Source of the DNA: Macrostomum lignano
Taxonomy: Eukaryota
Length of the DNA: 64,000 nucleotides
Direction: 5' to 3'
Assembly (NCBI GenBank): GCA_002269645.1
Contig: NIVC01002074.1
Span: forward strand, 62,001-126,000
Every line of letters begins with the position of its first letter. The stretch's first letter is position 1. This document shows, piece after piece, positions 1 through 64,000 of the stretch. The translations under genes and the position numbers were made by a program. Below the pieces are notes generated by a model. It saw only the letters and a list, made by a program, of their open reading frames with translations, was not told the DNA's origin and searched no databases.

Positions 1-794
1 ATGGCAACGGTGTAGACGGTGACGCCGACGCCCGAGCCGACGCCGACGACTGCCGCCTGCTGCGAGACCAGCTGGGCGACGCTCTTCGCCAGTGCAACGC
101 CGCATGCTGCGCAGCCGAGCAGATGTGCACCTTGGCTGAGCTGCCAATCAGCGACGACTTGGCCGACGCCGGCAAGGGATTGCGGCTGGACGCGCGGCTG
201 TACCGCCTCGGCTGCCTGCGCCGGTTGCCGTCGGGCAAGAGGCTGCTGGTCTGCCTGACCGGCGACTGCCTGCTGCTCATCGCCTGCCGCAGCGGCCCGA
301 GGCACTTCCGGCTGCTGGAAGGCATCCGACTGGATGGCCTCGAGGTCGACCTTCAGCCAGTTGAGGCGTCGGTTGCTATGGAGACAAACGCGTTTGCCGT
401 GAGCGGAACTTTCAGCCTTCGGCAGAGGCAGCGCTGGCGGCGTGTTGCGCTGGCAGCTGAGACACCGCGGGAGCAGCGACTCTGGCTGGAGGATCTGGCG
501 GCGGCTCGTGCTGGAGCTGCAGACGGCTCCCCCTCGGCGCCTTTTGAACTGACGGCGCTGCCAATGCCGCCACCGATATCGACGGAGCTCCAGATGCTTC
601 AGCGACGCTTGTCAGTTGCGCGTGCCTGCTGGCATCTCGATGGTGGCGTCAGTATTGGCGCCGGCGAGTTGGCGCGTTGGCGCGCCTGCCGGCTCAGCGG
701 CCACCTGCTGCGGAAGCTGCGCGACTCGCCCGGCTGGCAGCGGCTCTGGGTGGTGCTGGCCTGGGCGGCCCTGCACTTTTACAAGTCCTACCAT
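1..794 (+). CDS. FARP: FARP-like RhoGEF, exon open from window start (end of DH region, PH1, start of PH2)
   Basis: Frame open from nt 3. RLSGHLLRKLRDSPGWQRLWVVL..LHFYKSYH matches FARP PH2 (LSGNLLRKFKNSNGWQKLWVVF..LFFYKSHQ). Donor CAT|GTTAGT at 795, phase 0. Confidence 0.85.
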
Positions 795-828
795 GTTAGT
801 GCGGGGGACTGGGAGACCGTAGCGCTTA

Positions 829-1045
829 GGAATGTACTTTTAGTGCTAATTGTAAAATGCACCTTTAGTGTTTATGATGGAATGAACTCTTGGTGATAAT
901 GGTAGAATGTACTTTTAGTGTCTATGGTGGAATGTACTTTTAGTGTCTATGGTGGAATGTACTTTTAGTGTCTATGGTGGAATGTACTTTTAGTGTCTAT
1001 TGTGTAGTGTACTTTTAGTGCTTGTGGTGAAATGTACCTTTAGTG
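829..1045. repeat. 25-bp minisatellite (FARP intron)
   Basis: GAATGTACTTTTAGTGTCTATGGTG, degenerate at the edges. Confidence 0.85.
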
Positions 1046-1689
1046 ATAAGGAGAAATGTAAATTTGATGGCGCATTTCATCGCATCAGTAGGCAAGATAC
1101 AGCGGTTCTTGTGGCATCCGAAATTTGACAGCAGCCTTAATTTAAAGAACTTCAAGAGCAGACAAAACTGCATTCAATACTAGCACTATAAATTAGAGAT
1201 GAAGCGCACTCAAGGCTCCGAGCACTCTGCGTGCATTACTATGAAGGCAATCGTATAGATTAGAATGGGCAGGCAGCCCAATTGGCCAAAAGTTAATTGA
1301 CCGTGGCACAGCGCGCTGACTCAACGGTCTATCAGCAGCAAAGTCGAATTTCCTGCAGACGTGAAAGGGTCGAAGAGAAAGGGGGCTGAGGAGAAGTCTG
1401 AAGTTGATCGCTTCATCAAGCCTGCCGCTGCTCTTCAATGCTCTTTTCTTTGCGCGCACCCTTTGACTGCGACTCGGTTCCTCGTAAATTGCCAAATTAT
1501 ACTCTCTGGCTTGAACTTTGCTCCGAAATTTTACTCGAACTCAATTTTCATTAGCCTGCAATTGCAACTCAATTCTCTTCTTCACTGCTGGAGAGACGAA
1601 AATTTAATTGAGAAAGTGAACGATTGAGAGGGGTTTGGTCTGCTGCCATCGTTGAGGCCGCAGGATTGAACCGCCCCCACACTGCCCGC

Positions 1690-2275
1690 CCAATCATTGC
1701 CTAATTCCCTCACTGCTCGTCCAATCATTGCCTAATTCCCTCACTGCCCTCCCAATCATTGCCTAATTCCCTCACTGCCCTCCCAATCATTGCCTAATTC
1801 CCTCACTGCCTTCCCAATCATTGCCTAATTCCCTCACTGCCTTCCCAATCATTGCCTAATTCCCTCACTGCCCTCCCAATCATTGCCTAATTCCCTCACT
1901 GGCCGTCCAATCATTGCCTAATTCCCTCACTGCCCTCCCAATCATTGCCTAATTCCCTCACTGGCCGTCCAATCATTGCCTAATTCCCTCACTGCCCTCC
2001 CAATCATTGCCTAATTCCCTCACTGGCCGTCCAATCATTGCCTAATTCCCTCACTGCCCTCCCAATCATTGCCTAATTCCCTCACTGCCCGTCCAATCAT
2101 TGCCTAATTCCCTCACTGCCCTCCCAATCATTGCCTAATTCCCTCACTGCCCGTCCAATCATTGCCTAATTCCCTCACTGCCCGTCCAATCATTGCCTAA
2201 TTCCCTCACTGCCCGTCCAATCATTGCCTAATTCCCTCACTGCCCTCCCAATCATTGCCTAATTCCCTCACTGCC
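1690..2275. repeat. 31-bp minisatellite, about 19 copies
   Basis: CCAATCATTGCCTAATTCCCTCACTGCCCTC. Confidence 0.95.
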
Positions 2276-2407
2276 CGCCTCCCTCAGTACCCGCCTCCCT
2301 CACTAACCACCCCTCAAGCAGCAGCACCATCAGCTCCTCAAGCAGCCAGCGTACACGAAGCCGGAACTACGTATAAAAATCCCTCGATCTCCCCTCCCTC
2401 CCCAAAG

Positions 2408-2571
2408 GACGAGTCGCCAACGGCAGTTCTACCCCTGATTGGTTGCCGGATCGGCCGCCCAGACAGTCCAGCGGACCGGGCGGTCATCGGAGAGAAGAGG
2501 CACGCGTTTCGCCTGCAGTGCGGCAGCCGGAAGTACTACTTCCGGTCAGACTGTGCCTACACATGTGACAG
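2408..2571 (+). CDS. FARP: FARP-like exon (PH2 continued)
   Basis: Acceptor ccaaag|GAC. DESPTAVLPLIG...YYFRSDCAYTCDR parallels FARP DNHPLASLPLLG...YYFRAESEYTFER. Donor AG|GTGATG. Confidence 0.85.
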
Positions 2572-2946
2572 GTGATGGATGCAGAAGGAAGCATCATTAT
2601 CAGCAATCAGTCAGCACTGAGTGGTTTACCAGCAAGTTTAGTTGAGCATATGCGGTCCGTAGACTGCAGTTTTCTTTCACACAAGTTTACCAAGCTAGTT
2701 CTCCAAGAAATGCAAGTAAAGTACTGGCAAAATTTCTAGGTGTAGTATAGACCGAATTAGTCTGGTGAAACCCGTTGAGAAAGTGCTAAGGCATTTTAAG
2801 CTCTCCAATAATTTAATTTCAAATTTCCTTAATAAACTGCTCAGAGGTCGCCTTACTTTTCGGCAATGCCCGAAGTCCTGCAAACCAACTGACCCTGCAT
2901 ATTAGTATTGCATTATTAATATTAGCATTATTAATTACTCCCGCAG

Positions 2947-3016
2947 ATGGTTTCAATCAATTAGTCGGGTTCTGTCTCCATGGCAACAAGAAGCCAATCC
3001 TGACGCGCAAACGTGA
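2947..3016 (+). CDS. FARP: FARP-like terminal exon
   Basis: Acceptor ccgcag|A completes R, then WFQSISR (PH-terminal Trp) to TGA. AATAAA near 3063. Confidence 0.7.
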
Positions 3017-3730
3017 CCAGGCTCAACAAATCCAGATCGGGACAAACGAGTCCGATTTTGAAAATAAAAAAAGACGATAAAAATGAGCCAATTGACTGCT
3101 TTTATTTAATTTTTTGTTGGCGGCCAGAGACAGACATCTTGCTTATTTATTAGCATCATCATATTACAGACAGCAATGAAATTAATATGCTTTAGCGAGC
3201 ACAACAGAAAGAGAGGACAGGAAAAAGCAAACAAAGTTACAATGCATTTTCGTTTGCGAACTGAAAGTTTCGAATAGTTTTTTAAGCCCCTCGTTCGTCT
3301 CGCGAAAATAAGCAGCGGATATACTACTGCTACTAGTTGAGCAGTAGCATAACTGGCTGAATTAGCAAATTTATAAAGCGCTCGCGGTTACATAAGTGAT
3401 GCAACAAGTCGGACTAAAACTGATTGGTGGAACAATTAAAGGTCATAGAAGTGCGCAGAGATGCGGCAAAGCCCTAAGGCATTTATTAGCGTCTTGACGG
3501 TCATCGGGATAGTAAAAAAACACCCCAGCGGCGCAAGGGCAGGTATTAAATAACAAAGGTTAAATACACCAATAAAAATCAAGAACTGTTTATCTCGCAT
3601 ATTTAATTTGTGTTGATTTTCAATGTTTCTTTAAGTTTTCTTACCTGAATAAACTGAGAGGAGCTTTTGACAGATAAAAGCTGACAATTTTATTTGGCCC
3701 GCTGGATAAAACCACACGTGAATCGGTGCT

Positions 3731-4332
3731 ACAGGTAAACCGGTTTCACAGGTACACCAATGTCACAGGTAAACCAGTTTCACAGGTAAACCAGTTTCAC
3801 AGGTAAACCAGTTTTACAGGTAAACCAGTTTCACAGGTAAACCAGTTTTACAGGTAAACCAGTTTCACAGGTAAACCAATGTCACAGGTAAACCGGTTTC
3901 ACAGGTAAACCAATGTCACAGGTAAACCGGTTTCACAGGTAAACCAGTTTCAGAGGTAAAAACCAGTTTCACAGGTAAACCAGTTTCACAGGTAAACCAG
4001 TTTCACAGGTAAACCAGTTTCACAGGTAAACCAGTTTCACAGGTAAACCAGTTTCACAGGTAAACCAGTTTCACAGGTAAACCAGTTTCACAGGTAAACC
4101 AGTTTCACAGGTAAACCAGTTTCACAGGTAAACCAGTTTCACAGGTAAACCAGTTTCACAGGTAAACCAGTTTCACAGGTAAACCAGTTTCACAGGTAAA
4201 CCAGTTTCACAGGTAAACCAGTTTCACAGGTAAACCAGTTTCACAGGTAAACCAGTTTCACAGGTAAACCAGTTTCACAGGTAAACCAGTTTCACAGGTA
4301 AACCAGTTTCACAGGTAAACCAGTTTCACAGG
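3731..4332. repeat. 17-bp minisatellite, about 35 copies, between convergent FARP and NPL4
   Basis: ACAGGTAAACCAGTTTC. Confidence 0.95.
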
Positions 4333-4433
4333 AACATAAGAATCAGAGATTAGCCAGTTGAACAATGCCCGATCCCGCAGAATAATCAGCATCATAAATC
4401 AATGACAAACAAAACGATCCCACCCAATGCCCA

Positions 4434-4893
4434 TCACTGCGGCAGGCCGCAGATCTCGCAGGCCGCATTCTCGCCGCCGCCGGAGTTCTGAAAAGTGCAA
4501 TGCCGGCACTGCCAGCCGGCGCCGGATTGGCTGAAGGCCACCGCTTTCACCACCTCCCAGTTCGGGCAGGAATTAACGAACGCCTCGGCCGCTGCGGAGT
4601 CGCCCGACATCACGTGACGCAACAGTTCGCGCAGCTGCTCGGGCGGGAAAGCGATGACGGGATCAGTGAGCAGGTGAAATAGCAGGTGAAAATCCGATAA
4701 TACAACGGCTAATCCTCGCCCGGAAACGGTTTCTAAGGCGTCGCGAAGGCTGCTAGCCGCAGTTTCTCCGCCAATAGAGGCCCGGTTTTCAATCGGGAAC
4801 CGGTTGGCGGGTTGGAAGGAGCAGGCGTGCTCGGAGGCGTCCTTGGCGAAGCCGACTGGCATGTCGATTAGGAGGAAGTCCACTGGCAGCGGC
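4434..4893 (-). CDS. NPLOC4: NPL4 exon 4 with C-terminal NZF zinc finger
   Basis: RPLPVDFLLID...FPIENR...LSDFHLL and WQCRHCTFQN...CEICGLP stop. Confidence 0.92.
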
Positions 4894-5117
4894 CTGCGGG
4901 AATGAAAACAGGCGCGCCAAAAAGCGTCTGGGTAGCGCTAAAATAGCATCAGGGGTGGCGCTAAAAAGCGTATGGCGCCAAAATAGCGCCTGGGACGATG
5001 GCGTCAAAATAGCGCCTGGGATGATGGCGCCAAAATAGCGCCGGGAGAGAAAGGCGCCAAATCTATTTGGGAGAGCCGCCCTCGGCTTTGGATCATAAAT
5101 CACAGCTCAATCCTCAC

Positions 5118-5473
5118 CTGGCGAGTCGCTTCATCCGATTGCCATACTCATTAGTGCCGCTATAGAACACGTCCGGGGCAAACTGGCCGTCCTTGGTTCG
5201 CTCCCTGCACCAGGCCAGCTCGGGCGCGTCAAACGTAGGCACCAGAATCTCGTCCCGGACCAGCGCCATGCCCTGATTGGACAGCTGATAAGCGGTTGGC
5301 GCGATCTGATTGGTCTGATCGCCAGTCAGCACACAGGTGACAAATTTGGAGCCGAACCGGCCGCCCTCTGCTTTGGAGCAAATATTGGGGTGCTGCACCT
5401 GCAGCTGGCCTGCCGTGATGGCCTCCTCGGCGCTGAGAAAGAATGTGTCACCTGTGCCGCGGAAGTGCAGCAC
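5118..5473 (-). CDS. NPLOC4: NPL4 exon 3
   Basis: FFLSAEE...GSKFVTCVLTGD...AYQLSNQGMALVRD...NEYGN. Canonical splice sites, phase 0 in and phase 2 out. Confidence 0.92.
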
Positions 5474-5507
5474 CTGGACACGGGTTTTCGGTAGCGTTTT
5501 TGGGGAT

Positions 5508-6116
5508 TACTGTCTGATTGTCACACCACATAGTTTGATTGTCACTCTACACTGTCTGATTGTCACTCCAAACTGCCTGATTGTCACTCCACACTGCCTG
5601 ATTGTCACTCCACACTGTCTGATTGTCACACCACATAGTTTGATTGTCACTCTACACTGTCTGATTGTCACTCTAAACTGCCTGATTGTCACTCCACACT
5701 GTCTGATTGTCACTCCACACTGTCTGATTGTCACTCCACACTGTCTGATTGTCACACCACATAGTTTGATTGTCACTCCACACTGTCTGATTGTCACACC
5801 ACATAGTTTGATTGTCACTCTACACTGTCTGATTGTCACTCCAAACTGCCTGATTGTCACTCCACACTGCCTGATTGTCACTCCACACTGTCTGATTGTC
5901 ACTCCACACTCTGATTGTCACTCCACACTGTCTGATTGTCACTCCACATAGTTTGATTGTCACTCCACACTGTCTGATTGTCACTCCACACTGTCTGATT
6001 GTCACTCCACACTGTCTGATTGTCACTCCACACTGTCTGATTGTCACACCACATAGTTTGATTGTCACTCCACACTGTCTGATTGTCACTCCACACTGTC
6101 TGATTGTCACTCCACA
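5508..6116. repeat. 21-bp minisatellite (NPL4 intron 2)
   Basis: CACACTGTCTGATTGTCACTC. Confidence 0.95.
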
Positions 6117-6151
6117 CGAAATGTCACTTCAAATTGGCCATTGGCACTCAC

Positions 6152-6592
6152 CTTCCCGGACTCGTCAGCAGGCAGTAGGTCGGTGAAGACCCAGCCAACC
6201 AGCTGCATGCCCAGCATATCTAACAGGGCATCCAAAGCCGGCTTATGCGGATCCTCGGGCTCCAGCAGGACCCGGTGTTTGTGGCACTGCTGAGGCGGCT
6301 CGTAGATGGCCGCCACGACAGCTTTAATGCCGAGCGAGACGCCGGCGTGTCGTTCGTACCGGCCGACCAGGTAGCCGATCCGCTGGTGCCCAGAGCGGCG
6401 CCAATAATTAACGAACCGGTCCACAATTGACGGATGCTCGAATTGCAGATAGTCGACATGCCGATAGCCTTGCTGCTCCAGCGTCAGCGGGTCCGGCATG
6501 CAGGCGCTGCAGATGCCGGTTGAATCATGATTCCGGCAGCCCGGCTTTTTGCGAGCGCTCACATTGGCCAAGGCGCCGCTGTACTTTTCAGC
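6152..6592 (-). CDS. NPLOC4: NPL4 exon 2
   Basis: Acceptor ccccag|GCT. YRHVDYLQFE...QRIGYLVGRY...AAIYEPPQ...VGWVFTDL. Donor AAG|GTGAGT. Confidence 0.92.
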
Positions 6593-6639
6593 CTGGGGTT
6601 GTTAGAGGCGCCGTTTGTTATTTACTACTGATAGTAGCT

Positions 6640-8155
6640 GGAAGTGCACACACAGATGCAGATACTATTCGAACTGGAAGTGCACATAATTGCAGGCACT
6701 ATTCGAACCGAAAAAGCTCGTACACACAACTAGACACTATTAGAACCGGAAGTACACACAAGTACAGGCACTATTTGAATCGGAAGTACACACAAGTACA
6801 GGCACTATTCGAATCAAAATGCACACAAAATGCAGACACTATTCAAACCAGAAGTGCACATAATTGCAAAAACTATTAGAACCGGAAGTGCACACAATTA
6901 GACAGTATTCGAACCGGAAGGGCACACAACTAGACACTATTCAAACCGGAAGTGCACATAATTGCAGAAACTATTGAAACCGGAAGTGCACATAATTGCA
7001 AAAACTATTAGAACCGGAAGTGCACACAATTAGACAGTATTCGAACCGGAAGGGCACACAACTAGACACTATTCGAACCGGAAGGGCACACAATTAGACA
7101 CTATTCGAACCGGAAGTGCACATAATTGCAGAAACTATTCAAACCGGAAGTGCACACAACTAGACACTTTTAGAACCGGAAGTGCACACAACTAGACACT
7201 ATTCGAACCAGAAGTGCACACAACTAGACACTATTAGAACCGGAAGTGCACACAACTAGACACTTTTAGAACCGGAAGTGCACACAACTAGACACTATTC
7301 GAACCAGAAGTGCACACAACTAGACACTTTTAGAACCGGAAGTGCACACAACTAGACACTTTTAGAACCGGAAGTGCACACAACTAGACACTTTTAGAAC
7401 CGGAAGTGCACACAACTAGACACTTTTAGAACCGGAAGTGCACACAACTAGACACTTTTAGAACCGGAAGTGCACACAACTAGACACTTTTAGAACCGGA
7501 AGTGCACACAACTAGACACTTTTAGAACCGGAAGTGCACACAACTAGACACTTTTAGAACCGGAAGTGCACACAACTAGACACTTTTAGAACCGGAAGTG
7601 CACACAACTAGACACTTTTAGAACCGGAAGTGCACACAACTAGACACTTTTAGAACCGGAAGTGCACACAACTAGACACTATTAAAAACGGAAGTGTACA
7701 CAAAATACAGACACTATTCGAACCAGAAGTGCACACAACTAGACACTTTTAGAACCGGAAGTGTACACAAAATACAGACACTATTCGAACCAGAAGTGCA
7801 CACAACTAGACACTTTTAGAACCGGAAGTGCACACAACTAGACACTTTTAGAACCGGAAGTGCACACAACTAGACACTATTAGAACCGGAATTGCACACA
7901 ACTAGACACTATTCGAACCAGAAGTGCACACAACTAGACACTATTCGAACCAGAAGTGCACACAACTAGACACTATTCGAACCGGAAGTGTACACAAAAT
8001 ACAGACACTATTCGAACCAGAAGTGCACACAACTAGACACTATTAGAACCGGAAGTGTACACAAAATACAGACACTATTCGAACCAGAAGTGCACACAAC
8101 TAGACATTATTCGAACCAGAAGTGCACACAACTAGACACTATTCGAACCGAAGCA
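6640..8155. repeat. 32-bp minisatellite (NPL4 intron 1)
   Basis: GAACCGGAAGTGCACACAACTAGACACTTTTA. Confidence 0.95.
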
Positions 8156-8173
8156 CACAAAAGCGTTGGCTAC

Positions 8174-8722
8174 CTGAATCTTGCGCAGAAAAGCGTGAAA
8201 CGGCAGATATTTGACAGGCGGATCCAGACTAGCCAAATATTCACTGTCGTACGGCTCCAAAGGGGCGCAGTGCAGGCAGCCGGCTCCGTCGGAATGTCGG
8301 CACATTTTCGGATCGCGTTTTCGAATAATTCGACCGTCCTCGCGGTCTAATTCAACATCTAGAGGATCGTCAGGCGTGGTGGAGGCTGAGCCAGCCTTAG
8401 CTGAGACTACGCTGGCGGCAACGGAAGCTCCACCAATGGACGGCTCAGCCAAGCTGTCGGCAATAGAGGACGGCTCACCAGCGGAATCGTTCTGCCTGAC
8501 AAACAGAGAATCGCCGTGTTTAAGGCCAACGCTGGCAACGGACTGAGTGCGGCTACGCGGCAGAGCCTGCTGTTTACCGTTGGCCTGGCGCCGGTTCAAT
8601 TGAAACGAAGACTCCGGTAGGCCAAGCGTCTTGGCGGCGCGACTGTACAAGGAGGCCAACTTCTCCGTGTCGCCGACCTCCAATCGTTGGGTGCCCTTGG
8701 GCGAGCGCAGCGCGATCAGCAT
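8174..8722 (-). CDS. NPLOC4: NPL4 exon 1 (UBL domain, zf-NPL4 start)
   Basis: MLIALRSPKGTQR...DGRIIRKRDPKMCRH...CLHCAPLEPYD is typical NPL4. Donor CAG|GTAGCC. Confidence 0.92.
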
Positions 8723-9193
8723 TGGCAATGAGTGCTGGAATGTATTTTTCAATTTTTTATGATAACGTAAAATAAGCGTATTTTCGCAGAACTCTACTTA
8801 GTAAGTAGCGTGTTGAAGATTTTTTAATAGTCTAAAATAGTATTTAATTCATGTTCTTGACTACGTTTGAGACAGAGCGTCAGATTAGCCGGGTTTGGCC
8901 ATAGACAGCAGCTCGGAACAAATGAAAATCCAGAACCGAATTTAGTGCAACAACCGGAAAAACAGCAAAAATTTACTCTCATAAAAATGATTTTATTTAA
9001 AAGCAAAAAATATTAATAGCATTAACAACAATTTAACAGTAGCAGTTATGGACATGGAACAATATTACCAACAGTTTAAAAAATGAAGAGTTATGCAAAC
9101 AATAGATTCAGTTTACTTTTTGCATAGGCACAAAGGTTAGTAGCTCTATCAGGCGATACAATCAACTATAAATAAATATACATATATATGGAC

Positions 9194-9516
9194 CAAGGGT
9201 CGGCAACCCCGGCCCGTGGGTCCTTTGAAACTTTACAATAGCAATCCGTTCCGCTCAAGGTTTGTCTTTTCTCAGCTCTCTTACCTTCCCTTTCCTCTTC
9301 TCTCTCCTCTCCTCCTCTCGTTTCTCTTCTCTCTACTCTCCTTTTATCTTCTCTACTCTACTCTTTTCTCTCCTTCCATCTCTCAACTTATATTCTGTCA
9401 CTTCTTTTCTCTTATCCCATATCTTTTCTCTTCCGTTCCTCTCTCACCTTGGCCAGTGGCCATTAGCTAGCTTCTTTATCTGGCCAAAAGGAGATAAAAA
9501 ATTTCGCCGACCCCTG
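9194..9516. mobile_element. hAT-like MITE with CT-rich interior
   Basis: Ends CAAGGGTCGGCAA / TTCGCCGACCCCTG are imperfect TIRs. No clean 8-bp TSD. Confidence 0.5.
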
Positions 9517-9918
9517 ATATATTTCTAGATACATGTAGACTAAAATCTTTCAAAGCAAGACCAAAGTAACCAGTGACAAAGATAGCAGCCGTGCAAAAAC
9601 ACCTGTCTCTACAAGTAATTCATTTAACAATCAAGCAGATCCAATAATTGTCTTGGAAAGAATTGCAACAATGTGAATGCAAAGCTATTTGCATATTATA
9701 GAAGTAGAACGCTACTCTTAGTACAGTAATAAGAAATATCGCGCGAAATTCGAGATCAATCAAGGAATATTTTCAAATTATAATATGGTCCCTTCAGGAA
9801 TAATACGCTCCTAATAAAGAAAACAAATTTCATTACTTTCAGCTAAAACCTGTTCAATTGTGAAGTGATCTAAAAAAATTAATCCATAAAATTGCTACCC
9901 AAGATATTGACTATACTG

Positions 9919-10090
9919 TCACACAATGCTCTCTTTGCGATAGGATTGCAAGGAGAATACTCTGCGGCCTTTAACTCTGTGCAACAGCCTCTGATAATAG
10001 TCTAGCATTGCGGCGTCCCATCGAGTCTTGTTCTTTGAGTACAGATTCAAGTAGATGCCCAGCACCACTACCAGGCCGCTCCACACGTAT
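9919..10090 (-). CDS. SLC35B3: SLC35B3 terminal exon
   Basis: ctttcag|(Q)YVWSGLVVVLGIYLNLYSKN...stop. Confidence 0.9.
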
Positions 10091-10119
10091 CTGAAAGGAT
10101 TCGGGTGTTTTATATGCAT

Positions 10120-10938
<819 letters not shown>

Positions 10939-10965
10939 GCAAAATAACATACTTCAGCTACTTAC

Positions 10966-11035
10966 TGCATAGTGAACGGCTTTGAAAAGAAGAAAAATGA
11001 CAGCACAATGGTGACCGCTTTTCTGCATGTGGTTA
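10966..11035 (-). CDS. SLC35B3: SLC35B3 exon 6
   Basis: ttttag|(V)TTCRKAVTIVLSFFFFSKPFTM(Q)|gtaagt. Confidence 0.9.
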
Positions 11036-11118
11036 CTAAAATTACAATTAAATTATGATAACTACGAAAGTTGCAATATAACTTAAAATACAATTTATAG
11101 TTTAAAAATGATATTCAC

Positions 11119-11230
11119 CAGTAACAGCGGGCAGAGCGCCATAGGACTGCACTAATAGCAACACGAACTGCATGCCAACGTAACCAGTAATAGACATGAT
11201 GAATGTGCAGCCGTAGATGCGCCACACGTG
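11119..11230 (-). CDS. SLC35B3: SLC35B3 exon 5
   Basis: tttgcag|HVWRIYGCTFIMSITGYVGMQFVLLLVQSYGALPAVT|gtgaat. Confidence 0.88.
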
Positions 11231-11339
11231 CTGCAAACCAGATGAATTCATGCATTTAGACAGATCAATTATAACTTATATATTTGGGGCGAATGAGTGA
11301 GTGATGGCATACCAGATATGGAATACATCCAATGCGTTG

Positions 11340-11757
11340 CAGATGGGGTATCGGGATGGCAAATGGCATGGGGTATCGGGATTTGAAAATGGGGTATCGG
11401 GAAGGCAGATGGGGTATCGGGATTTGAAGATGGGCTATCGGGATGGCAGATGGGGTATCGGGATTTGAAGATGGGGTATCGGGATGGCAGATGGGGTACC
11501 GGGATTTGAAGATGGGCTATCGGGATGGCAGATGGGGTATCGGGATTTGAAGATGGGGTATCGGGATGGCAGATGGGGTACCGGGATTTGAAGATGGGCT
11601 ATCGGGATGGCAGATGGGGTATCGGGATTTGAAGATGGGGTATCGGGATGGCAGATGGCAGATAAGGTATCGGGATTTGAAGATGGGGTACCGGGATGCC
11701 AGATGGGGTATCGGGATTTAAAGATGGGGTACCGGGATGCCAGATGGGGTATGGCAG
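11340..11757. repeat. Alternating 20/21-bp minisatellite
   Basis: GATGGGGTATCGGGATGGCA / GATGGGGTATCGGGATTTGAA. Confidence 0.9.
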
Positions 11758-11791
11758 ATGGAATTATGAATTCCTAAACGGTAAAACTCAC

Positions 11792-11884
11792 TTGATTTCC
11801 ATAGGCCAAGCCGGCAAAGAGCTTGTTGGTGACGAGCAGGCCGGGAATAAGGTAGCCAAATCCAATGAAAAAGGTGTACAAAAT
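11792..11884 (-). CDS. SLC35B3: SLC35B3 exon 4
   Basis: tttgcag|ILYTFFIGFGYL...GNQ|gtgagt, 31 codons, phase 0. Confidence 0.85.
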
Positions 11885-11965
11885 CTGCAAAAAATTAAAG
11901 CAAACCTATATTAGAATAGAGAAGACAAATACGCAGGATTAAGAAGAGTCAAAATAGTAACTCAC

Positions 11966-12063
11966 CATCTCCGATGCAGTGTGATTATAGGCCTTCATCG
12001 TTCGCTCCTGGACATTGCCAATTGCTCCGTCTGCGCAGAGGGCCAAGCTCATTAGGAATACGC
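11966..12063 (-). CDS. SLC35B3: SLC35B3 exon 3
   Basis: Read by hand: ggcag|GC GTA...SLALCADGAIGNVQERTMK...EM|gtgagt. Phase matches exon 2. Confidence 0.9.
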
Positions 12064-12174
12064 CTGCCAGTGTTGTGGGCAGAGATAACGATTAGAGGGA
12101 GCGCTGGGTAGGAGGACTGGATTAGACTTGCGCGTGTAGAGAGGAAGGGAGGTAAAGGAAGATGACGGAATTTG

Positions 12175-12735
12175 AGCAGAGGGGAGATAGTGAATAGAGC
12201 AGTAGAGTAGAGGACAAATGGTAGATTAGATAGGGTGAAATGACAGTAGGAGAATGGGAGAGTTGAGAAGGGAGAGAATCGATAGAGGAGAGTAGAAAAG
12301 GGGAGAGTTGATAGGAAAGAGTAGAGAAGAGAAAGGTGACAGAAGAGAGTAGAGAAGGGGAGAGAGGTGACAGGAGAGTAGAGAAGGGGAGAGAAGTGGC
12401 AGAGGAGAGTAGAGAAGGGGAGAGTTGATAGGAAAGAGTAGAGAAGAGAAAGGTGACAGAGGAGAGTAGAGAAGGGAGAGAGGTGACAGAGGAGAGTAGA
12501 GAAGCGAGAGAGGTGACAGAGAAGAGTAGAGAAGGAGAGAGAGGTGACAGAGGAGAGTAGAGAAGGGGAGAGAGGTGACAGAAGAGATTAGAGAAGGGGA
12601 GAGAGGTGACAGAGGAGAGTAGAGAAGGGGAGAGAGGTGACAGGGGAGAGTAGAGAAGGAGAGGTGACAGAGGAGAGTAGAGAAGCGAGAGAGGTGACAG
12701 GGGAGAGTAGAGAAGGAGAGGTGACAGAGGAGGTT
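12175..12735. repeat. Purine-rich degenerate minisatellite (about 28-31 bp)
   Basis: GTGACAGAGGAGAGTAGAGAAGGGGAGAGAG variants. Confidence 0.9.
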
Positions 12736-13123
12736 GTGAGGAGAGGAAAATCGGTAAGAGTAGATAGGATAGGAGGCAATTATGCAGAAAAGTCCAGAAA
12801 ATGTCACTATATCTTTTTTTCTGTTTTACATTTCTAAATTTACTACATAAAGGTAAAGAGAGGAAGTCAAACAGGATACCAAAGAAACACTGAGTCTGAA
12901 TATCAACACTGCGATTTACGTAGGTAAACAGTTTAAGCATTAATTGATAAATTTTATTGGTTTATTGGCTTTTTTCCGCCGGTCATAAATTAAATTAACA
13001 TGAAAGAAATACGAATAGAGAATAATTCTAGTTCTATAGTGATTACATTGACTAAATAATACTACAGCAGGAAATTCTGTCAGGAACAATCATCTCCCAC
13101 CCCAACTATAATCTGCCAGCCAG

Positions 13124-13456
13124 TCAGTCTCCAGCAAACTCCCGTTCAACCTCTCGCCGGTCCCTTGCGTACACCGCCCGGTCCAGCCACCAGGCCAGCG
13201 CCGGCTGCAGCTGGGCGGGGGTCAGCGGCTGAAATCGATCGCTGTCGCGTTCGGCAGATTCGAGCTGACGACCTAGGCAGGCCAACTGACTATACAGTTC
13301 GGAGCCGACAGAGAGGCTGGAGTCCAGGTTCATGGTGAGCTCGGCTACTTCGGCCGCTTGAGCAACGCCGCGGAGCAGACGGTGGAGCAGCGAGTCGGAG
13401 TCGCTTGGCCGGCGGGCCGATGGCTCAGCTCGGAGCTGGCTGCGTCTGAGGCACTC
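13124..13456 (-). CDS. Unidentified nested gene, exon 2 (to stop; 258 aa total)
   Basis: Acceptor aatacag|GAG in phase with exon 1, open to stop at 13124. Two minus-strand AATAAA at about 12953-12965. Confidence 0.7.
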   Translation of the reverse strand, partial: ECLRRSQLRAEPSARRPSDSDSLLHRLLRGVAQAAEVAELTMNLDSSLSVGSELYSQLACLGRQLESAERDSDRFQPLTPAQLQPALAWWLDRAVYARDRREVEREFAGD

Positions 13457-13574
13457 CTGTATTGAAATTTTTAGGGCATTTGTTATAATGGGCAGCTGAA
13501 GAGTAGCTTTGATGGCATGGGTTTTATTGGTTACTAAGTAGAGTTGAGCAGTTTTATTATAGGCTTGACTGGTT

Positions 13575-13835
13575 CAAGTAGTTCAGGGGTAGACTTCAGA
13601 AACTCCGGTAGTTCAGGGGTAGATTTCAGGAACTCCAGTAGTTCAGGGGTAGATTTCAGAAACTCCAGTAGTTTAGGACTAGATTTCAGGAACTCCAGTA
13701 GTTCAGGGGTAGATTTCAGAAACTCCGGTAGTTTAGGACTAGATTTCAGGAACTCCAGTAGTTTAGGGGTAGATTTCAGGAACTCCGGTAGTTCAGGGGT
13801 AGATTTCAGGAACTCCGGTAGTTCAGGGGTAGAAT
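13575..13835. repeat. 30-bp minisatellite in nested-gene intron
   Basis: GTAGTTCAGGGGTAGATTTCAGGAACTCCA. Confidence 0.9.
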
Positions 13836-13894
13836 ATTCCAGCCCCTAAAGGATTCCAGCTGTGCAGGACTATAAGACTAAACGATAAACTCAC

Positions 13895-14338
13895 CTGAAA
13901 CGCCGGCTGAGCAGTTAACCTGCCGCACATCTCAGGCGACCTTCGCCCCAATTCCGCGGCCAACCGACAGAGCAGCCGCTCCTCGTCCAGAAGCAGCCGA
14001 CAATAACGCGACGCGAGCTCCGACACGCAGCGCCGTTTCCGAGCGGCCTCGTCGCGATCAATGACGCCAGATTTCCGACGAGCCGATTCCGCCAGTAGGT
14101 CGTCGAGGGCCGCCCGGCCGGACACGGCGGACGGCAGCAGGACGTCTAGCAGGCCGTCAGCTCCGGCCGAAGCGGCTAAAGAGATTCGCCGGCCGAAACC
14201 GCCGGCTGGAACTGGACGACCGGACAGTCGGCGAAGATCGCGCATAGCCGCTAAGCAAGTAGATTTGCGGCACTGGCGTATCGCGTCCAGCAGGTCCGGG
14301 ATCGATTCATCAGCAGTCGTCTGCTTTTGCTGCTGCAT
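13895..14338 (-). CDS. Unidentified nested gene, exon 1 (148 codons)
   Basis: GC-rich ORF from ATG 14338. Donor CAG|GTGAGT at 13894, phase 0. Exon-like composition as in neighbouring genes. Confidence 0.7.
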
Positions 14339-14856
14339 AGTCTAAGCCGCCAGCTCAAAAAGGCTTTTGTTTTACTGTCTACCTAGCGCTTCTCTTGCTG
14401 CTTTGAGAATTTCTTAGCACGGATCCACGGATAAAAAAAGCAGCAGACGGGCTACTGCAAATCCGCAGCCACCCCCCAAACCCCCCTCACGCGTATTGAT
14501 TGACTGAACCAAATTGATTTCCGCAGCGATCGGGACTAGCCTAGAATATTCAGTTCCTCCTCTCTCCACTCACTGGCTTCTTTATATGAACATATTTAAA
14601 GTACTGCATTGTGGGTCGCTAGGGCAAGAGCGACTCTCTATACAAGCCAAAAAATACTTTTCGCGTACAATGTACAAAAATAAGCATACAGTGAACTCTA
14701 ACTTCAAGAGGAAGGATTATATGGAAATATGTTGATATTATTGACTCGAGGAGTCAATCAGGCGTGACAACATTTCGAATAGTTTTGAATGGGGATTAGA
14801 AGAATCAGTCTTGGGGAGGATTAAGACATTCACTCTAGAAAACGATTAGAAATAGC

Positions 14857-15480
14857 ACTTTCAGATGGGGATTAACTAAGGCACTTTCAGATGGGGATTA
14901 ACTAAGGCACTTTCAGATGGGGATTAACTAAGGCACTTTCAGATGGGGATTAACTAAGGCACTTTCAGATGGGGATTAACTAAGGCACTTTCAGATGGGG
15001 ATTAACTAAGGCACTTTCAGATGGGGATTAACTAAGGCACTTTCAGATGGGGATTAACTAAGGCCCTTTCAGATGGGGATTAACTAAGGCACTTTCAGAT
15101 GGGGATTAACTAAGGCACTTTCAGATGGGGATTAACTAAGGCACTTTCAGATGGGGATTAACTAAGGCACTTTCAGATGGGGATTAACTAAGGCCCTTTC
15201 AGATGGGGATTAACTAAGGCACTTTCAGATGGGGATTAACTAAGGCACTTTCAGATGGGGATTAACTAAGGCACTTTCAGATGGGGATTAACTAAGGCCC
15301 TTTCAGATGGGGATTAACTAAGGCACTTTCAGATGGGGATTAACTAAGGCCCTTTCAGATGGGGATTAACTAAGGCACTTTCAGATGGGGATTAACTAAG
15401 GCACTTTCAGATGGGGATTAACTAAGGCACTTTCAGATGGGTATTAACTAAGGCACTTTCAGATGGGGATTAACTAAGGC
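14857..15480. repeat. 26-bp minisatellite, about 24 copies
   Basis: GCACTTTCAGATGGGGATTAACTAAG. Confidence 0.95.
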
Positions 15481-15518
15481 AGTCTCATATTCGAACTTAT
15501 TAATAAGCCTCAGCTCAC

Positions 15519-15781
15519 CAAACAAGTCAAAGTTGGGCTGTATCTTGCTGTCAGCCAGGGTGAACCAAATCAAGCCAAAGATCATGCAGAACATGGCTGA
15601 TACATCGTAGACATTGTAGCGGCGGCCCTGTATCAGAATGCCGCCAATCATAGTTGGCACCAGTTTGCAGCATTTCATAATCACCTGAGTAGGATAGCTC
15701 AGGTAACCCAGCGCCGTATTGCTGGCTCCCATAGTTGTGACGGTGAGAAATCCCAACAGCGCGTACGTTCGCCAGGGGATT
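15519..15781 (-). CDS. SLC35B3: SLC35B3 exon 2
   Basis: IPWRTY...SNTALGYLSYPTQVIMKCCKLVPTMIGGILIQGRRY...WFTLADS..PNF is a hallmark of PAPST2. Donor G|GTGAGC. Confidence 0.92.
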
Positions 15782-16004
15782 CTGCGAGCCAATTATGGGA
15801 AAAAATTAATTGGGAGAATTTTTTGCTGAGATTTGACACAAAACAGTAGTTATGAATAGCATTAAATGTACATACTTCTAAAGTAGCTCAGTAAACATTT
15901 TATTACCATCTGTATTTATCGAATTTTCGCACTTTAACAAGGACTAAAAACGGTCAAAAGCCTATGCTTATGCAGGCCAATATTATTTAATTTTCGTTCA
16001 ACTT

Positions 16005-16945
16005 CATAAACTTCACAAACTCGAAACCTCACAAGCTGGAAACCTCCCAAGCTGGAAAGCTCCCAAGCAGGAAACCTCACAAGCAGGAAACCTCACAAGC
16101 TGGAAACCTCACAAACTGGAAACCTCACAAGTTGGAAACCTCAACAAGCTGGAAACCTCGAGCTGGAAACCTCACAAACTGGAAACCTCACAAGCTGGAA
16201 ACCTCACAAACTGGAAACCTCTCAAGCTGGAAACCTCACAAACTGGAAACCTCACAAGCTGGAAACATCACAAGTTGGAAATCTCACAAGTTGGAAACCT
16301 CACAAGTTGGAAACATCACAAGTTGGAAACCTCACAAGTTGGAAACCTCACAAGTTGGAAACCTCACAAGTTGGAAACCTCACAAGTTGGAAACCTCACA
16401 AGCTGGAAACCTCACAAGTTGGAAACCTCACAAGTTGGAAACCTCACAAGTTGGAAACCTCACAAGTTGGAAACCTCACAAACTGGAAACATCACAAGCT
16501 GGAAACCTCACAAGTTGGAAACCTCACAAGTTGGAAACCTCACAAACTGGAAACCTCACAAGCTGGAAAACTCACAAGCTGGAAACCTCACAAGTTGGAA
16601 ACCTCACAAGCTGGAAACCTCACAAGTTGGAAACCTCACAAGTTGGAAACCTCACAAGTTGGAAACCTCACAAATTGGAAACCTCACAAGCTGGAAACCT
16701 CACAAGCTGGAAACATCACAAGCTGGAAACCTCACAAGTTGGAAACCTCACAAGTTGGAAACCTCACAAACTGGAAACCTCACAAGCTGGAAACCTCACA
16801 AACTGGAAACCTCACAAACTGGAAACCTCACAAGCTTGAAACCTCACAAACTGGAAACCTCACAAACTGGAAACCTCACAAACTGGAAACCTCACAAGCT
16901 GGAAACCTCGAGCTGGAAACCTCGCAAACTCAAAACGAAATAAAC
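16005..16945. repeat. 16-bp minisatellite (SLC35B3 intron 1)
   Basis: TTGGAAACCTCACAAG. Confidence 0.95.
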
Positions 16946-17011
16946 TCGAAACCATCACAAACTTGAAACCCCACAAGCCCGAAACTTGCTCCCAGCTTAA
17001 ACAACACTCAC

Positions 17012-17538
17012 GTCCTGACTTTCTCAATAGACAGGCCGCCTCTCTGCTCAGCGCAGGCCAGCAGCACATAGAAGCCGAACTGCACAGCAGTGATAAAAGT
17101 GCCATGAGGCCGGACGCCTTCAGTTCGAAATATCAATTCGATAACGTAGCCGTATAGGCAGTAGAATATGAACACTCCCAAGCAGCCAGTGGTGAATAGG
17201 AATTCGGTAGATTTGCCAGCCAAATTGAAGCCCATCACTATGAGCACTTCTGGCTCCTTCTTCTTGGCGTCTGCCGCTTCCAGTGTTGGAGTTTTAATGC
17301 TGATGCTGGAGTGACCGGCGCCTCCGCTGGGCGCCTGCTGCTGCTGCTGCATTCTGTTATCGCTAGTAGGCGATGTCGAAGCAACAGTCGAAGCTGACAA
17401 AGTCGACGACGCTGACTCGGCTGCACCAGCGGCGACGTCAATTAGATTACTATTATTACCGTTACTATTACTACTACTAATATTGGTACCGCTAGTCCAT
17501 CCCGCCGAAGCCACGGCTGCTGTGCGTCGGCTTGACAT
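17012..17538 (-). CDS. SLC35B3: SLC35B3 (PAPS transporter 2) exon 1
   Basis: Low-complexity N-terminus then GCLGVFIFYCLYGYVIELIF...FITAVQF. Donor AC|GTGAGT. Start codon choice (17538) is tentative. Confidence 0.85.
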
Positions 17539-18211
17539 GCAAAAAAACACGGCGAGAAAATTGCAGTTTTAATATAGCAAAAAAACGCTACTGATATTAC
17601 TTGACTAAGAATTTTTCAAATGCTAACTAAAAACTGATTTATTAAAAAGTGCTATCCGTCTACTATGAGTAAAATTTCTAGCGTTCTTTTATTTAAACTT
17701 AAAAATAATTGAAGAGTAAAACAGTTGACAGAATAAGCTTCGCATCAAACAAGGGCTGTTGAGTTAAACAATTTTTTATTTTTGCCGTCTTGTGAACGAG
17801 CGTGCTTTGTGCTAATCACGTGCACGTTTTCTAAAGTTCTGAACTTGTTTATATAGATGGCAGCGTTGGGGCTTTTTGGAACTCATTTGAATAAGATTAG
17901 CTTGTTAATTACATTAATGCTAGCTATAACTATTTTATGCGCAAGTACATACTACTAAAAGAGTGATTTATTTAACTGTTTTTTATATATTGGGGGTGGC
18001 AATGGAGAATTAAAGTGCGTTTAAATGTTCAAAAAAACTGTTTTTAAATGTTACACTATTCTAGAGTCTTGTTTGCAATGGTTCACTGAGAGGTGTCAGA
18101 ACTAGCGACGGGTCGAGCCAGGAGAACTCTGAAATGAATTGTTAGAAAGATTTTAACAATGCAACTGGATTAGGAAACAAAAAATTCCATAGCTATTTAT
18201 TGAGGGTCTGT

Positions 18212-18495
18212 GAGGCTGGCCCAGCAACTGAGGATCTGGGAGGCTGGCCCAGAAACTGAGGATCTGGGAGGCTGGCCCAGAAACTGAGGATCTGGGAGGC
18301 TGGCCCAGAAACTGAGGATCTGGGAGGCTGGCCCAGCAACTGAGGATCTGGGAGGCTGTCCCAGAAACTGAGGATCTGGGAGGCTGGCCCAGAAACTGAG
18401 GATCTGGGAGGCTGGCCCAGAAACTGAGGATCTGGGAGGCTGGCCCAGAAACTGAGGATCTGGGAGGCTGGCCCAGAAACTGAGGATCTGGGAGG
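18212..18495. repeat. 28-bp minisatellite
   Basis: AGGCTGGCCCAGAAACTGAGGATCTGGG. Confidence 0.92.
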
Positions 18496-18608
18496 GTGCT
18501 TATATTAGCGTACTGTGATAATACCAAGAAATCGCTCGGCAAATCCAAAATTATATATCAGTTGTGTACATCATAACACCTACCTCTCACACCCAGCCGG
18601 ACACCTGT

Positions 18609-18872
18609 TTAGATGAACTTATCAATGCAGATGTTGCCCTCGCGATCAACCGATTTGAACAGGCCGGCCTCGTAGATGCGTTTGAAGACCGCCTTCTGGT
18701 GGTCGAGGTCCTGCACCTTGGCGTGGTACTCTTTGTAGGCCTTACGGCGCGGCAGAATATGGGCCAGGGTGTAGTAGGTGCAGATGGCAGTTGGCACCAG
18801 GAACCAAAAAATGCCGTGCCGTCTAACCTGGGCGGCGTAGAGGCCGCGCAGCATTGGCTTGGTGCTGCTCAT
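18609..18872 (-). CDS. COX6C: Cytochrome c oxidase subunit 6C, intronless CDS
   Basis: KPMLRGL...RRH...TM helix...RRKAYKEY...YEAGLFKSV resembles COX6C (KPRMRGLL...RKKAYADFY...KAGIFQSV). Confidence 0.8.
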   Translation of the reverse strand: MSSTKPMLRGLYAAQVRRHGIFWFLVPTAICTYYTLAHILPRRKAYKEYHAKVQDLDHQKAVFKRIYEAGLFKSVDREGNICIDKFI

Positions 18873-19339
18873 TGTTGTATCTGATTATTATTGCTGCGGA
18901 GACAGTTATGGTTTTAAAAGTGCTTTCAATCAACAAAAAGTTAAATAAGTAGTCAAATTCTACATGTTAACAAAAAAGTTTTAAAATAAAATGGAATGCT
19001 TATAGAAATAAAATATTGTTTTAATTATTTGCTTTTTCGATTTGAATAATAAACAATATATAAATCTATAGAAGGTATGCAGTTTCTTCTAGAGTATATA
19101 ATTTGTCTTTAAATTTTTATTTGCAAAACTTTTAGTAGGCCCTATAAATACTTTGAAACCTAATGCCATTTTTAAAGAATTTAAATGCACTTTTACTGAA
19201 CTGATTTGATTATTGCAATAATTAGCACAGCAAAGCTAACTTGCTAATACAAACAACTATATAAGTTAAATATAAATCTTATATCATATTTTCATAGAGA
19301 AATGAAGGCCAACACCAACATATAAGAAATTATTATAAT

Positions 19340-19378
19340 AGCCAACACCTTTCGACACAAGCGGTCATCTTCAGGGCT
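19340..19378 (-). ncRNA. Degenerate minimal type I hammerhead ribozyme (second copy)
   Basis: AGCC-CTGAAGA-T-GAC(loop)GTC-GAAA-GGTGTT-GGCT on minus strand, downstream of the PLE ORF. Confidence 0.65.
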
Positions 19379-20483
19379 TGCACTCATGATTCACAGTTCA
19401 GTATACTTAAATAGAGAAAATCAAAAACTGTACATGGCAATAGACAAATGGGTTCAGTCCGGTCAATAATTGTACATTAAGAGACGAAATTATAACAAAT
19501 TATTTGGCCATCACACAGAAAATGCAACCACAGAGCAAACAGTATTGGCGGGGAGAGAGCATCAAACCCACACCAAGCCTAGAAAACCTTGAGCTGTAAA
19601 CTGGCTCCTCCACCTGCAAGCTGAGTATTCAAACTAGGTCTATGATGCTTAATGTGCAAGGCTTCCAGCACTCTGAGCTTGCCATCAAATCTACATCTAT
19701 CCAAAACAGTGAAAAGCTCAGTTGGCTCATGCTCACAACAAGCATTGCAACTAAGCAAGTGATCATGCACAACAGAGTTATTCATTCTATGCTCCCTAGC
19801 CCTAGTGTACAGGTGCCTTTTGGTTTTTCCTATGTAGGAAATGCTCTGATCACCAGAGCAACAAAATTGATAGATGACACCAGCAGACAAAGCTCTAGGG
19901 GCCTTCGACTTCAACCTGCTAACAAACTGGCCAATTTTGGCAGTCTGAAACACAACCATGACCCAAGAGTTGAAATACTTCAAGAAGGTTCTTTTAAGCT
20001 TCTTTTCCAGACTCAGGGATGGGACTCCAAGGAATGGGAGTTTGATCGAGAAATCACTGAAATTCGACCTCTTATCTTCGTCAGTCAAACTAGACTCAGT
20101 CATTTTCTTAGTCAGAAATCTGTTCAGCACTTTACCAACAAAACCCCTAGGGAAACTGTTACGTTGAAAAATGTCAGTGAGCTTGACGACTTCTTGGTGG
20201 AAAGATTGCAAAGTACTACAGATACTAAACGCTCTATGCATCATGCACCCGACAAGACTAGCCTTCCATTGGCACGGCTCAACACATTAAAGTTGAGCAT
20301 GAGACTAGTAAACGTGGTGATGGCCACGTGTGATGATGTGTTTCTGTGTGATGGCCAAATAATTTGTTATAATTTTGTCTCTTAATGTACAATTATTGAC
20401 CAGGCTGAACCCATTTGTCTATTGCCATGTACAGTTTTTGATTTTTTCTATTTAAGTATACTGAACTGTGAATCATGAGTGCA

Positions 20484-20522
20484 AGCCCTGAAGATGACCA
20501 CTTGTGTCGAAACACATTGGCT
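20484..20522 (+). ncRNA. Degenerate minimal type I hammerhead ribozyme (PLE-associated)
   Basis: AGCC-CTGAAGA-T-GAC(loop)GTC-GAAA-CACATT-GGCT. Stems I and II pair; stem III is mismatched. Confidence 0.65.
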
Positions 20523-23500
20523 ATTATAATAATTTCTTATATGTTGGTGTTGGCCTTCATTTCTCTATTATTTATTAAACGAGCATTGCTACCAGATTCA
20601 TATTTTCATATTTTCAAATGTTACACTATTCTAGAGTCTTGTTTGCAATGGTTCACTCAGAGGTGTCAGAGGCCCAGCAACAAAGCTGAGTGGACCAATC
20701 AATCGATTGACTGGTAGACCAGGTTTAATGCATATCTCCTCATAGACAGCTGGCAACTCAAATGAGGGACTGATGTATATCAATGCAGAATTGTTCTACA
20801 CAACAAATTGGCTATTTTAATTTTGAAATTTTCAAAATTAAGTCTGTTAAAAAAGTAGAAAACTGGTTTTCTTAACCTTCTTTGGCCACTTTTTATGCTC
20901 TGAACTGAAAATTTGCATTAATTTTGAGCAATTGCTCCACAACTGTTTCCTATCTTGGCAATGTATTTTCTCTCCAGTGGGGGGATAGGGGCATTCTAAG
21001 TGGCTCAGTATATACACTTGGGCCCTTGCTAACTGGTGGACAGTGAAACTCAATGCATAAACTTGCAAGCCTCTCACTGTAGCAGGCAGTGAATGTACAC
21101 TAAAAAATTTAATGCTTTACACTGAGAAATTTCAAATGCAAACTGTTCCTCAAGTTTTGAACTTTGAGAGAAGAGACTTATATTGCTAGAAAGATCTTTT
21201 AATGCTGAGTTTGGGGATGTAAGTTGTTTGCTTTAAATGTGAAAAGGAAAAGCACAGCATTTGGAAAATGATTTCCATACTTTACTTTCTGCAAAGATTG
21301 TACTCAGTTTTGCGAGATGTAATAGATAAAGTTGGGGGAGGGTTCAACTTCTTACTGCCACTGTGTATTGAAGGGTTGATTTAGATTGCACAATCATTCT
21401 GTTAAGTTTAACTGAGACTGATACCAGCTGACTGATAAATCGGTTGCGCAACCATTTTATTCAATTAGTTCAATATTTTTATAGGCATCTTTTAACATGC
21501 AGCTCTGTGGAGCTCTAACCCTAACCCTAATCTAACCCTAACCAATGAATCCTGAGAGTTGAGTTCTTTCTGATGGAGAAAATTTTGACTGAGTCCTGTT
21601 TCCCAGAGAGCATTTTGATGGTGTTCAATTTCATAGAGAGGATTTTTTGTTTTTGGAGTTGGATGATTTGACTCATCATGGAATTCAGCTGATATATTTC
21701 AGGGAATGGAATTCCAGTGATGGGAGTTTTTCCCCTTTCTCCTCCAGCGGAGGAGTTGGCCTCGTTATCTGATAAAAATAGTACCTAGGCCAAGAAGTAT
21801 CCCAGAGTCACTAGCACTGTCACAGAGTCATTTCAGACAACACAATTAAAATAGGAAAGAAGTGACTCTATTGAATAGACCAGTCACTAGAACAAGAGAA
21901 GACATTCAATGCATTTTTTCTTTTTTTGATCAGTTACTAGAACAAGAGAGGACATTCAAGACATTTTTTCTTTGTCAAAAAAGTCACTATTTTTCTTCAT
22001 TACACATATTTCTCCAAATTCTGTCTTGTTTGTCATATCCATTTTTCTCTTTTGTATTATTAACCCTTTTTGCTCAAATTTTAGTTGGAATTTCTTCTTG
22101 CCATAATGATAGATAGTTGATTGATATTAGCACCCAACCAACAAGCTGTAGGGTCTGCTAGGCCTACCCACAGAGGTCCCAGTGCAGTATCTTGCCTTTG
22201 CAGCTCAGACATAAGCAATAGAAATGTTCCGAAATTTCAATTTCAATTTTCCTAATTTCAGAGTTTTCAAGAGCAAATTTTGATTTTAAAAAATTTTTGG
22301 AAGTCAAAATTTCAAAAGAGTCTAGATGGTTTAGTTCCAATTTTTCGTTAATTTAGATATTTTTAAGAACTCTGTTACTGTCTAATGATATGATTAAGGA
22401 TTGGTTTTTCAAATGTATTTTGATTTGTTAAAACTATCTAATTAGTTAGCATTTTTCTCAACTGTAATTAATTGATATAATAAAAGGATTGTGCATGTAA
22501 TAATGTGCTATGGGCTATTATATCAATACCTTGAAATTGAGATGTGAAAATAGTTGAGCCTGTAATATCTAGAGCATATGAATTCACAAAAATGGAAGCC
22601 TTTGCTGATGCATATTCTGTACATATACATATACAATGTACAATTTATTATATGTACTATAATACATATATTCACATGTAAAGGTTTACACAAATTGATT
22701 GCTATTTAGCAAATTGGTGATTTTTTGTATATGTACACACAGTTATATGTACATGTACATATATGCATGCTCATGCTCAAATTGCTTTTTACCACTCAAA
22801 AATTCTTTTAAGAGAGGCTGATTCAACTTACATGTACTTGTAAACAATAGCAAATTGCAGTTTGGGATGAAGTGCATTGTAAGGCAGACATTAATCTATA
22901 TATAAGTAGTTCAAAAAGGTTTGAAATTCATTCAAAAGCTAGGATTTTTTATTTCAAAGGTACAGTGTATAGCTAGAAATTCTATCTTTATAGGAAATCA
23001 CTAGGCCAAATTTTGAGCTAAATTCTATTTTGAAACTTGGAACTATAGATTCTAGCTAACTTTTGTCACTAGGTACCCACCTATTCTAAAAGGTCTTTGA
23101 TTTTAAACAATTAAGACCAGAATTGCTTCTGTTAGAAATTATGCAATCTCTTTGTGATTTACTGGGCGAGAACTTGACCCCATATTTCCTACCCATGTAG
23201 TTGTTTTGCATATTTCTATTGTTAGCCCAGCCTAGTCACTTGGACTTGATCTATGTGGACCTTACAACTACTAGCTGTCTATGCATTGTGAACATGATTC
23301 CTTTTATTCCACCCAATTGTGTAGCTAGCTACATGTTTTGAAATGGGGAGAAGGATTGAACTAGGTTTTAAGACTTAACTTGTTTCCTTCCCCCATGTGC
23401 TCAATTATAATTGTGACTAAGCAATTTCATAGAACAGGCTTAATACAACATAGCGGAATGGGCGCCCGCGCCTTCCCGCTATGTCCCCTGTGGGACAGCC

Positions 23501-23663
23501 TTGCAACTAAGGCTTAATACAACAATAATAAGAGAGCTTTGGGTATTAATAAGAGCTTGACTCAGAAGACTTCATGAATTCTGCGCCTACAAGACAATCT
23601 TGCCAAAATTAAGAGCCATTGTGCATGACTACTTTAAGCTTTTCTCTGATCTACTTTCTGTAG

Positions 23664-24931
23664 ACCCGCTGGAAAATAGGGCAGGATTTCAGTTTGGATT
23701 TTTTTTAGTTTGGCCAGATATTCTCTGCATCTGTTTAGTGGGAGAATATCTAGTTGTTTCTTCGGATAAGTGACGCCAACTTTACATATCCGGATGCTTT
23801 GTTTGGATATTGTAGTTCTGTATCTGGACGATACATCCGGATATGTGCATTGAATCCGGTCATAAGTCCGGAAATGTATCCGGCTATAAGGCCGGATTGA
23901 AGCCACATATCCGGATGTTTCGTCCAGATAAAAACATGATATCCAGACGAAACGGCCGGATATGTGCATTGAATCTGGACATAAGTCCGGAAATGTATCT
24001 GGCTATATCGTGCCAATTTTCACATTAATTTAGTTTTCCAAAGGATAATGCAGCATAATCTGCTGCTTCACTTGCACGGATAGATTCTCTTAATTCAAAT
24101 GAATAAATTTTAGCAATTCTTTTGTGCATTTTAGTTGACAAAAAGGGAAAGAATGTTATTATATGTTGTTGTTGATATATATTTGATGCTAACAGAAGTG
24201 TAATGATATTATTAAAAAACAAGGAAATAAACAAGTAACAGGAAAATCGTCAAAAATGATCAAATGCTTATTAGAGAGTTTGTAGAAAACAAGTAGTTAA
24301 ACACAGTTAGTGGAAACTTGAAAGTAAATATTCATCTATATTTTGCAAATCAATCTTGCCGCCTATTCAATATCCAACTGTATATCCATATCCTAATATT
24401 TCAACTTGTTTAGCTAACAGCAATTTTACTACTTGATTAAAGGGCAATAACTGAAAATAAAAAACTTAAGTCCAGTGTTCAAGTAGCTTTCAATGACATT
24501 GGTGCCAAATTGTATTTGCACACAGGAAAATTTAGACACTTAATTTCAGGCATTGCAGATAAAATTTAGTCAGGTACAGTTGTAACTAGAAATTCAGTGA
24601 CAACATTAGCTCTCATGGACAGCTTTCTAAAATCCAGGGTTGATCTGAGCGAAAAATTGAAGAAGGTCATATATGCATTGAAAAAAATAGTGCAGTAAGT
24701 ATCCGAACCAAGAGGTTTGGTATCCGGATGAAAAGTCCAGAAATTTTTGTCCGGATAAGTCATATATCTGGGTGATAATCCGGATATTTGTCTGGATACG
24801 ACTTGTCCGGATATAGTTCAGATAAAATGTCATATCTGGACATATCCGGCCATTCATTCGGAAAAGTGCCCCTATCCGGATCCGGATACGCTATATCCGA
24901 ACCAAATATCTATCCCTATTTTCCAGCAGGG
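23664..24931. mobile_element. Non-autonomous DNA transposon, probably CMC/EnSpm-like
   Basis: 18-bp TIRs (16/18) ending GCTGGAAAATAGGG, possible 2-bp AG TSD, TCCGGA-rich subterminal repeats at both ends. Splits the hAT BED finger. Confidence 0.6.
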
Positions 24932-25768
24932 AGTGCAAAAAATGTAAATAAAAGTTGTTTCCTGGGGCAAAGACCCTTGTAAGCCATCAAACAGTGGCAT
25001 GTTGCTGCATCTTAAAAACTATCACCCTGAGCTGCATGATGCTCAGGAAGAGGCTGCCCTATACAGATCATCAAGAAAATGTGCTATTAAGGAGATCTAG
25101 CAAGAGAATTGAGACTTTCTGCTGCCCAAAAAAGAGAGGTTGATTCAGCCTACTCTTGAGCAATTGCAACAACAAACTGCAATTTGGGATGAAGAGCATC
25201 CTAAAGCCAATCATCTGACTCAATTAATTGGTAAGTGTTTTTTCTCAAGTTTTTTAATCTGGCAGCCTGCACTTTGCAGCAAATAAATCCAACATATACA
25301 TGTAGTTGTATACCTACATGTGTATGTAGATGCATGTACATGTGTAATAAACCATGTATACATGCAGTCATAGTTCATGAGGTTAATTGGTGAAAAGTAT
25401 AACATGTTTTTATAACAGCAGTATGCTTGTATACACACAAAATATGTACCTTTCCTATTTAATTTCAAAGGAAAGATGATAGCCATTGACCACCAGCCAT
25501 TCAGCCTTGTTGAACAACAAGGGTTCCAAGAACTTTTACACTTCTTGGCTCCAAACTATTCAATCCCAATTCGTCAACATTTTCCAGAAATTGTTGTATT
25601 GGCTTTGTACAAAGATGTCCACTTGAATATGCGAAATCTTTTGGGCAATAGTGAAACTATTGCTTGCACAAGCAATGAATAGACTTTGATAAAGGGAAAG
25701 TAGTCAATTGTCAGCCTGACTGCCCATCTGATTAATGATCAGTTTAAGTTTTGGAAGGCAGTTTTGTG

Positions 25769-26589
25769 TAGGGGGTGACCCAGTCCCGGGCCAGGGCCTG
25801 GGTCAGGCCATGATTTTGGTCGGGATTCCTGACTTTTTGGGAAACAATTTGACCCTAAAAAAGTCTGGAAATTGGGACAAATGTCCCAATTTCCAGAATT
25901 GACACTGTTAGAAATTGAAAGAACAAGCTGACACTTACAGCTTGTCAGCTTTAAGTGACAATTCTTTTTTCCCTAAAGGCACAAACTGCGTATGAATAAG
26001 AATAAAATTATTTTATTCTAAAAATTCTAAAAATTCAAATAAAAGAATCAATTGACTTGGTTCTTACTTCCTTACTACTTCCAATGCCAAGTGCCTTACA
26101 CTTAATGCTTTAGCTTTTCTTCTTTTTGCTTACTGCCACTGCTAGTGCTAGCTGCACTGCCACAGTGCTTGCTTGCCTACCTCACTGCCTGTCAGTGTCA
26201 CTGTCACTGGCACATACACACAGTACTTATGCCACACAGTGACATTGAATTTGAACTATTGAGTATATTGATATTTGAGTATTAAGTCTTGTAATGTAAC
26301 TTTTGTTCTATTCTTAAGTCTTAACTAATGTATTTAAATAATAATAATATTTACTATATATTTAATATATTATATTATATTTAATATATTTATATATTAT
26401 AATATATTTAATATATTTAATAGTAATCCATATATGCTTAAAGTATTAAGATTTATTATGATGATTTTTTTTCCAATTGTTGAACTGTCCTAAAGATCTT
26501 GTCCCGAATTCCCGAGGCCCAACCCGGGCCTGAGTCCTCATTCTTAGGCCCGACCTGGGCCCAACTTTGGCCATCCTAGTTGCTCCCTA
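25769..26589. mobile_element. hAT MITE
   Basis: 8-bp TSD GTTTTGTG on both sides. TIRs TAGGGGGTGAC / GTTGCTCCCTA. Removal restores KAVLCNKPIYRASTGENIA. Confidence 0.8.
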
Positions 26590-28035
26590 GTTTTGTGTAA
26601 TAAGCCTATCTATAGAGCTTCCACTGGAGAAAACATTGCTAGTGCACTATAGACTATCATGGTAGAATGGGAAGTGAAAGAACAAGTTGTGGTTGTCATT
26701 ACGGATAAAGGCTCTTCAGTGTAAAGTGCTATTTGTCAGCTTTAAGTAAGTCTCAATTTTTCAACTATATCTTATTCTAGTTAGTCATCATACATCAGTA
26801 TAGTGTAATGCATGTAATCTTATATAGTATTATCTACATGTGTATATAAGTTCTGAGCCAACAGACAATAGACTTCTGAGCAAATTGTCTCAAAGTTGCT
26901 TTACAATAATAATAATAATATGGAATTAAATAGCATACATTCCAACATTCAATTCCCTACTATGAGTAATAATTTGTAACACTAACTTTGATACCCATAA
27001 TTATTTTTAAAAGGTGCCTTGCATATCTTGTGTCATTTACAAGCTGCAACAACAAGGGTTGCCAATAAGCCCAGAGCATAGCAAACAGTCAATGATTTTT
27101 TATCCCATTGCTACACAATTGTATAGCACTTCTCTAAGTCACCTAAGGCATACAGTGAATGGAAGAAGTGTTGTGAAAACCTGATGGCCAAAACATCCAA
27201 AATGCTCATTTAGGATATATGAACAAGATGGGATTCACAGCTTGACATGCTGGTGTCTTTTTGAGACTAGGTAATTAGAGACCTTTTTTATCTGTCCTTA
27301 CACTTGTCTACTTTAAGTAATATTAAAGATATCTCAGTAATACTAGAAGTTAGCTTTAGATACATAGGTAATTTAAAATGATTGCATGATTTGGTATCAA
27401 CTTCAAAATCTATTCATTAGGCACAAGTTGTTCAGCTATACAGCGCCTAGCGTAAAGTGGCTGCTACATTGACCCATTTTAAGTAGGATCTTATCAATCC
27501 ACTAATTTTTCTGCTGCAACCGATTCAAGATCTAGGACTTTGGCTCTCTGGAAGAGGACTAGTAAGCATTGTTCTTCCTAAGGTAAATACAAATTAAACT
27601 GTTTTATTATATCATTGAACTACTATAGTAAGATATGAATTCTGTAAATATGCATTCATCACATTCCGGTATATATAAAGATGTACATATAAAAATATAC
27701 ACAGACATTAGTTACATATTGTATACATGGATGCATATATAGACTATACTCGTAGAACATGCATAACATTTTCTCATTTTTCTGATTTAAAAATTTGCAG
27801 ATCTAGGGTCTCTGCAAGTTTCTAAAGGTGGCAGCTGACTTGCCAAAGGCCATTGGGAGTCTAGACTCTTGCTAAGATGCTCTCTAAGTCTATCCAACAT
27901 CATTTTGCTGATGTTCTAGCAAAAGAAAACAAGACTTTTGTTGTTTCAACTATGTTGGATCCCCACTATCATGATCTCGGATTCCAAGGTGATACTAATG
28001 CCATTGCTCAGGGCCTCAGCCCTCAGGCTCATTAT

Positions 28036-29213
28036 GGGTGCAGCCCATTTCGGCGAAGGAATTTTTGGCAAAAGACTCTTCAGCGAAAGTGAATTTTAAG
28101 TTTCAATAGATGTACATTTCGGCGAAAGAAAGTGACCAGTTAGGCTAAAAGATGGGCTATGTATGTATTGCAAATATACCACTTTGGTGATTGAAGCTTT
28201 TAATAAATTGTAAATAAATAATAAATTGCTAGAAAATTTAAAAACTCATGACTTAGCTCATAGCTATGTTATGTACATGCGATCTATTGATATGCAGTCG
28301 ATAGATTAGGGATGATGACGGTGTGGTTTTTCAGATTAAATTGGACCAGGCTCCTAAGATTGTACTTTGAAATTCTGCCGTAATGGAAGGGCATCTAATA
28401 AAACAACTAAATTAAACTGCGACAAAACGAAAACATATTTAGATAAAATTAGTCTTTTTAAAGTTTGTTGTTTTTTTAGCTTACTTCTAAAACAAAAAAC
28501 TTCTCAGCGAAACTTAGAAAAATTTTTTTGCCGAAATGGTCAGCTTTCGACGAAATGGTCATTGCAAAAGTATTTTTCGCTGTTATTGACTTTTGCTGAA
28601 AATTCTTTTGCCAAAGTAGGTTGAAACCCAGGTTGCGGATGGTATGCATGTACGCCGGAACTTTTCCGGCGTACAAAACGGCCACCCTCAGTCCTTGGCG
28701 TACACAATCGGCGTACACAACCCCTGGCGCACTTTGTTGGCGTACACTATTGGCGTACACAAGTAACACAGCCACGCATACTTTTTTGGCGTACAAATTT
28801 TGGTGAATCAATTCATGCCATGCATGAAAATTGTAATGTAAATTAATGTTTTTACGTAAAGTAAAGGAAAATTTATATCGTCAGTGATAAACTTTTTGCT
28901 TATTTTAAGTTAAAAAAAAATTAAACTAGTGTAAAATTTTGCTGAAAGTATTAACTTTGCATGATATTTTTTGTAGGTGTTATTTAAGTTTGTTTAAACT
29001 GACAATATTCGTAATATTTTAAAGACACTTTTCATACGAAAGCCTTTCCTAGAAAACTCTACTCGTGAAAACCGAATGACCCTTTTTTTGGAATTTTTAG
29101 TGTACATTTGAGTGCAACTTTTTGTTTTTGGCGTACACTGGCGTACAAAGTCCTTGACGCCCGAATTTTTTCCGGCGTACACGGGTACATGATCCGCACA
29201 CTGGGTTGAAACC
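28036..29213. mobile_element. MITE with 8-bp TSD
   Basis: TSD CTCATTAT at 28028-35 and 29214-21. Degenerate TIR GGGTGCAGCCCATTTCGGCGAA versus reverse complement of TTTTGCCAAAGTAGGTTGAAACC. Confidence 0.65.
28627..29205. mobile_element. MITE nested in the right TIR of the previous element
   Basis: TIRs CCCAGGTTGCGGAT / ATCCGCACACTGGG, 6-bp duplication TTGAAA, internal GGCGTACAC motifs. Confidence 0.7.
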
Positions 29214-31503
29214 CTCATTATATGGTGTTCTAGGCAATGACTACTATCACTAGTGGCAAAACAGGCAATCTAGACAACAATGACAAGACTATTGCTGCTA
29301 CTAGTGCTCTAAGTGGCTTTATAATGCAGACTGCTATAGAGAAGCACAGCATGTATCATCTTGAAGATCTTGATGATTGGTCTTTTTGAGCAATTGGTGT
29401 ATAAAGCTTGCCTTGGCCAAATTCAATTTGGATGCAACAGCTTTCTGCAGCTGATAAACTTGGTCATTATGTCCTAGAAGCTCACTTGGTCCAACCCGAG
29501 GCCGAGGATGCCAAGACTCAGACAGCCAATACTCTGCACTGGTGACTGGTGGTCAATAAACCAATTTAAATACCCACAGATAGCAAACATCCAGCTGTTG
29601 GCCATGTCTACCTAGCAATCTGGCAATTGGATAGCAATCAAACCACATTCTTAAATCTGTTATATGGTAGAGCCTATGCTAGAAAAAATGATGTCCTACA
29701 CTATAAATACAAATTTATGCCAGAAAAACAAATTTACTCATGATCTATATGCTAGACATTCCATACTGACTTTTAAAAAATTACAGCTACAGATAGAAAG
29801 GACTTTTTACAATTTGCTCAAAGCTCAAAGCTTCATACTCGAGAAATATTTGAGAAAAATTCAATAGAGATGTTCCAATTTTCACATTCAACGATATATT
29901 AGATTGATACTCAAATTGAGTACAATGAAGCTTTGAGTTCGGTTTGAGTTATGATAATTGCTTAGTGTCTGGGTGAAGTCCTGCGTGTCAATTTTCAGCG
30001 ACAGAGAGCAAGCAGAAGTACTCGAAATCGAATATCAATCTAATATACACTGTGGAGATAGGGAAGCACCAGTTTTTTGCAAATTGTAAAAAGTCCTTTC
30101 GATCTGTAGCCGTAATTTTTTTCAAGTCGGTTTATCTCGTGGGTGATGTTTTTTCTGTACAAAATCATGGCGTTTGGTGTTTTTAAAGCAGAGATTTTGT
30201 TATTTCCGAATATCGATCTTGAATATCGCTCAGGGAATCCCTGCTGCATCGTCTGATTTGACTTTCGTTCTTTAACTACCCAGTTTAAAAACGAGATGGT
30301 CTATTCAGCGATTTTTTTAAGTAGGCCTTCAGGATCGACTTTGCTGAAGATGAAAAAATAAAAACCTCAAAGATTTAAGAGGCTATTTTATTGACATTAA
30401 TTTCTCCTATGATTATTTACTCTAAGGTTCATCAACTATTGGTTATTATGATTACTCAAATCGTAAATTTTCCAGCTTTTTTCACAATGTAATTTAATTT
30501 TCTTAATTTAGGTGGGTTTTCTTGGAGGAAATCATGCTTATAGTAAAAAAATTCATGGCCAGAGAAAACTGCATCCAGCCAGTCACGCAGGATGCGGAGG
30601 TTTCGCTTAAGTGAACGCGTGGAACGCGAACCTGCTGGGTGGATCCGACGCCCCGCATTTGTGTACATTGCGGTTGCAGTAAATACGAGTATGATGGTCT
30701 CTGACATTCACACCGACGAGATTGGGATGGGTAGGCGCCACACTCACAACTACGTGTAACAAGGAGCGTTAGCTCTATATAATTTTAACTAAATATTGCA
30801 ATTGTTAGTTGTTTTGTTTAATGTGAAAAAATAATATTGTAATTTTTATTATTATTTAAGTTATGATTGTTAGCTCGTACATGCTAAAACATGTACTGTA
30901 TCCATTTGACAAGAGGGGTACATGTATAAAACCTCATACATGTTAGTGTGGCAGTATAGGGTCCTTGACTCGACCATTCGAATTCCCAATAATCATGCTT
31001 TTTCCTGAACCGCATATCGCTCATGATAAATTTTGATGCAGTTAGTCATATCCGATTTGCTTTCAATATTCTTTTCAAAACTTTCAAACTTATATACTCG
31101 TACGAGTAGTCGCAGCAACCGTGGACAAACCTCGGGATCCGCCATACAACTCAACTGCGATTATCGGAAACTGATCGATGATGATTGTGAATCCAGCTGC
31201 CTTAAGCCCCAACTTACATGTACACTACGTGTAGCTTTTTCAAGTAAAATCCATGAACCACGAAGCTACTGTAGCTTAAATGTACACGTCTAGGCGCTCA
31301 TAGATAATTGATATACATCTAAAGAAAACCTTCTAAATTTCAATTCAAAGTTCTACATGTACACGTAAGTGTAACATGTACTGTATACGAAGCATGGTTA
31401 ATCTTTTAAAGCAATTTAGTAAAGCCACGAAGACTCAGAAGGATTTGTTTTATAAAACCTTTTAAGTTCCGTGCCATAAATGTGTACGACGTTACGTGAC
31501 AGG

Positions 31504-32630
31504 CCGGGGCGTCGCCCTTTTAATGGTGGGGGAGACAAAACTAAAAGTCTGGAACGAAAATTTTCTCTTTTGGGACTCTGTTGTTGCGTTACATAATTTT
31601 ATCTCTACAGACACTCATTTCAGCGCTGCAGTCACTCATTATATCTCTACAGACACTCATTTCAGGGCTGCAGTCACTCATTATATCTCTACAGACACTC
31701 ATTTCAGCGCTGCAGTCACTCATTATATCTCTACAGACACTCACTTCAGCGCTGCAGTCACTCATTATATCTCTACAGACACTCATTTCAGCGCTGCAGT
31801 CACTCATTATATCTCTACAGACACTCATTTCAGGGCTGCAGTCACTCATTATATCTCTACAGACACTCATTTCAGCGCTGCAGTCACTCATTATATCTCT
31901 ACAGACACTCATTTCAGCGCTGCAGTCACTCATTATATCTCTACAGACACTCATTTCAGGGCTGCAGTCACTCATTATATCTCTACAGACACTCATTTCA
32001 GCGCTGCAGTCACTCATTATATCTCTACAGACACTCATTTCAGCGCTGCAGTCACTCATTATATCTCTACAGACACTCATTTCAGCGCTGCAGTCACTCA
32101 TTATATCTCTACAGACACTCATTTCAGCGCTGCAGTCACTCATTATATCTCTACAGACACTCATTTCAGCGCTGCAGTCACTCATTATATCTCTACAGAC
32201 ACTCATTTCAGCGCTGCAGTCACTCATTATATCCCTACAGACACTCATTTCAGCGCTGCAGTCAATCATTATATCCCTACAGACACTCATTTCAGCGCTG
32301 CAGTCAATCATTATATCTCTACAGACACTCATTTCAGGGCTGCAGTCACTCATTATATCTCTACAGACACTCATTTCAGCGCTGCAGTCACTCATTATAT
32401 CTCTACAGACACTCATTTCAGCGCTGCAGTCACTCATTATATCTCTACAGACACTCATTTCAGCGCTGCAGTCACTCATTATATCTCTACAGACACTCAT
32501 TTCAGCGCTGCAGTCACTCATTATATCTCTACAGACACTCATTTCAGCGCTGCAGTCACTCAACTTAAGCGCCGCAGTGCGGGGGGACAAAGTAAAGCAA
32601 TTTTACTGGGGGAGGGGGGCGACGCCCCTG
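31504..32630. mobile_element. Putative hAT-like MITE containing a 42-bp minisatellite
   Basis: CCGGGGCGTCGCCC ... GGGCGACGCCCCTG inverted ends. TSD not found. Confidence 0.5.
31592..32562. repeat. 42-bp minisatellite, about 23 copies
   Basis: ATCTCTACAGACACTCATTTCAGCGCTGCAGTCACTCATTAT. Confidence 0.95.
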
Positions 32631-33220
32631 AAACGTACGCACTGCAATGATGCATAATTTCGAGTATGTGAGAGAATGTTTAAGTCATCTGCATTCTCAT
32701 AGGCATTGGAAATCATTTAACTGTCTAAGCCAATCAGAGGACAGCTAGCTAGACGCTGTCAAACGTGTGCCAGACTATATAATAGCTATAATACATGTAG
32801 CTTCTGTATACACAAAAATTGGCAGAACTTGGCAAATTATACTTCTATATGGAAAAGGCTCGACTTACAGTCAACTAGCTATACTCAACGGAAGAAACAT
32901 AATTTCATTATATACTGTAAGCTTCATAATAATTAATTTCCTCCTCGTATTATGCGCATTTATAATCTCGAATATGCAAATTTTAATTAATGATTTAATA
33001 TAATAAGATTCTCATGCAGCCTTGACGCCTAGACACCCAGGTTTTCGTAGTTTATAGGGCTAGAGTTGAAAAGCACATATTGAAGCATAATTAAACTTTT
33101 TTAAGCCGAAATGACGACAAATTTAAGCAGAAGAGCCAGCTCGCGTTCTCGTTGCAGCTTTTCTCGCCCGAGATTCGCGATCGAGTTTAGCGCCGGTTAA
33201 TACAAGTATACTATCGAATA

Positions 33221-33379
33221 ATGTACGCCATGGTGATGTCGCCACCGTCGGCGCCAGCGGCGCCACAACCGTCAGCGCCCAGCACAATAGACGTGGCGCT
33301 GCACAGATCGCCTGACCAGCGCTGGGGATTCCGGCTGCAGGGCGGAGCCGACTACAGGACCCAGCTGACCGTGATGCGG
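33221..33379 (+). CDS. N-terminal PDZ protein (ZASP/PDLIM-like), exon 1
   Basis: LHRSPDQRWGFRLQGGADYRTQLTVMR matches the PDLIM PDZ motif WGFRLQGG. Ends at GC donor CGG|GCGAGT. Confidence 0.8.
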
Positions 33380-33434
33380 GCGAGTCTCACAATTCCTGTT
33401 CTTGCCCAACTCATGTCCTGCTAGCGACCGGCGC

Positions 33435-33865
33435 ATAGCAACAATCAGGCTGTAGCCATGCAACCAAACCATAGCAATAATTGGGCCGTAGTCATAGCAA
33501 CCAAGCCATAGCAACAATCAGGCCGTAGCCATAGCAACAACAAGGCCGTAGCCATAGCAACAACAAGGCCGTAGCCATAGCAACAACAAGGCCGTAGCCA
33601 TAGCAACAACCAAGCCGTAGTCATAGCAACAATCAGGCCGTAGCCATAGCAACCAAGCCATAGAAGCAACCAGGCCGTAGCCATAGCAACAAATCCATAG
33701 CAACAATCAGGCCGTAGACATAGCAACAACCAGGCCCTAGCCATAGCAACCAAGCCATAGCAACAACCAGGCCGTAGCCATAGCAACCAAGCCATAGCAA
33801 CAACCAAACCGTAGCCATAGCAACCAAGCCATAGCAACAATCAGCTGTAGTCATAGCAATTAGCA
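33435..33865. repeat. Degenerate minisatellite in PDZ intron 1
   Basis: GCCGTAGCCATAGCAAC(AA) variants. Confidence 0.85.
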
Positions 33866-33916
33866 TACAGCTATAACACCATTACAACACCAGCTAAATA
33901 ACCCAACCCCACTCAG

Positions 33917-34065
33917 GTGGAGCCGAACTCGCCGGCCCAAGGGAAACTTCGCGTTGGCGACGCGATCCAGACGGTGAACGGGAAAAAATCCCGCCAGCTG
34001 AGCCACGCCCAGGCCTCCGAGGTTATCAAGGAGTCGGGAAACTCGCTAAAGCTCACCATTGTCAG
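33917..34065 (+). CDS. PDZ protein exon 2 (rest of PDZ domain); downstream exons not resolved
   Basis: cactcag|VEPNSPAQGKLRVGDAIQTVNG...LSHAQASEVIKESGNSLKLTIVR. Donor AG|GTGTGG. Confidence 0.82.
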
Positions 34066-34254
34066 GTGTGGTTGCGGATGGGGGAGGCAAAAAAAAATAA
34101 TGAGAAAGGGAGTGATGGAGGGGATGATTGGGCTTGAGAGGGTGCAGAGGAGAGAAAGGTGAGGAAAAAATGCAAGGATCACATTTGAAAATCGACCTCC
34201 AAAAATGTTTTTACGAATCACGAGTGTTCTGATATACTGCTAGTGCATGGTCTT

Positions 34255-34815
34255 TGGAGAAGTGAAGGAGAGATGAGGGAGAGGTGAAGGTGAGGGGATG
34301 AGGGAGAAGTGAAGGTGAGGGGATGAGGGAGAAGTGAAGGTGAGGGGATGAGGGAGAAGTGAAGGTGAGGGGATGAGGGAGAAGTGAAGGTGAGGGGATG
34401 AGGGAGAAGTGAAGGTGAGGGGATGAGGGAGAAGTGAAGGTGAGGGGATGAGGGAGAAGTGAAGGTGAGGGGATGAGGGAGAAGTGAAGGTGAGGAGATG
34501 AGGGAGAAGTGAAGGTGAGGGGATGAGGGAGAAGTGAAGGTGAGGGGATGAGGGAGAAGTGAAGGTGAGGGGATGAGGGAGAAGTGAAGGTGAGGGGATG
34601 AGGGAGAAGTGAAGGTGAGGGGATGAGGGAGAAGTGAAGGTGAGGGGATGAGGGAGAAGTGAAGGTGAGGGGATGAGGGAGAAGTGAAGGTGAGGGGATG
34701 AGGGAGAAGTGAAGGTGAGGAGATGAGGGAGAAGTGAAGGTGAGGGGATGAGGGAGAAGTGAAGGTGAGGGGATGAGGGAGAAGTGAAGGTGAGGGGATG
34801 AGGGAGAAGTGAGGG
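34255..34815. repeat. 25-bp purine-rich minisatellite
   Basis: GAAGTGAAGGTGAGGGGATGAGGGA. Confidence 0.95.
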
Positions 34816-35409
34816 AGAGGTGAGGGAGAGACAAAGAGGCTCAGCCAGATGCCAATAGGGGGGTTAATTAACCGAAAGAGTGAGAGAACTTTAACACAGG
34901 GAGTCAGAAAGCCCCGGGTTAAGCAGAGGCTGCAGCAGGGCGACCAGTAGCAGCAAAAGACCATAATATTGGCCATAAATGCCTGTGAAAGCTCGTAAGA
35001 AGCAAAATCAGCAGCAGAGGTAGAACATACTGAAAAAAGCTTTCACCAGCAGAAGTGGTCGTGAAGGAACGAGCGCAAGTCGATGCCAGACGGCTTTTGG
35101 CTAGAAACAAAGGACGCCAATAATTTGCTAAAAGTGGCAAGTAGGAGAAATTAAAATCTTTCCCAACCCTTCCGCGGCCCCGGCACGGTGGCACTGCGCA
35201 GAAAGCCGGCATCCCAGCAGCCCTAGTGCGGCATCATCGATGCGGGCAAGGAGCACTTAAAATAGCTACCTGGAGTGGACGCCAACAATTGTATCATTGT
35301 ATCATTATCAGTTACATTTCAACGCTGATTAAGATAACCGATTTTGCCATTATAGATTTTTACTACGTGCCTGGAACTCAAAATAATGATATAATATTAA
35401 TTGATTACA

Positions 35410-35582
35410 CCTGCCCTTAATTACCCCAGCTAATGCACCCATTTTACAGCTGGGCAAACTGAAAGCAATGCAGAGTTAATTAAGTGTCTTGCTCAAGGAC
35501 ACAAATTGTTCCGAGTATAGGGTGAAGATTCGAAACCCTGCACTTATCAGTCGTGAGTCCGACGACCGCTAGGCTACAACCC
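35410..35582 (-). mobile_element. tRNA-derived SINE with CORE-like domain
   Basis: Minus strand: TAGCCTAGCGG (A box), GGTTTCGAATC (B box), then TGTGTCCTTGAGCAAGACACTTAA...CTGTAAAATGGG. Confidence 0.7.
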
Positions 35583-36111
35583 ACTTGTAACACGTGGATA
35601 GAAAATATATAAGTACGCTGTCCAGATACCGTATATAGAACTCCATGCCAAGCTCTGCCCGCAGTAAATGGCGCATGCGCACACGAATCGAGTGTGCTGC
35701 ACGGCTCCCAAAATGTGGCCGCCCAGAGAATGGACCCGGCAGGCGCTGAGGAGCGACGTGTTTTTGTTGCAGTTTTTCGCACATCAGACCGCCTGTTCGC
35801 TGATGATGCATGCGACACACTGCGGGTCAGTCAGTCGGCTCTTTTGCTAAAAACGACCTTTGAGGAAGAAAAATGACAATCGTGCTACGCCGCTACCTTA
35901 CAGATGCGAAGAGTTTTGGCGATGCACTTTTGTTTTGTCACTAAAGTTTTCTTCGGGTTCGCTTTCTTAAAATTGTCCGATATTGTCTTCTGTTGACAGC
36001 AGTCAGAGAACTTAAGCCATGTTGGTGCAGAATTCTTTTAAAAATTAAAGAAAACTTTAACAAATGATTTTCAAGGATCCGCTTTTATGTTGCGGACTTC
36101 ATATTCTCAAC

Positions 36112-37890
36112 TCGTAATCTGAACCCAATCTCCCAAGATCCTCAAATCGTAATCTGAACCCACTCTCCCAAGATCCTCAAATCGTAATCTGAACCCACTC
36201 TCTCAAGATCCTCAGTAGGGATCTGAACCCACTCTCTCAAGATCCTCAGTAGGGATCTGAACCCACTCTCTCAAGATCCTCAGTAGGGATCTGAACCCAA
36301 TCTCCCAAGATCCTCAGTAGGGATCTGAACCCACTCTCTCAAGATCCTCAGTAGGGATCTGAACCCAATCTCCCAAGATCCTCAGTAGGGATCTGAACCC
36401 ACTCTCTCAAGATCCTCAGTAGGGATCTGAACCCACTCTCTCAAGACCCTCAGTAGGGATCTGAACCCACTCTCTCAAGATCCTCAGTAGGGATCTGAAC
36501 CCACTCTCTCAAGATCCTCAGTAGGGATCTGAACCCACTCTCTCAAGATCCTCAGTAGGGATCTGAACCCACTCTCTCAAGATCCTCAGTAGGGATCTGA
36601 ACCCACTCTCTCAAGATCCTCAGTAGGGATCTGAACCCACTCTCTCAAGATCCTCAGTAGGGATCTGAACCAACTCTCTCAAGATCCTCAGTAGGGATCT
36701 GAACCCACTCTCTCAAGATCCTCAGTAGGGATCTGAACCCACTCTCTCAAGATCCTCAGTAGGGATCTGAACCCACTCTCTCAAGATCCTCAGTAGGGAT
36801 CTGAACCCACTCTCTCAAGATCCTCAGTAGGGATCTGAACCCACTCTCTCAAGATCCTCAGTAGGGATCTGAACCCACTCTCTCAAGATCCTCAGTAGGG
36901 ATCTGAACCCACTCTCTCAAGATCCTCAGTAGGGATCTGAACCCACTCTCTCAAGATCCTCAGTAGGGATCTGAACCCACTCTCTCAAGATCCTCAGTAG
37001 GGATCTGAACCCACTCTCTCAAGATCCTCAGTAGGGATCTGAACCAACTCTCTCAAGATCCTCAGTAGGGATCTGAACCCACTCTCTCAAGATCCTCAGT
37101 AGGGATCTGAACCCACTCTCTCAAGATCCTCAGTAGGGATCTGAACCCACTCTCTCAAGATCCTCAGTAGGGATCTGAACCCACTCTCTCAAGATCCTCA
37201 GTAGGGATCTGAACCCACTCTCTCAAGATCCTCAGTAGGGATCTGAACCCACTCTCTCAAGATCCTCAGTAGGGATCTGAACCCACTCTCTCAAGATCCT
37301 CAGTAGGGATCTGAACCCACTCTCTCAAGATCCTCAGTAGGGATCTGAACCCACTCTCTCAAGATCCTCAGTAGGGATCTGAACCCACTCTCTCAAGATC
37401 CTCAGTAGGGATCTGAACCCACTCTCTCAAGATCCTCAGTAGGGATCTGAACCCACTCTCTCAAGATCCTCAGTAGGGATCTGAACCCACTCTCTCAAGA
37501 TCCTCAGTAGGGATCTGAACCCACTCTCTCAAGATCCTCAGTAGGGATCTGAACCCACTCTCTCAAGATCCTCAGTAGGGATCTGAACCCACTCTCTCAA
37601 GATCCTCAGTAGGGATCTGAACCCACTCTCTCAAGATCCTCAGTAGGGATCTGAACCCACTCTCTTAAGATCCTCAGTAGGGATCTGAACCCACTCTCTC
37701 AAGATCCTCAGTAGGGATCTGAACCCACTCTCTCAAGATCCTCAGTAAATCGTAATCTGAACCCACTCTCTCAAGATCCTCAGTAGGGATCTGAACCCAC
37801 TCTCTCTCAAGATCCTCAGTAGGGATCTGAACCCACTCTCCCGAAATCCTCAACCGGGATCTGAACCCACTCTCTAGAAATCCTCAAATC
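36112..37890. repeat. 34-bp minisatellite, about 52 copies
   Basis: GATCCTCAGTAGGGATCTGAACCCACTCTCTCAA. Confidence 0.95.
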
Positions 37891-38728
37891 AGGATCTCAC
37901 ATACTGGTGTTTATAGTATTACTCATTAATTTCTATAATTACTGCTACATAAAAATATCACATAAACCCGTTGCAGGGAGCCAAACGCGGCAGCCTGCTT
38001 GGACCACATTCGCCCGCCCGGCAAGCCAAAATTTAGCCGTCCAGGAAGCTAAGGATTGCTATTTATAACAACACCTGGTTAAGACACCAGAAACTGCTGC
38101 TTACCAATAATTCGCTGTTATGGGCAGATAAAAACTTACTTTGACATGCTTATCAATCTGTACATAAACATTTGGTTTACCCTGCTGGTAAGAAAATTAG
38201 TGGGGTTGGAGGGTGGGGGTTTTATCGCCAGCCAATCAGAATCTATTCGTACATGCACATTTTTGCATGCTTTAATTAGCAACCAGTCCTCGATTACCTT
38301 CAATGTAGCCTTCCATTATGCGATATTTAATGAAGTTTTTCAACACATTTTATTTGTGGTATTCATCAAGTTCAGTAAGTCACTTCTCTTAATTGTTCTC
38401 AAAGTATGTACTAATACTTTAAACCGTTAACACCTTGGTTTATGCTTAAAATAAAATAAGCATTGTTTAAAACGTGGCCGTTAGGTTTTATTTGTATTCA
38501 GCTTCTGAAATGAGCGGCTTCGTACTAATTTGCACTTCTAAAAACATTTTATGGTTAATTTAATTAGTGGCTCAATACTATTTGGGAACTAATCAATTGT
38601 ATTTTAAAGTTACCTACCAGTGAAAAAACTATGACTTAGATGTTATGTAACTGCCCAGATGTTTATAAAAATATTGATCTACTAGATAATCCAAAAATGC
38701 TATACTTAAAGAAATGTTGGTCTTTGAA

Positions 38729-39011
<283 letters not shown>

Positions 39012-39961
39012 CAAACAGTTGCCAGGTAGCTAATTAGGCTTCGCGCAACAAATCAGAACTATTTGCGTCAAAAAGCATTTCTTGACATTCAGCTCGCAAT
39101 AGTGGAAACAATAAGCTTATATCCTATACGGATACTACGGATACTACGGAGACTACGGATAGATAGTCCAGTCATCTATTAAATCACGGTCCGAGTGAAC
39201 TTTAAGAAGGGGCCAAATGTCCGAATGCCAAGCCGACACAGAAAACAGCGGATATAGAGATGCCATTCATACAGCAGCCGGCGGAGGCGGAGCCAGTCCA
39301 TGCATTCTGTTAGCCGCAGGGAGCGGATGGGTCCAGAGCCTCCGGTAGGAGCAGCAGCAGCAGCCTAGCTATCTTCCAGAAGCGGTTTTCCAGGAAATTT
39401 CACAGAACTGCAGCGGCCGGTCGCCTTTGCCAGTTTTAGAGGGGGGGAGAGCCGCAAACACTGACGCAAAAAATTATCCTTAACCCCCCTCCCCAGCTGC
39501 TAGTTGCTACGCAGAGGATGTGTTCTAGAGGTTAGAGTGGTTATTTAGGACACCCTAACGAAGCCATCCCGAGTCCAGCCCGAAACCGGTTCCCTGCCCC
39601 CCCCCCCCACCAAAAATGGCAACTTGAATTATCTAATTCAAGTATGTTTAAAGAAACAGAAATACCATAAGACAATAAATCACTTTACAACGGCAATTGA
39701 CTACCGATATAATGAAAACATTTCACCTTTTAAGTACTATAGTACACAATATGGTGAAACTTAGGGCTGCTTGCCGCAAATACGGTGTTTACCACATAGC
39801 TTACCAAAGTGTTTAGTGTTTTCACGACTAACCAGAAAGATATTGGGATGAAGAAATTTGAAATTAAGATTTAACACATACGACAAGAGGGCTTTGTGTT
39901 TCGAAATTCGTGCCGTCCATGTTGTATGATTTTAGAACGAACATTTGGCATCTCATCCTGA

Positions 39962-40595
39962 GCTTTGGAATCTCACCCAAGGGCTTTGAAATCACCCAAG
40001 GGCTTTGGAATCTCACCCAAGGGCTTTGGAATCTCACCCAAGGGCTTTGGAATCTCACCCAAGGGCTTTGGAATCTCACCCAAGAGGGCTTTGGAATCTC
40101 ACCCAAGGGCTTTGGAATTCCACCCAAGGGCTTTGGAATCTCACCCAAGGGCTTTGGAATCTCACGAAGGCTTTGGAATCTCACCCAAGGGCTTTGGAAT
40201 TCCACCCAAGGGCTTTGGAATTCCACCCAAGGGCTTTGGAATCTCACCCAAGGGCTTTGGAATCTCACCCAAGGGCTTTGGAATCTCACCCAAGGGCTTT
40301 GGAATCTCACCCAAAAGGGCTTTGGAATCTCACCCAAGGGCTTTGGAATCTCACCCAAGAGGGATTTGAAATCTCACCAAGGGCTTTGGAATCTCACCCA
40401 AGGGCTTTGGAATCTCACCCAAGGGCTTTGGAATTCCATCAAGGGCTTTGGAATTCCACCCAAGGGCTTTGGAATTCCACCCAAGGGCTTTGGAATTCCA
40501 CCCAAGGGCTTTGGAATCTCACCCAAGAGGGCTTTGCATGGAATCTCACCCAAGAGGGCTTTGGAATCTTACCCAAGGGCTTTAGGATCTCACCA
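39962..40595. repeat. 21-bp minisatellite
   Basis: GGCTTTGGAATCTCACCCAAG. Confidence 0.95.
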
Positions 40596-41044
40596 GTTGC
40601 TTTGAAGTCTGAAGTTTCAAACACCTATGACGGCTATGATGTTTGAAAATTAGATAACTAATTTAATTAGACAAGATTTTATATTATCTAAATAAATAAG
40701 ATAATATGAAATCTAATTTAGAAATTAGAACTCCAGAATGTTATCAGAGATGACACTGGGTGCGCGAAATATTTTATAACTAAGAGAAGATGACTTAATA
40801 AAATAAAATAATTTGCACCCAAAACCATACGCAATCTCTTTCTTGAAAATCAATAACGACATCACGAAATAGCTCGTAAACACCTAATTCTTTTCGAAAT
40901 TTAACTGATCGGAAAATTTTAAATAAAAACATTAACTTTTTATTAAAACATGATCTCAAGATACATCGACACATTATTTTAGCAGTATATAACAAGCTTA
41001 CTGTAGCGATTCTGACTGTTACTTTGTTAATCTTATCTTCTTAT

Positions 41045-42335
41045 GCCTCCACAATCCACCGCATCCTCAATCCACTATCCGCATCCTCAATCCACCGCAT
41101 CCTCAATCCACCGCATCCTCAATCCACCGCATCCTCAATCCACCGCATCCTCAATCCACCGCATCCTCAATCCACCGCATCCTCAATCCACCACATCCTT
41201 AATCCACCACCGCATCCTCAATAAACCGCATCCTCAATCCACCACCGCATCCTCAATCCACCGCATCCTCAATCCACCACATCCTTAATCCACCACCGCA
41301 TCCTCAATCAACCGCATCCTCAATCCACCACCGCATCCTCAATCCACCGCATCCTTAATCCACCGCATCCTCAATCCACCGCATCCTCAATCCACCGCAT
41401 CCTCAATCCACCACCGCATCCTCAATCCACCGCATCCTCAATCCACCGCATCCTCAATCCACCGCATCCTCAATCCACCGCATCCTCAATCCAATCCACC
41501 ACCGCATCCTCAATTCACCACATCCTCAATCCACTATCCGCATCCTCAATCCACTATCCGCATCCTCAATCCACCACCGCATCCTCAATCCACCGCATCC
41601 TCAATCCACCGCATCCTCAATCCACCGCATCCTCAATCCACCGCATCCTCAATCCACCACATCCTTAATCCACCGCATCCTCAATCCACCACATCCTCAA
41701 TCCACCACATCCTCAATCCACCGCATCCTCAATCCACCACCGCATCCTCAATCCACCGCATCCTCAATCCACCGCATCCTTAATCCACCGCATCCTCAAT
41801 TCACCACATCCTCAATCCACTATCCGCATCCTCAATCCACTATCCGCATCCTCAATCCACCACCGCATCCTCAATCCACCGCATCCTCAATCCACTATCC
41901 GCATCCTCAATCCACTATCCGCATCCTCAATCCACCACCGCATCCTCAATCCACCGCATCCTCAATCCACCGCATCCTCAATCCACCGCATCCTCAATCC
42001 ACCGCATCCTCAATCCACCGCATCCTCAATCCACCGCATCCTCAATCCACCGCATCCTCAATCCACCGCATCCTCAATCCACCGCATCCTCAATCCACCG
42101 CATCCTCAATCCACCGCATCCTCAATCCACCGCATCCTCAATCCACCGCATCCTCAATCCACCGCATCCTCAATCCACCGCATCCTCAATCCACCGCATC
42201 CTCAATCCACCGCATCCTCAATCCACCGCATCCTCAATCCACCGCATCCTCAATCCACCGCATCCTCAATCCACCGCATCCTCAATCCACCGCATCCTCA
42301 ATCCACCGCATCCTCAATCCACCGCATCCTCAATC
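41045..42335. repeat. 16-bp minisatellite abutting the Ldh_2 stop codon
   Basis: CCACCGCATCCTCAAT. Confidence 0.95.
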
Positions 42336-42839
42336 AACTGTACGCATGGGCTCCACGCTGCACTCCTGGGCCAGAGCGGCCAGGTGGGCCAGCTGGTTCA
42401 CATGGTAGGCCACGCCGCCCCGCCGGGCGCAGTCCGCCTCCCGGGCCCGCTCCGGGTCGCCCGGAAACAGCACAGGCGAATCCGGGTCGGCCGGCTCAAG
42501 TCCGCGAAACACGTCCGCCACTTCGGACAATCGGCCGGAGAAATCCGGAGCAAACGCGGACGGATCGACGGCTACAAAGCACTGTCCAAGTCTGGCCGGA
42601 GCAGTGTCCGATTTCCAGGCTCGGACAGACGGTCCTACCGGAGTTCCGGCCAACAGACTGCACAGAATCTCCACCATAAGCGCCAGACCGTAGCCCTTGT
42701 AGCCGCTGGTCTCCTCCAGGCCGCCCAGCGGCAGCACCCCGCCGTGCAGGCCCGCCTCGGAGTCGCGGGTCTCGCGACCTTCGCTGTCCACCGCCCAGCC
42801 TGCCGGCAATTGTTGCCCGGTGCGGTGCTTCATCTCCAC
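42330..42839 (-). CDS. Ldh_2-family dehydrogenase exon 3
   Basis: LPAGWAVDSEG...LPLGG...GYKGYGLALMVEILCSLLAG...GQCFVAVDP...FPGDPE. Total about 361 aa. Confidence 0.9.
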   Translation of the reverse strand: MEMKHRTGQQLPAGWAVDSEGRETRDSEAGLHGGVLPLGGLEETSGYKGYGLALMVEILCSLLAGTPVGPSVRAWKSDTAPARLGQCFVAVDPSAFAPDFSGRLSEVADVFRGLEPADPDSPVLFPGDPERAREADCARRGGVAYHVNQLAHLAALAQECSVEPMRTVD

Positions 42840-43039
42840 CTGGGCGTAAGCATTGGCAAATTTGAAATTGGTGAGCTACCATATAGTAACCTAAACCCCC
42901 GTAATGAATCTAGTCAAGAGATTGGAGCGATCAGAGTGGGCATCATCGAACAGTCTAGAGTGAGATTATTCAACGAAAAAATTATATCATTTCATGAAAA
43001 ATAAAGAGATTATCGCACGGCAGAGTATCCGTGAGACTA

Positions 43040-43530
43040 TCCTATATGCAAGAGTGAGATAAACTCATGAAAGAGTGAGATTATATGATGGAAGAGTCAA
43101 ATAATCCCATAGAAGAGTGAGATTATCTCATAGGAGAGTGAAATAGCCCCATAGAAGGGTGAAATAATCTCATAGAAGAGTGAAATAATCTCATAGAGAA
43201 GTGAAATAATCTCATAGAAGAGTGAGATAATCTCATAGAAGAGTGAGATAATCTCATAGAAGAGTGAGATAATCTCATAGAAGAGTGAGATAATCTCATA
43301 GAAGAGTGAGATAATCTCATAGAAGAGTGAATAATCTCATAGAAGAGTGAGATAATCTCATAGAAGAGTGAGATAATCTCATAGAAGAGTGAAATAATCT
43401 CATAGAAGAGTCAAATAAGCTCATAGATGACTGAGATAATCTCATAGAAGAGTGAAATAATCCCATAGTAGAGTGAGATTATCTTATAGTATAGTGACAC
43501 AATCTGAATAAAGAGTGAGATTATCTCATA
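43040..43530. repeat. 21-bp minisatellite with internal palindrome
   Basis: GAGTGAGATAATCTCATAGAA (TGAGAT-A-ATCTCA). Confidence 0.9.
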
Positions 43531-43549
43531 GAAAAGAGCAACATTATAC

Positions 43550-43881
43550 CTTGCCGTAAGCCACAGCGGAGGTGGCCATATCCAGCAGAAATGGCTCGCC
43601 GGGCCGGTCAGTGGGGGCGGCCATGCACACCGGATTGGTGCCCAGAGCCGGCTGTTTAGCCCTAGTGGGCACCAGAATTGGTGAGGCGTTGGTGAAGGCC
43701 AGGCCGATGAGGCCGTGGCCAGCCGCCCGGAGGCTGTAGTGCCCGGCTATGCCGAAGTGAGTGGAGTTGGCGGCCACCACCCAGCCGACGCCGCACTGGC
43801 GGGCTTTGGCCACGGCCAGGTCCATGCAGAATTCGCCAACCACCACGCCTAGAAGGTGACGGCCGTCCACGTGGGCGGTGC
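43550..43881 (-). CDS. Ldh_2-family dehydrogenase exon 2
   Basis: AHVDG..LLG...AVAKARQCGVGWVVAANSTHFGIAGHY...FTNASP...LGTNP...LLDMATSAVAYGK. Confidence 0.9.
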
Positions 43882-44164
43882 CTGCAGGGGACGTCGGCGG
43901 GGAGAGAGAGGCACGAATTATGGCTTTATCACAGATTTTGGCGGGTGATGCGAGCTCGTAGAGATAAAAACAGGTAAAATTTAGAGTGGCGTAAATGGCA
44001 CAGTAGAGTGGCAGAATAGAGAAAGAGACAGTAGGGTAGGCGGTAGGTTGGGCAGAAAGTAGAGGTAGACATTTGGGTAAGATAGATGGTATGTTTGCAT
44101 TCCAGAGGGGTAGACAATGGATTAGGATAGTATGTTGGCAGAAAAGAGAAGTAGACGATAATTC

Positions 44165-45795
44165 AGTAGTCTGTAGATTGTGGATTGGCATAGTAGAGAA
44201 GTAGATAGTCAGTAGATGGTAGATTTGCAGAGTAGAGAGGTAGATAGTGAGTAGATGTTAGATTGGCAGAGTAGAGAGGTAGATAGTCAGTAGATGGTAG
44301 ATTTGCAGAGTAGAGAGGTAGATAGTGAGTAGATGTTAGATTGGCAGAGTAGAGAGGTAGATAGTCAGTAGATGGTAGATTTGCAGAGTAGAGAGGTAGA
44401 TAGTCAGTAGATGGTAGATTTGCACAGTAGAGAGGTAGATAGTCAGTAGATGGTAGATTTGCAGAGTAGAGAGGTAGATAGTCAGTAGATGGTAGATTTG
44501 CAGAGTAGAGAGGTAGATAGTCAGTAGATGGTAGATTTGCACAGTAGAGAGGTAGATAGTCAGTAGATGGTAGATTTGCAGAGTAGAGAGGTAGATAGTC
44601 AGTAGATGGTAGATTTGCAGAGTAGAGAGGTAGATAGTCAGTAGATGGTAGATTTGCAGAGTAGAGAGGTAGATAGTCAGTAGATGGTAGATTTGCAGAG
44701 TAGAGAGGTAGATAGTCAGTAGATTGGCAGAGTAGAGAAGTAGATAGTCAGTAGATGGTAGATTTGCAGAGTAGAGAGGTAGATAGTGAGTAGATGTTAG
44801 ATTGGCAGAGTAGAGAGGTAGATAGTGAGTAGATGTTAGATTGGCAGAGTAGAGAGGTAGATAGTCAGTAGATGGTAGATTGGCAGAGTAGAGAGGTAGA
44901 TAGTCAGTAGATGGTAGATTTGCAGAGTAGAGAGGTAGATAGTCAGTAGATGGTAGATTGGCAGAGTAGAGAGGTAGATAGTCAGTAGATGGTAGATTGG
45001 CAGAGTAGAGAGGTAGATAGTCAGTAGATGGTAGATTTGCAGAGTAGAGAGGTAGATAGTCAGTAGATGGTAGATTTGCAGAGTAGAGAGGTAGATAGTC
45101 AGTAGATGGTAGATTTGCAGAGTAGAGAGGTAGATAGTCAGTAGATGGTAGATTTGCAGAGTAGAGAGGTAGATAGTCAGTAGATGGTAGATTTGCACAG
45201 TAGATAGGTAGATAGTCAGTAGATGGTAGATTTGCAGAGTAGAGAGGTAGATAGTGAGTAGATGTTAGATTGGCAGAGTAGAGAGGTAGATAGTCAGTAG
45301 ATGGTAGATTTGCAGAGTAGAGAGGTAGATAGTCAGTAGATGGTAGATTGGCAGAGTAAGGGAGGTAGATAGTCAGTAGATGGTAGATTTGCAGAGTAGA
45401 GAGGTAGATAATCAGTAGATGGTAGATTTGCAGAGTAGAGATGTAGATAGTCAGTAGATGGTAGATTTGCAGAGTAGAGAGGTAGATAGTCAGTAGATGG
45501 TAGATTGGCAGAGTAAGGGAGGTAGATAGTCAGTAGATGGTAGATTTGCAGAGTAGAGAGGTAGATAGTCAGTAGATGGTAGATTTGCACAGTAGAGAGG
45601 TAGATAGTCAGTAGATGGTAGATTTGCAGAGTAGAGAGGTAGATAGTCAGTAGATGGTAGATTTGCAGAGTAGAGAGGTAGATAGTCAGTAGATGGTAGA
45701 TTTGCAGAATAGAGAGGTAGATAGTCAGTAGATAGTAGATTGGCAGAGTAAGAGAGGTAGACTGTAAGTAGATGGTAGATTTGCAGAGTAGAGAT
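44165..45795. repeat. 39-bp minisatellite, about 41 copies (Ldh_2 intron 1)
   Basis: AGAGTAGAGAGGTAGATAGTCAGTAGATGGTAGATTTGC. Confidence 0.95.
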
Positions 45796-45808
45796 AGAAA
45801 AAGCGCAC

Positions 45809-46052
45809 CGGCGGTTTCCTTCAGGATGGCAGGTTCGCCGGAGCCTTGGGTGACGCCGGCCCGAACGTCGCGCACGTACACGTCGAGCCTGTTGATGCCG
45901 TGGCTGTAGTGGCCTCGCCTGTCTGCGGAAAGCAGGATCTCAGCTAGGCGGGCAGCGTGCGTGCTGTCAGCGCCGGCCCATCGCATGCACTCGATGACTA
46001 AGCGGGTGACCTCCGACTCCGGCACGAGCTTCTCTGTTGTCATAGCTGACAT
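45809..46052 (-). CDS. Ldh_2 (malate/L-lactate/ureidoglycolate dehydrogenase family) exon 1
   Basis: LAEILLSADRRGHYSHGINRL motif. Donor G|GTGCGC. Confidence 0.88.
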
Positions 46053-46822
46053 TCTCGATTTCTTTATTATTGCAGCTATTAGAATTAAAAATGACGGATT
46101 CTTATTAGCCTACTGCAAGTAGAAAAAGACGTATTTTTGCATATATTTTATTATTCAACACAAAAACCTGAATATATAATGACAACTACTTATCCGTACT
46201 AAAATCAGGAAAGTACACATTTTAGGCAATTTTTTAAAATTCGAGAAATTCAGACTCACCTGAAGCCACAGATGCACTAAGTAAGGCCTAGATATGAAGT
46301 AGTGAACATAGTAAATATTTAATGTTCAGTTAGCATAGGATTTTCACACCAACTATCCACAGAAAAATAGGTAAAGATTTAGTTAGAATGCGTTTAAAAT
46401 TGAATTCTCTCATAGCCTGAACAAAAAAATCGCTGCTTGCAGGAGTCGCAGTCCTCTTTAGCAGCCAAATCCTTATGTTTAACTTTTTTTTCAATGAGAT
46501 TCCCGGACGATTTAGGTTAGGGTTAAAGTTGGGGTTTAGTGTCAGTTAGGATTAAAATTAATTGTTGAGACTTTTTAAAGTCATTTCTTCAGTTCATCTG
46601 CACTCGTCTCTGTTTACTCTCCCTCTGTCTAGTTCAAATCTTGCTTTTCTTATCTCTCTTCCTTGCTGCCTTCTGATTGGCTCTTCAATCTCGCCTCTTT
46701 CCTCAGTCGCGCACTCCACCCCTCTCCTTTCTTATCTGCGCTCAACCCTCTAATTTAAATAAATAAATACGCTCTCGCTTCTGGGCCCTGCGCCACTTAC
46801 TGGTTCTTTTCGGGGTCGTTTT

Positions 46823-46980
46823 ACAAACCCGAAATTTCACAATGTCAAATTGCACTGGAGAGATAGGAGACTTCACAAACCCGAAATTTCACAATGTCGC
46901 ATTGCACTGGAGAGATAGGGAGTCTTCACAAACCTGAAATTTCACAATGTCAAATTGCACTCTAATTGCACTGCAGTCAA
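46823..46980. repeat. About 52-bp unit, three copies
   Basis: ACAAACCCGAAATTTCACAATGTC...TTGCACT at 46823, 46875 and 46928. Confidence 0.8.
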
Positions 46981-47648
46981 ATGTAAAGCTCTAATTATCA
47001 AACAATTTCAAGCAAAAAATTCAGAAAAATTCAAGCAGAAATGAGCTTACCTATTCAATTCGATTTTGAAGAGTCCAACCAAAACAAATAACACGACATA
47101 TAGACGTTTAACTTAATAACACTGTCTGCTAATAAAGCATTGGCAGTCGCTATGAGAAGCAGTTTTTTTGTCAGCTATCTAATCTGATTCCCAGTGAGTA
47201 ACCGCACAAGTTGAAAGCTTTCGAGCAATTCAATCGTATATTCCTACACTCTTTAGCTAGCCTATTTTCAATGAACAATGCATACGAGCTTCAGTAAGAC
47301 ATACTCACGTACTCTTTTTAAATGTGAAATTGATAAAGACTCAAATAGTATCGGTTTTTTATGATTCAAGTCGTGCTCTATACATATTGATGAAAATTTT
47401 CGAGCTTTATTAAAGACCAAATATGGTTTGACAACAAGAAGACAAGAATACGCTACATAGCCTACTCTTAAAGTATCAGTAGGCAAGTAGCGAATTATAT
47501 TATTTTCCCTACTCTATTTAACAAAAATAGTGTAGAAATCGCTACTTGCCTACTCATTTTTATCTCGACAGTAGGCAATTTCGAGCATGTAACTATTCAG
47601 AAGAAAACGCAGTTATCAAAGAAATGCCCAAAAAGCTGATCTCAGTTT

Positions 47649-48065
47649 TTACTGCAAGCCACTATTAGACTTAAGTCTGGTAAAAACCACAGTAGTAACG
47701 TCAGCCCCAACAGCGCCGCCAAACTTGAACGCTCTACCAGGCAGAGTCTCCACGTGCTTAAATTGGTCAGAGAATTGAGCAATCAACTCAGTTTCAGTCC
47801 AGTTGCACGAGGCTACAACCAATTGATTGTTGCTATTAGCAACAGAGTCGAGTAGTTTAACTGCAAATTGTCGATAAGCGAATCGTTTGCCCTGAGAATT
47901 GTCCGGACAAAGGCTGATAGCATCGTAGGTACCTTTGTCTAGCAGCAGTAGATTTGGATAGTGAATGTTCGAGTCCGGGGCGCGGAGGAATTCGAGGGCG
48001 GAGGCCGCGGCTCCGGGCTCGGTGACGTCTAACAGCCGAGCGATGACGAGATCCGACACGCCAGC
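47649..48065 (-). CDS. EEF1AKMT2: EEF1AKMT2 terminal exon
   Basis: ccacag|GCT. DKGTYDAISL.PDN...SCNWTETEL...FKFGG..G matches METTL10. Confidence 0.9.
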   Translation of the reverse strand, partial: AGVSDLVIARLLDVTEPGAAASALEFLRAPDSNIHYPNLLLLDKGTYDAISLCPDNSQGKRFAYRQFAVKLLDSVANSNNQLVVASCNWTETELIAQFSDQFKHVETLPGRAFKFGGAVGADVTTVVFTRLKSNSGLQ

Positions 48066-48174
48066 CTGTGGAATGTAAGAAAACATAAAAATAGGAATAT
48101 ATATGCGCTTCAGACTACTGAAATTGGCTGTTAGCAGCGTAGCAAGAAGTTTAAAGTTCTCATAGATAACTTAG

Positions 48175-49010
48175 ATTATTAGATGGACATCTAGATGATT
48201 AGATTACAGACCGGTTATCTAGATGATTAGATTACAGACCGATTATCTAAATGATTAGATTACAGATCGATTATCTAGATGATTAGATTACAGACCGATT
48301 ATCTAGATGATTAGATTACAGACCGATTATCAAGATGATTAGACTACAGACCGGTTATCTAGATGATTAGACTACAGACCGATTATCTAGATTATTAGAT
48401 TACAGACCGGTTATCAAGATGATTAGACTACAGACCGATTATCTAGATGATTAGATTACAGACCGATTATCTAAATGATTAGATTACAGATCGATTATCT
48501 AGATTATTAGATTACAGACCGATTATCTAGATGATTAGATTACAGACCGATTATCAAGATGATTAGATTACAGACCGATTATCTAGATGATTAGATTACA
48601 GATCGATTATCTAGATGATTAGATTACAGACCGATTATCAAGATGATTAGATTACAGACCGATTATCTAGATGATTAGACTACAGACCGATTATCTAGAT
48701 GATTAGATTACAGACCGATTATCTAGATGATTAGATTACAGACCGGTTATCAAGATGATTAGATTACAGACCGATTATCTAGATTTTTATAATACAGACC
48801 GATTATCTAGATGATTAGATTACAGACCGATTATCTAGATGATTAGATTACAGACCGATTATCTAAATGATTAGATTACAGACCGATTATCTACTGGTAG
48901 ATGATTAGATTACAGACCAATTATCTGGCTGATTAGATTACAGACCGATTATCTAGGTGATTAGATTACAGGCCAATTATCTGGCTGATTAGATTACAGA
49001 CCAATTCTCT
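48175..49010. repeat. 28-bp minisatellite (EEF1AKMT2 intron)
   Basis: GATTAGATTACAGACCGATTATCTAGAT. Confidence 0.95.
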
Positions 49011-49057
49011 AGACAGGTTGCAGTGTACATAGCAATAGTTGAACACAATATACCCAC

Positions 49058-49496
49058 CTTAGAAGCCAGCCGGTTGGTCAGCTCAATAGCCGGTTCACTG
49101 TAGTCTAGACACAGCAGTCTGCTCAAACCAGTCAACAAGTGACTATTCGCAGCCAATCTCAGTGCGAGATGTCCATTGCCGCAGCCAATGTCAACCACGG
49201 CCAGTTGTTGAGTTGGACAGGCATCGCGAATCGCATTCAATCGCCGTTCAACATAGCTAACCAGCCTCTGCTCTGCCGCTGCTCCAAACCAGACTTCGCC
49301 TCGATCATCGCCACTGCCGCCCTCCTCATCATTAGCGGCTGCTTCGTCTAAATAGTTGGCCAACTCTTGGCCATAGAATCGTTCCCAGTAGTCCCGCCGG
49401 CCAAGCTGCGAAGGTTCCAGCTCGATGCAATCTGAATCCAATGACAATGATGAAGAAGCTGGGTCATTGTCACCAGCGGGTGCTTCTGATGCTGCT
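49058..49496 (-). CDS. EEF1AKMT2: EEF1A lysine methyltransferase 2 (METTL10/Efm4) exon; start codon not located
   Basis: PSQLGRRDYWERFYGQEL...GEVWFG...VVDIGCGNG...DYSEPAIEL. Donor AAG|GTGGGT. Confidence 0.88.
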
Positions 49497-50520
49497 CTGG
49501 ACAGGAATGTTTGAAAATAAAGAATAAATAACTTCAAAGAAAAATACAGCCCAAAGCACAGAGTGCATACACCATGCTTGGTAAAGAATAGTGGCTAAGT
49601 CAGGACTGCTTTCAACCTTGCTTGAGTGCCTGCATAAAGATCATTGTATTCATTCTATACACTCCTAGATGGGCCACTCCAGTCACCTGGCTATAGCACA
49701 AAACCATAGAATGTAGTAACCTCTGCTGCTTTCAAAGATAAGCACTTAAAGACTGCAGACTAGGCTTGATAGTGAATAGCTACCTCCATTAATACATTTT
49801 AGTTTTTAGTAGAAAAACCTTAGAAACTCTGCTAGCATAGTTGCTCTATGCTTTGCAAGAAGATTAATGAAACTTTAACCATATACCAATGTCAACATCT
49901 GCTCCTAAGTCTTGCTTAGTAGACTAGCAATTTCTTTATATATCATTGTTTTAGTTAGTAAGTTAGCCTATATTGAGTGGCATAGCAGGTAATTATTTTT
50001 CAGCATCTCATTTTTATCCAATTGTGCAATAGCAGGTTGTTACTTGTTCTTCCTTTTTTAAAATACTTGATAAAACTGCCTAGGTCTTTGTTAGTTAGGC
50101 CTAGGCCTAAGAAGTTATTGCCTAATCTTGATAGGCTTTTAGCATTGCCAAAAAATCCATTTTGGAATATGAAACACTAAAAAGACAGCTAATTGGAAAT
50201 TATCCTAGTAAATCAGATGCACTTGGTTGGCCATGATGGCTGATGCTTTTCTAATCTAATATTAGGCCCCTGTAGCATTATTTAAGTCAAGAGATTTATT
50301 TTTCTTAATCCCTATCCTTTATTATTATCCCTATCTTCTTTGCCAATAGTCTATAGTCAAAACATTTCATACTTTTTTAAAGAGAAAAAACCTATGGCCA
50401 TAGCCTATAGGCCATGTAATCTCAACCAAAGATCTTGTCTAGTACTTTTGGGTGACAATAAAGCTAGAATTATGCATATTCATGATCTAGGTATTGCTAA
50501 ACTTAGTACACTTCATACTT

Positions 50521-51005
50521 GGGCATAACTATGGTTTCGTTTGTTATATTATTTCTTGTTTCAAATTTGTTCCAGCATACAAAGAAATGGCTGGACAACC
50601 ACTGGCTCCTACGACAATCATTCCATGCGTCTATAAACCACCGGCTCCATTTTGTGGACCCTAGGACCCAAAGGTTCATACGAACACTATCGAGGGAATG
50701 TGGGCGCATTGTAAGGCAAAGTTTCGCAACATGTACGGGATGAGTGATGGTCTATTTGAAACTCATCTGCAGGAATTTCTGTGGCGCCGTCTATATCCAC
50801 GGAATGTGTTTGGCAACTTTCTCTACTGGGTGTCACATTATTATCCCCTCTAATTATCTTTCTTGTGACTTTGAACTCTAATTTGAACTTTTTTGGTGGT
50901 GGGTCATCTTTTCTAAACTACTCTAAGTACAGTTTATCGTAATCTCTAATAACTTGTTGCTTTTTTAAATAAAATAATATAACGAATGAAACCATAGTTA
51001 TGCCC
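50521..51005 (+). mobile_element. Internally deleted Merlin (IS1016/IS1595-like) DNA transposon
   Basis: About 34-bp TIRs GGGCATAACTATGGTTTC. Frameshifted remnant INHRLHFVDP / HTNTIEGMWAHCK...HLQEFLWRR...YP. Confidence 0.75.
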
Positions 51006-52074
51006 ACACTTGTACTAAGTAATTACTGTCAAAAGGATAATTAAAGATAACTATATTTACAAATATGCCAATTGGCATTATTAAGGCCCCTAGAGCCAAT
51101 TAATTAGAGCAAAGTTTGTAAAATTGTATATGTTGCTAGGGGCCTAGGACAATTATTTCTTATCAGAAAATCATGCAGTTTAAGCACTAAGCTCATAGTC
51201 ATAGTCATGGGAGAGTGGTAAAATGATATCAACAAGGCTCATACTTTTATAGACCCTAGGGCCTAGGGATATTGTTAAAATTCTAAAAGCAAAAGTAACT
51301 AGGTCTAGGGCCTAGGCTAGGCCCTACTCTCAGTCTCAGTTGGATAGCATTTGGCCCGAATTTTGATATCTCTAGACTCTGATCTCACAAATGACAAGAG
51401 GGCAAGGCAAAAAACACAAGAAATGTGAATGCTTGTGTACATAATAGGACTAACTGCAGATATAGGCTCTAAATCTCTAGTCAGGTGGAAACTAAAATAG
51501 AACAAAAAATCCAAACAGCTGCAGCTGCTGATTCAGCTGATTTATTTTTTTTAGTAGTACTGCTCTAGTAAATAGAATAAAACAAAGTTTTTACACTCTT
51601 TTTGCTTTTATTTTTTACTGTCTTTTATTTTCTTCTTTAAATAATTGAAATTTTTTCACTCATTTTAAAAGCCCATGTTTTCATAGATAATTTTTGTTGT
51701 TTTGCTATAGCTTATCGTGTTTTCTAAGAAATGGTTCTGGGTTTAAAAAAAGAAATTTTTGACGCTATTAATTTACCGATGCCGATGCCAGCTGATTCCA
51801 AAAACAGAATCAGTTCAATCTTTCAAGAAAAAATCGGCATTTAACTTTGAATATTTGACTGCCCAAGCAGCCTCACTTTGCAGGATTTTTCACTTTCTTC
51901 TTGGCTATTCCATTCAATAGTTACAACTTTAAAGCATAGCACGTATATCCATCCCTCCTAGGCCTACTAAAGTCTAGTTTATAGGTAGGAGACAAGAGTT
52001 TAAAAACTTAGATATACTAGGTAAATATGATATAGATCACAATATTAGATATAATTTGACGCATCATGCAATAG

Positions 52075-52805
52075 ATTTTAGAAAAATTGGAAAATTGAAA
52101 GTATTTTATCAACATAAACTTCAAGAAGCCCCCATTCCCCATGCCCCAGTGGTTGGCTTTAAGCTACGACCCCCCCCCCCTATTAGGATTGGAATAAATC
52201 AACATAACCTTCAATAGGTCTCCATGCCTCTATTAAAGTTTATGTTGATAAAATCAATCTACTCGATCTCCCCACCCTAAAACCCCCCATTCCCCATGCC
52301 CCAGTGGTTGGCTTTAAGCTACGACCCCCCCTATTAGGATTGAAAAAAATCAACATAACCTTCAATAGGTCTCCATGCCTCTATTGAAGTTTATGTTGAT
52401 AAAATCAATCCTCATGAAAAATCTCCCCACCCTAAACCCCCCCATTCCCCATGCCCCAGTGGTTGGCTTTAAGCTACATATAATTGGGTTAGGCCTAAAG
52501 CTACCATTCCTACCAAAAAATGGAGCTTAAATTTGAAATCAGCACCATCAAAAACCCCCATAGAGACGGAATGATGATCCTATCAAAATTGCAACTATTT
52601 ATCAACATAAACTTCAAGAAGCCCAGGAATGGGGGGTTTCAGGGTGGGGAGATCGAGTAAATTGTGATTGCATCAACCGTACAGGTAACTTTCTGCTGTT
52701 TTTTTACATTTTTGAGATTTTGGGTGTCCCATAAGTGTCCATCGCAAGTTTTAGAAAAATTGGAAAATTGAAAGTATTTTATCAACATAAACTTTAAGAA
52801 GCCTG
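52075..52805. repeat. Complex repeat: about 154-bp tandem units plus direct and inverted sub-blocks
   Basis: CCCCATTCCCCATGCCCCAGTGGTTGGCTTTAAGCTAC three times. TTTTATCAACATAAACTT in both orientations. Confidence 0.7.
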
Positions 52806-52969
52806 ATTTTAGTACAATGTTCCAGGCTACCAATTAACCTAAGCTTCTAACAATAAAGGCAATCCTATAGTTTTGCACATTTTATTATTTTTTGAAAATT
52901 TAATGAATTTTGAATGAAGTTTGACAAGTTTAACAAGGCCTGCTACAGGTAAAAAATTCGCGGGTACCA

Positions 52970-54226
52970 GACTATTTGTCTGCCAGCTATTTGTCTGTAG
53001 GCAGACAAACAGTTCAAATTGAAAGTTTTTAAATTTTCAAGAGGTGCTGCACTAATAAGCAAGAAGATTCTAAAATGTTTTTCATCTATTTTTTACAAAC
53101 AATTATATTCCAGAATTTTTAAAAACAAAGGAAAGGTTGGCTTTGTTAAAAGTTTAAAGTTTCTTAAAATTTTTGGTGCGCACTATTAGCATACCATGAT
53201 TTCATTGCAATGTTGCATTGGCACAGTGTTTTTGATAGCAGGATACTTTCATTTGTGTAGATTACAATACAATGCCAATGGCTTTATTTTTTTACTGCGG
53301 AATGGTTTAGAAAAGTAGATAAGACAGCACTACTGCCTTAGTCTAGATTGTGTAGTGACATATTAAAATGACTATAACAAAGTTAGGAACTCTAGCTACT
53401 ATCCTATAAGCCATAGTCAGGAAGGTTGGCCTTTTTTGTCAAAAATTCTAGCATGCATCGGCATAGCCAAAGATATTTGGCTTACATTTGGCATACATTT
53501 GGTCTGCCTTGCAACAGTTAGCATATATTCAACATATGCCATGTATGCTGCAAATATGTGGCATGATGTGTAAAGATGTTCCGAAAGCAAATTTTCTGTC
53601 AAAATCAAAATCAAAATCAAAATTTGCTACTTTCCAAAATCAAATATTAAAATTTTCCAAAATCAAAGTTTAGTACAACCGATACTCACTTTTCTCCTTT
53701 CAATTTACTGCTCATGCAAAACAAAATACATGTATGTTTGGCAAAAGTTCATTTATTTTCAGCCACTAAATAAATAGAATCCCTCATTGCCACTTTTAAA
53801 TGTAAAAAAATTTCAACGGGAAAACCACATACTGAGTTGTATATGTATAAAATGTACAGTTAAAATGTACATGTATCATTGCATGACTAGCAATAACTGA
53901 GATTGTTTAAATAATAATGCATGTACATGTATGGTAAATGTACATCCATATACTAAAATGTGAAAAATATGCAATATTCAGCATGCATTATAGTATATTT
54001 AGCGTACATATGGTTATATTTGGCATACATAGGTAGCCCTGCCTGAATTTCATTCCGGCGTACACATGCCACCTTCCTGACTATGGCCTATAAGTTACCA
54101 CAATGTCTTACCAATATGAATTGTTGCTGAAAAATCTGTTGCCAAAGTGTCTTGTCACCAAAGTTTCTAGAAACCTATGTTAGTTGCCATATCTATTAGC
54201 TATTTAGTACTGGCAGACAAATAGTC
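52970..54226. mobile_element. Possible older TIR element hosting the next MITE
   Basis: GACTATTTGTCTGCCA at 52970 and its reverse complement at 54211. True ends unclear. Confidence 0.35.
53409..54088. mobile_element. MITE, TA/TATA target
   Basis: TIRs (A/G)GCCATAGTCAGGAAGGT, flanked by TATA on both sides. Confidence 0.7.
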
Positions 54227-54360
54227 CACTGGCCATTTCCCTAGGGCAGACAAACAGTCCTAGATCCAAATTTGCAATTGGAATTAGGCCTATGTTAGTT
54301 GGTGGGTGCTGCAGGGTGTCTAGTGATGATCAACAAGAGTTGTTGCTCAAGATTGCTTAA

Positions 54361-55146
54361 GGCTCATTCCATATAATATGGACATATTTGGAAAATAGAA
54401 AAAAGTCAATATTTTTGCTTGCCATTGCCTAATTAGCCTATTTTTTTACCAAATGTTTATATTGTGCAATATATACAATTTAAGAATAAAGGAATGGTAA
54501 AATGTTGGATTAGTATGTTATCAATTGGCAAAAAGTCATTTTTGTAAAAATTTGGACATTTTTCGAAGCAAAAGACATCATTAAGATTTTGTACCTTTTA
54601 AAAACAAATAGAAAGCTTTTGAAGGTTGAAACAAACTATAGATAAAAGTATAGTACTTGTATCATCAGATAAAAGCATTGGTGACCAAATAATCTATTAT
54701 ATTTTTAATGTATTAGTACCTCAAAGTTACTGAATTGACAGAAAAAAATATGTTACGACCATAATGTTACGACCATAAGGCTGCCTTTTCTTTTGTATCT
54801 TTGTTGCCTTTTGAGTTTATATATTCTAATAAAAGAGTATGATTTCTAAAGATGTTCTTAGTCAAATTTTAAAAATGTATTACAAAATATCAAAAATGAA
54901 AAATGTTATAAGACTTTTACCTTTTAGTTTCTATATGTCAAAAATCCTGTCGTTACAACCATAAGTGTCATTTAAGGTTTAATAGCATCTATACTAATGA
55001 TGATATCTATATGAAACTCTATAAATATATTCTAGACAAAATAATCTTTCATTTAAAATATTGGTTTAGTATATTCTATTATTAGATTTCATTTTATAAG
55101 TAAAAATAACCTGTCATGTTACGACCATGCTTATATGGAATGAGCC
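54361..55146. mobile_element. Kolobok-like non-autonomous element
   Basis: TTAA TSD, 16-bp perfect TIR GGCTCATTCCATATAA (RR termini), internal GTTACGACCAT repeats. Confidence 0.75.
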
Positions 55147-56010
55147 TTAAGAAAGCAAGCAAAACAAGAAATCTCTCAGTATCCCAGTCCCTCCCACCTT
55201 AGTCCCTTTTTAAAGACAAGAGACAAACATAAAATTGATATACTGCAGCTACTACCATGTCTTATACTCACACAAGTTCAAATATTTATTTGTAGAAACT
55301 AAGGAAGTTGTTAGTCCCCTTTGGGGGCTCCCTATTGGAATAAGTTTCAAAAACCCGCAGATGCGCAACACAGGTGCCAAAATTGTGCCCTCAAAAGTGC
55401 GACGCGACACTAAATTTTGTTGACTGGGGGGGGGGGGAGGGGGCAGTGACGCGCGACGCAACACCGATATCTGTTGACCGAATGACCGGGGGGGAGGACG
55501 CCACAGCAGCCACGTTGCAATTGACAATTCCCGTTCTGCCATTCACTCCTGACACCGAGACCATGGGGCGAGGGATGAGAGTACTCCTTTCAATTTCGCG
55601 GAAAAAGAAAAGAAATTAAAAAACAATAAACAGTAAAACAACAAAGGTACAACACTTAGAAAAACAGCGCACGCATTGTAACTAACAAGTAACATTTCTA
55701 AAAATTATATTTGAAGTATTAGTTACTTTACCATCAAAATAAAAAGAACAATTCAAGAACTAGTTATTATCAAACATGTTTGAAACATTTAAATACCAAG
55801 AAACAACCGTGAACATATTACAATGAAACACAGTTTGCAAGGTTTTGGCTACAGGTCCAGGCCGCGATGCAAGGCATGACGACACCAGGTTTCCAGTGTC
55901 GCGCGACGCGACACACCACTTGACACCACTGTCGCGCAACGCGACACCAGGAGAATCCGAAAATGCGACGGACGGTCGTCCACGTTTAGTCAACTTATTC
56001 CAATAGGGTG

Positions 56011-56302
56011 GGGGCTGTAGCCCAGCAGTCTAGTGCAGGCTCTGGTATGCCAACAACCCAGGCTCGATTCCAGGTGTAGTCACATTAATTTGGGTTGAAT
56101 TGGAATCTCGGCTTGGCTCTGCTCGTGCAATTAACAGCCTTGAGAGCCAACCCCCAAGGCACAATGAATTGTATATGCCTAATGATAAAAAATAAAAGTT
56201 AGGGCCGCTGTACACCTATGTGAGTGTGTGCCTATGTACACCTATCCGTGCACTTGTATGCTTGCTCAGGGGAGTTGGCGGAATGGGCAGTAATGCCTCT
56301 CA
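56011..56302 (+). mobile_element. tRNA-derived SINE
   Basis: GGGGCTGTAGCCCAGCAG (A box) and GGCTCGATTCC (B box). Homologous to the inverted copy at 59201-59485. Confidence 0.72.
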
Positions 56303-57689
56303 CTAGTTGTGTGCCTATGTCGCTTAAAGTGCACCAGGATGCACACAACCCCCTGTCTCTAATAAAAAAGGCCCCTTGGGCCCTATTTTCCAAAAAAAAT
56401 TGAACATGCAAAAGTAGAGAATTGCTGGCCTATATACTATATATCAATATATGTCTATTTTCATGTCTATCTTTATCTAAGATATCATTTTTCAATATCT
56501 CATCTATTAGGCCTATGCCTAACTGAATTTTTATTTCAAATTGAATTGCATCATAGTTCAATTAGTTGATTAGGCTATGCCTGAAAACATTGCAAAAGCA
56601 TAGCACTAGACTTGATTTAGATTTTATAATTAACCATATTTTTTACTTTAATTAAGACTTATATTGACTACCTAAGAAATTGCTTATGTCATAATTGTTT
56701 TGTGACTTTTATTCTTTCTGTTTTCATGTGATTATAGAATCTAAATTGTAGCCAATGGCCAATATTATGGATAGCATCTAAGATAAATTGATTCCAAACT
56801 ATATAAGCAGGTTCCTAGGCCTAGTCATTTCATAATTTGCCATTTCATCATCTGGGGTATCTGGGGTGCTCACTTTGACTAGGGTTACTTTGTCATCTTA
56901 ATTAGTATACATATACACTACCTTAATAGTCATTTCATCATCTACCAATTATATTAGTTCTAACTTCCAAGTGAATTAATGTGGCAATTGTGGCGGCCAG
57001 ACTACACGACCAGCAGCACCAGTGCAGCCGCACTGGAAACCCCCCCGCCTCTGTCTAACTGAGGTGGGGTGGGTACGCACCAAGCTAGCCGGCTCGCTAA
57101 GCCGGGGGGGTTGGCGTAGCCAATCATGCCACGCCACCTTTTCGCACCTCCCTTGGCCCCTCAATCTTGCACTGTTTGTTATAATCATATAAATACACGC
57201 GCAACGCAGTGCAGAATCTTCGCTGCCATACCATCTATCGAACTAAAAGGCCTTCCGCCTCACAATCAAACATATTTACTTGGAATCCTAAGTATTGCAA
57301 TTTGTTCTATAAATTCAATAAAAGCTAGAACTAGCTTTGGATATAAATAAACAAAACTACTAATGCAATGACCTAGGTTTCAATCATGATAGTATAAATA
57401 TTTTTTATTAAAAGTTTTTTAAAATGTTAAACATATTTAAGCTAAGATATAATTGCACTGGCTGAAAATAAATTATTGCATTAGCTAAGATGCATTAGCT
57501 AGGATTATTATATTAGCTGAGAAATGGATTATTGCTTTAGCTAAAAGGGGGATTATTGCATTAGCTGGAAAAAAGGATTATTTTACTAGCCAAGAAAAAG
57601 ATTATTGCACTAGCTACAAAAATGATTACATTAAAAAAAATAAAAACTTAAAGTTGCATCATTAAATGTGTCAAATGCTAAGGCTTATT

Positions 57690-58225
57690 GGATAATTGCT
57701 GGGATGTCAAGGCTTACTGAGGGAATTGCTGAGATGTCAAGGCTTACTGAGGGAATTGCTGAGATGTCAAGGCTTACTGAGGGAATTGCTGAGATTTCAA
57801 GGCTTACTGGGGGAATTGCTGATGTCAAGGCTTACTGAGGGAATTGCTGAGATGTCAAGGCTTACTGGGGAATTGCTGATGTCAAGGCTTACTGAGGGAA
57901 TTGCTAAGATGTCAAGGCTTACTGAGGGAATTGCTAGGATGCCAAGTCTTACTGAGGGAATTGCTGAGATGTCAAGGCTTATTGGGAGAATTGCTAAGAT
58001 GTCAAGGCTTATTGGGAGAATTGCTAAGATGTCGAGGCTTATTGGGAGAATTGCTGAGATGTCAATGCTTATTGGGAGAATTGCTGAGATGTCAAGGCTT
58101 ATTGGGAGAATTGCTAAGATGTCGAGGCTTATTGGGAGAATTGCTAAGATGTCAATGCTTATTGGGAGAATTGCTAAGATGTCAAGGCTTATTGGGAGAA
58201 TTGCTGAGATGTCAATGCTTATAGG
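57690..58225. repeat. 30-bp minisatellite
   Basis: GTCAAGGCTTACTGAGGGAATTGCTGAGAT. Confidence 0.92.
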
Positions 58226-58528
58226 GGTAATCACATAGGTGTCAAGGAAAATAGGATTCACAAATAATTTTGTTGCTTGCTTATTGGACACCGCAGAGGG
58301 GGCACTAGTTTGCTAGATAAAGACTATACTCTTCATTTTTGCTTTTTTTACAAAGCAATTATAATTTGTTTTAGTTTAAAAGTCTATTTCATAAAATATA
58401 TATTAATTGAAAGTTTAATTTAGTAAATCTGGCACATTTTGCGGATTTCATTTAAATAATAATACACCTATTTTTTATGCCTATTAGAAGTGTCAGCATT
58501 ACTTTATTGAAAAATAGCTATTTGCAAA

Positions 58529-58663
58529 ATGCCAATGAAATGCTGCATACCTTATTGCAAGAGTAATTACAGTACAGTCACTGAGAGAACTACAATATTT
58601 GGTTTTCCTAAGCTGCAATCAGACTTTGAAGTATGGCTCAAGGTATTACCATCAACTATAAAT
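58529..58663 (+). CDS. THAP-domain gene exon 1
   Basis: MPMKCCIPYCKSNY...IFGFPK...WL is a THAP N-terminal half. Donor AAT|GTAAGT. Confidence 0.75.
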
Positions 58664-58963
58664 GTAAGTAAACAGTGGTCTGTTTCAGTAGAAAGTTTAT
58701 TTTCCATGGTATAGCTCCAGCTCCATGGTTATCCGAATAAGATTCAGTTATAATTAGATTACTACATATCTACTAAATCAAGCCACTTATCAGCCATATC
58801 ACCGGCCTTTGTTTTCATAAAGCAAATGGCTCATCTAGTCAAGTGTCGAAGGGTATATCTGATTGACTTTCATGTGTCTAAACTGAATGAGTTCAGTATT
58901 ATTAGATACAGATGTTCGTTGCTCCACAACGTTATTTGCATGCTTTGTACTGTAACATTTCAG

Positions 58964-59117
58964 AAAATCACCAAATTCATGGGTGTCTGCACCAAGCATT
59001 GGCCAGCGGACGCGGAAATGGTTAAAATCAAGCGCTTCCTGCGGCCAGTCCATCCTCCCAGTCTATTTCTGTCGGCTATTCTGCCGGCTATTCCAAAACG
59101 ATACACCACAGTTGCCA
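58964..59117 (+). CDS. THAP-domain gene exon 2
   Basis: tttcag|KITKFMGVCTKHWP...PPSLF completes the C2CH THAP fold. Donor A|GTAAGT. Confidence 0.75.
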
Positions 59118-59200
59118 GTAAGTTTGTGCAATCGCGGCTTTTTAGCTCGGAAATTAACGAAATATTTGATTAAGAATTCGCAAGAGTCGAAATTTCATGC

Positions 59201-59485
59201 GAGAGGCATTGCTGCCCATTCCACCGACTCCCCTGAGCAGGCACACAAGCGCGCGAATACGAACGCAGTCATACGCACAGGCACTCACACAGGACTGTAC
59301 AGCGGCCCTGACTTTATTTATCGTTATGCATGTACACTTCACTGCGCCTTGGGGTGACTCTCAATGGCGTTGATTACACGAGCAGAGCCAAGCCGAAATT
59401 CCAATTTAGCCCCAAATTAATGTGACTGCACTTGGAATCGAGCCTGGGCCGCTGGCACATCAGAGCGCCGCAACAGACCCCCCCA
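59201..59485 (-). mobile_element. tRNA-derived SINE, same family as 56011, in THAP intron 2
   Basis: Reverse complement aligns by eye along the whole 56011-56302 copy. A-box region partly deleted. Confidence 0.72.
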
Positions 59486-59602
59486 CTCAAACTTGACAAG
59501 CATGAAACACTAAACTTGTTAAAAAGTTCAACTATTTGGATTAAATTGAAGTTTAACAATTCCATTCGCTGTTGCTTTTAATTGTAATTTTCACATTTTT
59601 AG

Positions 59603-60015
59603 GGAAACAAACAAAGACCATCCGCCGTCGCAAGATCCGGAAGCAGTCCACCCCAGCTGCGCCAGTTCCAGATTTCATTCTGCAGGCAGATGAAGCCAGT
59701 TCAAACTGTGACATGGATTTAATAAGCTCGTGGCAAAATTTCAGACAGCAAATCCAGCAGCTGGTCTGCATCAAACGGGACAGTTGGTTATTGCAAACCG
59801 GTCCAAATACCGAACTGACCTTGTTAATTGTGATTCAGCAGTCTGTGGAATGCGCAGTCTGCATCTCTGGCGACTTCACGGCAAACGCCTACCGTCAGCA
59901 CACTCCGGTGTACATTGCCGATTTAATTGGTTGCGATAATCGTATCGAAAGAATTAGCCAATTAGAAGCAGTGCTGAATCGACTTGTCAAACTGTGCGAA
60001 CTGGATTCAATGTAA
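59603..60015 (+). CDS. THAP-domain gene exon 3 (to stop; 233 aa total)
   Basis: ttttag|GG in phase 1 with exon 2. Open frame to TAA. Confidence 0.65.
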
Positions 60016-60197
60016 TTGATTTATTAGTGACGAGCTAGCCAACCAATAGGTTGACTGTGTGCAGCGGCTAAATTTCCTCAACATCTTTTCACTCTATTGT
60101 TTTTTGTCAGCCAAAAAAGTTGAGAATTCTCATTTACCAGCAGTGTAGATTTAGTCTCACTAGTGACTCTAGCGACTCTAGGTAGACGAGTACCTCT

Positions 60198-60988
60198 CAA
60201 TTGGCGGCAAAAAATGTATTCGCATTCTGCCCTGACGAGTCGTTAAAAAGTCACAAGTCTACCTAGGGCACCTCTCGTTTCGCCGAATCTCATTTCGCCG
60301 ATTCTCGTTTCGCCGACATTCTCATTTCGCCGAAATTAATTTCATAACCATCTGGACATTAGACCATAGACAACTACACTAATGCAAATGTGATTTAGAT
60401 GTCTATGGCTTGAAAAATAAAGTATTGTATTAGTAATATTGCGCGAGTATTTACCTACCTTTTTTCAGCTTTATTTCGTTAGCTTACCAGCATTACGAGC
60501 GTAGTTTTAACTCATTCAATTCAGAAGTCAATGCAATAAAACCACTTATTTATTTCACCAGAAAAGCCACCAGAAACGATTTAAATCGGCATTTTTGTAT
60601 TTCACAACCTCCATATATCCATTCATTCATCCAAAACATATATCCATTCATACCTCCATCCATTGTATTTCACAACCATACATATATACCACTGGCTATA
60701 GACTTTTTACCATAGACCATGCAAAAGGAAGAATTCTTAGTTCTAATTTTATTTTTCAAGCCATCAAGACATCTAAATCACATTTGCATTAGTGTAGTTG
60801 TCTATGGTCTAATGTCCAGGTGGTTATGAAATTAATTTCGGCGAAATAAGAATGTCGGCGAAACGAGAATCGGCAAAATGAGAATCGTCGAAACAAGAAT
60901 CGGCGAAATGAGAGGTGCCCTAGGTAGACTTGTGACTTTTTAACGACTCGTCAGGACAGAATGCGAATACATTTTTTGGCTCCAATTG
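60198..60988. mobile_element. Foldback element with about 230-bp inverted arms
   Basis: 60198-60420 is the reverse complement of 60747-60988, with TCTCGTTTCGCCGA subrepeats. No TSD seen. Confidence 0.75.
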
Positions 60989-62190
60989 TTGCCGTCAAGA
61001 GAGAGAGAGAGAGAGAGATTATTGCGTACATCCTTCTTTGTGCAGATGTCTATGGCCGAATTCTGAGCTTGCTTGCCTTTCTGTCGATGTCTATGGTCAA
61101 GACGGATTCTACTGCTGCCAAATGGGAATTCTCCACTTGGCTGACAGCAAAAGCTAAAAACTAGTTAGAAAACCGAATCCTAAGTTGAAAGCCCATAGGA
61201 ACACAGACACACCGGGCCACTCGCCATTTGTCTATGGCCCGACCTATCTATAATTTTTTGAACTTTCAGCCTTTATTGTCTGTTTTCTAAGAAAATCTAT
61301 CTAGTGGTTATAAAGTAACCATGTGTGGTTTCATATGGTGATGTGGATTTTTGCATTTTTACTACTCGCATAGGGTTGATTCATTTGTGTAACTTTTAGC
61401 TAGCTGTCTATTTTTTTATTAATAATAAAAATTTTACCATATGTTTGTCCGTGTTTGTAAATATTATAAAATGTACATCTAGAGGTAAGGTATAAAATAG
61501 AAAAATGGTCTAGAGACAAAGTACAAAGTATAATAAGGATCTAGAAATACGTACAAAACACAATGAGATTCCCAATTTAAAGGTAAATTTCAAAGCAATA
61601 ATAATATCATACGAAAAAAGTGTTGCATTTGCTGAAAACCTAATTAGATGACGAGGCATTGACCTATAACAATGCAGTTCTCTTACTCACGCCTTTCACC
61701 CCGTAAAGTCAAAGTAAATTCTTTATTTTTTGCATCATTAGAAATACTCGTAATATAAGTGAAATTTCGCATCGTTATATGTAGTTAGCCATCTGTAATA
61801 ATATGTTCGTATGTATCTCTGAGTTGATATTTGCAACAAGACATTTCCACATTAAGTATATTGTTTGCGTATCTAAACATTAGAAATATTTTTTGATAAA
61901 ATTGCCTTTTGTGCCTACTCTTTTGTGTGCGTTTTATTTCCTTATATTGATGCGTGATTTCTCCCTTTAGTGTCTATAATCACGGTATATGAACCTGTAT
62001 CTTGTTTCATTTCCTGGTTTTTCTGTGGCTCTTTTGCTATTCTTCAATTCCGCATTTTCCTGCTTGAAATCAAACACCTGCTCCCTGCCTTGATTCTCTC
62101 AGATCTCTGCTTCCTTGAGACTCGAATTAATTCGTTCAGCTTGTTTTTGCCTTGCAATCCCAAACTGATTCGAATTAGTCTCCGAAATTC

Positions 62191-62830
62191 CTAGAAGTCT
62201 CTAATTCTTAGAAATCCTAATGTATTTCCTAGAAATGTAATTCTTCAAAATCTTACTGTAGTCCTAGAAGTCTCTAATTCTTAAAAATCCTAATGTATTT
62301 CCTAGAAATGTAATTCTTCAAAATCTTACTGTAGTCCTAGAAGTCTCTAATTCTTAAAAATCCTAATGTATTTCCTAGAAATGTAATTCTTCAAAATCTT
62401 ACTGTAGTCCTAGAAGTCTCCAATTCTTAGAAATCCTAATGTATATCCTAGAAATGTAATTCTTCAAAATCTTACTGTAGTCCTAGAAGTCTCTCTAATG
62501 TATTTCCTAGAAATCTAATTCTTAGAGATCACATTGTATTCCTAGAAGTCTCACTAGATTCCAGGAAATTTCACTATATTCCTAGAAAACTTACTGCATT
62601 CCTAGAAATCTCACTGTATTCCTAGAAATTTTACTGCATTCCTAGAAATCTCACTGTATTCCTAGAAATCTCACTGTATTCCTAGAAATCTTACTGCATT
62701 CCTAGAAATCTCACTGTATTCCTAGAAATCTTACTGCATTCCTAGAAATCTCAGTGTGTTCCTAAAAATCTTACTGCATTCCTAGAAATCTCAGTGTGTT
62801 CCTAGAAATCTCACCTCACTGTATTTCTAG
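62191..62830. repeat. 73-bp units (about 4) followed by a related 20-bp array
   Basis: CTAGAAGTCTC...ACTGTAGTC at 62191 and 62264 onward, then CCTAGAAATCTTACTGCATT. Confidence 0.9.
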
Positions 62831-62955
62831 AAGTCCCATATATTTCTCAAAATCCCACCCCAGAAATACCAGCGCCTTTATCTAAACATTCACTGATAAA
62901 AATACGAGGACCATAATGTTAGAGACGAATGTCTGCAAGACTCGAATCCAATTGA

Positions 62956-63446
62956 TCCATTCGGCAATTCCAGGCCGAGTCACTGGCGGCTGTACGCGAG
63001 CAGGTGACGAGCAGCCTGCATCATATTTACACCCGCGATCAGCCCAGTCAGCAGCAGCTGACGCCTCAACAATCCGAGGAGCTGGACCGCCTAGCCGATG
63101 CCAAAGTGTTCTGCTGTCGAGCGCCCCTGGCCGAGCTTGTCGCTCTTGACTGCGTCTGCGCCTGTCTGGCCGCCTGTCCGGAGCCGAAGCGACTGTTCGA
63201 CCGGCTGTTTCATTCCGCCGGAGCCGGCTGGCCGGTGCAGCGGGAGAAGCGCCGGGCCACCCAGCTGAGCCGCCTGCTGTCTCTGTGCCTGTGCACCGGC
63301 ACCGGCGGACCCGTGCTGGAATGCGCGGCCTCTTGGCTTCGCCGCCACGAAGGCCGTCCGGCTGTCCGACTGGTGGCCAGAGCTCTGGCCGAGGACGCGA
63401 CCGCGATGCCGCCTGAGCAGCTGCGCCGGCTGGGACAGCTTGGCAG
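62956..63446 (+). CDS. INTS15: Integrator subunit 15 (C7orf26) exon; start uncertain
   Basis: PVLECAASWL matches the recalled C7orf26 motif exactly, with flanking LSRLLSL and RALAED similar. Donor AG|GTGAGT. In-frame TGA at 62953. Confidence 0.8.
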
Positions 63447-63712
63447 GTGAGTGCGAGAGTGGATGAGAATGGGTACTCTGTCTGTCTATTTCTGTTTGGT
63501 TCCCTGCTTAAATGGCGCTTTAAAGTTATTGATTTTTTATCTTTCTAAGAATCACTTCGTTTAAATGTAGTCAGAATTGCCCTTTCAAATCGCCATGAGA
63601 ATCGCCCTTTCAAATCGCCATGAGAATCGCCCCTTCAAATCGCCACGAGAATCACCCATTGAATCTTCTCTAATATTCGAAAATATAAAGTCAATCCCAA
63701 TGCCCTTTGTAG

Positions 63713-64000
63713 AACTTCGCCACAGGCTGCTGAAGCACTTTTATTGGCTTTCGGAGACACATACGGCTGGGTGACTGCAGGCAGTCAGCAGCAGCAAAAA
63801 CAGCAGCAGCAGCAGGAACAGCACACTCTGGAGCCGCCGCCACTAGCTGTGTTGCAGCTGGCCTGCGATTGGCTGCAATCTTGCGGCGGCAGCAGCGGTG
63901 GAAAGCAGCAATCCATGCAGCAGCAGCAGCAGCAGCAGCAACTGGCTACTCTGCTGCGCGGCGCCGGGGCACAGCGGCATGCCGAGCATTCGGCTCTGTA
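63713..64000 (+). CDS. INTS15: INTS15 next exon, runs off window
   Basis: tttgtag|A completes phase 2. SPQ...EPPPLAVLQLACDWL parallels SPR...IPPMDLLEMIVTWI. Contains poly-Q tracts. Confidence 0.78.

What the first reader, a model, noticed from the sequence alone, without database searches (positions are those of the whole stretch)
13124..14345. Unidentified 258-aa gene nested on the SAME strand inside SLC35B3 intron 2
Seen: two GC-rich exons joined by a canonical phase-0 GT-AG intron, with own ATG, stop and two AATAAA, while SLC35B3 exons 2 and 3 splice in phase around it. Knowledge: nested genes are usually antisense, because same-strand nesting puts a poly(A) site inside the host intron. 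Seen: a TTAG acceptor lies 3 nt before its ATG. Inference: in an SL trans-splicing animal the host pre-mRNA could give either SLC35B3 mRNA or, by trans-splicing at 14342 plus intronic polyadenylation, this mRNA as mutually exclusive products. The protein matches no family I recognise; it looks helical and Arg/Leu/Ala-rich.
Basis: partly seen in the sequence, partly recalled or inferred. Interest (0 to 1): 0.75.

Follow-up and report, generated by a model that had tools for sequence, protein, structure and literature searches.

The report
Unannotated orphan gene inside SLC35B3 intron
A two-exon, 258-codon gene with no known relatives sits on the same strand inside intron 2 of the flatworm Macrostomum lignano's SLC35B3 gene. 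It evolves like a real protein-coding gene, but whether it is made by trans-splicing of the host transcript remains untested.

Summary
On the minus strand, ATG 14338 opens a 444-nt exon, then a CAG|GTGAGT…ACAG| phase-0 intron (13894-13457), then a 333-nt exon ending in TGA at 13124. This gives 258 aa. The exons are 64-66% GC and the intron 43%. The unit lies wholly inside the 3,455-nt intron 2 of a 7-exon, 444-aa SLC35B3 gene on the same strand.

The organism is Macrostomum lignano, a flatworm that uses spliced-leader (SL) trans-splicing. A diverged paralogous copy (L001, Mlig_3_7 scaffold NIVC01004374.1) keeps the ORF, both splice sites, the 5' flank and the poly(A) signals:
- 13 substitutions, 10 at codon position 3.
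- dN/dS 0.16, against 0.26 for the host.
- No indels in the exons, against 9 in about 890 nt of flanks.

It is therefore very probably a real protein-coding gene.

It has no homologue outside M. lignano, no Pfam, PDB or fold match, and no transposon features. GenBank does not annotate it at any of the three Mlig_3_7 copies. UniProt holds it only as frameshifted chimeras with SLC35B3 and NPL4.

The trans-splicing and intronic-polyadenylation model could not be tested here. The sequence is compatible with it but does not require it.

Verdict: a new member of a known kind, a sense-strand nested orphan gene. Interest is modest.

The parts
13895..14338 (-). Nested gene exon 1 (CDS, ATG at 14338-14336; 148 codons).
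   Evidence: It is 98.4% identical to the L001 copy, with 7 substitutions and no indels.
13457..13894 (-). Nested gene intron, phase 0, GTGAGT...ACAG. It holds a 30-nt minisatellite at 13577-13833.
   Evidence: The same donor and acceptor are present in L001, where the intron is 668 nt.
13124..13456 (-). Nested gene exon 2 (CDS, 110 codons plus TGA at 13126-13124).
   Evidence: It is 98.2% identical to L001, with 6 substitutions and no indels.
12930..13123 (-). Putative 3' UTR with two AATAAA (12966-12961, 12958-12953). The 3' end is inferred to lie near 12940-12930.
   Evidence: for the hexamers. There are only 5 differences from L001 in the first 200 nt after the stop, and divergence rises beyond that. 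The end point is inferred, not mapped.
14339..14440 (-). 5' flank with zero differences between paralogues. It is a putative 5' UTR, outron end or core promoter, and includes the TTAG acceptor candidate at 14345-14342.
   Evidence: no differences in about 100 nt, against 54 differing columns in the 416 nt upstream of it. SL ATG plus ACT ATG is in frame.
14455..14461 (-). Alternative acceptor candidate TTTGCAG|TAG, 116 nt before the ATG. It fits the published M. lignano SL acceptor motif [T/C]TNCAG.
   Evidence: motif from PMC8629364. In L001 the C is deleted, leaving TTTG-AG, so the site is not conserved.
14441..14854 (-). Unique, non-repeat sequence between the 26-nt array and the conserved 5' block. 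It is the candidate promoter region.
   Evidence: The whole 516-nt upstream region (14854-14339) is 93% identical to L001 with 6 indel events, and all of the differences fall in this segment. No promoter evidence could be obtained.
12064..15518 (-). SLC35B3 intron 2 (3,455 nt), the host intron. Minisatellites flank the nested gene: a 26-mer x24 at 14855-15481 and a 31-mer x16 at 12257-12732.
15519..15781 (-). SLC35B3 exon 2. It ends in phase 1, with donor TTTG|GTGAGC.
11966..12063 (-). SLC35B3 exon 3. It starts in phase 1, with acceptor CTGGCAG|GC.
   Evidence: It is joined to exon 2 in GenBank protein P0005 of the paralogous locus.
9919..17538 (-). Whole SLC35B3 coding span (7 exons, 444 aa, Pfam UAA family).

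Best explanation
This is a genuine protein-coding gene restricted to Macrostomum (an orphan). It has two exons and encodes 258 aa. It lies in the sense orientation inside intron 2 of the Macrostomum lignano PAPS-transporter gene SLC35B3.

**The protein**
- It is soluble and mildly basic (pI 8.7), with 8 Cys.
- It is predicted to be all-helical, with no transmembrane segment and no recognisable domain.

**How it is most likely expressed**
- It makes its own mRNA of roughly 1.0-1.1 kb.
- The 5' end lies in or just upstream of the perfectly conserved ~100 nt before the ATG.
- I lean towards transcription starting in the 516-nt unique region at 14854-14339, possibly followed by SL trans-splicing at TTAG|ACT (14342/14341) or TTTGCAG|TAG (14455/14454).
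- The 3' end is made at the tandem AATAAA at 12966-12953.

**Relationship to the host**
- Host and nested gene are translationally separate. Every cross-splice between them runs into a stop within 3-10 codons.

**Shown versus inferred**
- Shown: the anatomy, the nesting, conservation with a coding signature, and the lack of homologues.
- Inferred: the mRNA boundaries, the promoter, and any trans-splicing.
- Protein function is unknown. My guess, at low confidence, is a lineage-specific regulatory or adaptor protein with restricted (for example germline) expression. This is by analogy with same-strand nested genes in Drosophila, which are the class most enriched for highest expression in testis.
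For: **Anatomy and compositional contrast**
-.

**Organism**
- The only protein hits are M. lignano models.
- The host protein is 98% identical to M. lignano PAA47660.1.

**Comparison with the paralogous locus L001**
- The ORF is intact at 258 aa with the same GT/AG sites.
- There are 13 substitutions, 10 of them at codon position 3 (binomial p = 0.0016).
- 9 are synonymous and 4 non-synonymous. The four amino-acid changes are D10E, V105A, V179A and S204C.
- dS is 0.044, dN is 0.007 and omega is 0.16. Omega exceeds 1 in the other two sense frames, and every other sense or antisense frame is interrupted by stop codons.
- The host gene in the same pair has omega 0.26.

**Exons versus flanks**
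- The exons show 1.7% divergence and no indels.
- Adjacent unique non-coding sequence shows 4-7% divergence and 9 indel events (Fisher p = 3e-5).

**Conservation footprint**
- The conserved block runs from about 14440 to about 12930, the size of an mRNA with short UTRs ending just past the AATAAA pair.

**Other copies**
- Two further Mlig_3_7 copies (L002, L003) carry exons identical to the window.

**No in-frame fusion with the host**
- Host exon 2 spliced to either nested acceptor stops after 10 codons.
- Nested exon 1 spliced to host exon 3 stops after 3 codons.
- An in-frame TAG lies immediately upstream of the ATG.

**Not a transposon**
- There are no flanking inverted or long direct repeats.
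- There is no second copy in the window or elsewhere in L001.

**Composition**
- GC-rich genes are normal in this window, for example the exons encoding a PH domain and an INTS15 domain.
Against: - There is no transcript, SL-read, poly(A)-read or peptide evidence. None could be reached with these tools.
- The transcript-based GenBank annotation of Mlig_3_7 lists only COX6C, SLC35B3 and NPL4 at all three paralogous loci. Either the gene is weakly or narrowly expressed, or it was filtered out.
- The selection signal rests on a single pairwise comparison with 13 substitutions.
- No orthologue in another species could be looked for. The collections searched may not hold other Macrostomum genomes.
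- The AlphaFold model is of low confidence (pLDDT 42).
- No promoter evidence exists. A GTGAGT donor-like site at 14573 is not conserved in L001.
Confidence: 0.6

Rival explanations
1. The nested cistron has no promoter of its own. It is matured from the SLC35B3 primary transcript, or from a longer COX6C-SLC35B3-NPL4 transcript, by SL trans-splicing at an acceptor in intron 2 plus cleavage and polyadenylation at 12966-12953. Each primary transcript would then yield either SLC35B3 mRNA or the nested mRNA.
For: - M. lignano trans-splices 30-39% of its genes, and about 7% of transcriptional units carry several SL sites (PMC8629364, PMC5730564).
- The SL ends in ATG. TTAG|ACT is the only one of 14 upstream AG sites that places that ATG in frame and open into the ORF.
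- A motif-conforming TTTGCAG lies 116 nt upstream.
- The neighbours COX6C, SLC35B3 and NPL4 are co-oriented at spacings of about 1.1 kb. NPL4 has a canonical TTCCAG acceptor 12 nt before its ATG, so the locus may be an operon.
- The absence of a separate gene model in GenBank would fit an RNA seen only as part of the host unit.
Against: - There is no RNA evidence.
- TTAG does not fit [T/C]TNCAG, and the TTTGCAG site is broken in L001.
- Inside the host pre-mRNA these acceptors have an upstream cis donor (host exon 2). The rule quoted in PMC8629364 therefore predicts cis-splicing, which would give a truncated 273-aa transporter, rather than trans-splicing.
- The 100-nt perfectly conserved 5' block is longer than an acceptor region needs.
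- An in-frame SL ATG is expected one time in three by chance.
Confidence: 0.2
2. It is not a protein-coding gene. It is a GC-rich conserved non-coding segment, or a non-coding RNA, whose open frame and splice-like sites are fortuitous.
For: - At 65% GC, open frames of 110-150 codons arise by chance at a rate of a few per cent per frame (my own estimate).
- There is no homologue anywhere, no domain and no confident fold.
- It is unannotated in the transcript-based GenBank annotation.
- Only 13 substitutions support the selection test.
Against: - Third-position excess (10 of 13, p = 0.0016) and omega 0.16 are specific to this frame. All five other frames carry stop codons.
- There are no indels in 777 nt, against 9 in about 890 nt of flanks.
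- The exon/intron GC contrast coincides exactly with consensus GT and AG sites, which are conserved in L001.
Confidence: 0.12
3. The two exons are alternative terminal exons of SLC35B3. They would give a truncated transporter isoform or a decoy targeted for nonsense-mediated decay, rather than a separate gene.
For: - They are on the same strand and have usable acceptors downstream of the host exon 2 donor.
- The older UniProt gene models fuse the ORF with SLC35B3 exons (P0001-P0003).
Against: - Splicing host exon 2 to either acceptor is out of frame and stops after 10 codons, so the conserved 258-codon frame would never be read.
- Selection acts on the nested frame itself.
- The UniProt fusions are frameshifted, use differing junctions and start directly after in-frame stop codons. 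These are marks of ORF-stitching on an error-rich assembly (my reading of the sequences).
Confidence: 0.06
4. It is a gene of a transposable element, or a recent insertion, that landed in the intron.
For: - The intron is repeat-rich.
- The unit's GC content (65%) is higher than the host's coding sequence (50%).
Against: - There are no terminal inverted or long direct repeats around it.
- It has no transposase, reverse-transcriptase or integrase domain.
- It contains an intron.
- It is found only at this syntenic position in all paralogous copies, and nowhere else in the window or the loci.
Confidence: 0.02

Closest known systems
Same-strand nested (intronic) protein-coding genes, as catalogued in Drosophila melanogaster (Lee and Chang 2013, PMC3814207)
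   Same: - The whole gene lies inside one intron of a host gene on the same strand.
- It has few introns (one).
- It is young or lineage-restricted.
- Host and nested gene are functionally unrelated.
- There is a predicted hazard of mis-splicing between the two genes.
   Different: - The animal here has SL trans-splicing, which offers an extra way to make the 5' end.
- Most same-strand nested genes in flies are intronless (72.5%), whereas this one keeps an intron.
- Expression is not documented.
Cholinergic gene locus: unc-17/VAChT nested in the first intron of cha-1/ChAT (C. elegans, Drosophila, mammals; from my own knowledge, not checked here)
   Same: - A same-strand gene lies inside an intron of another gene.
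- In that locus, the two mRNAs are alternative products of one primary transcript.
   Different: - There, the nested gene shares a 5' non-coding exon with the host, sits in intron 1 and is functionally coupled to it.
- Here the nested gene sits after 263 host codons, and cis-splicing from the host gives a premature stop.
- No shared exon or functional link is evident.
M. lignano SL trans-spliced operons, or 'transcriptional units' with several SL sites (Wudarski et al. 2017, PMC5730564; PMC8629364)
   Same: - Same organism and same strand.
- There are AG acceptors close to the ATG.
- There is a downstream AATAAA.
- The flanking genes are co-oriented at about 1 kb spacing.
   Different: - Operon cistrons lie one after another, each following the previous gene's poly(A) site.
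- This one is inside an intron, so maturing it would destroy the host message.
- I found no published description of such an intron-embedded cistron in the papers searched.
Flatworm-specific orphan genes of M. lignano (for example PMC5816591)
   Same: It has no homologue outside the lineage and no domain.
   Different: Those genes have expression and RNAi data. This one has none and is not in the GenBank gene set.

Membership tests
Same-strand nested protein-coding gene | The whole coding unit lies within a single intron of the host, on the host's strand. | tested here: met
   The unit spans 14338-13124 (plus signals from about 14461 to 12953), inside intron 2 at 15518-12064. Both are on the minus strand.
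Same-strand nested protein-coding gene | The host exons on either side are joined in one mature transcript. | tested here: met
   Phases match: exon 2 ends in phase 1 and exon 3 starts in phase 1. The transcript-based GenBank protein PAA47660.1 (P0005) of the paralogous locus contains all 7 exons and is 98% identical over 100% of the length.
Same-strand nested protein-coding gene | The nested ORF is protein-coding, shown by selection on the reading frame. | tested here: met
   Omega is 0.16, 10 of 13 substitutions are at position 3 (p = 0.0016), and there are no indels. One paralogue pair only.
Same-strand nested protein-coding gene | The nested gene gives its own mature mRNA. | not testable with these tools
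   No RNA data were reachable. Exact-sequence look-ups found nothing. There is only an indirect conservation footprint from about 14440 to about 12930.
SL trans-spliced gene or operon cistron of M. lignano | SL-containing reads end at an acceptor upstream of the ATG. | not testable with these tools
   No read data. The N-termini of P0001 and P0002 start directly after in-frame stop codons, so they are not evidence for an SL junction.
SL trans-spliced gene or operon cistron of M. lignano | The acceptor fits the enriched motif [T/C]TNCAG (PMC8629364). | tested here: inconclusive
   GGCTTAG at 14342 does not fit. TTTGCAG at 14461-14455 fits in the window but has lost its C in L001.
SL trans-spliced gene or operon cistron of M. 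lignano | The cistron follows the poly(A) site of an upstream co-oriented gene within about 1 kb (repeat-adjusted). | tested here: not met
   What lies upstream is host exon 2 with a splice donor, not a 3' end. There is no AATAAA or ATTAAA in 14860-14339.
Cholinergic-locus type nested gene (shared 5' exon, alternative splicing) | A host 5' exon splices productively onto the nested gene. | tested here: not met
   Host exon 2 spliced to either nested acceptor gives a stop after 10 codons. The nested ATG would then lie about 800 nt into the message.
Transposable-element gene | Terminal repeats, dispersed copies and transposition-related domains. | tested here: not met
Any described protein family (Pfam, PDB) | A significant sequence or fold match. 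| tested here: not met
   - Pfam: none at E <= 10.
- PDB phmmer: none at E <= 10.
- HMMER against 1.84 billion representatives: only three M. lignano models plus one spurious repeat protein.
- Foldseek: best E 1.2 and TM below 0.3, on a model with pLDDT 42.

The most novel reading that the evidence does not exclude
The nested cistron has no promoter of its own. It is carved out of the host pre-mRNA, or out of a COX6C-SLC35B3-NPL4 operon pre-mRNA, by SL trans-splicing inside intron 2 together with intronic polyadenylation. It would be an 'operon gene inside an intron'. SLC35B3 mRNA and the orphan's mRNA would then be mutually exclusive outputs of each primary transcript, and their ratio would be set by competition between cis-splicing, trans-splicing and poly(A) site use.
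Probability: 0.15. Interest if true: 0.6.

Novelty: new member of a known kind. Interest (0 to 1): 0.3.

Why it matters
**If real**
- It adds a selected but unannotated orphan gene to the M. lignano gene set.
- It exposes a blind spot in annotation. Ab initio models fused it to its host, and the transcript-based set omitted it at all three paralogous copies.

**For the biology of nested genes**
- It is a clean test case in a transgenic-capable flatworm. The question is how a sense-strand nested gene with its own intron and poly(A) signals coexists with an essential-type host gene, the Golgi PAPS transporter, in an organism that has SL trans-splicing.

**If the host-driven model were true**
- It would extend the operon concept to cistrons embedded in introns.
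- It would give a direct read-out of the competition between cis-splicing and trans-splicing.

**As it stands**
- The arrangement itself is a known kind, and the mechanism is unproven.

Tried and rejected
**RNA evidence**
- It found nothing for the two genomic ORFs or for P0001 and P0002.
- The exact cluster look-up found neither the nested protein, the SL-ATG-extended form, nor the window's host protein.
- A full-text search for 'Mlig014697' and a search of the supplements of PMC5816591 found nothing.

**Homology**
- The word-index search and the exhaustive HMMER search returned only three UniProt models.
- A fourth hit, P0004, is a translated tandem repeat and was rejected.
- The UniProt names ('DUF3336', 'ABC2_membrane', 'UN_NPL4') do not correspond to any domain in the nested part.

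**Structure**
- The single-sequence AlphaFold2 model had pLDDT 42.
- Foldseek against PDB gave only noise. I draw nothing from it.

**A lead I dropped**
- I first read P0002's N-terminus 'TMQQQK', which starts right after TTAG, as a trace of an SL junction.
- I rejected this because P0001 also starts right after an in-frame stop. Both look like stop-to-stop ORF calls.

**Extra copies**
- I hoped L002 and L003 would add independent divergence data. Their nested exons and intron are identical to the window, so the selection test remains a single pair.

**Literature**
- Searches for a published intron-embedded SL cistron were unproductive.

**Not used**
- The sigma-70 promoter scanner was not used because it does not apply to a eukaryote.
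Full report
**1. Is it there?**

Yes, on the minus strand.
- ATG at 14338 opens a 444-nt exon that ends at TTTCAG|GTGAGT (donor at 13894).
- A 438-nt intron ends at CAATACAG| (13457).
- A 333-nt exon runs to TGA at 13126-13124.
- The intron is phase 0 and the spliced product is 258 aa, rich in Leu, Arg and Ala (39, 37 and 35 residues).
- The exons are 64% and 66% GC. The intron is 43% GC and carries an 8.6-copy 30-nt minisatellite.
- TTAG sits at 14345-14342, then ACT, then ATG. Its TAG is an in-frame stop, so the frame cannot be extended upstream.
- Two AATAAA lie at 12966-12953, 158-171 nt after the stop and outside the coordinates given in the finding.

**2. The host gene**

I rebuilt the host gene by hand from the sequence.
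- It has seven minus-strand exons: 17538-17012, 15781-15519, 12063-11966, 11884-11792, 11230-11119, 11035-10966 and 10090-9919.
- All introns are GT-AG. The product is a 444-aa adenosine 3'-phospho 5'-phosphosulfate transporter 2 (SLC35B3, Pfam UAA).
- It is about 50-57% identical to animal SLC35B3 proteins.
- Intron 2 (15518-12064, 3,455 nt) holds the whole nested unit between two minisatellite arrays.
- Exon 2 ends in phase 1 and exon 3 starts in phase 1.
- The GenBank protein PAA47660.1 (BOX15_Mlig014697g2), from the transcript-guided Mlig_3_7 annotation, has the same seven-exon content and is 98% identical. The host exons therefore belong to one transcript.

**3. Organism and copies**

- The only proteins similar to the nested ORF are three UniProt models from Macrostomum lignano. 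This holds for 5.8 billion clustered sequences and for an exhaustive HMMER pass over 1.84 billion representatives.
- Those models are frameshifted chimeras of the ORF with SLC35B3 and NPL4 exons.
- M. lignano trans-splices. Its SL is CGGTCTCTTACTGCGAAGACTCAATTTATTGCATG, and 30-39% of its genes are trans-spliced (PMC8629364, PMC5730564).
- Its genome consists of three paralogous copies (PMC10733133).
- I retrieved all three Mlig_3_7 copies of this locus: L001, L002 and L003. Each carries COX6C, SLC35B3 and NPL4 in the same order as the window.
- None of the three has an annotated gene in intron 2.
- L002 and L003 are identical to the window across the nested gene. L001 is a diverged copy.

**4. 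Is it coding?**

Compared with the window, L001 behaves as follows.
- The ORF is intact, with the same donor, acceptor, start and stop. The intron is 668 nt instead of 438 nt.
- There are 13 substitutions and no indels in 777 nt. Ten of the 13 fall at codon position 3 (binomial p = 0.0016).
- Nei-Gojobori counts are 9 synonymous and 4 non-synonymous. dS is 0.044, dN is 0.007 and omega is 0.16.
- Omega exceeds 1 in the other two sense frames, and all five other frames carry stop codons. This includes the antisense frame whose wobble positions coincide with the sense frame.
- The host gene in the same pair has dS 0.023, dN 0.006 and omega 0.26. The orphan is as constrained as its conserved host.
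- Unique non-coding sequence beside it is 93-96% identical with 9 indel events in about 890 nt. The difference between exons and flanks gives Fisher p = 3e-5.

I conclude that it is very probably a real protein-coding gene. The caveat is that this rests on a single pair of sequences.

**5. Extent of the transcript (inferred)**

- Differences between the window and L001 vanish in the last ~100 nt before the ATG.
- They stay low (5 in 200 nt) from the stop to just past the AATAAA pair, then rise.
- The conserved block, about 14440 to 12930, is what an mRNA with a 5' UTR of 100 nt or less and a 3' UTR of about 180 nt would leave.

**6. How is the 5' end made?**

This could not be tested. The sequence gives the following hints.
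- Of 14 AG dinucleotides in the 120 nt upstream, only TTAG|ACT puts the SL's terminal ATG in frame and open into the ORF. The product would start MTMQQQ....
- This has a one-in-three chance of arising at random, and the site does not fit the published acceptor motif [T/C]TNCAG.
- A motif-conforming TTTGCAG|TAG lies 116 nt upstream. There the SL ATG would be followed at once by a stop. That site has lost its C in L001.
- In the host pre-mRNA these acceptors have an upstream cis donor. The rule quoted in PMC8629364 then favours cis-splicing, which would give a 273-aa truncated transporter.
- The 100-nt perfectly conserved block is longer than an acceptor region needs.

I therefore lean towards an own start site in the 516-nt unique upstream region, with or without later SL addition. 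I put the host-driven, mutually exclusive model at about 0.15-0.2.

**7. What is the protein?**

- Mass 28.6 kDa, pI 8.7, GRAVY -0.43, and 8 Cys.
- No transmembrane segment (maximum Kyte-Doolittle 19-residue window 1.34) and no internal repeat.
- Predicted all-helical, but at pLDDT 42.
- No Pfam, PDB or fold match.
- The function is unknown.
- By analogy with Drosophila, restricted (germline) expression is a reasonable but untested guess. There, same-strand nested genes are the class most enriched for highest expression in testis (PMC3814207).

**8. Comparison with known systems, and novelty**

- Sense-strand nested genes are a recognised minority class, about 29% of nested genes in Drosophila.
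- Orphan genes are common in flatworms.
- This is therefore a new member of a known kind.
- It is not a cholinergic-locus type arrangement, because no productive shared exon exists.
- It does not meet the positional definition of an operon cistron, because no upstream poly(A) site exists.
- It is not a transposon.
- What would be new is an intron-embedded cistron matured by SL trans-splicing. That remains a hypothesis.

**9. Verdict**

- Observation: confirmed.
- Gene: very probably real.
- Proposed mechanism: unproven.
- Interest: 0.3.

Noticed in passing
window 18872-4434, minus strand; L001, L002, L003: COX6C (18872-18609), SLC35B3 (17538-9919) and NPL4 (from about 8722 down to at least 4434) are co-oriented, with gaps of about 1.1 kb that contain minisatellites. 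NPL4 has a canonical TTCCAG acceptor 12 nt before its ATG, which puts the SL ATG in frame. COX6C has CCGCAG 21 nt before its ATG. The order is the same in all three Mlig_3_7 copies. This is a candidate SL operon.
   Followed up: partly
window 10133-18495; L001 10001-21334: Every intron and spacer carries a different minisatellite: TCTA x204, a 41-mer x10, a 31-mer x16, a 30-mer x8.6, a 26-mer x24, a 16-mer x61 and a 28-mer x10.5. Copy numbers differ between paralogues. The SLC35B3 span is 7.6 kb in the window and 11.3 kb in L001, and the 26-mer array is about 0.6 kb against about 3.2 kb.
   Followed up: partly
window 12999 and downstream, compared with L002 13661 onward: The window is identical to L002 and L003 from 14854 to about 13000. 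This covers the upstream region, both exons, the intron and most of the 3' UTR. From 12999 downstream it differs at many positions. This mosaic suggests recombination or gene conversion between paralogous copies, or an assembly chimera.
   Followed up: no
UniProt models P0001-P0003 (A0A1I8... entries, M. lignano): The only database proteins containing this ORF are frameshifted chimeras with SLC35B3 and NPL4 exons. Their names (DUF3336, ABC2_membrane, UN_NPL4 domain-containing) do not describe the orphan part. Both the window-type (S204) and L001-type (C204, A105) variants are represented among them.
   Followed up: yes
window 14573-14568, minus strand: A consensus donor-like CCA|GTGAGT sits 235 nt upstream of the nested ATG, just after a TATAAAG (about 14588). 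The GT is AT in L001, so a conserved 5' UTR intron is unlikely.
   Followed up: partly
window 19579-20244, minus strand: A 221-aa ORF just upstream of COX6C is overlapped by a 247-aa ORF on the opposite strand. It has no Pfam hit at E <= 0.01. By eye it looks like a remnant of a mobile element (a GIY-YIG-like C-terminus), but this is unverified.
   Followed up: partly
window 123-896 (+), 46052-42330 (-), 49537-48989 (-), 63004-63450 (+): Other gene fragments lie in the window: a PH-domain exon (62% GC), a three-exon Ldh_2 (malate/L-lactate dehydrogenase family) gene, a methyltransferase exon and an INTS15 exon. They show that GC-rich coding sequence is ordinary in this genome.
   Followed up: partly
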